A stretch of 64,000 nucleotides of DNA from a phage: the sequence record PQ478073.1. The stretch is one strand, 5' to 3'. Below the pieces are notes generated by a model that saw nothing but the letters and a program-made list of their open reading frames with translations, ran no database searches and was not told the origin of the DNA. The stretch's first letter is position 1. Each line of letters begins with the position of its first letter. This document shows, piece after piece, positions 1-64,000 of the stretch. Position numbers and translations under genes: made by a program.

Positions 1-102
1 GTTAACATATCATGTTACTTTCCTCCCTTACATAATAATGATGCGTTATTATATTTTCATTTTGTTCTTATTCCCCTTTTGGTACAAAATCATTTTAGTA
101 CT

Positions 103-128
103 GCCCCGATCTTCGGGGCATTTTTCTT
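103..128 (+). terminator. intrinsic terminator hairpin GCCCCG-loop-CGGGGC followed by T-run
   Basis: perfect 6-bp GC stem 103-108/114-119 then ATTTTTCTT. Confidence 0.6.
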
Positions 129-146
129 ATCTAAAATTGAGGATAT

Positions 147-542
147 ATGAAGAACAATATTGGAACTTCAATAATTAAACCACTTTCTTATTACCTTGAA
201 AAATTTAGAAGCACAAATGGTAATAAATTTAATAATATATTTCAGTTCTCTCATAAAGAATATATTACAATTGATCATTTTTCAAAGAAACTAATGTATG
301 TAAATGATAATAGTCATATTATTAAATTATCATTCGATATTGAGTTAGATAAATTAACATTTACGGAATACATTAATCAAAAAACTTCTTTTTTATGTCA
401 ATACAATAGGAAAGTATATAGTAATATTTCTATGTATCTAAATGATGAATATCACTTTCAACAATCTACAATAGAAGAAGTATTGTTCAGTACTGAAGAA
501 TTAAAAGAACTATATTACTGGTATAATTATTTCACATCTTGA
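147..542 (+). CDS. hypothetical protein, EE-x-FFQxST C-terminal motif family
   Basis: ORF 131 aa; SD GAGGA upstream; C-term NDEYHFQQSTIEE. Confidence 0.6.
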   Translation: MKNNIGTSIIKPLSYYLEKFRSTNGNKFNNIFQFSHKEYITIDHFSKKLMYVNDNSHIIKLSFDIELDKLTFTEYINQKTSFLCQYNRKVYSNISMYLNDEYHFQQSTIEEVLFSTEELKELYYWYNYFTS

Positions 543-597
543 CATTATTGTGGGTTTATCCTACAATACATGATGATGCTGCATTGAGGATAAATTT

Positions 598-1008
598 ATG
601 AGTTTAGATTTACACAATGAACTAAAATATTTTTTAGATTTGGACATATCAGAATTGAACCACCACGTCAATCATATGACTAGTACTGTATGGTGGTCTA
701 ATGATCAAGACGACCCAATTATCCAACTAAGTGATGAATCGTCAATTATGCGATTTTATAAGATTAATTATAAAACGAACATCAAGATCACATATGTACC
801 ATACAAAAACACACTACTAGTCGAAACACTTAATCCAAGTTCTTTATTAAAAATCACCGATTTAGATACATTACAAACAAGTGAATCTTTATTCCAACGT
901 TCATTAGTTGATGATCTTGGTGGTATTACTTTTGAAGATATATTACAATTGAAGAATATGTATAGTGAATTGTTGGAGATTAAAAACACTTTAGTAATGG
1001 GGAATTGA
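598..1008 (+). CDS. hypothetical protein, FFQ-motif family
   Basis: ORF 136 aa; SD GAGGA; C-term SESLFQRSLVDDLGGITFEDI. Confidence 0.6.
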   Translation: MSLDLHNELKYFLDLDISELNHHVNHMTSTVWWSNDQDDPIIQLSDESSIMRFYKINYKTNIKITYVPYKNTLLVETLNPSSLLKITDLDTLQTSESLFQRSLVDDLGGITFEDILQLKNMYSELLEIKNTLVMGN

Positions 1009-1009
1009 T

Positions 1010-1414
1010 ATGGTAAGTTTACTAGATATTGATAATACCAGTTTAGTGCTGGTGAAAAAAGGTTTAATTCCAAATTCTAAAAAAATTGATTATGCTGTTA
1101 TTGAAACAAATATTGGAAATATCTGGTACGACTCTGAAAGGGATATTGTGTTTAGCTGTGTAGACAGTGATCGTTCTGAATGTTGTAGAGTCGGTCATGA
1201 CGGACAATTTGTTTTTGAATTTCGTTATTGGAAGGACGCAAAATTTCACCAAGAACTGGTTGCTTTGTCAAATGAACTATATACAGAAGAATCGTTCTTC
1301 ATGGCTAGTACTATTAATGATTTTGGTTCAGTTACATTTGAGTACTATAAAAAAATATACGCACTATCCAGAGAAGTTATGAAAATTATCAGAACTGCTG
1401 AAGGTAAAGAATAA
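1010..1414 (+). CDS. hypothetical protein, FFQ-motif family
   Basis: ORF 134 aa; C-term TEESFFMASTINDFGSVTFE. Confidence 0.6.
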   Translation: MVSLLDIDNTSLVLVKKGLIPNSKKIDYAVIETNIGNIWYDSERDIVFSCVDSDRSECCRVGHDGQFVFEFRYWKDAKFHQELVALSNELYTEESFFMASTINDFGSVTFEYYKKIYALSREVMKIIRTAEGKE

Positions 1415-1415
1415 C

Positions 1416-1793
1416 ATGACTACTATATATGATATTTTGGGTGTTCTGAGTAGAAATATAGATGATGATTTTGTTATTGTTCAAGATACTAGAAATACAT
1501 TTCAACTACCAATAGGTTCACCAGATAGGTTAATTTTTAATAGATACTCAAATGAACTAACTTACATCCATGATGGGATTGCAATTGTATCAGTTTCTAT
1601 AAACGACTATACAATACGATATGTATATGACTTCAACGATTATTGTACAAGAATCCACAGTATTGATATTTCCGAAGAGGAACTATTCCAATTGTCATTG
1701 ATTGAGAAAAATGTAATAGGAATTACAGAAATTGGTATTATTAAAAAAGCATTAAACTATACAAATATAAGAATTAATGGTGGGTGCGGATGA
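1416..1793 (+). CDS. hypothetical protein, FFQ-motif family
   Basis: ORF 125 aa; C-term SEEELFQLSLIEKN. Confidence 0.6.
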   Translation: MTTIYDILGVLSRNIDDDFVIVQDTRNTFQLPIGSPDRLIFNRYSNELTYIHDGIAIVSVSINDYTIRYVYDFNDYCTRIHSIDISEEELFQLSLIEKNVIGITEIGIIKKALNYTNIRINGGCG

Positions 1794-2245
1794 ATGTTGA
1801 CGAAATAAAAAATCATTTTGAAATTGCAATGTCATGTGAATTTGACACACAACGTGTTCATGACCCGAAAGAACATATACGAATTTGTTGTGAATTGTCA
1901 GATGATTGTAATATTTTTATTGGAAAAACCTATGACATGATCGATCTTTCATGTATAGATCCATTGGAAAGAAAAACAAAATATTTATATCTGTACAACA
2001 CAACATCAGATACGATTGCAATACAACTAATATCAACCACAACATCCCAAAGTTATTATAACATAACTGAGGTTAGTAGTTTAACGTTAACCGAAGAAGG
2101 ATTCTTTCAACAATCGCTTATTCGTGAAATTGGTGTTAGTTATGATGAGTTAAATGTATTAATAGATTGTTTCGAAAAATTGAGTACTTTTGTATTATCC
2201 CTTTTTAATATACAGTCGCAAAATCCAATGGTGGTGAAATGCTAA
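1790..2245 (+). CDS. hypothetical protein, FFQ-motif family
   Basis: start moved to ATG overlapping upstream stop (ATGA); C-term TEEGFFQQSLIREIG. Confidence 0.55.
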   Translation: MNVDEIKNHFEIAMSCEFDTQRVHDPKEHIRICCELSDDCNIFIGKTYDMIDLSCIDPLERKTKYLYLYNTTSDTIAIQLISTTTSQSYYNITEVSSLTLTEEGFFQQSLIREIGVSYDELNVLIDCFEKLSTFVLSLFNIQSQNPMVVKC

Positions 2246-2679
2246 ATCCAAGTAAATTTCTCCACTTACTTTCGATAACATCAATACCGGATCTTACCAG
2301 TGAAACTAATGAATATCGTGAAGCTGGGGTGGTGTCTATGGAACTCGATACATTTGACCACAAATGCTATGTGACATATGACCCACCGCGTTATGGTAAA
2401 GAACATTCTTCTTTTATTTTTGTATTCGTATACACTGTATATGATAATACAACACTTGATGATGTTTGTATTGACACTTACGAAATTTGTGATAATATCA
2501 TAACTGATGACAACAATAATTCATTTGATATGTCACTATATAACACAGAAGAATCGTTGTTTCAACTTAGTACTGTTATTGATGCACCATCATTAGAAGA
2601 TATAAAACAATTTCAAGAACATCTTGACGCAGTTCGTGAGATGTTCTATAATCATTATCCAGAAGTAGAGTTCAATTAA
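2239..2679 (+). CDS. hypothetical protein, FFQ-motif family
   Basis: ORF 146 aa; C-term TEESLFQLSTVIDAPSLEDI. Confidence 0.6.
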   Translation: MLNPSKFLHLLSITSIPDLTSETNEYREAGVVSMELDTFDHKCYVTYDPPRYGKEHSSFIFVFVYTVYDNTTLDDVCIDTYEICDNIITDDNNNSFDMSLYNTEESLFQLSTVIDAPSLEDIKQFQEHLDAVREMFYNHYPEVEFN

Positions 2680-2693
2680 CTAAAGGTAATAAG

Positions 2694-2954
2694 ATGACTA
2701 AAGTAGTTCGTAAACGCCACATGATGAACATGGATGAATTTCGCACATTTGACAAATATCGTACTATGTTTCGTATGCTTTCACAGGGCCGTCCAATCGT
2801 CATTGTAACAGAGAATTACATGTCACCTGAGATTATGTTTGGTAATTATGAAAAGGTCTTCATGTTGTACGTGAAGCGTGGATTACTTACAATCAAGACA
2901 TTAGCTGAAGCAACTGATGAAGATATGGATGGTGATAATACCTTTACCATGTGA
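2694..2954 (+). CDS. hypothetical protein
   Basis: ORF 86 aa; SD AAGGTAA upstream. Confidence 0.5.
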   Translation: MTKVVRKRHMMNMDEFRTFDKYRTMFRMLSQGRPIVIVTENYMSPEIMFGNYEKVFMLYVKRGLLTIKTLAEATDEDMDGDNTFTM

Positions 2955-3026
2955 GGAAATATATGTCTGAAAAGCCAAAAGAACCATTAGATCGTGATGA
3001 TGATTTTTATGACGAACGATATGGAG

Positions 3027-3284
3027 ATGATGATGAGTGAACATAGTGATGTGCTTAAAAAGATTTTAAAGGAACTTGATGGTGAGTTTAATGTCACAGA
3101 AGAAGAATATCAGCATTGGAAGAAAGGTTTTGAACAACTAACCGAGTATGATAAAGTGTTCAATATGATTGGCGTAATTAGCCAGTACTTACTTGGTGGA
3201 GGACGTGCAAGTGCTTCAATTCTGGCATCTGCAATCATCTGTACATCACGATGGTGTGATGAAAAAAGTTTGGAAGATTTCTAA
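3027..3284 (+). CDS. hypothetical protein (start uncertain, run of in-frame ATGs)
   Basis: ORF to 3284; several ATGs 2997-3033; a tiny SD-preceded ORF 2963..3040 overlaps. Confidence 0.4.
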   Translation: MMMSEHSDVLKKILKELDGEFNVTEEEYQHWKKGFEQLTEYDKVFNMIGVISQYLLGGGRASASILASAIICTSRWCDEKSLEDF

Positions 3285-3336
3285 ATAAGATGCTATAATA
3301 TATTATAGTACCTTAACAATATAAAAAGGATTTTAT

Positions 3337-4197
3337 ATGAAACCTATCCGAGTACTTTCTCTTTTTAATGGAATGAGTGTGGGATATATGGCATTGCAAG
3401 ATGCTGGTATCCCAGTTGAAAAATATTATTCATCCGAAATTGACAAGTACGCAATAGCTGAATCTCAAGCTAACTTTCCTGATATTATCCAATTGGGTGA
3501 TGTAACTAAGTGGAGAGAATGGGATATTGAGTGGGATAAAATAGATTTATTAATGGGTGGTTTCCCATGTCAAGCCTGGTCAGTTGCAGGTAAACAGGGT
3601 GGTTTAAATGATATACGTGGGCAGTTATTTTTAGTAATGGTTGAAATTTTTGATCATATCAAAAGTCTCAATCCTAACTTGAAATTTCTGTTTGAAAATG
3701 TTAAAATGAAGGAAGATTTCAAAGAATACATTAATAGTATTTTAGGAATCACGCCAGTACTGATAAACTCCCAGCATTATACGCCTCACTTCAGGCAGAG
3801 ATATTACTGGTACAGTACTGATAAGCTTTTTATACCACCTGCATTATCCAATGCACCTAAACTTCAAGATATTATTGAAGATGGTTGGTACACTGACAGA
3901 ACCGCTTCGTACTGTATAGATGCTAACTATTTTAAAGGTGGTGATTGTAACCAGTACTTTAATAAATCCAGACGACAATTGGTGTTTCGTGACCCAGTGA
4001 TCAGTCGTCAATATCTATTAGAGAATGGCAAAAGAAATATTGACTATAGACACTTAAGTGTAGTAGAATGTTGTAAATTACAGGGTGTTCCTGAAGATTT
4101 CTTTAAAGTGTCTAGTAAGACACAAGCATACAAAATGCTTGGGAATGGATGGACTATGCCAGTTATATCACATTTACTAAGAGAGATATTCTTTTGA
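3337..4197 (+). CDS. DNA (cytosine-5)-methyltransferase
   Basis: 286 aa; motif I LFNGMSVG, motif IV FPCQAWSVAG (catalytic PCQ), motif VI ENV (LFENVKM), C-term GNGWTMPV. Confidence 0.85.
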   Translation: MKPIRVLSLFNGMSVGYMALQDAGIPVEKYYSSEIDKYAIAESQANFPDIIQLGDVTKWREWDIEWDKIDLLMGGFPCQAWSVAGKQGGLNDIRGQLFLVMVEIFDHIKSLNPNLKFLFENVKMKEDFKEYINSILGITPVLINSQHYTPHFRQRYYWYSTDKLFIPPALSNAPKLQDIIEDGWYTDRTASYCIDANYFKGGDCNQYFNKSRRQLVFRDPVISRQYLLENGKRNIDYRHLSVVECCKLQGVPEDFFKVSSKTQAYKMLGNGWTMPVISHLLREIFF

Positions 4198-4679
4198 ACA
4201 TAAACAAATACCAAACTTATATAAAACGTACAGAAAGTTTCAAACGGCTGGCTGTAAAATCTGAATTAGAATTTAATTTGTATTATCCTAATATTGGTGA
4301 TGAGGTATTTTATTGCTCTCATTCAAAGAATGGAACTTTACTTAAATCGGGTAAAGGAACTATTGTTGATATGACCGCAAATTTCAGAGGTAAACTTAAT
4401 GTAATGTACAAAGTACAAGATTCAAGTACTGAGTGTATTCATGAAGTGATGCATAACATACCTGCATATCCAAAAGATTTTGTTCAGCTAATATCTCGAA
4501 GGGAGAAACCTATGTTTTATTGTGGTTACGACAAATTAACCAAACAAATTATTCCTAATACTATGGGAAAATTTAAAAGTGATGTGAAATCTGAACTTGA
4601 AAAGAAATTTGGCACGTCATGGGAAACTGAAAACGAGTTTATCGAAATTCGTTTAATTGAAATTACTATACTTGAATAA
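4149..4679 (+). CDS. hypothetical protein (start uncertain; may begin at TTG 4194)
   Basis: ORF 176 aa overlapping MTase 3' end. Confidence 0.45.
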   Translation: MDYASYITFTKRDILLNINKYQTYIKRTESFKRLAVKSELEFNLYYPNIGDEVFYCSHSKNGTLLKSGKGTIVDMTANFRGKLNVMYKVQDSSTECIHEVMHNIPAYPKDFVQLISRREKPMFYCGYDKLTKQIIPNTMGKFKSDVKSELEKKFGTSWETENEFIEIRLIEITILE

Positions 4680-4683
4680 TTAC

Positions 4684-4708
4684 AAATCCACGCATTGCGT
4701 GGATTTTT
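4684..4708 (+). terminator. intrinsic terminator
   Basis: 10-bp stem AAATCCACGC/GCGTGGATTT, loop ATT, then TTTCA. Confidence 0.7.
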
Positions 4709-4721
4709 CATAGGTGCATAT

Positions 4722-5237
4722 ATGCCAATTCCTTATGTTAAAATTATTAATAATATTCTCGATTCATGGGAAGATGTTATTACTGGTAAAAAGCAACCAT
4801 CACCAGTACATGCTTTATCTGGGAAACTTCAATTCAGAATGTCAAACCAAACTGAAACATTTAATAATCATGATATTTGCATTACATTAAAAACACCTAT
4901 TAGTATTGTAATTAAAAAAAATAAAGATGATGAATTGACATTATCTATTGGTCGTGATAAAATCATTTTAAGTAATTTGTCTGAAGAAGAATTCTTTCAA
5001 AGAAGTACTATTATCGATATGAAAGATTTCACATATGAATCATTGGTTGAACTCAATACACGTTTTAACGATATTCAGGAACGATTGCGACCAATTCTTC
5101 GTATCGAAGAAGAAGCCTGGATTGAAAGTATTAGGAAGATGCAAGAAATGTTGAAAGAAAATATTAACAATCTGGGTAAAGCTACAATGGAATTTGGTAA
5201 AACTTTTAAACTGAACTTTTCAAAGGATCGTAAATGA
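4722..5237 (+). CDS. hypothetical protein, FFQ-motif family
   Basis: start moved from TTG inside terminator to ATG 4722 (AGGTG SD); SEEEFFQRSTIID. Confidence 0.6.
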   Translation: MPIPYVKIINNILDSWEDVITGKKQPSPVHALSGKLQFRMSNQTETFNNHDICITLKTPISIVIKKNKDDELTLSIGRDKIILSNLSEEEFFQRSTIIDMKDFTYESLVELNTRFNDIQERLRPILRIEEEAWIESIRKMQEMLKENINNLGKATMEFGKTFKLNFSKDRK

Positions 5238-5689
5238 AAATTGATAATTTGATTCATGTTTTAGGATCTTTACATAAAATATTATCACATCTACATGAGA
5301 TAAAGAAACTGGGATTTAACATCTCAAATTCAATTGAAACTACATTTAAATATCAATCAATTACTGGTGATGGTTATTACATAATCGAATATACTTATGA
5401 AACCGATCCAGACTTCTATCCTCTTACGTTGAGAATTTATCCAACAAATCCGAGAGGAATTCACGACATATCATCAATTTCACTTGATCCAGATGGTGAA
5501 ACGAGTATTGAATACAATAATGATTCAAAACCAGAATTTTACATTGATGATATTAAAATGATGTTCAACGATGAATATGTTTTCCAACAAAGTACTGTGC
5601 ATGATGTTGGAAGTACTAATGGACAATTTTGGAATACGTGTTATTATCATATGATTGAAATTTGTAAATTACTAAAAGGCGATGATTAA
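5234..5689 (+). CDS. hypothetical protein, FFQ-motif family
   Basis: ORF 151 aa; C-term NDEYVFQQSTVHDVG. Confidence 0.6.
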   Translation: MKIDNLIHVLGSLHKILSHLHEIKKLGFNISNSIETTFKYQSITGDGYYIIEYTYETDPDFYPLTLRIYPTNPRGIHDISSISLDPDGETSIEYNNDSKPEFYIDDIKMMFNDEYVFQQSTVHDVGSTNGQFWNTCYYHMIEICKLLKGDD

Positions 5690-6072
5690 TGAAATACAGC
5701 ATTGAAGTACATTACACTACAGGGGACACTGAAACTGAAGATTCAGTTACCAATACATTGGATGTTCAATGGGAATCAAAGGATGAGGCAGTTGTAGCAT
5801 TACAGTCGTTGAAAGAGCATTGGGTATTCTTTAAGAAACTCGATGATGCATATAGTAACGAACGTGCGACAATAATCGATGAAGCCAAACATAAAGAATG
5901 GTTTGATCCAATGTCATGTGAATTCTCTTTCTTTGTAAAAATTGGAGATGAAAAAATTCCAGTACGTACACCGTGGAACGGCTACTTTGAAACTCTTCAT
6001 AATGCACGAGTTGTCGCTGTTGATAATCCTGAACAAATCGATTTCGATTCATTGGACTGGAAAAAACTATGA
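5689..6072 (+). CDS. hypothetical protein
   Basis: ORF 127 aa; start overlaps upstream stop. Confidence 0.5.
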   Translation: MKYSIEVHYTTGDTETEDSVTNTLDVQWESKDEAVVALQSLKEHWVFFKKLDDAYSNERATIIDEAKHKEWFDPMSCEFSFFVKIGDEKIPVRTPWNGYFETLHNARVVAVDNPEQIDFDSLDWKKL

Positions 6073-6512
6073 CAGTACTGCACCAATTAAAGAAGGTTAA
6101 GCATCCAGTTGTATACGAGGATTGGAAACGACAGAAGTTGATGGGTGATTTTTATTTCCCAAAATCTAAAGTTCTTGCGAATTCAAGATGTACATATTTC
6201 AAACATAATGATAAAGATACAGTATTTGTTGAAATGGGTTTCAATCCATCAAATACAATGTTCAGCACTAACCAAACATTTTACAAATTTCATATACAAA
6301 AAGATTCATTTTCTATCATGATTTTAAAACTTTTAGTTGAAGATCTGCTATACCGTGGTGAACGTGTTCCTTTATCATTAGTGGATATTCCTTATAATAA
6401 TTTAGAGGAAATGTACTTCCAACAGTTGACAATACAAGAAGACTTTGGTATGATAGGACTTCAAGAGTTAGAGATGATTAAACAAATTCGTGATATCTAC
6501 TTTAAGGAGTAA
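6069..6512 (+). CDS. hypothetical protein, FFQ-motif family
   Basis: ORF 147 aa; C-term LEEMYFQQLTIQEDFG. Confidence 0.6.
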   Translation: MTVLHQLKKVKHPVVYEDWKRQKLMGDFYFPKSKVLANSRCTYFKHNDKDTVFVEMGFNPSNTMFSTNQTFYKFHIQKDSFSIMILKLLVEDLLYRGERVPLSLVDIPYNNLEEMYFQQLTIQEDFGMIGLQELEMIKQIRDIYFKE

Positions 6513-6514
6513 CT

Positions 6515-6658
6515 ATGCCAGTACGTAACAGTACTTCACGCTTTACGCTTCAACAGAAAGCAGATCTTTTGAATATGGCAAACAAAGATTCTAATTTTCA
6601 CTATCTAGTGCTCGGTGGGTCAGTAGAAAAGATTGACCTACGTGAGTGTATGAAATAA
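6515..6658 (+). CDS. small hypothetical protein (47 aa)
   Basis: ATG with strong SD AAGGAG 7 nt upstream; not in ORF track (<60 aa). Confidence 0.45.
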   Translation: MPVRNSTSRFTLQQKADLLNMANKDSNFHYLVLGGSVEKIDLRECMK

Positions 6659-6672
6659 CAAAAGGGGCTAAA

Positions 6673-6843
6673 ATGAGTCTACGTGAATCATGGGAACAAT
6701 TTAAAGAAGAGATTGGTTATCGTGGTGTTAAGATTGAACCAATCAATCGTACTGAAAGCATCAAAGCTAGTACTAATGGTACTACCTATGATCGTTATGA
6801 TGAAAAGTATGGTTTACATTCTAAACCAAAGGATACTGAGTAA
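6673..6843 (+). CDS. small hypothetical protein (56 aa)
   Basis: ATG with SD AAGGGG; track ORF 6646 starts at GTG. Confidence 0.45.
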   Translation: MSLRESWEQFKEEIGYRGVKIEPINRTESIKASTNGTTYDRYDEKYGLHSKPKDTE

Positions 6844-6986
6844 TGGTGTATATTAATATTTTTACTGGTATTATGCGTAAATTTATTAATGGTACTGGAT
6901 ACGTATCTAATGACAACGGTAGTACATGGGTAAAAAATAATACGTCTGAATCTTTAGTAAAAAGTCTTCCGTATTATAAAGCTTGA
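6843..6986 (+). CDS. small hypothetical protein (47 aa)
   Basis: TAATG stop/start overlap with upstream ORF. Confidence 0.35.
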   Translation: MVYINIFTGIMRKFINGTGYVSNDNGSTWVKNNTSESLVKSLPYYKA

Positions 6987-7011
6987 CACATGAAAATGGA
7001 GTATGTATAAT
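6983..7011 (+). promoter_or_regulatory. sigma70-type promoter TTGACA-N17-TATAAT
   Basis: consensus -35 and -10 hexamers with 17-nt spacer, upstream of 7044 gene. Confidence 0.6.
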
Positions 7012-7043
7012 ACTCCTATATTAATTAAACGAGGATATACGAA

Positions 7044-7616
7044 ATGGCTGGTGTTGATAAAATTTGTGAATTCAGTTCAGATTATGAAGGTTACGAGATG
7101 TACAAGTCCAAGCGTAATCACATTCAAGTACTGTCAAAGTACCGTAAAAAATTCAGAGGCCACAAAGCAACATTGTATGTTTTTGAGAATGGATATTCTG
7201 AAGTTTTCACAAGTGGTGGGTACAGTACAGCTAACATGGCACATATCAACCCAAACCCAACTGAAGATGATTGGAATAGTGGTAACGCTTTTCGTATTTC
7301 AATTTTGAATAAAATGAATCGTTACGACCGTTATTGTACATTCTTTGAAAATATTTCAGAATACAAGCAAGCATTAAAGAAATATAATCAACGCTTACTA
7401 ATGAATTATGATTACATTCTTCATGTGCCAACTGTTCCAGGTCAGGTTAATGGTCTGTATACGAATAGTACACATGATTTAACTGCGGTGAAGCGTCGCC
7501 TCAAACGTATGTTGGGTTGTCGTAATTTAACAATCAAGGTTGTGCGTAATGAATCAATGTATAACTTTTTAGATGTACTACACTACACATTGAAGGATAA
7601 TAATGGAAACGATTAA
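7044..7616 (+). CDS. hypothetical protein
   Basis: ORF 190 aa; SD GAGGA upstream. Confidence 0.6.
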   Translation: MAGVDKICEFSSDYEGYEMYKSKRNHIQVLSKYRKKFRGHKATLYVFENGYSEVFTSGGYSTANMAHINPNPTEDDWNSGNAFRISILNKMNRYDRYCTFFENISEYKQALKKYNQRLLMNYDYILHVPTVPGQVNGLYTNSTHDLTAVKRRLKRMLGCRNLTIKVVRNESMYNFLDVLHYTLKDNNGND

Positions 7617-7800
7617 GTTTATGTTTGAGGTGTTTGTTGCATTCATCTTATGTGCTGTATCTATTACTATTGCTTTAATCCCAGTAATCGTTTACCAAGT
7701 TAATGGTGGGACAGATCCAACAATTGATATTTTACTTCGTTGTTTCGGGTTTTTTATATGGTTGGCGATGTTTATGTACTACATGCATCTTGAGGATTGA
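7603..7800 (+). CDS. small membrane protein
   Basis: ORF 65 aa; two hydrophobic helices. Confidence 0.5.
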   Translation: METIKFMFEVFVAFILCAVSITIALIPVIVYQVNGGTDPTIDILLRCFGFFIWLAMFMYYMHLED

Positions 7801-8633
7801 TTATGTCATTAGAAAAAATAATCATTTCTGAATTCCGAAAGTATATCATGGATTGTGATAGAGATGTACAGCGTAAGTTCAATGAGTACCTTGACAAATA
7901 TCCGTATTTGATGTTTAATCCGTTTGAAACTGATGATGATTTATATCTTGGTTTTTACATAGGATTTACTCAACGAATTCTTCATAAAGATGAAATGAAA
8001 CAATCTGAGATTTGGGTAGAAACTGACTCATCCGAGTCTAATGTTTTTTATCTTTATACATATTATGCCGAAATTGTTAGAGATACGACACCTGATGGTT
8101 GTCTATTTGTACAATCTTCTGATATTGAAAGAATATATATCGAACCCATATCTTTAGATATGGTTGCACAGCTTCCAACTATCCAACAGCTAGGTGCAGA
8201 CGAATTAACTTATTCTGTATTTGAATATCTAGGTAGAGATGATTTGACTCAAGAAATTGATAAAATGGTTTCTAAATATACTTCATCACTTATTTCGAAT
8301 GGTAAACTTAAATTAGAATTAATTTTTGAAGATACTAGTATTAATCCAGTAAGAGGGGTTACAATTGGAAAAGTTACCATACGTGTTGTTTACGATAATG
8401 AAGTACTAGGATATATTTCAAAATGTGGACATGATTTATGTATAATTAGTACATTCGTTATTTCTCGTAAAAAATGGAATGATTTAATGCAAAAAATCGT
8501 GGACGGCAGTAAAATTCGTGATATAATATGTAATGACATGGTAATTATGAATCCTGATGTTGACTGTGATGTATATTTTCCAGTTCCTGGATTTACACGA
8601 GAAAACTTTAGTAAATTGAAGGATACGAAATGA
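7797..8633 (+). CDS. hypothetical protein
   Basis: ORF 278 aa; SD GAGGA. Confidence 0.6.
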   Translation: MIMSLEKIIISEFRKYIMDCDRDVQRKFNEYLDKYPYLMFNPFETDDDLYLGFYIGFTQRILHKDEMKQSEIWVETDSSESNVFYLYTYYAEIVRDTTPDGCLFVQSSDIERIYIEPISLDMVAQLPTIQQLGADELTYSVFEYLGRDDLTQEIDKMVSKYTSSLISNGKLKLELIFEDTSINPVRGVTIGKVTIRVVYDNEVLGYISKCGHDLCIISTFVISRKKWNDLMQKIVDGSKIRDIICNDMVIMNPDVDCDVYFPVPGFTRENFSKLKDTK

Positions 8634-8920
8634 AAATTTTAGAAGTCTTGCTAGAAAAAGATGCATCTGGTACTCTTTATGTTGGTAATGAGTTCAGTCC
8701 AGATCCAATTGATATGTTACAGAGAATCCAAACACTGACTCAAAACATCTCGGTTAAAAAACCGTTTCAGAAAGAATTGGAAATCTTTTGTGATAAAGAT
8801 ATTGAACAGCATGATAATGTGATTTCAGATATTAAAAGTCTATTGACAAAAAATGGTTATGTAGAGTATAATCCTCCTATCGTAATCGTTATTCCAGACT
8901 TCATGAAAGGAACAATCTAA
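8630..8920 (+). CDS. hypothetical protein
   Basis: ORF 96 aa; ATGA overlap. Confidence 0.5.
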   Translation: MKILEVLLEKDASGTLYVGNEFSPDPIDMLQRIQTLTQNISVKKPFQKELEIFCDKDIEQHDNVISDIKSLLTKNGYVEYNPPIVIVIPDFMKGTI

Positions 8921-9189
8921 TGACTAAAGACGAAATGAAATCTCGCTTAAGCGAACTGAAGAAAGAACGTAAACTAGTACGTTTAGACTGGGATATCCTT
9001 AACAGGAAAGATGAGCAATCATATGCTAACTGGAGTTCTGATAAAGTACGAAATGACCGTTCTAAAGAAGATGCAAAGCAATTCATGGCATTATCGAAGC
9101 GACTATCATCTTTGAACAGTGAAATTACTGGCCTTCAGAAAGAGATCATTTCCATTCTTAAAGCGGAGATTGAATCACTCTATGAATAA
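8920..9189 (+). CDS. hypothetical coiled-coil protein
   Basis: ORF 89 aa; K/E/R-rich. Confidence 0.5.
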   Translation: MTKDEMKSRLSELKKERKLVRLDWDILNRKDEQSYANWSSDKVRNDRSKEDAKQFMALSKRLSSLNSEITGLQKEIISILKAEIESLYE

Positions 9190-9478
9190 ACATGAAGTAA
9201 TTCATTTTGATGATAAGATCTATATTCCAAATATTGATAGTACTGAAACATATTACCTAATCAATAAGATTATGGCTGAAACAAATACGTGTTGTCGTCA
9301 ACAGCCAGGAAAATATGAGTTCAGTCAGACTATTGGTTATTACCGATATGATATGTTAGAATCATTTACAATTGATAAGTCTAAAGTTATTGACATTCTT
9401 GTACAGAATGGATATAATGAACAACGTGTAAATGATACAGATTTACCAGTTTCAAAAATTGTTCTTTCTAATAATTAA
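9182..9478 (+). CDS. hypothetical protein
   Basis: start moved to ATG 9182 (MNKHEV) overlapping upstream stop. Confidence 0.45.
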   Translation: MNKHEVIHFDDKIYIPNIDSTETYYLINKIMAETNTCCRQQPGKYEFSQTIGYYRYDMLESFTIDKSKVIDILVQNGYNEQRVNDTDLPVSKIVLSNN

Positions 9479-9481
9479 AAA

Positions 9482-9510
9482 TTGGACAAGAACAGATATT
9501 GTGATATAAT
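9482..9510 (+). promoter_or_regulatory. sigma70-type promoter TTGGAC-N17-TATAAT
   Basis: hexamers 9482-9487 and 9505-9510. Confidence 0.5.
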
Positions 9511-9593
9511 GTTTGTTATCGGCAGATATTAAAATGCAAACCATTCCTCAATGATGAGGGTTTTTCATAAAAAAGAAATAAAAGGGTATTAAA

Positions 9594-9803
9594 ATGGCTA
9601 AAGAAACTAACGCACAAGTACTAGATATCACCGACTTCGACCGCACTGTGAACTACATTCAATTCCAGATTCATCAAGCAGAAGAAGCTCTAGCAGTATT
9701 CCACGGTACTGGTGCAAGGCCAATCCGTTTTGCTCACTTGATTGCATGGAAGAAAAGTCTTCAAGAAGAACTATCTGAACTGCGTAAAGCAAATCGTAAG
9801 TAA
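9594..9803 (+). CDS. hypothetical protein
   Basis: ORF 69 aa; SD AAGGG. Confidence 0.5.
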   Translation: MAKETNAQVLDITDFDRTVNYIQFQIHQAEEALAVFHGTGARPIRFAHLIAWKKSLQEELSELRKANRK

Positions 9804-9814
9804 TTTATCTTACC

Positions 9815-9841
9815 GCCTCATCATTTTTGATGGGGCATTTT
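9815..9841 (+). terminator. putative intrinsic terminator
   Basis: stem GCCTCATC/GATGGGGC (one G-U) followed by ATTTTA. Confidence 0.45.
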
Positions 9842-9868
9842 AATCATATAAAGTAAGAGGATTTATAA

Positions 9869-10375
9869 ATGAGTGTTGAATATTGGTTTTTGTTTGTGTG
9901 TATTGGTACACTTGCATTAATCACCATTGGATTGATTTTCAATACCATGATTAGTGGAAGTAAGTACTTTAAGACATTCCAACTTTTAATGTCTGCTATG
10001 CCATATAGTGCTGATGCCGAAAAAACAATTTCTCTAATTTTAGATAAGTTCGATGCAAATCTTTTGGTGGCTAAAATTTCAGCATGTGATACAAATATTT
10101 CATTCTACTCGGTTGACACGGATCTAGATGGAATTGATACACAATACTCAAATCCAGTAGTTGCTGAAATTTTCATTGGTTCAAAATATTATGCCTATGG
10201 ATATGTAAGAAAATATTATTCAGAAGCAAAAGCTGAGTTGACGAAGAAGCGACCATCAATAAAAACTTTAAAACGCATCATTGCGTTGGAAAAATCACTT
10301 CGTGGTCAAACAAGCGTTAATGAGCCACCATCAGTGATTAAATCCAAAAAAAGTAATGTTGTGGAGTTGGAGTAA
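9869..10375 (+). CDS. membrane-anchored hypothetical protein
   Basis: ORF 168 aa; N-terminal TM helix; SD AGAGGA. Confidence 0.55.
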   Translation: MSVEYWFLFVCIGTLALITIGLIFNTMISGSKYFKTFQLLMSAMPYSADAEKTISLILDKFDANLLVAKISACDTNISFYSVDTDLDGIDTQYSNPVVAEIFIGSKYYAYGYVRKYYSEAKAELTKKRPSIKTLKRIIALEKSLRGQTSVNEPPSVIKSKKSNVVELE

Positions 10376-10665
10376 TGGAACCAGAAAAATCAAGAAAAAT
10401 TCTTATTGATGTCCAAACTAAATTACTAGATATTATGGAAATCATCAATGAGTTACCACAGGGTTATCAGTACAAAGTTCGTGAAATGTTATCTTGTGCC
10501 GAAACCGTTGTTTCTATGTATGATGATATTCAACATGGTATTATCCCTGATATTCTCAAAGATGACGTAAATATTAACACTGAGGTAAAAGAAACTAAAT
10601 TAGAATCAGAAACAGTATCTAATAAAAAAGTTCTAGACCTTAGTGGTATAAAAATTAATATCTAA
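10375..10665 (+). CDS. hypothetical protein
   Basis: ORF 96 aa; ATG overlaps upstream stop. Confidence 0.5.
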   Translation: MEPEKSRKILIDVQTKLLDIMEIINELPQGYQYKVREMLSCAETVVSMYDDIQHGIIPDILKDDVNINTEVKETKLESETVSNKKVLDLSGIKINI

Positions 10666-10687
10666 AAAACATCCAATAGGAGAAGTA

Positions 10688-10837
10688 ATGAGTAATCAAA
10701 AAATCGACTTAGTAGTAAAACTTCAAGAGATTCAAGCACTAGCTAAAGACCTTGATAACACACGTGCATCAGTAGTTGATTCACTATGTGCAACAATCCT
10801 GACTGTTTTTACAGATTACGAAAAGAAATCTGATTAA
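10688..10837 (+). CDS. small hypothetical protein (49 aa)
   Basis: strong SD TAGGAGAAG; followed by terminator. Confidence 0.45.
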   Translation: MSNQKIDLVVKLQEIQALAKDLDNTRASVVDSLCATILTVFTDYEKKSD

Positions 10838-10850
10838 ACGTTACTTTGTA

Positions 10851-10880
10851 AATACCCAGTACTTGACTGGGTATTTTTTA
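10851..10880 (+). terminator. intrinsic terminator
   Basis: 10-bp stem AATACCCAGT/ACTGGGTATT, loop ACTTG, then TTTTT. Confidence 0.7.
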
Positions 10881-10890
10881 AGGAAATAAA

Positions 10891-11283
10891 ATGACTGAAT
10901 CAGAACTACACGAAATGATAGATTTCATTTATGAAATGGTACAAGATAAAAATAACATCAATACAATTGCATCAGGCCCAAGACAAATTGGTAACCAAAT
11001 AACATATTCTTTGTCCTTATGGTTACATCCGTGCATTAAGGTTGATTGTTTGTATTTCCGTCCTGATATTGATGCTTATTATTTTGTCAATCATGATGCA
11101 TTAATGAAACCACATAATCGTCCAGTTGATGATACCTTTGTGACACACCCATTTTACCTGGCTGATTCCGAAGAAGATGAGTTTCAAAAGAACACAACGT
11201 TAAGCCCAGGTGAAATTTGCATCCCTTACGTACTTAAAGATAAAATGAATCACATCACAGAAGTTATGAAAACATGCTGGTAG
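10891..11283 (+). CDS. hypothetical protein (divergent FFQ-like motif SEEDEFQKNT)
   Basis: ORF 130 aa; SD AAGGAA. Confidence 0.55.
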   Translation: MTESELHEMIDFIYEMVQDKNNINTIASGPRQIGNQITYSLSLWLHPCIKVDCLYFRPDIDAYYFVNHDALMKPHNRPVDDTFVTHPFYLADSEEDEFQKNTTLSPGEICIPYVLKDKMNHITEVMKTCW

Positions 11284-11331
11284 ATGCAATGAAACTCTGA
11301 TATAATACAAATAATGATAATAGGAGGATAT

Positions 11332-11550
11332 ATGAAATTTATTGATTTTGATATTTCTAAGGCCAAAGAATTATTTGTAAGAAATGAAGTTTATGATATC
11401 ATGTTACATAACGGCACTGTACAAGAAGATGTTGTGTTGTTTTCGTTTGATGGTGAAAATCTCGAAACTATATATAAATTCAGCAACTTAGATGGTGACT
11501 TTTGGGAAACCAGTGCTGTTAAAATGTATAGAATTAAAAAGGAGCATTAA
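11332..11550 (+). CDS. hypothetical protein
   Basis: start moved to ATG with SD TAGGAGGA. Confidence 0.5.
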   Translation: MKFIDFDISKAKELFVRNEVYDIMLHNGTVQEDVVLFSFDGENLETIYKFSNLDGDFWETSAVKMYRIKKEH

Positions 11551-11551
11551 C

Positions 11552-12040
11552 ATGCCAATTCGTGGTGTACCAGAACCATTAATGGAAGTTATTAAGCATG
11601 TTCGCATTGGAGATCGAGAAGTTAATCTTCGCCGTAATAACATTTATTACTTTAAAACTTCAGAAATGAGTTCTGTACAGATTGTCATTGGTACATCTAT
11701 TAAGATCACTCGCGTACTTGATGGTAGTACTGACTTCGTTGAATATAATGTACTTACTAATAAAGTAACGCATATATATAAATGGAGTGGGTATAAAACT
11801 ATTAAGTATGAATTTGACTTAGCTAGAACTGAAGAAGAACGATTTATGCTGAGTACTATCAATCCAGCAAACTATCCCGATCTTGATGCATTTTTGCTAA
11901 TTTTAAAATTGTATAATGAAGCAAATCAGAAAGCTAAAGAGTATGATAGAATCATGTATGAACGCCGAAAAGAACGTGCACAAAAAAGTTATGTTCTGTA
12001 TGATAGCCCATACGTAAAATATAGTAAGGGATCGAAATGA
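11552..12040 (+). CDS. hypothetical protein, FFQ-motif family
   Basis: start moved to ATG 11552 (SD AAGGAG); TEEERFMLSTINP. Confidence 0.55.
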   Translation: MPIRGVPEPLMEVIKHVRIGDREVNLRRNNIYYFKTSEMSSVQIVIGTSIKITRVLDGSTDFVEYNVLTNKVTHIYKWSGYKTIKYEFDLARTEEERFMLSTINPANYPDLDAFLLILKLYNEANQKAKEYDRIMYERRKERAQKSYVLYDSPYVKYSKGSK

Positions 12041-12441
12041 ATAAAGAAGTTCAAATTATCATAACTCCACCTATACAAAGTCTGGATGTATCCATTAGTG
12101 ATTTTTTGGAAAAATACTATGAATGGTTTAATGAAGATTCAGTAATTTATAACCATTCATTGCCTGATGGTTTCGTTGAGCTTATTGAATTAAATGCCAA
12201 ATCACTATACTTCTGTGTTGAATACAATGATTATATGACAGATGAAGCATATCGTTTTCGTTGTACATTGTATCCTAACCATTTTTCCATTGGTTATAAA
12301 GATTACCAGTACTGTACCACTAACTATAGTGTTGAGGAAGAATTTCAGTACAATTTACTTTATCCTGATTTAGATTATACGATTGCAGTACTGTTGACTA
12401 AAATCATGGATTTTTATAAAGATAAATATAATGCAGCCTAA
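12037..12441 (+). CDS. hypothetical protein, FFQ-like motif (EEEFQYNLLY)
   Basis: ORF 134 aa. Confidence 0.5.
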   Translation: MNKEVQIIITPPIQSLDVSISDFLEKYYEWFNEDSVIYNHSLPDGFVELIELNAKSLYFCVEYNDYMTDEAYRFRCTLYPNHFSIGYKDYQYCTTNYSVEEEFQYNLLYPDLDYTIAVLLTKIMDFYKDKYNAA

Positions 12442-12616
12442 GACATTTGATGAGTGGTTTAATCTACACTATAATATAAATGCAGCAGATATATACTATT
12501 TTAAGCTTGAATTGTATATATCATTGCGTAACCCAATTGAGTACTATAACAACATTATCAATTGTGATGATTTTGGTACATATTTTAGTATAGCCGTTAT
12601 GGATATTAAGAGATGA
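12431..12616 (+). CDS. hypothetical protein
   Basis: ORF 61 aa, weak SD. Confidence 0.35.
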   Translation: MQPKTFDEWFNLHYNINAADIYYFKLELYISLRNPIEYYNNIINCDDFGTYFSIAVMDIKR

Positions 12617-12792
12617 CACATGAAGAATGGATGACAATGATGAAAAAACGTTATGACCAGTTTGGAAATGGATTTATTGATGGTCATTTCGATATTTTAC
12701 GAGACAAATATAAGTTCGAATCATATGTACTAGATGAGAATGGAAATCGTTGGTTCATCTATGAGCTTGCGGTTAGAGACAAAAAAATATAA
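12613..12792 (+). CDS. MTHEEW-family mini-protein (59 aa)
   Basis: MTHEEWM N-term, FGNG and W-F-I-Y-E-L-A motifs shared with 4 paralogs. Confidence 0.55.
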   Translation: MTHEEWMTMMKKRYDQFGNGFIDGHFDILRDKYKFESYVLDENGNRWFIYELAVRDKKI

Positions 12793-12870
12793 TAATCTTT
12801 TCCATTGTCCATTGCAATGCTTTCTTTACAGAAGAATAAATGAAACACTTAATTGAACTGGATACATAAA

Positions 12871-13047
12871 ATGACACATGAAGAATGGATAGAGTCACTA
12901 AAATATAAACATGATCATTTTGGATTTGGTATACGCCAAGGCCATTATGATGTTTTGAACGATAAAAAAACGTTCGAATCATTGGTTTTGGACGAAGATT
13001 CCAACCACTGGTTCATCTACGAGCTTGCTATTAGAGATAAAAAATAG
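12871..13047 (+). CDS. MTHEEW-family mini-protein
   Basis: paralog; track ORF starts at TTG 12853, ATG 12871 matches family N-terminus. Confidence 0.55.
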   Translation: MTHEEWIESLKYKHDHFGFGIRQGHYDVLNDKKTFESLVLDEDSNHWFIYELAIRDKK

Positions 13048-13052
13048 TAAGA

Positions 13053-13388
<336 letters not shown>

Positions 13389-13389
13389 A

Positions 13390-13572
13390 ATGACACACGA
13401 AGAATGGATGTCCAAACAGCATAAAGAACATGACTGCTTTGGGAATGGCATTCGTCAGGTACATTATGATATATTAAGAGATGAAAATCTTTTCAGGTCA
13501 TATGTTTTGGATACCAGAAAACCCTGGTTTATATGCGAACTGGCATTTAGAAAGTCAAATAATCAAAACTAA
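13390..13572 (+). CDS. MTHEEW-family mini-protein
   Basis: paralog; upstream DNA TTAATTGNACTGGATACATAAA shared with 12871 copy. Confidence 0.55.
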   Translation: MTHEEWMSKQHKEHDCFGNGIRQVHYDILRDENLFRSYVLDTRKPWFICELAFRKSNNQN

Positions 13573-13588
13573 ACAAGGAATACAAAAA

Positions 13589-13807
13589 ATGAAAACAACT
13601 TTATTTGAAGTTATTCAATCATTAAAACCTGAAGATGAGGTTCAAGTACTACTACATGGTTATCGTGTAAAAGGTACTGTGGTTTTAGTCAATGATACAA
13701 CATTGGTTATTACAGAAACAAACCCATATGATAGTAATCAACTTGCCAATATCCATATCGATATCACTGGAATTATTGGTGTCGGTGTATCTAAAACACT
13801 TGCATAA
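13589..13807 (+). CDS. hypothetical protein
   Basis: start moved to ATG 13589 (MKTTLF), SD AAGGAA. Confidence 0.45.
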   Translation: MKTTLFEVIQSLKPEDEVQVLLHGYRVKGTVVLVNDTTLVITETNPYDSNQLANIHIDITGIIGVGVSKTLA

Positions 13808-13860
13808 ATCATTAATTCATTATATAATGATTATCACTGGTTCTAGATGAGGATAATATT

Positions 13861-14133
13861 ATGCATTTTGAAAAATTCAACGTAAATCGTAACACACGCA
13901 TTGAAGTTCTTTATGAAACTCAAGACACCATTAGTATTCGTACAAATAGTGGGGATGTATATCATGACTGTACGATTGGCTGGGAACAGGGAAGAACGCG
14001 TAGTGCAGTATTTGATAATTATCGCTTTTATCAAGGAGACACTACGATTTGGCCTGAATACGTAGAAGATATTGCGTTTGAAGATGAACATAAAGATGAA
14101 TTTATCAAATTTAATCCTCAAACTGAATCATAA
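13861..14133 (+). CDS. hypothetical protein
   Basis: ORF 90 aa; SD GAGGA. Confidence 0.5.
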   Translation: MHFEKFNVNRNTRIEVLYETQDTISIRTNSGDVYHDCTIGWEQGRTRSAVFDNYRFYQGDTTIWPEYVEDIAFEDEHKDEFIKFNPQTES

Positions 14134-14150
14134 ATAATGGGACATCACAT

Positions 14151-14266
<116 letters not shown>

Positions 14267-14270
14267 AAAT

Positions 14271-14372
<102 letters not shown>

Positions 14373-14377
14373 AAACC

Positions 14378-14538
14378 ATGACGCATGAAGAATGGATGAA
14401 TGACATTAATTTTAGATATGCAGGTTTCGGTAACTGGAGAAAGTATCATTGGGAAATCATGTCAGACCCAGCAGAATACGATAAACTTATAAACCATGAA
14501 GCGTATCCGTGGTTCTTTATTGAAATAATGGTACGAAC

Positions 14539-14542
<4 letters not shown>
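14378..14542 (+). CDS. MTHEEW-family mini-protein (54 aa)
   Basis: paralog immediately after tRNA pair. Confidence 0.5.
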
Positions 14543-14704
<162 letters not shown>

Positions 14705-14713
14705 AAAAAAAGA

Positions 14714-15126
<413 letters not shown>

Positions 15127-15193
15127 CTAAATAATTCAGTACTGAGGATATTAATATGTTTAAAGATGAACGTCCAGATTTGTAAAAAGTACT

Positions 15194-15221
15194 TGACTAA
15201 ATAGTTTAGTACTGATATAAT
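15194..15221 (+). promoter_or_regulatory. promoter cassette TTGACT-N16-TATAAT with CAGTACTG-like box
   Basis: copy of 14714 cassette; followed by ~360 nt lacking a convincing ORF. Confidence 0.55.
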
Positions 15222-15585
15222 GAATTCCACAATCAGACGTATATGGTGTAAGTTACGTCGATGCAATCCAGAACAAGATCTCTGGTACTCTAGGAAGTGG
15301 TGAATGTTAACCTAGACGGGTTTGATAATTGGACGATAGGCAATTATTACTTGACTAGCAGGTTGAAACTAGAGGTGACAGTCCTTCACCAAACTGGAAA
15401 ACCGGATGGACTTTTATTTAAAAGGGTAAGGCGTGGAAATATGTTTACAGAAGTTGCTTTTAGTAGCCTGTACGCCCCACGTCAAGGTAGCCGAAAGGCA
15501 AGTTAAAACGGATGGTTATAAAGCTGAATTAACAGCGGCGTTTAAAAGCGTCACCATCCATTTTTTTTTAATTAAAGTTGGTGAT

Positions 15586-15964
<379 letters not shown>

Positions 15965-15975
<11 letters not shown>

Positions 15976-15994
15976 TTTTCAGTACTGATATAAT
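15965..15994 (+). promoter_or_regulatory. putative promoter (TGGACA-N18-TATAAT) for tRNA-Ser(GCU)
   Basis: -10 hexamer 7 nt upstream of tRNA 5' end. Confidence 0.45.
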
Positions 15995-16000
15995 TAATTT

Positions 16001-16237
<237 letters not shown>

Positions 16238-16310
16238 CTTTTTAATTTAAAAGTACTTTACTGTAGTGTTTAGTACCGTATAATGTAAACAAAAGGATAA
16301 AATAAAACTC

Positions 16311-16835
<525 letters not shown>

Positions 16836-16857
16836 TTAAAAAATCAGTACTTTATTA

Positions 16858-17242
<385 letters not shown>

Positions 17243-17255
17243 TTCACATGATATA

Positions 17256-17931
<676 letters not shown>

Positions 17932-17943
17932 CGGGTATTATAA

Positions 17944-18353
<410 letters not shown>

Positions 18354-18354
18354 T

Positions 18355-18489
<135 letters not shown>

Positions 18490-18491
18490 TA

Positions 18492-18548
<57 letters not shown>

Positions 18549-18549
18549 A

Positions 18550-18581
<32 letters not shown>

Positions 18582-18633
18582 TACCAAGCAGCTTGAAGAA
18601 CTTTGTAGTGCTGCACCTATGCCGACTCTTGGC

Positions 18634-18734
<101 letters not shown>

Positions 18735-18746
18735 TATCTTACTTCT

Positions 18747-18836
<90 letters not shown>

Positions 18837-18842
18837 TACACT

Positions 18843-19268
18843 ATGACATACAACATTGTTAAAATGGTGAACTATGTATTAAAAAACAACGCATGGTCAC
18901 TGCATGATGTACAATTAGAAGATATTGGTGAAGTTAGAGTATTTTGCTATGATCCAGATTTGAATCAAACCACAGATTTGAGTAAATGTTTTAATATTTT
19001 TCTTGGTTATGAATTCAATAATCATTTTTATTCATTTGATGTGTATTTTGAAAAAGTTATATTCAGAAGTTATGAATGTGATAATGAAGATTATGATTAT
19101 GATGATGAATCAATTGAATTGAATGTTAACGATATTGATACTGAAGAAAAATTCTTCCAGTACTGCCTCCTTAACGACATATTAGGATTAACATTTGAGG
19201 ACATTAAAGCTATACTTAAAGTTCAAAAGTTGATTCCAGAAGAGGTTCTAAATCCATTAAATGACTAG
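18843..19268 (+). CDS. hypothetical protein, FFQ-motif family
   Basis: ORF 141 aa; C-term TEEKFFQYCLLNDILGLTFEDI. Confidence 0.6.
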   Translation: MTYNIVKMVNYVLKNNAWSLHDVQLEDIGEVRVFCYDPDLNQTTDLSKCFNIFLGYEFNNHFYSFDVYFEKVIFRSYECDNEDYDYDDESIELNVNDIDTEEKFFQYCLLNDILGLTFEDIKAILKVQKLIPEEVLNPLND

Positions 19269-19626
19269 TCTAATAGTACGTATAATGCAAGATGTTTGTA
19301 ATAACCTTTATACAGGCAATTTTGACGATCCGAACATAAAAATATTATGTTATGATGGTTTTACAATGGTACATCCAGCCTATTCAAATAATATCTACGT
19401 AGCATATACAGGTGAAAATCTATTATATCAATTTGATATATATAGTACAATGACAAAGATAATTTTGGATGCCTCTAAACCAGCAATCTTTATTGCTTCT
19501 CATGATTACCATTACACTGAAGAATCACTATTTCAGTACTCAATGATTAATGACATTGGTGGGTTGACATTGGATGAGGTTAATGCTATACTAGCTGTCT
19601 CACGTTTGGTTAAAACCCACAATTAG
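19261..19626 (+). CDS. hypothetical protein, FFQ-motif family
   Basis: ORF 121 aa; C-term TEESLFQYSMINDIGGLTLDEV. Confidence 0.6.
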   Translation: MTSLIVRIMQDVCNNLYTGNFDDPNIKILCYDGFTMVHPAYSNNIYVAYTGENLLYQFDIYSTMTKIILDASKPAIFIASHDYHYTEESLFQYSMINDIGGLTLDEVNAILAVSRLVKTHN

Positions 19627-19635
19627 GAGATTCAT

Positions 19636-19827
19636 ATGTTCTGGAATTTATTATGCTTGTTTGGTCGTACATTGGTTCTTGCTATTATTCATACACCTGG
19701 TATTCGTAATTATGTTTCTTATGAATTTAAGAAAAATTATCACAACAATACTGAAGTTCGTACAACTAAGATGTGCAAAGACTTCAAGGTAGATGTTCCA
19801 CCATTCAAGAAGTACGAGGATGAATAA
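19636..19827 (+). CDS. hypothetical membrane protein
   Basis: ORF 63 aa; SD AGGAG. Confidence 0.5.
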   Translation: MFWNLLCLFGRTLVLAIIHTPGIRNYVSYEFKKNYHNNTEVRTTKMCKDFKVDVPPFKKYEDE

Positions 19828-20111
19828 TGGAATTCATTGTTGCACCTGATGAACTTAAAACATTCACGTTCAGAGATAATAACAATTATCCTTATACAAA
19901 TCATTCATTGAATTCATTACATGTTATTGCAATCATTGCATCTGAATACAGGGATAATCCATGTATTGATTTTAAAACCACTGATGGCGAATATACATGG
20001 GTGATCCCAAAAGATAAATATAGTTATCAAGGGGCAGTAGAAATTCGTGACTCGATTCTAAAACAAATCGAAGATGGAAATACTCATCCTAAACTAAACA
20101 CTCAGTACTGA
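19827..20111 (+). CDS. hypothetical protein
   Basis: ORF 94 aa. Confidence 0.5.
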   Translation: MEFIVAPDELKTFTFRDNNNYPYTNHSLNSLHVIAIIASEYRDNPCIDFKTTDGEYTWVIPKDKYSYQGAVEIRDSILKQIEDGNTHPKLNTQY

Positions 20112-20300
20112 AATCGTTTAACCCGATAGCTTCTAGTCAGTACTGATTCCTCCTTATGTATAGAAGCTATCACTTTTTTACGTATAATGATATTACCCTC
20201 AAATTCATTATATTCGTTACCCTCTAACAGTATCTTTTTATTCCTCTTGGATGCTGTAATTTAGAAGTTGACTTTTTAACTTCTACTGTGTTATACTTAA

Positions 20301-20327
20301 GGCTGATTCGATGAATCGGCCTTTTTT
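20301..20327 (+). terminator. intrinsic terminator
   Basis: stem GGCTGATTC/GAATCGGCC (one G-U), loop GAT, then TTTTTTC. Confidence 0.6.
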
Positions 20328-20345
20328 CTTATATAGGTGAATGCA

Positions 20346-20765
20346 ATGAGTTATTTGTTTACTTTAATTGATAAGTATGTTGACATTGTATACCGTCAAG
20401 TTTGTAGTGATACGTTTGAAACAAAAAACCCAATTAGAGATGGCATTTTTGATGTTGTCGTTGGATCATTTTTGAATGGATACACAGAGACATTATACAA
20501 CAGTAATAATATTTTTATTTCAGTTCAATCCAGACATACATCAGACTATGCTGTTAGCATTGATATTTGGGAAAATAATATAGAAATAGATATAACGGAA
20601 CATACTAACATTCATGTTGATGATACATTTAATCAATTAACTGAAGAAATGTACTTGCAGTTGAATTTTGTACATGATCTTACAAATATCAGTTATGATA
20701 CATTAAGGAAAATATGTTTTCTTAGTGGGGTGATCCGTAGTAATATGAGTAAGGATGGGAAGTGA
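20346..20765 (+). CDS. hypothetical protein, FFQ-motif family
   Basis: start moved to ATG 20346 (SD AGGTGA); TEEMYLQLNFVHDL. Confidence 0.5.
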   Translation: MSYLFTLIDKYVDIVYRQVCSDTFETKNPIRDGIFDVVVGSFLNGYTETLYNSNNIFISVQSRHTSDYAVSIDIWENNIEIDITEHTNIHVDDTFNQLTEEMYLQLNFVHDLTNISYDTLRKICFLSGVIRSNMSKDGK

Positions 20766-20766
20766 A

Positions 20767-21183
20767 ATGTTAAAAATTCCACCTAAGTCGTTAACACATC
20801 TTATTGAATGTGGTGTAATATTTTCCGAAGGTGATACCTCATCATACACATTGGTCGATGAACCTTATAATTTTTCATACCAATCTTATAAAAATAATTC
20901 TAAAATTTCTTGTAGATATGCTGAAAACATATTAATAGATGTTTCGTTACATAATGTTCCGAAATTTTACATTGATATCTTTGGTGATTCTTTGACAATT
21001 CGAACATATGATTATTTTATTAATAAAGACCTCTTGAGTCTTCCAATTGAACATGATACTATAGATTCAGAGATGTTCTTTCAGCTATCAACAGTTTACG
21101 ATTTACAGGGTTTAACTGTTGAGCAGTTGAATGGAATATTTGAGATTTCACGAAACATACGAAGCAGGAATAAAAATGTCTAA
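20767..21183 (+). CDS. hypothetical protein, FFQ-motif family
   Basis: start at ATG 20767 after upstream stop; DSEMFFQLSTVYDLQGLTVEQL. Confidence 0.55.
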   Translation: MLKIPPKSLTHLIECGVIFSEGDTSSYTLVDEPYNFSYQSYKNNSKISCRYAENILIDVSLHNVPKFYIDIFGDSLTIRTYDYFINKDLLSLPIEHDTIDSEMFFQLSTVYDLQGLTVEQLNGIFEISRNIRSRNKNV

Positions 21184-21586
21184 TATTTTAAATGAAAAAA
21201 CAGTTGATGTTGTTATTGGTGTTCTTAACACCGCAACTTCATTTCAGAAGAAACACAGTGTTGTATACTTTGGTGAAGATTGTTGGCTGAACTATACTAA
21301 TAATTCGTTTATAATTCGTGTAGAGGCTGATGATATTGGATTAACCGTTCAGGTAGGATGTGCCAAAACTGACAAACAAATCACTGTCATTGTTGATAAA
21401 CTTACGTCTTCTTTTTATGATAGTATAGATGATTGTGAACACTATAGTTCAACATTTTATGATACAGAAGAAGAACATTTTATGGAAAGTACTGTTCAAG
21501 AGTTAGCTATTCCATATAAGCTAATGAAAGCCGTGAGTGATTTAATTTTAAAATATAAAAAAATAGGAGTTACTAATGCAATTTAA
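21176..21586 (+). CDS. hypothetical protein, FFQ-motif family
   Basis: start at ATG 21176 (MSNIL); TEEEHFMESTVQEL. Confidence 0.55.
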   Translation: MSNILNEKTVDVVIGVLNTATSFQKKHSVVYFGEDCWLNYTNNSFIIRVEADDIGLTVQVGCAKTDKQITVIVDKLTSSFYDSIDDCEHYSSTFYDTEEEHFMESTVQELAIPYKLMKAVSDLILKYKKIGVTNAI

Positions 21587-22022
21587 TGGTAAAGTTTCCA
21601 AAGTAGGTTTGGTTTTTGAAAACTGTGAATTTGTTGATATTGATGTAAAGAATGTTTTATGGATGCATATTGCTGATGAGAAGACTCTTTGTAGCCGTTT
21701 TTCAAACGGACTGACAATTAGTACTGTTATCGGTGAGTTCGGTATTGCATTACGCAGAAATACACCATCGGATTTCATGGACAACTCTACACTGTTAGAC
21801 CGTTTAAAAATGCGTGACGTTACACACGTTTATCTATATGATACTAACGGTGTTGAACAGCGTTATGTAGTTGAATGGGCTAATTATAACCTTAGTGATC
21901 AATATTCAGTAAACCAGCGTGTTCAAATCACCCCTGGTGGTAATATTGTGTTTGTTAGTTCAACTGGTAAATTAATCAGTGTAGATGATAAAAACATTGA
22001 CCTATTCACAGCATATAACTAA
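21576..22022 (+). CDS. hypothetical protein
   Basis: ORF 148 aa; SD AGGAG. Confidence 0.55.
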   Translation: MQFNGKVSKVGLVFENCEFVDIDVKNVLWMHIADEKTLCSRFSNGLTISTVIGEFGIALRRNTPSDFMDNSTLLDRLKMRDVTHVYLYDTNGVEQRYVVEWANYNLSDQYSVNQRVQITPGGNIVFVSSTGKLISVDDKNIDLFTAYN

Positions 22023-22033
22023 TACGAGCTTCC

Positions 22034-22453
22034 ATGAAAACAATCAAAATTCATTTCAAAGACACTTGGACAGAAGTAAGTACTGGTAATATTCAGGATA
22101 TTTTATATAGTACTGAAACTATTCATGTTTATGATGAAGAGACTGCTTCCGAGCAGTTAAAAGTTTTGCATCGTAGTGTTGGTGTGCACACTGAATATGG
22201 CATTAAACATACTCGTGAATTACTTAATACTAATCACATTGAAACCCGTAAAGCAAACTTATCAAAAGAAGAAATGTTCGATTTCATCCTGAACCATAAA
22301 GTTCATATTGAGCCTGATGGGTCTATATGGGAGAACACTGCTGGACAAAAAGTGCTGAAAAAATATCATGTTTCAATTGATAATGTAAAAATGTCAGGGT
22401 ATGATTTGGAAGATGCAATTAATGAATATGTATCTAGGCAGAGGGCAAATTGA
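22034..22453 (+). CDS. hypothetical protein
   Basis: ORF 139 aa. Confidence 0.5.
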   Translation: MKTIKIHFKDTWTEVSTGNIQDILYSTETIHVYDEETASEQLKVLHRSVGVHTEYGIKHTRELLNTNHIETRKANLSKEEMFDFILNHKVHIEPDGSIWENTAGQKVLKKYHVSIDNVKMSGYDLEDAINEYVSRQRAN

Positions 22454-22824
22454 TGAGCTTGATAACATTTACAATTATTTGTTGCATTACTATTGTACTT
22501 TGTCGCCTGATTCATGTATACTCATATCATAAAGCGTTGCGAATCGAACAAGAGATTTACAACGAAAACCGAGAACCAGAACCAGTCAAGAAGCCACCAT
22601 CACCTTATGGGTTGAAACGTGAGATGCATTCTCAAAGTAAAAAGTGGGGTTATGCAATTACTAAAAATGGCTACATCTATACTGCAAGTAATGGTTATTT
22701 TCAAATTCACCACGAATTAGAAGTGGCAGTTCAAATTTTGTGGGAGATGGAGGACATTGGTGGTTATGAGCGTACTAAGTTTGAATTCATATCAAATGAT
22801 CCAGGAACTTCACGAGAAACATGA
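22450..22824 (+). CDS. membrane-anchored hypothetical protein
   Basis: ORF 124 aa; N-terminal TM helix. Confidence 0.5.
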   Translation: MMSLITFTIICCITIVLCRLIHVYSYHKALRIEQEIYNENREPEPVKKPPSPYGLKREMHSQSKKWGYAITKNGYIYTASNGYFQIHHELEVAVQILWEMEDIGGYERTKFEFISNDPGTSRET

Positions 22825-22858
22825 TATAATTGTTGATGTGGAGAAGAAGGAAGTCGTT

Positions 22859-22969
22859 ATGAAAAAGCAAGCATATAGAATTTTAGAAGACTTCCATCTA
22901 AAAGCATTTATAATGAAGTTCTGTACAGATGAACATCTTACCGGACGAGTAATACGTAAGGAGTTGTAA
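22859..22969 (+). CDS. small hypothetical protein (36 aa; start ambiguous)
   Basis: ATG with SD GGAGAAGAAGGAAG; longer track ORF 22757 overlaps upstream gene. Confidence 0.3.
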   Translation: MKKQAYRILEDFHLKAFIMKFCTDEHLTGRVIRKEL

Positions 22970-23311
22970 ATGAACTTAAGTTCAACAATTCAGTACTTGA
23001 GCAGTAACTTCGAGAAAATTATTTCTCGCGGTGGGATGATTGTACACCCAGAAACAGAGGAAATGTACATCATTGGATTTGATAAAAATTCTTATGATCA
23101 AGTACTTGTAATTTCCAAGTTAGAAAGTTATAATGAAGTTGTTCAGTTTTGCTGTACCGAATTTGGTATCTATATTAAAGACGCTGAAACTAATACAATT
23201 TCGCATTATTTTTACCACACACTGATGGGTACTAAAGACTTCGGCTTGAAGTTCGATGATTTAGTACAATGTCACTATATGTTTAAAACCTTCCCAGCTA
23301 GTGGGCATTAA
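22970..23311 (+). CDS. hypothetical protein
   Basis: ORF 113 aa; SD AAGGAG. Confidence 0.55.
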   Translation: MNLSSTIQYLSSNFEKIISRGGMIVHPETEEMYIIGFDKNSYDQVLVISKLESYNEVVQFCCTEFGIYIKDAETNTISHYFYHTLMGTKDFGLKFDDLVQCHYMFKTFPASGH

Positions 23312-23324
23312 GGAGTATATCAAT

Positions 23325-24113
23325 ATGAGCAACATTTTCTTCAAAACTATTTCTTTCAAAAAAGCATCTTACTCCTACGCCTACGTTGATGGTAAAGTGC
23401 TTAATATTGTACTGGATGGTGTTGACGTACCAGTTGAATTTAAAACACATGAAGAAGCAGTTGAAGGTGCTAAAGAATTGAATTCAATTCTTAATGGTGA
23501 AGTAAGTCAAAAACAACATGTAAAATCTGATTTAGATGTACTTTTGGAAAAAATCAAAACTGGTGAAGTATTAGAAATTTTAGACAACTGTAATGAAAAA
23601 CTTCGTAATGTAGTTAATAATGTTCGTGACCAGATTCAAGAAAAAGCACTAGAGCAAGCATTCAAACATGTATCCAAGAATGCTGAATCTCGTATTGACG
23701 GTATGGTTAAAAATCTTGATGATGTACTATCCCATCTCTTTACTAAAGAATACGAACAAGAAGTTGAAGAAGAACCAGTAAAAGAAACTAAAAAAGAAAA
23801 ACGTAGCTTTGGCTCAGGTGATGATGTGTTTGGTTTTACGAATGTCAGAACAAGTGCAGATGAACCAAAAGAAATTAGTGAGATGCTCATTGGTGACATG
23901 ACAACTAAGCAGCTTCGTAATGAAATTGACAAGTTTGTAACTAGTTGTATCAAATCAGAACGTGCACAAAGTATGTTTAAAAGCATTAGTGAGAACTTTG
24001 GTCCAGAAGCAACTGAGCAGGCACTAACTGCATTTAAAGAATTGATTTATAATGTAGCCATTAGCAATCCAGATAAAACACTTGAAGAAGTTCTACGTGA
24101 CAATTTCAAATAA
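23325..24113 (+). CDS. hypothetical acidic coiled-coil protein
   Basis: start moved to ATG 23325 with SD AAGGAG. Confidence 0.55.
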   Translation: MSNIFFKTISFKKASYSYAYVDGKVLNIVLDGVDVPVEFKTHEEAVEGAKELNSILNGEVSQKQHVKSDLDVLLEKIKTGEVLEILDNCNEKLRNVVNNVRDQIQEKALEQAFKHVSKNAESRIDGMVKNLDDVLSHLFTKEYEQEVEEEPVKETKKEKRSFGSGDDVFGFTNVRTSADEPKEISEMLIGDMTTKQLRNEIDKFVTSCIKSERAQSMFKSISENFGPEATEQALTAFKELIYNVAISNPDKTLEEVLRDNFK

Positions 24114-24128
24114 TTAGATAAAATTAAA

Positions 24129-24154
24129 GCCACTACAATGTAGTGGCTTTTTTT
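24129..24154. terminator. bidirectional intrinsic terminator between convergent genes
   Basis: stem GCCACTA/TAGTGGC, loop CAATG, T-run on + strand and A/T-run on - strand. Confidence 0.6.
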
Positions 24155-24155
24155 A

Positions 24156-25310
24156 TTATGCGTTGTAACCAACTATTACGACTGAGCAGTCAAGCGGTTC
24201 TACTACTTTAAGAATTACATTATCATCTTCATCCACTTGTATTTCACTATGAACTACATGATTGTCTGAAGAATATAATTGAACTTGTGGTAGTGCTTTA
24301 CCATGTTCAGTTACTGGAACTGAGATAGAGTACATAGAGTCTTCACCGAGAACCCACTCACTTAAAGTATATTCTTTATGGAAAGGAGTAGTATGCAGTG
24401 TTTTTCCGATTATACTCAAAGAAACAGGTAAATTATCAGTTTGATACACAGTAATATTACCTTCTGCGTCTACAGAAAGATCTACACCAACTTGATATAA
24501 GTCACCACTGTATGCTTGAAGTGCTAAGTACTGTCCACGATCATGAACATCAAATGGAACAACCGCAGAAAATACACCTTCCGAAACAGGTTCAAATTGG
24601 GATAGAAGAACTGATGTAACAAAATCAATATCCTCACCACTTTCAAGAACATCAAATTCCACCACTTTAGTGTTATAATATGGAGAAGTGAGTGTAGCAG
24701 TACCTTTCCCTGATTGTGTGATAACATCAACTGGAATTGTAAATGCATCATTAACAAATTGGGTAGTAAAGTATTCTGTCCCGTCTGGTAATACGATTGT
24801 TATTACCATACCGTTAGTATCAATTTCTGAACCAGTGTTGAATAATTTACCACTAATTGAGTCATTACCAACAAATACTGGTGAAATGAGAATATTATCT
24901 ATATCACGATCTATAATACCACATTCAGGTGTATACATATGATACAAGGTTTGTGAACTACCTAAAATTGTTTTATGTAGCATAAATTTATATACAAATC
25001 CAGTATCAGTTTCTTGTGGCTCTTCAGAATATCCACGAACAAAGAAACAATTTTTATTAATTTCACTTAATAGTTGGTCATTAGTTTTATTGTAATTTAA
25101 TAGATAACCTTTATTATCTTTAGTTGTTATTTGTACTTTACGATATATTATATTAGTTCTTGGATCAACTAAATCATATAATCTATGGCTTCTTTGGCGA
25201 TAGATTCTAATATTTTTTAGTCTAGTTCCATCATTGAGGATTGCACCATCAACAACATAACCACATTCACCAAACTTATAGCGTCCAGCCGCAGCAATTG
25301 ACCTTGACAT
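24156..25310 (-). CDS. hypothetical beta-rich protein (possible structural or adhesin-like)
   Basis: 384-aa ORF on - strand with SD GGAGGG and TATAAT upstream. Confidence 0.65.
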   Translation of the reverse strand: MSRSIAAAGRYKFGECGYVVDGAILNDGTRLKNIRIYRQRSHRLYDLVDPRTNIIYRKVQITTKDNKGYLLNYNKTNDQLLSEINKNCFFVRGYSEEPQETDTGFVYKFMLHKTILGSSQTLYHMYTPECGIIDRDIDNILISPVFVGNDSISGKLFNTGSEIDTNGMVITIVLPDGTEYFTTQFVNDAFTIPVDVITQSGKGTATLTSPYYNTKVVEFDVLESGEDIDFVTSVLLSQFEPVSEGVFSAVVPFDVHDRGQYLALQAYSGDLYQVGVDLSVDAEGNITVYQTDNLPVSLSIIGKTLHTTPFHKEYTLSEWVLGEDSMYSISVPVTEHGKALPQVQLYSSDNHVVHSEIQVDEDDNVILKVVEPLDCSVVIVGYNA

Positions 25311-25370
25311 TTATCCCTCCATTGGTATAATTATTATAACGTATTTATTATGCATATCCAAAAAATGAGC

Positions 25371-25399
25371 TTGACTGGTGTATGATTTGGTGTTATCAT
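25371..25399 (+). promoter_or_regulatory. putative promoter TTGACT-N17-TATCAT (divergent region)
   Basis: hexamers upstream of 25427 gene. Confidence 0.4.
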
Positions 25400-25426
25400 G
25401 TAGTGAATGAATAATGAGGTGTTTTT

Positions 25427-26011
25427 ATGAATGTTATTGATAATAGATTAGTACTGAAAAATGGAAAAATGACTGTTAAGTTATATAAAGATGAAGCTGA
25501 TTCCTTTATGGCAAAAGCGATTGAAAAATCAGAAAGATATAAACTTTTGGCTCCAGCAAGTAAATCGCCATATGGTTTTAATCATGCACATAGTCATTTT
25601 GTTGGTATGGTGTGTGAGCACGCATCTTTAGTACTTTTTAATGAAATTGAAAACAATACTGGTATTAAACTTAATATCGATCCAGCATTCCAAAATGAAG
25701 CACGTGACGGTGAATGTGATATTAAGGTAAACAATCTTCGTATTGAAGTAAAAGGTATCAAGTATAAATCATGGACTGACTTTGGACCATGTGTTAGTAC
25801 TCGACAGTTAAAAAATATCCAGAAAAAAGCTGACGTAATACTATGGGTATTGTATAATGAGAAAAAACAAGAGTTCACGTTTGAGGGATTCAACTATGTA
25901 AAAGATATTAGTTCTATCCCAGTTGTCCTCACTGGTGTACCAGGGCGACCAATGATTGAAAATCACCCAGTACTCGGTATTATGAAACCACTACAGGAGT
26001 TACCATTGTGA
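25427..26011 (+). CDS. hypothetical protein, possible PD-(D/E)xK nuclease fold
   Basis: 194 aa; D-x-n-E-V-K pattern (GECDIKV ... LRIEVKG). Confidence 0.5.
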   Translation: MNVIDNRLVLKNGKMTVKLYKDEADSFMAKAIEKSERYKLLAPASKSPYGFNHAHSHFVGMVCEHASLVLFNEIENNTGIKLNIDPAFQNEARDGECDIKVNNLRIEVKGIKYKSWTDFGPCVSTRQLKNIQKKADVILWVLYNEKKQEFTFEGFNYVKDISSIPVVLTGVPGRPMIENHPVLGIMKPLQELPL

Positions 26012-26235
26012 TTACTGCAACTGTATATCAAGATATCAATGAAGAATTTCATTCTAAAATTGCGTTCTTATCATTTCCTGTACTCCCAGTAGTTGGGTCA
26101 ACGTTGAATCTTACCATTTGTGGGTTTGAGAAATATTATAAAGTTCTAGATATTGAGTACTGTGCTGATGTGTATTCATGTAATAGTGAAATTGCAATTC
26201 CAGTATCAATCGATATTATTGTAAAAGAGGTTTGA
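26008..26235 (+). CDS. hypothetical protein
   Basis: ORF 75 aa, GTG start with AGGAG SD. Confidence 0.4.
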   Translation: MITATVYQDINEEFHSKIAFLSFPVLPVVGSTLNLTICGFEKYYKVLDIEYCADVYSCNSEIAIPVSIDIIVKEV

Positions 26236-26237
26236 TT

Positions 26238-26693
26238 ATGTTTAAGAATTTTATGGTTATCGTAGCAGTACTGTTTGGCACATCATGTTTTATTTCCCCA
26301 GTACACGCAGAAGAACAACGTCAAACTATTAAAACTATTGGGACTGGTAAAACTCCCCCTAAACGTACTGCTGACGAATACATGCCTGAAATGCGTGAAC
26401 GTTATCGTCAGACATACAGGGAAAAACATGCTAATGATAAACCCATCAAGAAGCATAAATGGGAAGTTGTTAAATCTCCTTCATTTTGTGCTGGATATGC
26501 TAAAGTAAAGATTGAGCAGCACAAAAACCAGTACTATAAAGATATGTATTCCTTCTATGACTCCAGAATTTCTGACACAGATATGATGGCAGGGAAGGTT
26601 GATAAAGAAGAATTTCTACAAGGCTATGATATGATGGACGATGACAAAATCATGGAATGCGTTGAAGTGTATGAAAAATACAGAGGCTTCTGA
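26238..26693 (+). CDS. secreted/periplasmic hypothetical protein
   Basis: start at ATG 26238 (SD AAGAGG); N-terminal signal peptide ending VHA-EEQ. Confidence 0.55.
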   Translation: MFKNFMVIVAVLFGTSCFISPVHAEEQRQTIKTIGTGKTPPKRTADEYMPEMRERYRQTYREKHANDKPIKKHKWEVVKSPSFCAGYAKVKIEQHKNQYYKDMYSFYDSRISDTDMMAGKVDKEEFLQGYDMMDDDKIMECVEVYEKYRGF

Positions 26694-27169
26694 TGTTAAC
26701 AATAGTGTTGTTGGTAAGTCCATTTGTGTATTTTGTGCTGTATAATATTTTTAGTAATGCTAATCATTTTAAATATGCACAAACAATTGCAAAACATGAA
26801 GGATTTTGGAATTTTTTCCCAGCGTTACTATGCTCATATCTATACCATGAACGCTATTTCATTTTTCCTGAATATAAAAATTATGGTTATGATTCTAAAG
26901 TAAATGGTATAATTGAGTACTGTATAAGAAATTATCTTAATAATAATGATAACGTCCAAGTAAGAATAGGAAATGGTAATATATCAAGAATAGTTTTCAT
27001 ACCTGATATACAAGACCCAATATACTTATATCCATATGATTATAGTATTAGTGTAGGTTGTTCGATACATGGTAGTAAATCTATGTACGATTACTTTATC
27101 TTACCACCAACACAAATTAAATTAATAGAAAAATATTTGAGGGAAAAGTTTGACAACAAAGATTCTTAG
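26693..27169 (+). CDS. membrane-anchored hypothetical protein
   Basis: ORF 158 aa; N-terminal TM helix. Confidence 0.5.
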   Translation: MLTIVLLVSPFVYFVLYNIFSNANHFKYAQTIAKHEGFWNFFPALLCSYLYHERYFIFPEYKNYGYDSKVNGIIEYCIRNYLNNNDNVQVRIGNGNISRIVFIPDIQDPIYLYPYDYSISVGCSIHGSKSMYDYFILPPTQIKLIEKYLREKFDNKDS

Positions 27170-27210
27170 TATTATAATTAACACACCAAGTAACCCAAGG
27201 GGGATGGAAA

Positions 27211-27669
27211 ATGGATGTATTAGCTACAAATTTCAAACGTAATGTTGAAGAGCGTGAAGGTTATTTTAGTATTAGTGAAGTTGTCGATGACAATTTTAAA
27301 CAATACATTTTTAATAGTGCAATTAAATTAAAATGCACAAAAGATTCACCTGATCGTAGCTTTACTAAATGGATTGCGTATTGGGAAGATTCACCAGTTG
27401 CAATTGAAATGACTGTGATTACAACAGTACTTGAAACTGGTTACATCAAAGCCATTATAGTTGATAAGAAAGTCCGTACTCTTGATGAAATTAATCCATA
27501 TCCAGCCCGAAATTCTAAAGTTTTTGGTGTGTTGGTTGATGGTAAATTTATGATAGAAAAAGATGCAAAGGAATATGTAATTAATAAACTTCAAACTACA
27601 TCAGAAAAAAAGGAAGTAGTGGACCAAAACTCTGTTGATGCAATCAAAAAAGCATGGGGACTAAAGTAA
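27211..27669 (+). CDS. hypothetical protein
   Basis: ORF 152 aa; SD AGGGGGA. Confidence 0.55.
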   Translation: MDVLATNFKRNVEEREGYFSISEVVDDNFKQYIFNSAIKLKCTKDSPDRSFTKWIAYWEDSPVAIEMTVITTVLETGYIKAIIVDKKVRTLDEINPYPARNSKVFGVLVDGKFMIEKDAKEYVINKLQTTSEKKEVVDQNSVDAIKKAWGLK

Positions 27670-27670
27670 T

Positions 27671-28093
27671 ATGTTCACACTAAGTAATGCAAAATATCTT
27701 TTTCTTATTAGTATTATTGGTTGGGTTATGGCTCCAGTGCTAAATGCACTGGGGTTTTCCGATGAACATAAACTTGTAAATGTTTCAGGTTTAATTCAGG
27801 GTATTTCATGGTATACATTAATTACATTTTCAGTGTGCATCAATACATTTGCCCGTGATTATCGACGTTTGTTATATCTGAAAGTATTTGGAACTACACG
27901 ATATAGTTTTGTTTACACTTTCATTTTATTACCGTGCATGTTATATGCATTTGTATTTGATTACTATACATATCTATGGGTATGTGGAACTATGTTTGTT
28001 ATGTTGGAATACATCAGAACTGTTCAAAACTCATATGCCGATGAGTTTCATGATCTAGAAGTTAAACGAAAATTAACGGAGCTAAACAAATGA
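27671..28093 (+). CDS. integral membrane protein
   Basis: ORF 140 aa; multiple hydrophobic helices. Confidence 0.5.
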   Translation: MFTLSNAKYLFLISIIGWVMAPVLNALGFSDEHKLVNVSGLIQGISWYTLITFSVCINTFARDYRRLLYLKVFGTTRYSFVYTFILLPCMLYAFVFDYYTYLWVCGTMFVMLEYIRTVQNSYADEFHDLEVKRKLTELNK

Positions 28094-28515
28094 GAGGCTA
28101 TAATAAGATTTGTATTTTTGTATTTTTAGTTTGTGCATTCAATTCGTTTGGTTACTACTGTACAGAAAATAATATTTCATATGGTTTAAATCCTTTGTGG
28201 TTTACAATTTCCAATGTAGCACAAATTGGTATTGCTCTTATGTCTGCACTTATGTTCTGTCCAATTGTCACTATGGATACGGATCATGAAAGGCTTGGAT
28301 TTCTCCGTGATACTGGAGACGAACCTTACAGTAGATTGATTGTGTTGTATCCATTTATTGTTATTTTAGGTACTAACATCCAACTTGGGTCATTATCTAA
28401 TAGTGTTACATCAGCAGCTATTGCTATATTTGCATTCACATTTTTTATGGTACACAAATCAGTACTTAATTGGTATATCACAAAAATGGCAGAAGAAGGT
28501 ACTAAAAATACTTGA
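28090..28515 (+). CDS. integral membrane protein
   Basis: ORF 141 aa; hydrophobic helices; ATGA overlap. Confidence 0.5.
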   Translation: MRGYNKICIFVFLVCAFNSFGYYCTENNISYGLNPLWFTISNVAQIGIALMSALMFCPIVTMDTDHERLGFLRDTGDEPYSRLIVLYPFIVILGTNIQLGSLSNSVTSAAIAIFAFTFFMVHKSVLNWYITKMAEEGTKNT

Positions 28516-28540
28516 CATAATTTAGTATGTTATATATAAT
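28512..28540 (+). promoter_or_regulatory. sigma70-type promoter TTGACA-N17-TATAAT
   Basis: consensus hexamers upstream of 28575 gene. Confidence 0.6.
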
Positions 28541-28574
28541 TATTTTGTTAAAAACAAATTAGAGTAAGGAACTT

Positions 28575-28826
28575 ATGAACATCGATACGGTCAAAGAACT
28601 TAGTGCTGCACTAATTAAGAATGAAGAAGTTTGTGAAGAACTTCGCAGTACTATCAAAGTTGAGTACGCACGACTCCAAGGTATGCTTCAAGAATCAGAA
28701 TGGGTAGTAACTAAATCTATCGAAGCAATCTATAAGGATATCGAATCCCTTTTCAACAAGAAAAGTAAGATTGAATCTGATTCATATAACAAACGTAAAG
28801 AGTTATCTACTGCACTTGGTATCTAA
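28575..28826 (+). CDS. hypothetical protein
   Basis: ORF 83 aa; SD AAGGAA. Confidence 0.55.
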   Translation: MNIDTVKELSAALIKNEEVCEELRSTIKVEYARLQGMLQESEWVVTKSIEAIYKDIESLFNKKSKIESDSYNKRKELSTALGI

Positions 28827-28900
28827 AAGTATTTGAGATAACAAATAATATGGAGTACAATGTGCTCCTAATTTAATTATCAGCTAAAAAGGAAAACATT

Positions 28901-29161
28901 ATGAAATCTATTCTCGTTGCAGTTAACCTGGTTGCTTCCCCATCTTTCAACTTCAAACAAGTTGTTGCTGATAATCTGAAGAAGATCTGTCCAAACGCTG
29001 AATTAACTTTCTGTGTGTTTGATTCAGAAAAAGTAACTAAAGTTGATCTAAACTATCTTTTGAACGAAGTAAAAAGCGTTTCTGGTGAAAGTAACTTAAA
29101 AGTTCTTCATGATATTGCAGAAGATTATGATGACACTCTAGTAATTTCGGAGAAATTCTAA
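28901..29161 (+). CDS. hypothetical protein
   Basis: ORF 86 aa; SD AAGGAAA. Confidence 0.55.
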   Translation: MKSILVAVNLVASPSFNFKQVVADNLKKICPNAELTFCVFDSEKVTKVDLNYLLNEVKSVSGESNLKVLHDIAEDYDDTLVISEKF

Positions 29162-29166
29162 ATCAA

Positions 29167-29586
29167 ATGATTACATTCATTCAGTACTTAATCATTAAAT
29201 TTTTTGGCTATCATACGATTGAAGGCAAAGCTACACTCGCACATAAAATCTTTGTAGCATTATGTACGGGTGATTATGACGTATTGAATAAGTACTGTAA
29301 ATCTAAAGCATGTATTGATATAATGGCACTTCGTATCTATGAGTGCCGTTCCAATAGATACAATTTTTACCAATACAGATTTGATGAAAAAGAATTTGAT
29401 AGCATCAAAATGCTTAAGAATTTATGTAACAATAAAAAGAATATGCATATATCAGAATTTGTTGCTTTGTATTTTTATTTAAAAAGTTCATTGTATATGA
29501 ACACAATGCAAAGATTCGATACTAGAATTAATGTATTCACCGATAAAGAATTTTATATATACGATAAATTCTTAGATAAGGTTTAA
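29167..29586 (+). CDS. hypothetical protein
   Basis: ORF 139 aa. Confidence 0.5.
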   Translation: MITFIQYLIIKFFGYHTIEGKATLAHKIFVALCTGDYDVLNKYCKSKACIDIMALRIYECRSNRYNFYQYRFDEKEFDSIKMLKNLCNNKKNMHISEFVALYFYLKSSLYMNTMQRFDTRINVFTDKEFYIYDKFLDKV

Positions 29587-29587
29587 T

Positions 29588-30085
29588 ATGACAACTGTTT
29601 ATATTGATAAACGATTAAATTTATTGATTACCGATTCTAGAGTTACGTCAACTATACCACGAAACTTATTTGGTTTTTTCCCACTAAGACCAAAATATCA
29701 ATATGGAGTTGTTAATCAAAAAACTTTATATGTACATGACCGTTTATTCAGTGCTAGTGGGGTAGTAAGTGAAATTGATAAAGTACTGGATTGGTTAATT
29801 AATAAAGTACCAGTTATACCTGACAGAAAGTTAAGTTGCCATTGTGTGCTTCTTTCTAAAGATTATGTTATTCATATGATTTTAACTAAAGGAAAGTTTA
29901 TTAAAAAACTTGAATATCTACATGAAGACTACACTTTCTTTATGGGAAGTGGTGGAGAATACATGCTAGATGCTGCTATTCATGAAGAACATACAACTTT
30001 ATATGATAAAGTGTTTAGTACTTTCATGGATGTGCACAACCATGATTGCTTCACAGATGATAATATTAATGTATATCGATTTTGA
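29588..30085 (+). CDS. hypothetical protein
   Basis: ORF 165 aa. Confidence 0.5.
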   Translation: MTTVYIDKRLNLLITDSRVTSTIPRNLFGFFPLRPKYQYGVVNQKTLYVHDRLFSASGVVSEIDKVLDWLINKVPVIPDRKLSCHCVLLSKDYVIHMILTKGKFIKKLEYLHEDYTFFMGSGGEYMLDAAIHEEHTTLYDKVFSTFMDVHNHDCFTDDNINVYRF

Positions 30086-30106
30086 TTTCGTCATTAGGAG
30101 ATGTAA

Positions 30107-31072
30107 GTGAAAAAGCTTGATTTAAATACAATTGCCGAAGAAGTTCTGGATGAATGTTTTGCTAATGAAGAAGTCAACACACTAGAAGCCTTAGATTTCG
30201 TTGAAGATAAAGATGATAATGAAGGTAAAGTACAAAGCAGTTTCAAATATAATATTACACTTAAGCGACCACCAAATGTTTCCAATGAAGATCTAATTCG
30301 TGATATTCAAGCTGGTATCAATGTAAAGAAAAACACTGAACTGTTAGTTCGTTACAATTATGGACTGATTATTGATGTAGCAAGTAAATGTACATGTTAT
30401 ATCCCATTTGAAGATAAGATTTCATATGGTGTTGAGGGGTTCATGAGAGCACTAAAAACCTTTGATCTTAATAAGAATGTTAAGTTCATTACCTATGCTT
30501 CTTCTAGTATTTACATGACAGTCTATAACGAAAGTTCTGACGCTAACTATATGGTACACTTCCCACGTTATATGAGTGTTCATAAGATCAAAGTAAAAAG
30601 ATTCTGTCAGGAATATATGCGTAAACATGGTGTTCGCCCAACTCCTGAAATAATCTCAGAGGGTACTGGGATTGAGATTCAGCATGTTAATAATTGTTTG
30701 TTATTTCAAAGCGAATACACTTCGCTGGATGCACCATTAGACGGTGTTACAGATGGTACATTAGGTGACATTATTCATTCACCTGCTTCTGATTTTAACC
30801 TCAATGTTGATAGTATCCGTGCACCTTTACGTTATGCTATCAATGAACTGACTAACGAATTGAGTACTAAAGAACGTGAGATTATCCAGCGTGTTCATGG
30901 TCTAGGTGAATATGAACCTGAAACGCTTCGTGAGATTGCTGATAATGGTTTTGTTGATGATAATGGAAAATATGTTAAATCCCGTTCATCAATACACCGA
31001 AAGTACAGTGAAGCTATGCAAAAGCTTAAGAAGTTAGTACTTGCAAAAGGGTACGAATACGAAGATTTCTAA
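30107..31072 (+). CDS. sigma-70 family RNA polymerase sigma factor (regions 2 and 4 recognisable)
   Basis: 321 aa, GTG start with AGGAG SD; region 2-like LVRYNYGLIIDVASKC ... VEGFMRALKTFD ... FITYASSSIYMTV; C-terminal HTH-like EREIIQRVHGL ... TLREIA ... MQKLKK. Confidence 0.65.
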   Translation: MKKLDLNTIAEEVLDECFANEEVNTLEALDFVEDKDDNEGKVQSSFKYNITLKRPPNVSNEDLIRDIQAGINVKKNTELLVRYNYGLIIDVASKCTCYIPFEDKISYGVEGFMRALKTFDLNKNVKFITYASSSIYMTVYNESSDANYMVHFPRYMSVHKIKVKRFCQEYMRKHGVRPTPEIISEGTGIEIQHVNNCLLFQSEYTSLDAPLDGVTDGTLGDIIHSPASDFNLNVDSIRAPLRYAINELTNELSTKEREIIQRVHGLGEYEPETLREIADNGFVDDNGKYVKSRSSIHRKYSEAMQKLKKLVLAKGYEYEDF

Positions 31073-31080
31073 AGAACAAG

Positions 31081-31105
31081 GGTTGGCTTATGCCAACCTT
31101 TTTTT
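31081..31105 (+). terminator. intrinsic terminator
   Basis: stem GGTTGGC/GCCAACC, loop TTAT, then TTTTTTT. Confidence 0.7.
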
Positions 31106-31629
31106 ATGGGATGAAGTAAAAGTTTGTGATATAATTATCTTGTACAATTCTGTTGGCATGATATTCATGTACCTGATCCACTCGAAAACGTAGAGGGCAG
31201 TTGAGCAGTCCGACAGTGCGAACAGCAAAAGAAACCCGTTAGATGTGGGCATAGTTTGAACCCCTCACGGCAATGCGGCTGTATAAAGAACCACGTTAGG
31301 ATAGCTGGTGGTTCCTTGATAGACATATAAGGATAACACCTTACGAATTATCTAAGGGAGAGTTATCGAATTTTGTACAGGAAAGTTGCGTCCAAAATTT
31401 GAGTACTCACATTAAGTATTTGATTGCATAGATACTTAATGAAGATACACTATGTTTAAAAGTGTAGACCGTCATATGAAACTGAAGTAGAGAGAAACAG
31501 GATGACCCGCTTTCGCACTCGTTATGAGTAATCTTCAATGCAATAGCTCTGATACCATCAGCGTCAAATTTCCCTCCTTGTGGGGGGAAGAAAAATCCCT
31601 TCCTCAAATCCCGTCAATATTAAAAGTCC

Positions 31630-31658
31630 TTGACAGTTATTAATCATTCGCGTAGAAT
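31630..31658 (+). promoter_or_regulatory. promoter TTGACA-N17-TAGAAT
   Basis: hexamers upstream of 31723 gene. Confidence 0.5.
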
Positions 31659-31722
31659 ACGTAGTATTAGAAGCGAACAGACATCTCGAAGAGATGGATG
31701 ATTAACCATTAAGGAATATCCA

Positions 31723-31932
31723 ATGAATTCAGTAATCTTTTTAGTAGTCGCTTTTTCTGTTAATTCCGGTGTACAAATAACCCCAATGAATTCCATGAAT
31801 CAATGTATAGCAGTACGTGATAGTACATACGAACAAGTAAACAAAGATATTTGGATTACAGTTAATAAAGAACAAATGTGGTGTTACAATAGTAATACTA
31901 ACACAAAGCTTATTGTAGGACAAACTCAATGA
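31723..31932 (+). CDS. small secreted/membrane protein
   Basis: ORF 69 aa; hydrophobic N-terminus; SD AAGGAA. Confidence 0.5.
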   Translation: MNSVIFLVVAFSVNSGVQITPMNSMNQCIAVRDSTYEQVNKDIWITVNKEQMWCYNSNTNTKLIVGQTQ

Positions 31933-32159
31933 GTTATGGTGTTCGTTTTGAGATTCGTTCTATTGTCATCGATGCAGAGAAACAAGTATCGTTAGATGGT
32001 GATATACGTGAAATTTATCTATCATGTATACGTGCGAAATCTGAAGCAGATGCCTTAGTACAAATGTATAGTTTTAACTTTTCAAATGGATTCTATTTGG
32101 TACGAGTTGTTGAAGTTAAAAAAGTAATTCTTGGTTGTTGCATAGAAGGAATAATGTAA
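31929..32159 (+). CDS. hypothetical protein
   Basis: ORF 76 aa; ATGA overlap. Confidence 0.5.
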   Translation: MSYGVRFEIRSIVIDAEKQVSLDGDIREIYLSCIRAKSEADALVQMYSFNFSNGFYLVRVVEVKKVILGCCIEGIM

Positions 32160-32948
32160 ATGAGCACTATCGATGAACTGATTCAACGGAATTCAAAATA
32201 TTACCAACCATCAGAAATTGTGGATAACATTACTAAATCTGAGTTTGGACCGAACACACGCAAACTCATTCATGTAATGTCACGTGATGGCTTTAAATGT
32301 GATTGTTGTGGTGAATCAAATGTAGTATTCACTTTACATAAGCACAGTACTAAAGAACGTTATAAATTCAGACCTTATGTACTTAAAGGGAAACGCCTTG
32401 TACGCATGACGTTAGACCATAATGTACTGGACTGTCTTCAGGGCGGTAATGATAAAGAGAACATGACTGCACTGTGTGAAGATTGTAACGCATTACGCCA
32501 GCATAAGTTTGCTGAATACAGTGAGTTTAAACACTGGTATCATAACGCGGATCGTTCAATCGAGCCTGACGTTAACTACTGCTTCATTGAGTACATTAAG
32601 AATGCCAAAGATACATACATTCTTAAATCAATGTCACCTATTACCGTGTTTCCTGAGAACCTATTCACTACATTAAAGAATAGTTTTATTGTAGGTGATA
32701 TTGATGCATTCAAGTATTTTGACAAAGGTGCAAAACATTTTGAAATTCAATGTCTTAGTACTGCACTATGTGAACTCATTAAAATTTACATAAAAGAGTA
32801 TTTGGGTATTGACAATGTACGTGTACCAGAGTATACTTTTTCTATTGAATTCGATTGTGAATCAATCAAAGAGTTTGGAATTCTTTTCAATAAACAAATA
32901 GAACTTGCAATTCAAAACGAAATCAAGTACTATACTACTAACATTTAA
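32160..32948 (+). CDS. HNH endonuclease domain protein
   Basis: 262 aa; CDCCGE ... H ... LDHN ... GGNDKEN ... LCEDCNALR (His-Me finger with Cys pairs). Confidence 0.7.
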   Translation: MSTIDELIQRNSKYYQPSEIVDNITKSEFGPNTRKLIHVMSRDGFKCDCCGESNVVFTLHKHSTKERYKFRPYVLKGKRLVRMTLDHNVLDCLQGGNDKENMTALCEDCNALRQHKFAEYSEFKHWYHNADRSIEPDVNYCFIEYIKNAKDTYILKSMSPITVFPENLFTTLKNSFIVGDIDAFKYFDKGAKHFEIQCLSTALCELIKIYIKEYLGIDNVRVPEYTFSIEFDCESIKEFGILFNKQIELAIQNEIKYYTTNI

Positions 32949-32963
32949 TCAGAGGAAATTATC

Positions 32964-33146
32964 ATGCAAATTATCATTCTTATCGTTGGCATCATGCTGG
33001 GTGTTTACGGTCACTCCTGGATGAACGAGAAGTTTCCTAATACGCGTCCTGAGTATTGCAGTACTAATGTATTCCAGAATGGTGAGAAACCAAAGGAAAG
33101 CATTGGTAAAAAGCTGGATAAAGTACTTGATGTGATCAATGAATAA
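32964..33146 (+). CDS. small membrane protein
   Basis: ORF 60 aa; TM helix; SD AGAGGAAA. Confidence 0.5.
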   Translation: MQIIILIVGIMLGVYGHSWMNEKFPNTRPEYCSTNVFQNGEKPKESIGKKLDKVLDVINE

Positions 33147-33357
33147 GGGCCATAAAATGTTTAAACCGAATTCCAATGTTGGTAAGAAAGTTCAATTACT
33201 TGAAGATGTATCCACCATGAGTGGAATTTTCCCAAGAGGTCACATCATGACTATTATTGCCGAAACATCCCGTGGGTGGGATTTGGAAGATGCTGATGGT
33301 AATCGCATCCTTGAGGCTGGATTCTATGGTCATCGTGAATATAAAATCATTGATTAA
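33139..33357 (+). CDS. hypothetical protein
   Basis: ORF 72 aa. Confidence 0.45.
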   Translation: MNKGHKMFKPNSNVGKKVQLLEDVSTMSGIFPRGHIMTIIAETSRGWDLEDADGNRILEAGFYGHREYKIID

Positions 33358-33454
33358 GGATACAACATGACTTTAGAGATTGTCTTTGGTATTGTTAGCT
33401 TAGTCGTCTGTGTGGGTTGGTTTGGGTATCTGATGATTTTTGGTGATTAATACT

Positions 33455-33482
33455 TGACATAAGATATCAGTACTGTATAATG
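33455..33482 (+). promoter_or_regulatory. promoter TTGACA-N16-TATAAT with CAGTACTG box
   Basis: same architecture as cassettes at 37418, 48045. Confidence 0.6.
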
Positions 33483-33574
33483 TTTATATCAAAGGGAATG
33501 CAGTGAAAGGAAAGACAGCATAATCGTACTCGTCACTGCGTTTCCACCCTTTTAAATTAAATGAGGAATTAACT

Positions 33575-33883
33575 ATGTTTCAAACTAACACTCAAGGTTT
33601 TGTAATCATTGATTTGAATCAAAACAGCGGTTATTGGATGAAACCTACTGACGCATGTATGCAGTTTGATTTTTTAGGTTACAGGATTAGTGTAAGTACT
33701 GGTGCTTCTGTACTGCGTGGTGGTTGTATCGTTGAACATCTGGTAACTGATCCAGAAGGTCGTGAGTATGAAATCGCAGGTTCAGTACAAGATGCCATTA
33801 TGTTTGTATGTCAGCGTGAAATGAATAGTTCGAATTCAAATGCACTGACTCATGCTCTTTCTCAAGAAGTGGAGGTTCGTTAA
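33575..33883 (+). CDS. hypothetical protein
   Basis: ORF 102 aa; SD TGAGGAA. Confidence 0.55.
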   Translation: MFQTNTQGFVIIDLNQNSGYWMKPTDACMQFDFLGYRISVSTGASVLRGGCIVEHLVTDPEGREYEIAGSVQDAIMFVCQREMNSSNSNALTHALSQEVEVR

Positions 33884-34128
33884 TGAAATATATCGTAGCA
33901 GTACTCGTCGCATTTCTACTCACTGCATGTGATGCTTCTACCAAAGAACGTACAAGTGATTTTGTTCTACCTGCTGAATTAAAAGAAGCAGGGTGTAAGA
34001 TTTATCGTATGCAACAAGATGGTGCTGGTGCGACTTTATACACTGTGTACTGTCCTAATGCAAATACAAGTACTGGATACACTAGCGGTAAAACACGAAT
34101 CAACACTTCCGTAATTCATGGAGAATAA
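33883..34128 (+). CDS. putative lipoprotein
   Basis: 81 aa; signal peptide with lipobox LTAC; SD GGAGG. Confidence 0.55.
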   Translation: MKYIVAVLVAFLLTACDASTKERTSDFVLPAELKEAGCKIYRMQQDGAGATLYTVYCPNANTSTGYTSGKTRINTSVIHGE

Positions 34129-34130
34129 CA

Positions 34131-34499
34131 ATGAGCCTTGATACAACACGTGCAGCAGATTTATTAACTCGTCTGAATGATGAAGAATATCTTGCTGAGA
34201 TAAAGTACAAGCTTGACAAACTTGTTCGAAGTGCTGAAGTAATTGAAGTTGAAGGTCACTTACCGATGGATCAATACCATAGGTTCAAGGAAGATATGGT
34301 TTATTATCCTAATGAAATTTGGATTGAGTGGCAACATTGGACTAACAAAACTCTTCGCATTGAAGGGTATTGTGTGAAGTATGAAAGTTCACCTGGTGAT
34401 GTTACAAAAACTCTATCAATTTGGTGTACAAAAACACATGAACTCGTTGAGGTGAATTTGAATTATATGAATGGCTTCCGTTGGGGTGATGTTCAATGA
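34131..34499 (+). CDS. hypothetical protein
   Basis: ORF 122 aa; SD GGAGA. Confidence 0.55.
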   Translation: MSLDTTRAADLLTRLNDEEYLAEIKYKLDKLVRSAEVIEVEGHLPMDQYHRFKEDMVYYPNEIWIEWQHWTNKTLRIEGYCVKYESSPGDVTKTLSIWCTKTHELVEVNLNYMNGFRWGDVQ

Positions 34500-34771
34500 T
34501 TAAAAAACTATTGACAGTTGTCTTTGTATTCTGTACAATGTTTCTTACAGCATGTAATGATGACGGCAGGTTTAGTGCAAAAGACTTAGTTCGTCAGGAT
34601 TGTACATTCACAGGTAAGTCTTTTATTAACGAGTATGAGGTATGTACACAATCAGGTCGTATCTGTGGTGGTTGGGAAAAACGACAGGAGCGATTGTATG
34701 TATATGAATGCCCTGGACATCACAACAAAGTACTAAGCACACACAAACTTGTTTATGATAAGGTTGAATAA
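34496..34771 (+). CDS. putative lipoprotein
   Basis: 91 aa; signal peptide with lipobox LTAC. Confidence 0.55.
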   Translation: MIKKLLTVVFVFCTMFLTACNDDGRFSAKDLVRQDCTFTGKSFINEYEVCTQSGRICGGWEKRQERLYVYECPGHHNKVLSTHKLVYDKVE

Positions 34772-34986
34772 TGACTACCAATGAAATGATGCAGGTTATT
34801 TGGGATAAAGGTTGTGATATTAAAATCACTAGTACTGATGTTCGTGTATTCAAAACTGAATATATGGAGTACTTGGACCTTGATACTTATAATAATATTG
34901 TATCAATTGAACACAAAGGTGCAGTACTGGAAACCATTGACGTAGTACTCAAGAAAGCTACCGACCTATTAGGAGTGGCAGTGTGA
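34771..34986 (+). CDS. hypothetical protein
   Basis: ORF 71 aa. Confidence 0.5.
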   Translation: MTTNEMMQVIWDKGCDIKITSTDVRVFKTEYMEYLDLDTYNNIVSIEHKGAVLETIDVVLKKATDLLGVAV

Positions 34987-35139
34987 ATAACAAAGAGTGG
35001 GAAGATTACCGCAAGAAGTGCAGGGAGTTTGATAAAGAACTTACTGGTACAGTGAATGCAGTAATGTGGGTATCTGTAATTATTGCAGTTCTTGCGTTGG
35101 GTGCTATTATTATTAATAAATTATTCTAAGGCGAATATC

Positions 35140-35340
35140 ATGTTTACTTTATATCTCGCAGTAGTTCTCACCAATGGTGAAATCACTCGTACTATTGGTG
35201 AAGGTGTATATAAAACACCAGACCAGTGCTACTCTGCCACTCATTGGCCTCGCGATAGTGGGGATGAAACTCGCACTGAATTCAAATGCATGAAAGTAAA
35301 AGGTGATTTTGTTAACCTTAAGGTTATCGAGGCGAAATAA
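35140..35340 (+). CDS. small hypothetical protein
   Basis: start moved to ATG 35140 (MFTLYLAVV), SD AAGGCGAA. Confidence 0.45.
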   Translation: MFTLYLAVVLTNGEITRTIGEGVYKTPDQCYSATHWPRDSGDETRTEFKCMKVKGDFVNLKVIEAK

Positions 35341-35858
35341 TGGATATTAATGAGTTGTTGAAATTAGTGTTTAATCGTGAACGCCGCGATACAAGACCAA
35401 TTGAATATCAAGATGTGATACGCATTGAAACTGATTTCTGTTATGGTAAAACAACTCATGACCTTTTGAATCTCTCTGGAAAACGCTATGCTGATGTTTG
35501 TTTTTCAGAGAGAAGTGATGGTTCAGAAATAACGAGTACTGATATTGTTTGTTACGCACGCAGTGCTGATAAATCTTATGAAATAGAACTTATATATTCC
35601 CCTAGTTCTAAAACAAATCATCACCGCCATATTTTATATGATGTTTACACACCACCTGGTATTGCTGAATATTTTGTTATTGATTATAGTACTGAAGAAA
35701 ATGTGTTTCAACAAAGTTTGATTTATAACTTTGAGGTGAATGATCCATTAGTACCAAAGTTGTTCAAACTACTTGACACCATAGATGTTGATTTTGAATT
35801 TGTTATGTGCATTAGAACTTCTTTATTCAATGAATTCATGGAACTTTTTAATATATGA
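35340..35858 (+). CDS. hypothetical protein, FFQ-motif family
   Basis: ORF 172 aa; STEENVFQQSLIYNF. Confidence 0.55.
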   Translation: MDINELLKLVFNRERRDTRPIEYQDVIRIETDFCYGKTTHDLLNLSGKRYADVCFSERSDGSEITSTDIVCYARSADKSYEIELIYSPSSKTNHHRHILYDVYTPPGIAEYFVIDYSTEENVFQQSLIYNFEVNDPLVPKLFKLLDTIDVDFEFVMCIRTSLFNEFMELFNI

Positions 35859-36076
35859 ATAGATACTATGTTGTGTATGAACACGTCTCTGAATTTAATA
35901 ACATACGCGGGTTTTCCAGAGTAGTCACCAAGATGGATGTATTCATTCGTGCTCTTAGTGAAGTAGATGCACTGTTTAAATTGTTTGATGAAATTACAAA
36001 GTATAACACACCTAAAACACACCGCTATGTGGAAACTGTACATAGCATTATGCTAACTGAAAGTGATGAGGAATGA
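35855..36076 (+). CDS. hypothetical protein
   Basis: ORF 73 aa. Confidence 0.5.
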   Translation: MNRYYVVYEHVSEFNNIRGFSRVVTKMDVFIRALSEVDALFKLFDEITKYNTPKTHRYVETVHSIMLTESDEE

Positions 36077-36079
36077 TAA

Positions 36080-36298
36080 ATGAATTTATATCTAGTTGAA
36101 GGTTTAGTACAAGTCTATAAACCAGAAGGTGAAGGTCAACGTTTTTCACACGTAGAAGAATTTAAGTACGTTGTACAGGCTGATGGTCAGTACGATGCGG
36201 AAATTCAAGTAGATGAATCATTCCGTAAGAAAAATGAAATTGGTAAATTTCAATACCAGAACTTACAATATAAAGTATGGCCTAGTATAAATGACTAA
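36080..36298 (+). CDS. hypothetical protein
   Basis: ORF 72 aa; SD GAGGAA. Confidence 0.5.
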   Translation: MNLYLVEGLVQVYKPEGEGQRFSHVEEFKYVVQADGQYDAEIQVDESFRKKNEIGKFQYQNLQYKVWPSIND

Positions 36299-36506
36299 GA
36301 TGTGGTGGTGTCATGGTGTATATAACGTGTATGTAAATGGTAGATATAAAATGTCTAGTACCTATGCAAGACGTGTTAATGCGAACAACCAAGTTGATGC
36401 TGCTTGTGAGATCATTGAGTGGTATGCTGAGTTCAATGCACCTGACTATATGTACGAAATAGTTACAATAAATGTTGTACAAATCGATACATCTTTGATA
36501 CAATAA
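36291..36506 (+). CDS. hypothetical protein
   Basis: ORF 71 aa. Confidence 0.45.
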   Translation: MTKMWWCHGVYNVYVNGRYKMSSTYARRVNANNQVDAACEIIEWYAEFNAPDYMYEIVTINVVQIDTSLIQ

Positions 36507-36538
36507 CCACATCAAAAAAATTGCATCTGAGGATACTT

Positions 36539-37201
36539 ATGTTAGTTAATCTTAATTTCATCACTTCACCTGACTGGGCATTACGTGGAGTTTCTTTAAA
36601 CTTCAAGGAAACTATGTTTGACTACATTGGTGAGTGTACATTGGTAAATGCAACTTTTGATCCAAATCATCCGTTTTGGGCTGAAATTCATGATCCAAAT
36701 GTAAACAACAATACATCTGTTATGACTATTGTCCAGACTAAACATGCAGGTATCCTTGCAGGTTATCGACCTGCACATGCAATTGAACACTTCACTGATT
36801 ACGATGTCGTGGATGAATACCCAATGATCCATGAAGATGGAAGTCTATACACATCTGAAGACTTCCGTGCTATCTTTAATAGTACTGATGATATTCTACC
36901 AAGTGGACGTCCACGTCCTGAGTCTTATCTTATGCATCCATCTTATGGTGTAGCAGATACGCTTGAACAGATTATGAATAAGTACAAGAACCTAATTGAA
37001 GGTCCAGAAGAAATTGTCCTGTGCTATCACCCAGTACTGAAGTCTGAACAACCAAAGGATGGTGGATGGCGTTGGCATAAGAATGGTGAGTATATCGGTA
37101 CTAAACGAAGTAAAGAACGTTTTGAGTACTTGTATGATGAGCCAGATGTTGATGTGGTTTTGTGTTATAATTTTATTAAGGTGAAAAAGAAATGTATCTA
37201 G
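36539..37201 (+). CDS. hypothetical protein
   Basis: start moved to ATG 36539 with SD TGAGGA. Confidence 0.55.
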   Translation: MLVNLNFITSPDWALRGVSLNFKETMFDYIGECTLVNATFDPNHPFWAEIHDPNVNNNTSVMTIVQTKHAGILAGYRPAHAIEHFTDYDVVDEYPMIHEDGSLYTSEDFRAIFNSTDDILPSGRPRPESYLMHPSYGVADTLEQIMNKYKNLIEGPEEIVLCYHPVLKSEQPKDGGWRWHKNGEYIGTKRSKERFEYLYDEPDVDVVLCYNFIKVKKKCI

Positions 37202-37434
37202 TACTAAGTTTTGTTGTTGCACTATTGTTTATGTTCTATCCTACACTAGTGGCATTAGCCACTAGACGAACGATGGTAGATCTCACTACTGTATTCTTGC
37301 TAAACGTGGCATTAGTACTGGTGTCTATTATCATTCCAGTGAGCTTTACAGTTATTGATATTATTTCGGTATTACTCTTCGTGTTAAGTTATCTTATGCT
37401 TATTGAAGAAACAAATGTTGACAAACGTTCGTAG
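37192..37434 (+). CDS. small membrane protein
   Basis: ORF 80 aa; two TM helices. Confidence 0.5.
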   Translation: MYLVLSFVVALLFMFYPTLVALATRRTMVDLTTVFLLNVALVLVSIIIPVSFTVIDIISVLLFVLSYLMLIEETNVDKRS

Positions 37435-37445
37435 TACTGTATAAT
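37418..37445 (+). promoter_or_regulatory. promoter TTGACA-N16-TATAAT with GTAGTACTG box
   Basis: consensus hexamers. Confidence 0.6.
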
Positions 37446-37491
37446 GGTTCCTGTAGTCTGAAACTTAACACTTAAACTTGAGGTAAAAAAT

Positions 37492-37818
37492 ATGCTATCA
37501 GTACTAATTTCAATTCCGTCTTTAATTCTGATTTGGCTTCTGGTTTACGAATGCTTTATTACTGATGATAATGATAAAAAAGAGTTCTCTGAGTTGTTTA
37601 TGCTTGATTCGCCGATTGTGCGTATTTTCTATACAGTCGTTGTGGTTTCAGTAATTGTATGGGTTTTGAGTTTTATCTTCCCACTCGGTGCAGTAGTTAA
37701 AACTTTGGATTTAGTTGAGAACTTTGTTGCAATTATGTGGCTAATCAAAGCACTATTTGCAGGAAATGTTAAAATTTGGATTGATATTATCAAATTCAAG
37801 TTCACGAATAAGATGTAA
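37492..37818 (+). CDS. small membrane protein
   Basis: ORF 108 aa; TM helices; SD TGAGGT. Confidence 0.5.
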   Translation: MLSVLISIPSLILIWLLVYECFITDDNDKKEFSELFMLDSPIVRIFYTVVVVSVIVWVLSFIFPLGAVVKTLDLVENFVAIMWLIKALFAGNVKIWIDIIKFKFTNKM

Positions 37819-37896
37819 CAGTGAAAATATCTCTATAGTATTAAATACTTCTGTACATATATATAGTACAGAAGTATTTCTCGTTAGAGGTTTGTT

Positions 37897-38256
37897 ATGA
37901 AGAGTTATATAAAATTAATAGCACTTGTGTGTGCATTATTTTCATGTTTTAGTTATGGTGCAGCAGCAGAAACATATTGTCGTAGTACTAAGGGAACGTG
38001 GCATGTATTGACTAACGACCCTAGAAATGGTAAAAATATAGTTGTTGATGGTGTGATTTATCGTTTTAAAGTAGAAAGTATTATCGGTAATAAAAAAATC
38101 TCGACTTATAGAGATGATTCTGGTACATTAGCAAACGTAATATTAATTGTAGACCCAAGAACTGGTAATGGTGATATCTATATAGTAATTTACTTGGACT
38201 CATCGGTACGCCGTGACCTAGATATAGATAAATTGAACTTACACTGTGAAATATAG
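37897..38256 (+). CDS. secreted hypothetical protein (paralog of 38648 gene)
   Basis: signal peptide ending YGAAA; C-x-x-x-G-x-x-H ... DG ... Y-x-F pattern shared with 38648. Confidence 0.55.
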   Translation: MKSYIKLIALVCALFSCFSYGAAAETYCRSTKGTWHVLTNDPRNGKNIVVDGVIYRFKVESIIGNKKISTYRDDSGTLANVILIVDPRTGNGDIYIVIYLDSSVRRDLDIDKLNLHCEI

Positions 38257-38267
38257 GACTTAAAAAA

Positions 38268-38645
38268 ATGGTAAACACTATTTTACTTTTGTTGTTGAAT
38301 ATTCCAATTATTCTGTCTTTTTTAATTTCTATTTTTATGGCAGGATATTGTTTAGTTGCAGTAATTCATTTCATTTTAACAAACAAATATGTCCTAATTT
38401 CTAAGCTTGATTCTATTTTTGCTTGCGATTCGATTGCTTATAACTTGTGGTTAATTTGTTCTTGCATTATGGGAGTAACTTTCCTTCTGTATGTATTTGA
38501 TGTCCTTGACCAAAAGTTCGTATACATCAGTACTGGATTGGCTCTTTATCCTGCTACGTGGTACTTGATTTACGTTGGTGATATATGGTATAGTACTTAT
38601 AAAGAATATCAGTACAAGAAATCACTTAACGTTGGAGGAAAATAA
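38268..38645 (+). CDS. integral membrane protein
   Basis: ORF 125 aa; hydrophobic. Confidence 0.45.
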   Translation: MVNTILLLLLNIPIILSFLISIFMAGYCLVAVIHFILTNKYVLISKLDSIFACDSIAYNLWLICSCIMGVTFLLYVFDVLDQKFVYISTGLALYPATWYLIYVGDIWYSTYKEYQYKKSLNVGGK

Positions 38646-38647
38646 TC

Positions 38648-38998
38648 ATGAAAATTATTTTATTTTTTGTATGTATGTTAATGTGTGGATTGTCATATGC
38701 TGAACCATTGGAAGGTTTAGTTTGTACAGATGGTAATATTAAACATATCTATCAAGGTGATAGTGACGATCGAGATATTGTATATATTGATGGACAATCA
38801 TATACGTTTGTTAAAGAGCATACAGTAGGCGACATTAGCTTCACTGAGTTTTCTAACGACACAGACCCTAACTTCTTAGCGTTTATTGAAGTAGATGTAT
38901 ATGAAGATAGTAATGGCACACAATATGCTAAATTAGTTATGATGCGTCGTGGTGCTAAAGAAACTAGTTTTGGTGGCTTGTGTAAATATAAGGATTGA
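38648..38998 (+). CDS. secreted hypothetical protein (paralog of 37897 gene)
   Basis: signal peptide ending SYA-EP; SD GGAGGAAA. Confidence 0.55.
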   Translation: MKIILFFVCMLMCGLSYAEPLEGLVCTDGNIKHIYQGDSDDRDIVYIDGQSYTFVKEHTVGDISFTEFSNDTDPNFLAFIEVDVYEDSNGTQYAKLVMMRRGAKETSFGGLCKYKD

Positions 38999-39002
38999 TA
39001 TT

Positions 39003-39194
39003 ATGTTGATTTATCAAAGTGATAATATTCGTGTTATGCAGCATCCCTACTTACAAATCTTTGATGTGCAGCAGTATATGGAAGGTGATGACCCAAGAAC
39101 CTATGGTCGTAAGTATGATTACTTCACTGTAAAGCAGTGTAAAAATATTAACGAAGTACGACAATTAGTTCAAGAACTTCAAAACAAAGGTTGA
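39003..39194 (+). CDS. small hypothetical protein
   Basis: start moved to ATG 39003, SD AAGGA. Confidence 0.45.
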   Translation: MLIYQSDNIRVMQHPYLQIFDVQQYMEGDDPRTYGRKYDYFTVKQCKNINEVRQLVQELQNKG

Positions 39195-39220
39195 CTTCGG
39201 TCAGCCTTTTTTGTTATAAT
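39188..39220 (+). promoter_or_regulatory. bifunctional cassette: terminator hairpin (AGGTTGAC-TTCG-GTCAGCCT, T-run) overlapping promoter (TTGACT-N18-TATAAT)
   Basis: UUCG tetraloop hairpin + T6; -35 TTGACT lies inside the stem. Confidence 0.65.
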
Positions 39221-39248
39221 TCTCTTAATAAATTAGAGGATTTTAATT

Positions 39249-39689
39249 ATGTATGTATATCGTTTTGAACTTAAATTTAGTTACATTGAACCTAACTTAG
39301 ATCCTGCACGAACTGTAGGTCCGTTTGCACGGTATTCAACTAGATACAGTACTAAAAATGGATTTGACCGTTTGCTTATGACTACACCTTCTCAATTCCA
39401 ACCTGAACCAACTGAGGATGGGATCTATTCAATCAAAAGTGGATGGGTATTTGGCTGTCAAAGTTTGAAAGATTTGTTCAGATTCTTCACTATGGACTTG
39501 GGTAAATTGCATCGTGCTGGGTTTGCTATATCTGTATATGAAGTTCCAGACCACCATGTAGACATTGGTCGTAATCAGGTTCAGTACTATTGCGGTAGTG
39601 CTAAATTAGTTCGTATCATGTCAGTTAAGGAAGCAAAGGATGAGTTCCGACAAAGTAAAAGAGAAACACATGAGGTAATATATGGATAA
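39249..39689 (+). CDS. hypothetical protein
   Basis: ORF 146 aa; SD AGAGGA. Confidence 0.55.
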   Translation: MYVYRFELKFSYIEPNLDPARTVGPFARYSTRYSTKNGFDRLLMTTPSQFQPEPTEDGIYSIKSGWVFGCQSLKDLFRFFTMDLGKLHRAGFAISVYEVPDHHVDIGRNQVQYYCGSAKLVRIMSVKEAKDEFRQSKRETHEVIYG

Positions 39690-40026
39690 AACTCAAATAG
39701 AATTAAAGAAATTTGTTTCATTCTATTTTCCTGATGACCCACGTAATTCACAAAAAGATATTGAATATTATAATATCCTATCTAAACAGTTAATGAGAAA
39801 GTTTCAACAGTGTTTAACTATATTCAATACAGATGGAAGACGTAGATACCGAATCGTTTCAATGAATGATGAAAACGCAAATTTCTTTGATTACGATGTA
39901 GTTTTTAGAGCATATAATGATGATCGTATAAAATTAAATTATGATCAAATTATACTTGACCTGAATGTTATATGTGTTATAATCACTCACGTAGCCGAAC
40001 TTAATGGTTTTAAAGAATGGTATTGA
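39682..40026 (+). CDS. hypothetical protein
   Basis: ORF 114 aa; SD GAGGT. Confidence 0.5.
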   Translation: MDKTQIELKKFVSFYFPDDPRNSQKDIEYYNILSKQLMRKFQQCLTIFNTDGRRRYRIVSMNDENANFFDYDVVFRAYNDDRIKLNYDQIILDLNVICVIITHVAELNGFKEWY

Positions 40027-40040
40027 ATAGAGGATAACAT

Positions 40041-40307
40041 ATGAAGCTTAAATTACAATATAATGGATTTACTTTACGTAATGATACTGAATTTATTAAT
40101 CGTTCTCCTGGTGCTGAACTGTTTTTACGAGAGATGAACATTCCTTTCATCATTACTACAGTGGGCGACCGTGAAGTTCTACAATATGCAGAGCATCCGA
40201 TTATTGATGTTCCTTGGTACTCTGAGCATATGTACATGGATATGGCACGTCGCTACAACTGTAAGTTCGTAGTTGAAGGTGATAAAATTACAGTCGAATT
40301 TAAATAA
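40041..40307 (+). CDS. hypothetical protein
   Basis: ORF 88 aa; SD AGAGGA. Confidence 0.55.
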   Translation: MKLKLQYNGFTLRNDTEFINRSPGAELFLREMNIPFIITTVGDREVLQYAEHPIIDVPWYSEHMYMDMARRYNCKFVVEGDKITVEFK

Positions 40308-40319
40308 GGTAAATTAAAA

Positions 40320-40613
40320 ATGATCAGTACTTCAGTTAATGAAAGCATCGTCGCTGACGTAGAAATGGTTAAAGAATGTGCAGATGAAACTCTTCGTGAT
40401 ATGTACATTAATGATTTAATTACTGAATACGGTAGTCGTGGTGTACACGAATTTATTCGTTTAAGTGGAGAGTTGATGAAAAATCGAATTCGTATGAAGC
40501 TTAACGTACATCCAAAAGCATGGGCATTTACATTAAAATACGCAGAAGATATTGTGAATTTGCGTCGAACTGAAGTATATGAACGTTTGCACAATGGTAT
40601 GTTAGATAAATGA
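40320..40613 (+). CDS. hypothetical protein
   Basis: ORF 97 aa; SD AAGGTAA. Confidence 0.55.
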   Translation: MISTSVNESIVADVEMVKECADETLRDMYINDLITEYGSRGVHEFIRLSGELMKNRIRMKLNVHPKAWAFTLKYAEDIVNLRRTEVYERLHNGMLDK

Positions 40614-40642
40614 TTGTAAAAAAGGAATTCTTAAATGAATTC
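40612..40642 (+). terminator. intrinsic terminator
   Basis: stem AAGGAATTC/GAATTCCTT, loop TTAAAT, then TTTGTTT. Confidence 0.65.
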
Positions 40643-40665
40643 CTTTTTGTTTATAAGGTATAGTA

Positions 40666-40887
40666 ATGAAATATATAGTACTTGTACTGATATTATTCAG
40701 TACTGTTGTAAGTGCTAAACAAAAAGAATATGTTAAATGTATAAATTATGAAGAGAAATATGTTGAAACATATAAAAAAAGTATAATTAAAAACGTTTCG
40801 ATTACTAACAGAGCAACAATCATTGTACTTAAAAATGGGTTAATTATGCTATATAAACCACACGTTAAATGTGAAATTATTAATTGA
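40666..40887 (+). CDS. small secreted protein
   Basis: 73 aa; signal peptide ending VVSA-KQ. Confidence 0.5.
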   Translation: MKYIVLVLILFSTVVSAKQKEYVKCINYEEKYVETYKKSIIKNVSITNRATIIVLKNGLIMLYKPHVKCEIIN

Positions 40888-40894
40888 GGAAATT

Positions 40895-41467
40895 ATGAAT
40901 CGTAAAGGTCGTTTTAAAGTATCAAAAAAGAACAAAAGTTCTAGGTTTAAACCTATTGTTTTAACAGTTAAATCTAACAAAGAATTAACTGCACTTAGTA
41001 AAAAGATAATTTCATCTAAGATTGAAGTATCATACGTAAATTCATTAAAATATATGAATGTCAAACCACTGGACCAACTCATTTCACTTATATTTGAACG
41101 TAATGATTTTGAGATATCAGTAGATGATTATAGAGCCTATAATGCTGGTTTCATTAATGTTACTTGTAATAAAAAACTAACTGAGTTGGAAAATTTGTCA
41201 TGTATAATAAATCTAGATAAAGGTGTTGTGAAGTACCATTTTGTACATTTCACTAATATCAATAATGGAATGGGTGTACAATCCAGACCTATAGTGCCTA
41301 CGTGTGATGTTACTAAATTAGCAAAGCTCAATGATGAAGAATATTTTCAAGAAAGCATTGTAACTGAGCATTTAGATGATATAATAGCTACTTACAAAGA
41401 ATGCATATGGGTGTTGAATGCTATAAAACCTAAATTGTGTTTAATGAATATTGTTCGTGATTTATGA
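40895..41467 (+). CDS. hypothetical protein, FFQ-motif family
   Basis: start moved to ATG 40895 (SD GAGGAAA); NDEEYFQESIVTEHLDDI. Confidence 0.55.
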   Translation: MNRKGRFKVSKKNKSSRFKPIVLTVKSNKELTALSKKIISSKIEVSYVNSLKYMNVKPLDQLISLIFERNDFEISVDDYRAYNAGFINVTCNKKLTELENLSCIINLDKGVVKYHFVHFTNINNGMGVQSRPIVPTCDVTKLAKLNDEEYFQESIVTEHLDDIIATYKECIWVLNAIKPKLCLMNIVRDL

Positions 41468-41480
41468 ATGGGGAATCGTA

Positions 41481-41924
41481 ATGAGTTGGGTAAATGTTAA
41501 TAGTATTGAACTTAACGAACAAGATATTTTTGCATTTGTAAATTTAACTAATAACACAGTACTAAAAGGGCGTTTGTTCAGTGCTAGTGATGGGTACAAA
41601 TGGATCTCTTTGATGGATGATAGTGGTGTGATTTATAATGTAATGCAATTACCCCAATGGGTATATAGTAACACTGCTGACGATGTTCTTACCGCAGTTA
41701 TGCGTGAGTTTGAAAAACTCCCAGGTGGTGATATCAAAAACAAAGTTTTTAATGCAGAACGTAAAAATTATACAGCACAGCAGTTGGAATCCCTTGCCAT
41801 TGCTGCTTATCAAGCTGCTATTAAGAAGCCAGAGTGCGTTATTCTTAAGTATGTACCAGACTTAAAACTTACGTTGGAAGACATGGATGCATTCATTTTT
41901 ACATCTGAACTTGATCAGTACTAA
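41481..41924 (+). CDS. hypothetical protein
   Basis: start moved to ATG 41481 (MSWVNV). Confidence 0.5.
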   Translation: MSWVNVNSIELNEQDIFAFVNLTNNTVLKGRLFSASDGYKWISLMDDSGVIYNVMQLPQWVYSNTADDVLTAVMREFEKLPGGDIKNKVFNAERKNYTAQQLESLAIAAYQAAIKKPECVILKYVPDLKLTLEDMDAFIFTSELDQY

Positions 41925-42039
41925 TTTAACTTTGGGACAACCATTCTTATTATGATATAATGTTTTATGTCATTCGATATAAATGACAACGGAACTATAA
42001 ATATTATAGTAAAATTTATCTCTTATAGGAGTTATAAAA

Positions 42040-42423
42040 ATGGTTGATAAATGGAATAAGAAAGATCCATCACATGATGTTGATATTTCTGGTCTAGACA
42101 ATGCACATAAGCACAAGTATCTAGATTCACTAGGTCTTCTAAAACCAGACCAAAGTCTTGCACATGATCGTCCATCCCGTGAAAAAGCATTTAGCCTAGA
42201 ATCACTAGGTCATGAGCTTAATCGTGTGTTTGAGGATCACCCAATCTATGTACGTGATATTATCGAGAAACTTAAAGTAACTCCTAAAGAGCACTTTAAA
42301 GCAACTGTACACTCTGCATTCCGTGCATTACATGAATCTCTAAAGAAAACTCACAATCTTCGTAAAATTCATGATGAAATCGTGAATGCAATCGAAAGTG
42401 AAAAACATAAGTTCAAGAAGTAA
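42040..42423 (+). CDS. hypothetical protein (shares LDSLGLL module with 42694 gene)
   Basis: ORF 127 aa; SD TAGGAG. Confidence 0.55.
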   Translation: MVDKWNKKDPSHDVDISGLDNAHKHKYLDSLGLLKPDQSLAHDRPSREKAFSLESLGHELNRVFEDHPIYVRDIIEKLKVTPKEHFKATVHSAFRALHESLKKTHNLRKIHDEIVNAIESEKHKFKK

Positions 42424-42430
42424 TAAAAAG

Positions 42431-42463
42431 GGGTTGACTAAGGTCAGCCCTTTGTTGTATCAT
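42431..42463 (+). promoter_or_regulatory. bifunctional terminator/promoter cassette (GGGTTGAC-TAAG-GTCAGCCC; TTGACT-N18-TATCAT)
   Basis: perfect 8-bp stem + T-rich tail; -35 inside stem. Confidence 0.6.
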
Positions 42464-42492
42464 AACTTCTCAATATAACTGAGGTATCATAT

Positions 42493-42606
42493 ATGCAAGG
42501 TTTGAAATTTGTAGTTGCTGCACTCATCGCCGCAGTACTGGTTGGTGGTGTATTCTATGTAGTGGATCAAAAAGTAAATCCACCTGCACAAGAACAATCT
42601 AAGTAA
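42493..42606 (+). CDS. small membrane peptide (37 aa)
   Basis: ATG with SD TGAGGT; single TM helix; bracketed by two cassettes. Confidence 0.45.
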   Translation: MQGLKFVVAALIAAVLVGGVFYVVDQKVNPPAQEQSK

Positions 42607-42613
42607 CAAAATA

Positions 42614-42645
42614 AGGTTGACTTCGGTCAGCCTTTTCTTTATACT
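42614..42645 (+). promoter_or_regulatory. bifunctional terminator/promoter cassette (AGGTTGAC-TTCG-GTCAGCCT; TTGACT-N17-TATACT)
   Basis: UUCG hairpin + T-run; -35 inside stem. Confidence 0.6.
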
Positions 42646-42693
42646 ATAAATATAGTCATAGAGAAAAAAATGAAATCTATGGAGAGAAATCAA

Positions 42694-44223
42694 ATGCCAA
42701 GTAATTTTACTGATAAAAATGGTGGTAACATGGCTGGTCACTCTGATAAATGGAGTGAACGCAACCGCCGTCCAAATAGTTATCAAGCAGGTCAAGGTTC
42801 ACGTGGGTCACGTAATCAAGGAACTGGTCTAGCTGGTAAAGCAAACGCAGAAGCAGGTGAAGTTAAGAGTACTGAGAACATGACTGAGCTAGAAAAGCTA
42901 CGTTATGTTAATTCATTGGGACTTCTTAATGCTACACAAAAACAACGTCTAGCTGATATGGAACGTGAAGAAAAAGAAAAGTCTGCTCCTGCGAAAGAAG
43001 AACCAAAACAAGAAGCACCAAAGGCGGTTAACCCTGTCAAAGAACTGTCTGATAAGTTAGGTAAGATTTTTGCTAATAAACCACAACTTATCCAAGGTAT
43101 TGTGAAAGAATTGCAATCTGTACCTAAAGAAGAATTAAAAGTCAAAGCACAAGCTGTACTTGATGCAATGAGTGGAAATACCAGTACTGAACCAACTGAA
43201 GTATTCAGTACTATAATGCGTGCACTTGAAGGTACGCAACAAGGTGATGTGCCTGCACAAGAGGAAGTAAGTCTTGAAAGCGTACTTAAAACATTTGATA
43301 GTATTGGTAAAGAAGACCGTGCTAATGCTCAACAAGTTAAGAATGTACTAGCTAAGTTAGAAAACCGTCTGGAAGGCAAAGACGATAAGATTAAATTAGT
43401 ATCTGATGCAGTTAACGATGCACTTAAATCTTATGTACAAGGTGAAAAGAGTCGTTTTGTAACTGCAATGGATGCTGCATTCAATACTATGAAAAAGTAT
43501 GAAGCTGATCATGGTGAGAAGGTTACACGAGATGGTTATCTGATGCGTGATGATGAAGAAGGTGCAGTTGACCAGAAAGATGCTGAAACATCTCATGATG
43601 ATTTACCTGATACTGTTGATATGGATGGTTACATTCATCGTCCAGAAATGGGAGAGTTTGGTTCTGACAAAGAAGGATTTGAACATGCAATGGCAGTGTA
43701 CAAAGCTCTCGTGGACAATCCAGATTATGCCAACCGATTTGTAGATGAGTTTGATAGTGCATGGAACAACTACAAAGACAAAGGTTATGACTTCCCTGCT
43801 GAGGCAGCATTCTTTGAACTTGGTAAACTATTAGCTAAACATGGAATTGATGTAGGTTCTAAAGATGGTACTGATACTGATGGCATGGAAGCAGAATTGG
43901 CTAAAGATCGTGAAATGAACGACAACTCCATTCATGAACTCCAAAAGCTAATGATGTGGATATCCGATATTGGTAAAAAAGCTGGTGCTGATAATAAGAG
44001 TATCAACAAAAACATTAGTTGGATTAAAAGTAATGTTGGTAAAAATGCTCGTAAACTACAAAAAGCATGGACTGATTTAGTAAATGGTGCTGATGATGTT
44101 GACATTGAATCACCTGAAGCATACGAATATGCATTAACTACTCTTGATAATTCCTTTAAAGATTACGATAACGGTAACGTAACTCCTTGGGAAAAGGACA
44201 TCATGAGCAAATACGGTAAATGA
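42694..44223 (+). CDS. large acidic hypothetical protein (K/E/A/D-rich)
   Basis: ORF to 44223; start placed at ATG 42694 with SD GGAGAG (track start 42670). Confidence 0.6.
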   Translation: MPSNFTDKNGGNMAGHSDKWSERNRRPNSYQAGQGSRGSRNQGTGLAGKANAEAGEVKSTENMTELEKLRYVNSLGLLNATQKQRLADMEREEKEKSAPAKEEPKQEAPKAVNPVKELSDKLGKIFANKPQLIQGIVKELQSVPKEELKVKAQAVLDAMSGNTSTEPTEVFSTIMRALEGTQQGDVPAQEEVSLESVLKTFDSIGKEDRANAQQVKNVLAKLENRLEGKDDKIKLVSDAVNDALKSYVQGEKSRFVTAMDAAFNTMKKYEADHGEKVTRDGYLMRDDEEGAVDQKDAETSHDDLPDTVDMDGYIHRPEMGEFGSDKEGFEHAMAVYKALVDNPDYANRFVDEFDSAWNNYKDKGYDFPAEAAFFELGKLLAKHGIDVGSKDGTDTDGMEAELAKDREMNDNSIHELQKLMMWISDIGKKAGADNKSINKNISWIKSNVGKNARKLQKAWTDLVNGADDVDIESPEAYEYALTTLDNSFKDYDNGNVTPWEKDIMSKYGK

Positions 44224-44232
44224 TAAAACAAA

Positions 44233-44265
44233 AGGTTGACTTCGGTCAGCCTTTTTTTGTAAATA
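44233..44265 (+). promoter_or_regulatory. bifunctional terminator/promoter cassette (weak -10 TAAATA)
   Basis: AGGTTGAC-TTCG-GTCAGCCT + T7. Confidence 0.55.
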
Positions 44266-44294
44266 CAAAAGAGGAATTAAGAAGAGGGATTACA

Positions 44295-44546
44295 ATGAAA
44301 AAATATATTATATTTGGAATTGTATTATTTTCCAGTACTGCTTATGGTGCAGATTATCATTGCTCCGTAGCAAGGCAGGATTTCAGAAATGGGGAGTTCT
44401 ATACTACCTCATACACAAAAGGAATAATACACGACACCGACAGAACTATTGGATTTAATGCGTTTGACAACAAAGATTCATATACTTCAGGTATACTATC
44501 TGAGCGTAAGACTGATGTAATGGGAATAGAAAAAGAGTTCCGGTGA
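44295..44546 (+). CDS. small secreted protein
   Basis: start moved to ATG 44295; signal peptide ending AYG-ADY; SD AGAGGGA. Confidence 0.5.
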   Translation: MKKYIIFGIVLFSSTAYGADYHCSVARQDFRNGEFYTTSYTKGIIHDTDRTIGFNAFDNKDSYTSGILSERKTDVMGIEKEFR

Positions 44547-44556
44547 TTCAGTAGCA

Positions 44557-44880
44557 ATGTGCAATGACATTGAAAGTACCAAAACAATTTATTATAATAA
44601 TGAACGTAACTATCGTTTTCATAATTTAACCACAAATAAAAGTTTACTATTTTACAATTGTAAAGAAGTAATACTCCCATCAGACAATAGCTGTACTCCA
44701 ACTAATCAACCCTCAGCACAATGTAATACTCCCTCTGAACCTGATAAAAATAAAAAAGACAAAGATAAAGATAAAAAAGAAGACAAAAAACCTTTAAAAG
44801 ATAAAAAGAAAGATAAAAAACCTAATCCGTTTAAAAATAATAAACCAGCACAACCCGATATGACGTGTAAAATAAAATAA
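44557..44880 (+). CDS. hypothetical protein with K/D-rich low-complexity tail
   Basis: ORF 107 aa; KKDKDKDKKEDKK repeat. Confidence 0.45.
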   Translation: MCNDIESTKTIYYNNERNYRFHNLTTNKSLLFYNCKEVILPSDNSCTPTNQPSAQCNTPSEPDKNKKDKDKDKKEDKKPLKDKKKDKKPNPFKNNKPAQPDMTCKIK

Positions 44881-45070
44881 GGATATATAATGAAAAAGAT
44901 TTTTTAAGTATTATTTTAGTACTTTTTAGTTTTAATGTATATGCAACAGATGCTAAACAGGTTGCAAATACAGTAAAAGATGTTATAGTAGATAATGCTC
45001 CTACATTAGAGGAATTGGGGTAAAAACTTGTGATATAGTAATATATAATTTAGTTAATGATGAACGAGTT

Positions 45071-45307
45071 ATGTTGAATACGTATGAACAAGTAGTCCCA
45101 TTGGTTGAATCTGGTGATGCTTTTAGCTTTACATATAAAGTTAAATTAACAGGAGGGGTTGAAGTTAATCTTGACATTGATACCGCTTCAGTACTAAAAG
45201 ATAAACTAGGATATGTGTTCAATCGTATTCGTGAAGAAGGTCATCTTAAGTATGTTTATGAAAGTAAAATACTAAAATGTGCAATAGTTATAGAAAACTG
45301 TAAATGA
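45071..45307 (+). CDS. hypothetical protein
   Basis: ORF 78 aa; weak SD. Confidence 0.45.
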   Translation: MLNTYEQVVPLVESGDAFSFTYKVKLTGGVEVNLDIDTASVLKDKLGYVFNRIREEGHLKYVYESKILKCAIVIENCK

Positions 45308-45315
45308 TAATAAAA

Positions 45316-45348
45316 GGGTTGACTTCGGTCAGCCTTTTTTGTTATGAT
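45316..45348 (+). promoter_or_regulatory. bifunctional terminator/promoter cassette (TTGACT-N18-TATGAT)
   Basis: GGTTGAC-TTCG-GTCAGCC + T6. Confidence 0.6.
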
Positions 45349-45376
45349 GTTGATATTAACTACAGAGGATAAAGTA

Positions 45377-46018
45377 ATGACTAAGCAAGAAATATTCAAA
45401 ACTTTAATTGACATTTTGCGTCCATCAAAAACTCGTTGTGCGATGGAGTTTGATATTCCTTATGCTGAACGCGTAATCTTTCCACAAGTTAAAGCTGCTG
45501 GACTTACTTTGCTTGGAATGGGGATGTACTCTGTAGTAGTTGAACATAAAAACTATCCTGGGCGTGCATTTAAAGTAACCACTTCACGCTGGGATGGTTT
45601 TCGTGCTTATGCAAAGTACTGCATTGAAAACGCAGGAACCAAGTTTCTTCCAGTGATCTACAGTGCCAACGAACAAGGAAACTTTGGATGGTATGAGATG
45701 GACAAGTACTATCCTATAATTAAACAAAAAAATAATTATGATGACTTTGTTAGTACTAAAATTGGAGATTTGTATTCGTATGCACATGCTGGTCAGTACG
45801 CAACTTCAGTGAATGATATGCGTGGAAATTCTGAAGAGATTGCTATTGCAACGGTCGCTGCTAACATCATGAAAGAGTTTCACGGGCGTTTTGTACCAGA
45901 CATTCATTCAAGTAATGTGATGATGGATAAAGATGGGAATGTATTCATTACTGATCCTCTTTCGTGTGATGTGCGTAGAGAAATACCAATTACTGAAGAA
46001 GATCCAGTTTTTTATTGA
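45377..46018 (+). CDS. putative atypical protein kinase / phosphotransferase-like protein
   Basis: start ATG 45377 (SD AGAGGA); G-rich loop GMGMYSVV, AFKV lysine strand, catalytic-loop-like HSSNVMMDKDGNVFITDP. Confidence 0.45.
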   Translation: MTKQEIFKTLIDILRPSKTRCAMEFDIPYAERVIFPQVKAAGLTLLGMGMYSVVVEHKNYPGRAFKVTTSRWDGFRAYAKYCIENAGTKFLPVIYSANEQGNFGWYEMDKYYPIIKQKNNYDDFVSTKIGDLYSYAHAGQYATSVNDMRGNSEEIAIATVAANIMKEFHGRFVPDIHSSNVMMDKDGNVFITDPLSCDVRREIPITEEDPVFY

Positions 46019-46079
46019 CAGAACTGATGTTCTGATGTATTCTTAATAAACCATAAAAATTGCGGTAAAGGATAAAATC

Positions 46080-46361
46080 ATGCGTTCATTTGAAAACTTA
46101 ATAGGTAAGCATCTTTTATCTGAAATTGATGCAGACGTTAAAGAATTATCCAAATCAAAAAGTTACATTCATTTGGATGAACTGTTTATTAAGTACGGTG
46201 AGATTGGTTTTAAGTCATTATTTGTTTTTACTATGAAAGTACATAGTTTAAAGTACTTCGATTTGAGTGCTAAAGATGGTGAACCGAATCTATATTACAT
46301 GTATTACCTTAAGAACAAAGATGAAGCTAATACATTACTCTCTGAATATATATTGGGGTAA
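46080..46361 (+). CDS. hypothetical protein
   Basis: ORF 93 aa; SD AAAGGA. Confidence 0.55.
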   Translation: MRSFENLIGKHLLSEIDADVKELSKSKSYIHLDELFIKYGEIGFKSLFVFTMKVHSLKYFDLSAKDGEPNLYYMYYLKNKDEANTLLSEYILG

Positions 46362-46363
46362 AA

Positions 46364-46702
46364 ATGGAACAATATTTTGAATTAATAAACAAAGTATCAT
46401 TTTATGTAGTATCTTTGGTTTGGGTGTATTATATGTTTTGCTACATTATTGCATTCTTCCGATACACTACTTTATATGAACGTATCTACTATGATGCCCC
46501 AATTTCATTCTTGATGTTTTGTGCATGTACGTGGGGAATATTAGAAGTACTGATATGTGGGTATAGTACTGATGAATTAAATCTGGTATCGGTCTTGACT
46601 GGGTTTTCATTTGTTGTTATGATAGCTGCCGTTCCAGTATGGTTGTTCTTTGGACTAGTTCATCGCATTGATATATGGCGTTCTAATATCCCTGAAAAGT
46701 AA
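46364..46702 (+). CDS. small membrane protein, tandem family A (1 of 3)
   Basis: 3 TM helices; C-term WRSNIPEK. Confidence 0.55.
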   Translation: MEQYFELINKVSFYVVSLVWVYYMFCYIIAFFRYTTLYERIYYDAPISFLMFCACTWGILEVLICGYSTDELNLVSVLTGFSFVVMIAAVPVWLFFGLVHRIDIWRSNIPEK

Positions 46703-46705
46703 GGA

Positions 46706-47053
46706 TTGGTAATGATTTATTACACTAACATGTTTGCCTATGCTGTTGCTTGCATTTACATTGTTTACTTCTTATTCGGTGGAGTACTGTGCTTCTTTAA
46801 GTACAAAACGTTGTTCAACCGAATGTACCCAAATCATCCAATTGTAGTTGTACTTTTGATTCTTTCAGTTTCTCAAATAATCGTTGAAACTACAATGGGT
46901 ATCAGTAGTGTACATTATAGTTTTGGCACTATAGTAATTATTACTATGCTTATTGCATACATTTTAGTACTTGGATATGGTATCTTTGGTAATATTGGTA
47001 TGAAAATGTATCATCGAATTAAAACATTACGTGATAATCTACCGGAGCGTTGA
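46706..47053 (+). CDS. small membrane protein, tandem family A (2 of 3)
   Basis: C-term LRDNLPER. Confidence 0.55.
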   Translation: MVMIYYTNMFAYAVACIYIVYFLFGGVLCFFKYKTLFNRMYPNHPIVVVLLILSVSQIIVETTMGISSVHYSFGTIVIITMLIAYILVLGYGIFGNIGMKMYHRIKTLRDNLPER

Positions 47054-47054
47054 T

Positions 47055-47399
47055 ATGTATAATTTGAACCTAATCTCATATATTATAACAACACTGTTTA
47101 CATTCTATGCCTTTGTTGGTATAATCCTACTGTACTTTAAATTTTATAAAGTGTTTAACCGTTTCTATCCTTCAATGGAGAATGAGTTTTTCTTTGTGTT
47201 GTACGTAGGTTACACATTAATGGCTACATGTTTCACTGTAGCCGATGGCGTCATCGGCATTAAAACTGATTCCCCAAATGGTAGTACGCTGGTTGCATTT
47301 ATTCTTACTGGATTCCTTGCAACTTATATTGCCTTCATTACAACATGGTCAGTGGTTGAATTTCTCTTGCGACTACGAAAGAATATGCCGAATCGATAG
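47055..47399 (+). CDS. small membrane protein, tandem family A (3 of 3)
   Basis: start ATG 47055 (SD GGAGCG); C-term LRKNMPNR. Confidence 0.55.
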   Translation: MYNLNLISYIITTLFTFYAFVGIILLYFKFYKVFNRFYPSMENEFFFVLYVGYTLMATCFTVADGVIGIKTDSPNGSTLVAFILTGFLATYIAFITTWSVVEFLLRLRKNMPNR

Positions 47400-47408
47400 G
47401 AGACATAT

Positions 47409-47663
47409 ATGTTTGCGTTGCGTAATAAAAACACTAAAGAATTATTATGTATTGATACCGTATGGGATTGTGCGGGATCAACTACAGTTCTTGAAGAAGG
47501 AACTGGATATTGCGTGTTTGTTGTTCATGATAGGAATGAACTCGAATTATTACTTGCTGAGTTCAATGCTGGTGGTAATCCTAACAGTACTGAATACCCT
47601 GAGATTATCAATCCAGCACCACCAGGCTCTTATGAAATTCTACAACTGTGGGAGTTGAAGTAA
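47409..47663 (+). CDS. hypothetical protein
   Basis: ORF 84 aa; SD TAGGAGA. Confidence 0.55.
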   Translation: MFALRNKNTKELLCIDTVWDCAGSTTVLEEGTGYCVFVVHDRNELELLLAEFNAGGNPNSTEYPEIINPAPPGSYEILQLWELK

Positions 47664-48043
47664 TGCGTCAAATGCACAAAGTAACCGAGCTAAACAAGCG
47701 TCTGGTTAAACAATCAATGTTCGAGGATAAAGAGTCTTATTATAACTTTAAACGTGCAGTAGAGGCTGCTATCCACATTCAGAAGCTTAAAGAACGTGGT
47801 TGTATTATTCTGGAAAATGGTTCGGAAGTTGTAACGGATGACTTTAGTGTAGCGTTTGATGTTTCACCTGACGGGACGCTATCAATGCCCCGCTTAGGAA
47901 CTGGAAACATGACTGTTTGGGTTGGCTTCACTATGGGGAATGTACCTGGTACTGTGTACGTAGATGATGCGGAATTGAAAGACAGTTTCAAAAACTTATC
48001 TTATCTTGAACCACAATACGCACATGAAATGAATTTATTTTGA
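47663..48043 (+). CDS. hypothetical protein
   Basis: start ATG 47663 (TAATG overlap, SD GGGAG). Confidence 0.5.
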   Translation: MRQMHKVTELNKRLVKQSMFEDKESYYNFKRAVEAAIHIQKLKERGCIILENGSEVVTDDFSVAFDVSPDGTLSMPRLGTGNMTVWVGFTMGNVPGTVYVDDAELKDSFKNLSYLEPQYAHEMNLF

Positions 48044-48044
48044 G

Positions 48045-48072
48045 TTGACAAACACATTCAGTACTGTATAAT
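48045..48072 (+). promoter_or_regulatory. promoter TTGACA-N16-TATAAT with CAGTACTG box
   Basis: consensus hexamers. Confidence 0.6.
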
Positions 48073-48119
48073 GCTTATCAAGGGGATGAACTTCTCATCC
48101 CTACAATCGAGGAACTACC

Positions 48120-48674
48120 ATGATTACTTTTAAGAAAACTGCTAACCACATCCATGAAATCTACATTAACGGTCACAAAGCTGGCCTTCTTCGTTTACTC
48201 GCCCATCATCCTGATGTTACCGTATCTGATAATGAACCTAAAGATTGGCGTGTATTTTTCTTTGGAAAGTACAGTGATTTTCAAGTATCAAACCTGAAGA
48301 ACATTCGTTCAGTATGCACGTTAACTGAAATTAAAGAAAAGTTAGAAAAAGCATTGAAAACTAATCCAGATGGTGTTCTTCCACCTGATAACTTTGTAGA
48401 GAAAGGTTATGCATTAGCTCATTTCAAAGATGGTACTATTCAATCTATCAGTACTGAATATGAATATCAATGGACTGAGTACTTCACTTATGGATCGCGT
48501 AATACATTGATGGCTTCACGTAGTAAATTGGAAGAAGTACTGACTCGTATGAATGAACGCGAACGTCAATTTTATGACAAACCAGAAATGTGGAGTTCAA
48601 CTTACATTGACCGTATTGACTATGTTATTATGACTCCAATCTTTGACACTGCTTACTATGATTCTTTGAAATAA
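48120..48674 (+). CDS. hypothetical protein
   Basis: ORF 184 aa; SD CGAGGAA. Confidence 0.6.
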   Translation: MITFKKTANHIHEIYINGHKAGLLRLLAHHPDVTVSDNEPKDWRVFFFGKYSDFQVSNLKNIRSVCTLTEIKEKLEKALKTNPDGVLPPDNFVEKGYALAHFKDGTIQSISTEYEYQWTEYFTYGSRNTLMASRSKLEEVLTRMNERERQFYDKPEMWSSTYIDRIDYVIMTPIFDTAYYDSLK

Positions 48675-48685
48675 GGATAACTTAT

Positions 48686-48862
48686 ATGAAACTACGTACT
48701 CGTAATAGACTGATGGATGCACTGTACCATGAACAGCTTTCACTGAATGAAGTGAAGCGTCAGTTAATGTACACATATCTGTTACCCGCTCGCATTGCAA
48801 AACAACGTGCTAAAGAATTGCTGAAAGAAGCAATCGAGTACTGGGAATCTGATTCGTACTAA
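48686..48862 (+). CDS. small hypothetical protein (58 aa)
   Basis: ATG with SD TAAGGA; not in ORF track. Confidence 0.45.
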   Translation: MKLRTRNRLMDALYHEQLSLNEVKRQLMYTYLLPARIAKQRAKELLKEAIEYWESDSY

Positions 48863-48901
48863 TATTACGTGATATGTCACGTTAATTAAGTGAGGCGATA
48901 A

Positions 48902-49153
48902 ATGAAAATATTATTAGTTCTAATACTACTAATAGTTTTACCATTTACTTTAGTATCCCCTGGACTTGCATGGAATGTATTTGTGTACTTAGTATGTACT
49001 ATTGTAGTAAATGGTATCTTGTTCTTAGTTCTATTCATAAATGGAATAGGACACGGTGGAGGATGGACCAGTACTGCTGATATCGTACATAAAACCACTA
49101 TGTCTTTATTTGTAATGTGGAATTTGTTCTGGACTTGGTTTGTGTTCTTCTAA
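48902..49153 (+). CDS. small membrane protein
   Basis: ORF 83 aa; 3 hydrophobic helices; SD TGAGG. Confidence 0.5.
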   Translation: MKILLVLILLIVLPFTLVSPGLAWNVFVYLVCTIVVNGILFLVLFINGIGHGGGWTSTADIVHKTTMSLFVMWNLFWTWFVFF

Positions 49154-49161
49154 TTAAAAAT

Positions 49162-49533
49162 ATGAATATAGATTTGAAAGGTGCAACCCGAACTGTTATC
49201 CTCATTGGGGAATACGCTATCAAGATTCCAACCTTCAAAAGCTGGAAGTTATTCCTAACTGGAATGATAGCTAACCTCAATGAACGTTCATGGATGCAGT
49301 ACTCCAATCGTAGTGATAGTGGTATCTGCCCTACTTTGTGGTCATCATGTACAGGACTAGTAACTGTACAGAAACGTTGTAAGCCAGTTCAACATAGGGG
49401 TTTATTTTGGGTGGAGTTGTGTGCTTTAGCATTGAATTCAGAGTTAAGTACTGACTTCTTTTATTCAGATGCGAAGCCAGAAAACTTTGGTTATCTGAAT
49501 GGTAAGTTAGTTAAACTTGATTATGGAGATTAA
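49162..49533 (+). CDS. putative minimal protein-kinase-like protein
   Basis: start ATG 49162; G-loop KGATRTVILIGEYAIKIP, catalytic-loop-like DAKPENFGY, DFG-like KLDYGD. Confidence 0.4.
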   Translation: MNIDLKGATRTVILIGEYAIKIPTFKSWKLFLTGMIANLNERSWMQYSNRSDSGICPTLWSSCTGLVTVQKRCKPVQHRGLFWVELCALALNSELSTDFFYSDAKPENFGYLNGKLVKLDYGD

Positions 49534-49534
49534 G

Positions 49535-49804
49535 ATGTACGCACTGTATAATAAAGAAAAGAAACGATTTGCTAAGGTTGAAATTTCGATTGATACCTTT
49601 GATATGTTGGAGTACTGTATTGTGACGGACCTATATGCTAACTTGTATTACGTTCTTGATGACGTATCAGTACTGCAACGATTGCTTGAGAATTCCAAAA
49701 GTCAATGCCAGGGCATCCATGATGGTTCATCTTATGAAACACCTGAGTGTTCCTACGGCTATCTGGACGGGTATGAGATTGTGAAGTTGGGGATTGTTGA
49801 ATAA
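49535..49804 (+). CDS. hypothetical protein
   Basis: start ATG 49535 (SD GGAGA). Confidence 0.5.
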   Translation: MYALYNKEKKRFAKVEISIDTFDMLEYCIVTDLYANLYYVLDDVSVLQRLLENSKSQCQGIHDGSSYETPECSYGYLDGYEIVKLGIVE

Positions 49805-49810
49805 AGAAAA

Positions 49811-49843
49811 GGGTTGACTACGGTCAGCCCTTTTTGCTATAAT
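49811..49843 (+). promoter_or_regulatory. bifunctional terminator/promoter cassette (GGGTTGAC-TACG-GTCAGCCC-T5; TTGACT-N18-TATAAT)
   Basis: perfect stem; cassette plus 5'UTR near-identical to copies at 51093 and 52814. Confidence 0.7.
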
Positions 49844-49871
49844 CATTTCATCGAAACGAGAGGATGAATAC

Positions 49872-50387
49872 ATGACACGCATTAACTTAGTACACGTTAA
49901 AGAACTTGCTGACCAACATCTGATGGCTGAATATCGTGAACTCCCACGTGTATTTGGTTCTGTACAAAAACACGTTCAAGCACGTAAGCGTGTACGTGAT
50001 TTCAAAATTAACAGTACTTACCTGTTGGGTTCAGGTCATGTAACATTCTTCTACAACAAGTTATTGTACTTACAGAAGCGTCATATTGATATTGTTAACG
50101 AATGTTTGCGTCGTGGTATGAAGATTCAAAACACTGAAGTAAACGACATTAGCGGATTCCCTGCTGAGTTTTGTAATGACTACGTACCATCGGAGTCAGA
50201 GATTAAAATGTCTCGTGATCGTTTGATTGAGAAGCTCCAGATGAAGCCTACGTGGTATAAGTTTACTGATGTTGAATGTCCACAGTACGTTAAAGATATG
50301 CAGAACGTAAGTAGTAAGAACGAATCTAGTACTGATATGTTCGACGAAATTGAAGAACAAATCAAAGATGAAATGAATAATTATTAA
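49872..50387 (+). CDS. denV: endonuclease V (pyrimidine dimer DNA glycosylase/AP lyase) with C-terminal acidic extension
   Basis: 171 aa; N-term MTRINL[23 protein letters not shown] ... KRVRDFKI ... [10 protein letters not shown] ... PTWYK matches T4 DenV from memory. Confidence 0.9.
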
Positions 50388-50425
50388 AGGAAAGGATTGA
50401 CTTCGGTCACACAAAGGAACATAAC

Positions 50426-50620
50426 ATGTTATTAGTATATTCAAAGCGTTTCTGGATTTCTTTCATTGTACTTTCGCTAATCGGCTTCGGTGTGAGTATA
50501 ATCTTTTCGTGGGATGAATTGGGTACATGGTATTATGAAGTTCCGTGGTACATGAAGATAGCTCCTTGTTATGCGGCATTGTTCGTGTCATTCCTTATTG
50601 TTGTCTTCAGCGAGGATTAG
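50426..50620 (+). CDS. small membrane protein
   Basis: ORF 64 aa; two TM helices; SD AAGGAA. Confidence 0.5.
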   Translation: MLLVYSKRFWISFIVLSLIGFGVSIIFSWDELGTWYYEVPWYMKIAPCYAALFVSFLIVVFSED

Positions 50621-50671
50621 TTGATGTAGTATGTGCTACACCAAAGTATTTGGATATTTTAGATATAAACA

Positions 50672-50700
50672 TTGACACCTGTTCTATCTTTCTGTATTAT
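50672..50700 (+). promoter_or_regulatory. promoter TTGACA-N17-TATTAT
   Basis: hexamers upstream of 50727 gene. Confidence 0.5.
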
Positions 50701-50726
50701 GTACATCACCAAATGAGGAATACAAC

Positions 50727-51086
50727 ATGGCATCTTTAAGTGAAATCGCAGAATACAACCCACTAACAATCTCAACAATTCAACGTACAAAAACTTTTTA
50801 TTTCCGTCCTGCTGATGGATGGAAACGTGGAATGAATGGTGACTATCGAGTACTGGAAGATTCACTAATCGAGCGTATCAACTCTGAACTACAGAAGTAT
50901 GAAGGTGTTAAAGTTGTGCGTTCAACTTCTCGTTATTTTGAGTACTACATTGAGTCTTCAACTGTAAATGAAAACTCATCATTATCGGTGGACAACACTG
51001 ATATTCTTCGTAATGCAGTTGGTATGTTATGCAACATTGCAGAAGAAATGGGATTAACTATTAGTACTATGAGTGAGTTAGAATAA
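50727..51086 (+). CDS. hypothetical protein
   Basis: ORF 119 aa; SD TGAGGAA. Confidence 0.55.
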   Translation: MASLSEIAEYNPLTISTIQRTKTFYFRPADGWKRGMNGDYRVLEDSLIERINSELQKYEGVKVVRSTSRYFEYYIESSTVNENSSLSVDNTDILRNAVGMLCNIAEEMGLTISTMSELE

Positions 51087-51092
51087 CATAAA

Positions 51093-51125
51093 GGGTTGAC
51101 TTCGGTCAGCCCTTTTTGCTATAAT
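51093..51125 (+). promoter_or_regulatory. bifunctional terminator/promoter cassette (GGGTTGAC-TTCG-GTCAGCCC-T5-GC-TATAAT)
   Basis: canonical copy; identical 5'UTR ATCATTTCATCAACTCAAGAGG as 52814 copy. Confidence 0.7.
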
Positions 51126-51151
51126 CATTTCATCAACTCAAGAGGCAACAC

Positions 51152-51385
51152 ATGAAACTATCTTTTATACGATTGGCTGAATTCTTTGGTACTGATGTAA
51201 TTACTCTACAACAAATCGCAGATAATACATCATTAACTACACAAGAAGTACTTGACTTAGATGTAATTCAGTGCGATAATACTTCCATCGATTACAAAGA
51301 AGGTCTTGTCGAAAAAGATAAGATTCAAGCTAAAATTAATGGTGCTGGACGGGTTCAGTACTGGAAAGGAGTTTTAAGTAAATGA
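51152..51385 (+). CDS. hypothetical protein
   Basis: ORF 77 aa; SD AAGAGG. Confidence 0.55.
   Translation: MKLSFIRLAEFFGTDVITLQQIADNTSLTTQEVLDLDVIQCDNTSIDYKEGLVEKDKIQAKINGAGRVQYWKGVLSK

Positions 51386-64000: not shown

Follow-up and report, generated by a model that had tools for sequence, protein, structure and literature searches.

Two small kinase-like genes lacking a C-lobe in an Asteriusvirus genome: a T7K-family kinase domain and a putative minimal phosphotransferase

Can a polypeptide of little more than 120 residues be a protein kinase? This question is raised by two small open reading frames, ORF A and ORF B, on a 64,000-nucleotide stretch of phage DNA (sequence record PQ478073.1; hereafter the window), which originates from an Asteriusvirus, a jumbo phage of E. 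coli of the 121Q/PBECO4/G17 type. A preliminary description of the window had proposed that both reading frames are kinase-like and had named structure prediction as the test that could overturn this proposal. Both genes are real and for both a protein kinase fold is predicted; every motif that had been quoted was found at its place (Table 1), and the start codons had been chosen correctly, with homologues starting at the equivalent methionine. ORF A and ORF B are two independent, unrelated kinase genes, each without a C-lobe, and a sequence relationship of ORF B to the T7 gp0.7/JSS1_004 family was undetectable (hhalign probability 0.3-1%).

Table 1. Features of the two kinase-like genes and their surroundings (positions in the window)
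Feature	Position	Strand	Remarks
Hairpin/promoter cassette	45317..45348	+	Directly 5' of ORF A; terminator plus sigma70-type promoter
Promoter-like site within this cassette	45319-45348
ORF A	45377..46018	+	213 aa plus stop; protein kinase of the T7K (T7 gp0.7) family, limited to the kinase domain
ORF A, Gly-rich loop LGMGMYSVVV	45512..45541	+	G49 aligns with T7K G76
ORF A, AFKV	45566-45577	+	Lys66 codon 45572..45574; ATP-binding lysine of β3, without variation throughout the family
ORF A, catalytic loop D175-I-H177-S-S-N180 (DIHSSN)	45899..45916	+	T7K counterpart FDMHSGN
ORF A, ITDP	45947-45958	+	T-D193-P 45950..45958; equivalent of T7K 'DPV' and of DFG
Predicted sigma70 promoter TTGACA-16-TATAAT	48045..48072	+	Perfect consensus, 12/12 matches
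ORF B	49162..49533	+	123-aa truncated protein-kinase-like protein, phrog_4301 family
ORF B, KGATRTV	49177-49197	+	Reduced Gly-rich loop G7-A-T-R10-T-V12 49180..49197
ORF B, AIKIP	49216-49230	+	Lys21 codon 49222..49224, on strand β3
ORF B, Glu41	49282..49284	+	Within the αC helix (residues 28-43)
ORF B, SDAKPENFG	49465-49491	+	Catalytic loop D103-A-K105-P-E-N108 49468..49485
ORF B, KLDYGD plus stop	49513-49533	+	D120-Y-G122 (DFG equivalent) 49519..49527
Second hairpin/promoter cassette	49812..49843	+	Closes the ORF B unit; denV (49872..50387) next

By its sequence ORF A is a homologue of the kinase domain of T7 gp0.7 (T7K) without the shutoff domain. It matches phrog_15752 (E 4.7e-92) and phrog_2828 (E 8e-17) of the PHROGs collection, aligns with residues 68-216 of T7 gp0.7 in BLASTP (27% identity, E 6e-9) and with gp0.7 in hhalign (probability 98.5%), and has equivalents in 121Q (gp205), G17 (G17_00108) and Sharanji (WNN14432.1). 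In the 121Q record an alternative start (ATG at 45344) was chosen, which falls within the -10 box of the predicted promoter. The residues G47, G49, K66, D175, H177, N180, D193 and P194 are invariant across 19 homologues, indicating that the motifs are not due to chance, and only 19 residues follow the TDP motif to the C-terminal end. The preliminary description had likened ORF A to aminoglycoside and choline kinases. Such a small-molecule phosphotransferase could be suspected from the D-x-H-x-x-N loop and from APH(3')-IIIa, which ranks ninth among the fold matches of the AF2 model (pLDDT 92.4). However, the specific sequence homology is to the protein kinase T7 gp0.7, a Pfam search gave no APH match, the C-terminal helical substrate subdomain is absent as the model stops after the DFG-equivalent strand, and the best 50 of 225 Foldseek matches in the PDB at E<=1e-3 are all kinases, 49 of them protein kinases, making this reading very improbable and not the best description of the gene.

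As a kinase ORF A was already known from its GenBank annotation and from published work on T7K, and in this part the preliminary observation brings nothing new. T7K homologues without the SO domain have been described in jumbophages, phage G17 being named among them (PMC13645617; Nature, 2026). With T7K and JSS1_004 (PHROG 2828/15752, CDD PHA00451) ORF A has the whole kinase core in common, that is, the glycine equivalent to G76, mutation of which to phenylalanine renders T7K catalytically dead (PMC13645617), the β3 lysine, the D-x-H-x-x-N loop and the T-D-P motif, and it resembles them further in that the chain ends soon after T-D-P and in that the gene is apparently early, as predicted from its promoter. 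Unlike T7 gp0.7 and JSS1, it has no C-terminal shutoff (SO)/DNA-binding domain. Since this domain has also been lost in the jumbophage homologues, it defines the architecture in Autographiviridae and not the kinase family. Where T7K has DPV, ORF A has DPL, in agreement with the finding that this valine is less conserved in jumbophage homologues (PMC13645617), and S196 corresponds to Ser216 of T7K, a position occupied by Gly or Ala in most jumbophage homologues.

What could such a kinase do? By homology ORF A would be a Ser/Thr/Tyr protein kinase of the T7K (gp0.7/JSS1_004) family without the DNA-binding shutoff domain and would bind Mg-ATP via G49, K66, D175/N180 and D193. For T7K, hyperpromiscuity and the ability to counteract defence systems have been demonstrated (PMC13645617); by homology, ORF A may have numerous host proteins as phosphorylation targets, with few demands on their sequence, and the most plausible purpose would be to put defence and housekeeping proteins of the host out of action. 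The kinase domain of JSS1_004 in isolation phosphorylates DndFGH in vitro, but anti-Dnd activity of JSS1 in vivo required the shutoff domain (PMC12345140), which counts against the proposed role as ORF A lacks that domain.

How much of a kinase is left in ORF B? The protein, annotated as 'hypothetical' in each of its equivalents (121Q gp215, G17_00098 and Sharanji WNN14422.1), has 123 residues plus a stop codon, not 124 as initially counted, and ends with D123, a single residue past DYG. It matches phrog_4301 (E 7e-44) and none of the Pfam families at E<=1, Pkinase (PF00069) and the kinase-clan models included. Nevertheless, the resemblance to eukaryotic-like kinases that had been claimed for it is borne out by a confident template-free AF2 model (pLDDT 90.4, pTM 0.79) with strands at residues 2-4, 10-15, 18-23, 58-61 and 68-71 and the helix at 28-43. 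All 50 matches listed in a Foldseek search of the PDB are protein kinases, among them TTK/MPS1, Lpg2603 and CK2 (probability 0.97-1.00, 1.0 for most; TMq 0.45-0.65; TM about 0.6 with the whole query covered), and a fold search of BFVD agrees. Moreover, a profile of 141 sequences reaches TTK at E 0.0025 with catalytic loop and DFG aligned, so that TTK/MPS1 is the closest match by profile and, among the listed matches, also by fold. The catalytic loop of ORF B aligns with an eight-residue stretch of TTK that precedes its DFG and with RDLKPEN of PKA. The alignment with PKA, which alone is not significant, matches up the same residues. Overall, G7 pairs with PKA G52, K21 with K72, E41 with E91, D103 with D166, K105 with K168, N108 with N171 and D120 with D184.

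ORF B thus has what characterizes eukaryotic-type Ser/Thr protein kinases (ePKs) in the N-lobe β-sheet and its topology, the pair of β3 Lys and αC Glu, the D-x-K-x-x-N loop and D-Y-G in place of DFG, and its Y-S-D-A-K-P-E-N compares with Y-R-D-L-K-P-E-N in PKA. The D-x-K-P-x-N loop with its lysine is the Ser/Thr protein kinase form. Unlike these kinases, ORF B is devoid, in sequence and model, of the C-lobe with activation segment, APE motif and helices αF-αI, and its Gly-rich loop retains a single glycine (G7) in G-x-T-R-x-V as compared to the canonical GxGxxGxV. Reduced kinase cores that keep the catalytic residues are found in atypical or minimal kinases of bacteria such as the HopBF1 effector family, RIO/Bud32 and Legionella Lpg2603, the latter ranking 22nd among the listed PDB fold matches of ORF B, but these proteins have about 200-280 residues and keep a helical C-lobe including αF, whereas ORF B makes do with about 120 residues and no helical C-lobe.

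The preliminary description had drawn attention to this shortness, which is real but not peculiar to the genome at hand. An exhaustive profile search retrieved 1,206 clusters of relatives, nearly all of 110–135 residues, and 74% of 144 sampled relatives end within one residue of DYG, indicating that the architecture is under selection. In 144 diverse homologues K21 and E41 are conserved in 100% and D120, G7 and R10 in 99%, and in the catalytic loop position 103 is D/E in 98%, K105 is found in 85% and position 108 is N/S in 96%; the motifs are therefore not a matter of chance. Variation exists nonetheless, as E-x-K-x-D-S replaces D-x-K-x-x-N in 30% of the family, and the loop lysine is missing in a subgroup from the jumbo phages OBP, Kc263 and AH04, so that chemistry or substrate may vary across the family. 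A distant member, PaMx11 gp73, has the Gly-rich loop GEGIHRKV. The phrog_4301 profile, annotated as 'unknown function' in PHROGs v4, matches ORF B and 141/141 sampled relatives. No model in Pfam, NCBIfam or PADLOC covers the family; Pfam yielded just single weak matches (ABC1 and PIP49_C) on 141 relatives, and precomputed Pfam domains were absent from 94 relatives. A few members (Kc263, AH04, PAKlein3, pEa_SNUABM_5) carry the GenBank label 'serine/threonine kinase', for which no experimental backing was found. The genes occur in phage groups that are not related to one another, where they sit in variable regions of accessory genes, for example a lambdoid 'moron' slot or a block with a Tad2-like gene, and across 38 loci of diverse phages no neighbour family is held in common and hence no conserved partner gene.

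The ORF B family has thus trimmed the kinase domain of the eukaryotic type to some 120 residues. Retained are an N-lobe of five strands, αC, the hinge, a single αE-like helix, the catalytic loop and the DYG that binds Mg. The residues kept are those for nucleotide binding and phosphotransfer, and the half that docks the substrate (activation segment, P+1 loop, αF-αI) is gone, from which we infer an active, constitutively open ATP phosphotransferase whose intrinsic specificity for substrates is low. Canonical kinases need αF, which anchors both of their hydrophobic spines, and without it a competent active site may be more than the 123-residue chain can maintain by itself. The Gly-rich loop, of which one glycine and an invariant arginine are left, also speaks against activity. 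On the other hand, kinases of the T7K type end shortly after their DFG equivalent and yet are active, so that a kinase lacking αF-αI is not without precedent.

Alternatively, ORF B could be a pseudokinase, a non-catalytic module that, with ATP or a different nucleotide bound, works through sequestration or serves as switch or scaffold on a host protein. The strictest conservation is indeed at the nucleotide-binding residues K21, E41, D120 and G7, the positions of the catalytic loop vary more, up to the loss of the lysine in the OBP/Kc263/AH04 subgroup, and a substrate-binding lobe is lacking in the model. However, position 103 is almost always acidic, position 108 almost always a polar metal ligand, and the E-x-K-x-D-S class has a compensating Asp at position 107, all of which is more readily explained by an active site that is maintained than by one in decay and renders a pseudokinase unlikely. 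Somewhat less probable still is a kinase for small molecules or nucleotides (a metabolite, a signalling nucleotide, a DNA or RNA end). The absence of all peptide-docking elements of protein kinases would suit such a substrate, as would the sporadic weak matches to the atypical ABC1 family and the position of the gene 0-1 genes 5' of that for the DNA-repair glycosylase DenV in two unrelated lineages. But this linkage is missing in most lineages, the closest sequence and listed fold matches are Ser/Thr protein kinases and not APH, ChoK or Kdo-type enzymes, and the lysine of the catalytic loop is typical of Ser/Thr protein kinases.

The need of canonical kinases for αF could also be satisfied in trans, if ORF B were one half of a split kinase that receives its C-lobe from gp216, from another phage or host protein, or by homodimerization. 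The gp216 gene begins one base past the stop codon of ORF B in the +1 frame, and both products together amount to about 212 residues. This arrangement is improbable in view of the lack of a common neighbour family at the 38 loci, of downstream genes in G4507, PaMx11 and AH04 that are unrelated to gp216, of the separate PHROG (8563) of gp216, and of the longer ORF B relatives, whose extensions are unrelated tails without kinase signal. Finally, ORF B is about half as long as any characterised protein kinase, and shortened copies exist in a few Asteriusvirus records (P0006, 102 aa; TH47, partial), as might be expected of a gene fragment or annotation artefact, in other words a decayed full-length kinase. 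Length and end point are, however, common to the 1,206 clusters, the active-site residues are invariant, the fold is confidently predicted and the gene is 95-100% conserved among Asteriusviruses; the family architecture effectively refutes this explanation. An active minimal phosphotransferase is thus the reading preferred here for ORF B.

When would the two kinases act? The cassette 5' of ORF A, followed by a ribosome binding site immediately upstream of the gene, consists of a T-run hairpin enclosing the -35 box TTGACT, after which comes a TG-extended -10 box TATGAT. Its 18-mer occurs at 9 sites as compared to 0 expected, and the G17 record has a terminator annotated at this cassette and at the copy downstream of ORF B. 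The consensus promoter listed in Table 1 heads a predicted unit gp212-gp216, which includes ORF B. Promoter calls are consensus matches only, and promoter-like sites are not in excess in the whole region as compared to shuffled sequence. The host-type (sigma70-like) promoters predicted before both genes suggest that ORF A and ORF B are probably early genes.

Taken together, it appears reasonably likely that ORF A, a kinase of the T7K family, and ORF B, as a minimal phosphotransferase, are both early and active. As the shortness of ORF B is the conserved architecture of a whole family, this gene is of more interest than the preliminary description had suggested. ORF B probably represents a minimal, poorly specific putative phosphotransferase that is expressed early, belongs to a large, unnamed and apparently phage-borne family, and would act on Ser/Thr residues of host proteins early in infection, where it may contribute to host takeover or to the counteraction of host defence.

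The preliminary description had claimed, from sequence alone, two small protein-kinase-like ORFs, called ORF A and ORF B here. Both ORFs and all the motifs quoted for them are confirmed at the positions it gave, ORF B being 123 and not 124 residues long, and the kinase-fold reading is supported for both by confident AF2 models, every PDB match listed (50 each) being a kinase. The 5.5 kb around both ORFs are 98-99% identical to the Escherichia phages SP27, G17, Sharanji, 121Q and PBECO4, which are Asteriusviruses of about 350 kb genome size; the counterparts of ORF A and ORF B are gp205 and gp215 in 121Q and G17_00108 and G17_00098 in G17.

Coordinates of the features discussed (window positions unless another molecule is named)
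Feature	Molecule	Position	Strand	Remark
ORF A	window	45377-46018	+	213 aa
ORF B	window	49162-49533	+	123 aa
gp207-209	window	46364-47399	+	between the two kinase genes
gp210	window	47409-47663	+	
gp216	window	49535-49804	+	
Consensus sigma70 promoter	window	48045-48072		predicted; head of the gp212-gp216 unit
GGTTGACTTCGGTCAGCC hairpin copies	window	39189, 42432, 42615, 44234, 45317, 49812, 50395, 51094, 52815	+	
ORF B-type gene linked to DenV gene, Asteriusviruses	window	49162-50387		
ORF B-type gene linked to DenV gene, metagenomic viral contigs	L034, L035, L037, L038, L040			five contigs
ORF B-type gene, loci in the moron slot or near a Tad2-like gene	L007, L008	6001-6372		
ORF B-type gene, locus in the moron slot or near a Tad2-like gene	L009	6001-6381		
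Strands of ORF B model	ORF B	2-4, 10-15, 18-23, 58-61, 68-71, 109-112, 115-118		AF2; K21 in 18-23
Helices of ORF B model	ORF B	28-43, 79-92, 97-101		AF2; E41 in 28-43; 97-101 short

Where does ORF A begin? Public records place the start either at 45344, yielding 224 residues (121Q, Sharanji), or at 45377, yielding 213 (G17). The latter is adopted here, since the equivalent methionine is the start in homologues, the ATG at 45344 falls within the -10 box of a predicted promoter and 45377 has a GAGGA ribosome-binding site ahead of it. The protein matches phrog_15752, annotated as T7 0.7-type protein kinase (E 4.7e-92), and phrog_2828, the PHROG of the T7 gp0.7 protein kinase T7K itself (E 8e-17). 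BLASTP aligns it to gp0.7 residues 68-216 with 27% identity (E 6e-9), and its family profile covers residues 61-225 with a probability of 98.5%, pairing LGMGMYS with LGNGHFS, AFKV with VIKV, PDIHSSNVMM with FDMHSGNIMF and FITDP with YITDP. In this alignment G49 of ORF A corresponds to G76 of T7K, whose mutation to phenylalanine abolishes catalysis (PMC13645617). For the AF2 model (pLDDT 92.4) 225 PDB structures match at E<=1e-3; the 50 listed are all kinases. No match was obtained in the local Pfam copy; the precomputed label PF27024.1 is carried by all homologues. As the chain ends 19 residues past the TDP motif, ORF A is without the C-terminal shutoff (SO) domain. Jumbophage T7K homologues lacking the SO domain are exactly the case described by PMC13645617 (Nature 2026), and the ORF A orthologue in Sharanji, WNN14432.1, is named a T7 kinase homologue in the Sharanji genome paper. 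ORF A is thus a T7K-family kinase and an already published jumbophage homologue, to which nothing new is added here. By homology with T7K it would phosphorylate host proteins with low specificity in a Mg-ATP-dependent manner. A caveat in borrowing this mechanism is that ORF A, unlike T7K and its relative JSS1_004, is missing the DNA-binding SO domain, which directs T7K to nucleic-acid-binding proteins (PMC13645617) and which JSS1_004 needs in vivo (PMC12345140). The Sharanji paper also lists a third 'protein kinase' in the genus, WNN14351.1, which gene order places outside the window, about 80 genes away from ORF A.

Kinship between the two kinases was considered and rejected, as hhalign of the two families yields a probability of 1%; for the ORF B family against T7 gp0.7 it yields 0.3%. 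Judged from these profile comparisons, ORF A and ORF B represent separate, independent lineages within the kinase fold.

ORF B is a genuine and conserved kinase of half the usual length, and it adds a new structural variant to the fold. Its close homologues are 118-127 residues long, with a truncated 102-residue copy (P0006) as sole exception. Among 144 diverse family members K21 and E41 are conserved in 100%, G7, R10, G34 and D120 in 99%, N38 and G110 in 98%, Y121 in 90% and K105 in 85%; position 103 is Asp in 62% and Glu in 36%, and position 108 Asn in 65% and Ser in 31%. The chain stops almost immediately after the DYG motif, with at most one further residue in 74% and at most three in 85% of these members. 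A template-free AF2 model (pLDDT 90.4, pTM 0.79) finds by Foldseek protein kinases only among the best 50 PDB matches listed, including TTK/MPS1, Legionella Lpg2603 and CK2α, for most with probability 1.0. Normalisation to the query gives TM-scores of about 0.6 and normalisation to the target about 0.3, which means that ORF B corresponds to the opening half of a kinase domain. In BFVD, uncharacterised phage proteins of 117-210 residues rank first, and Ser/Thr kinases of giant viruses, herpesviruses and poxviruses come after them. Structure-independent evidence comes from a profile of 141 sequences, which matches TTK with E 0.0025, aligning '...pvDakpdnFGylngrlvkiDYG'; searching PDB sequences with a single sequence or with small profiles gave no useful match. 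Alignment of the profile to a PKA sequence is not significant (probability 0.5%) and served as residue ruler only; its register is the same as that of TTK, placing D103 on D166, K105 on K168, N108 on N171 and D120 on D184. By alignment, the regulatory spine of ORF B would consist of Y101, Y121, M45 and L59/W60. Taken together, conservation, model and alignments indicate that ORF B retains the nucleotide-binding and catalytic residues and is devoid of the activation segment and helices αF-αI.

The family to which ORF B belongs is large and unannotated. When 1.84 billion cluster representatives were searched exhaustively with an HMM, 1,206 clusters, defined at 50% identity, passed E<=1e-3 and 639 passed E<=1e-10; nearly all of the best matches listed have 110-135 residues. 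The clusters come from T4-like, lambdoid and jumbo phages and Pseudomonas siphoviruses. One match, P0063, was excluded as spurious. This metagenomic protein of 1,073 residues consists of about 16 tandem repeats of about 67 residues and matches the profile (E 2.5e-26) in 16 stretches covering positions 51-101 only; its architecture is unrelated, and an artefact of repeats or of translation is the probable explanation. All 141 relatives assigned fall into phrog_4301, 'unknown function'. ORF B itself has no Pfam family at E<=1, its 141 relatives give three single weak Pfam matches only (ABC1, PIP49_C, Mor), NCBIfam yields nothing meaningful and PADLOC nothing for the family, and among 94 relatives none has a precomputed Pfam domain and all are named 'hypothetical protein'. 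Membership in a defence system was rejected on the PADLOC and NCBIfam results. By tblastn the family is found in 120 GenBank phage records (Escherichia 48, Pseudomonas 23, Aeromonas 15, the remainder Erwinia, Salmonella, Klebsiella, Ralstonia and others); four records (Kc263, AH04, PAKlein3, pEa_SNUABM_5) carry a Ser/Thr kinase label and the rest are hypothetical. The literature found covers T7K and JSS1_004 and genome notes, with no characterisation of a 120-residue family; the jumbo-phage survey of the Aravind group does not mention such a kinase, and the ORF B orthologue is absent from the kinases listed in the Sharanji paper.

Host RNA polymerase would be the likely transcriber of both genes. 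An 18-nt hairpin, GGTTGACTTCGGTCAGCC, occurs nine times on the + strand of the window, with zero copies expected. Inspection of two copies, those at 45317 and 49812, shows that the hairpin embeds a TTGACT -35 box, is followed by a T-run and has a TG-extended -10 box (TG-TATGAT or TATAAT) about 18 nt further on. The element resembles a cassette of terminator plus sigma70-type promoter that punctuates transcription units. The same repeat explains why 'ADRSQPF' peptides recur among reverse-frame ORFs. One copy lies directly 5' of ORF A, and ORF B sits in a predicted unit, gp212-gp216, which has a perfect consensus sigma70 promoter at its head and ends with the hairpin at 49812. These consensus matches suggest transcription of both ORFs by the host enzyme, that is early expression. 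Among the neighbouring genes, gp207-209 are three tandem paralogues encoding small, hydrophobic, membrane-like proteins of 112-114 residues (pairwise BLASTP E 8e-10, 1e-5 and 0.003), and gp210 and gp216, with similar N-termini (MFALRNK and MYALYNK) and 27% identity over the full length (E 0.06), may be distant paralogues.

Could the missing half of the kinase be encoded elsewhere in the phage? The family's gene is solitary and found in variable accessory regions. The Tequatrovirus copy lies near the ipI/tRNA region, those of PaMx11 and AH04 amid small early-type genes, and the Salmonella prophage copies in a lambdoid 'moron' slot between an Rz-type lysis gene and a Nu1 terminase gene; another copy is found on a 64-kb contig, about 1.5 kb away from a Tad2-like (anti-Thoeris) gene. 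The moron slot and the Tad2-like neighbourhood hint at a role in host interaction or anti-defence. When related loci were retrieved with alignment A1 and same-strand genes within 2.5 kb clustered for 38 loci, no neighbour family was common to them beyond groups of close relatives, and the genes 3' of the homologues in four annotated phages are mutually unrelated. Both results argue against a phage-encoded C-lobe partner and also led to rejection of a split gene or frameshift fusion with gp216. Longer relatives (OBP, 273 residues; Kc263, 267; RP12, 209; P0152; P0181) have unrelated tails in which no kinase or other Pfam domain was found, and the idea that they retain a C-lobe was rejected. A gene for DenV (endonuclease V, a pyrimidine-dimer glycosylase) follows the mini-kinase gene directly or after one gene in two lineages that are unrelated. 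One lineage is that of the Asteriusviruses; the other comprises five metagenomic viral contigs, with a kinase copy that matches in the same way as the copy of PaMx11-type Pseudomonas siphoviruses. Between the two lineages the DenV proteins are 36-38% identical. Being absent from the other roughly 30 loci, this linkage was rejected as too weak a functional clue.

Is such a half kinase active? Selection in the family is strict on the Lys-Glu pair, the catalytic acid, the loop Lys of Ser/Thr type and the Mg-binding Asp, and for this reason ORF B is read as a working phosphotransferase; lacking a lobe for substrate docking, it should be open constitutively and show little selectivity. A precedent for short kinases is provided by the T7K type, active even though the chain ends just past the DFG equivalent, though ORF A exceeds ORF B by about 90 residues of helical packing. 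Alternatively, the same residues could serve a pseudokinase that binds nucleotide, or a kinase acting on small molecules; the kinases matched by the model and the profile, TTK among them, are protein kinases. ORF B could also depend on dimerisation or on a partner supplied by the host, the neighbourhood analysis having spoken against one supplied by the phage. Set beside these alternatives, the reading of phrog_4301 proteins, ORF B included, as self-sufficient active protein kinases of about 120 residues is held tentatively, with rather less than an even chance: constitutively open and of low specificity, they would be used by many unrelated lytic and temperate phages on host proteins, for example those of defence, as a second independent case of 'pervasive phosphorylation' after T7K.

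To our knowledge an active kinase of about 120 residues would be the smallest protein kinase known. According to the textbook view, spines anchored in αF are indispensable to kinases. If active, ORF B would challenge this view and define a minimal sequence for kinase chemistry, namely N-lobe, one helix, catalytic loop and DFG, with neither αF nor activation segment, and would provide structural studies and engineering with a very small scaffold. A function for the family would annotate a recurrent accessory gene of phages, and it could extend the recent finding of promiscuous phosphorylation as a general phage counter-defence.
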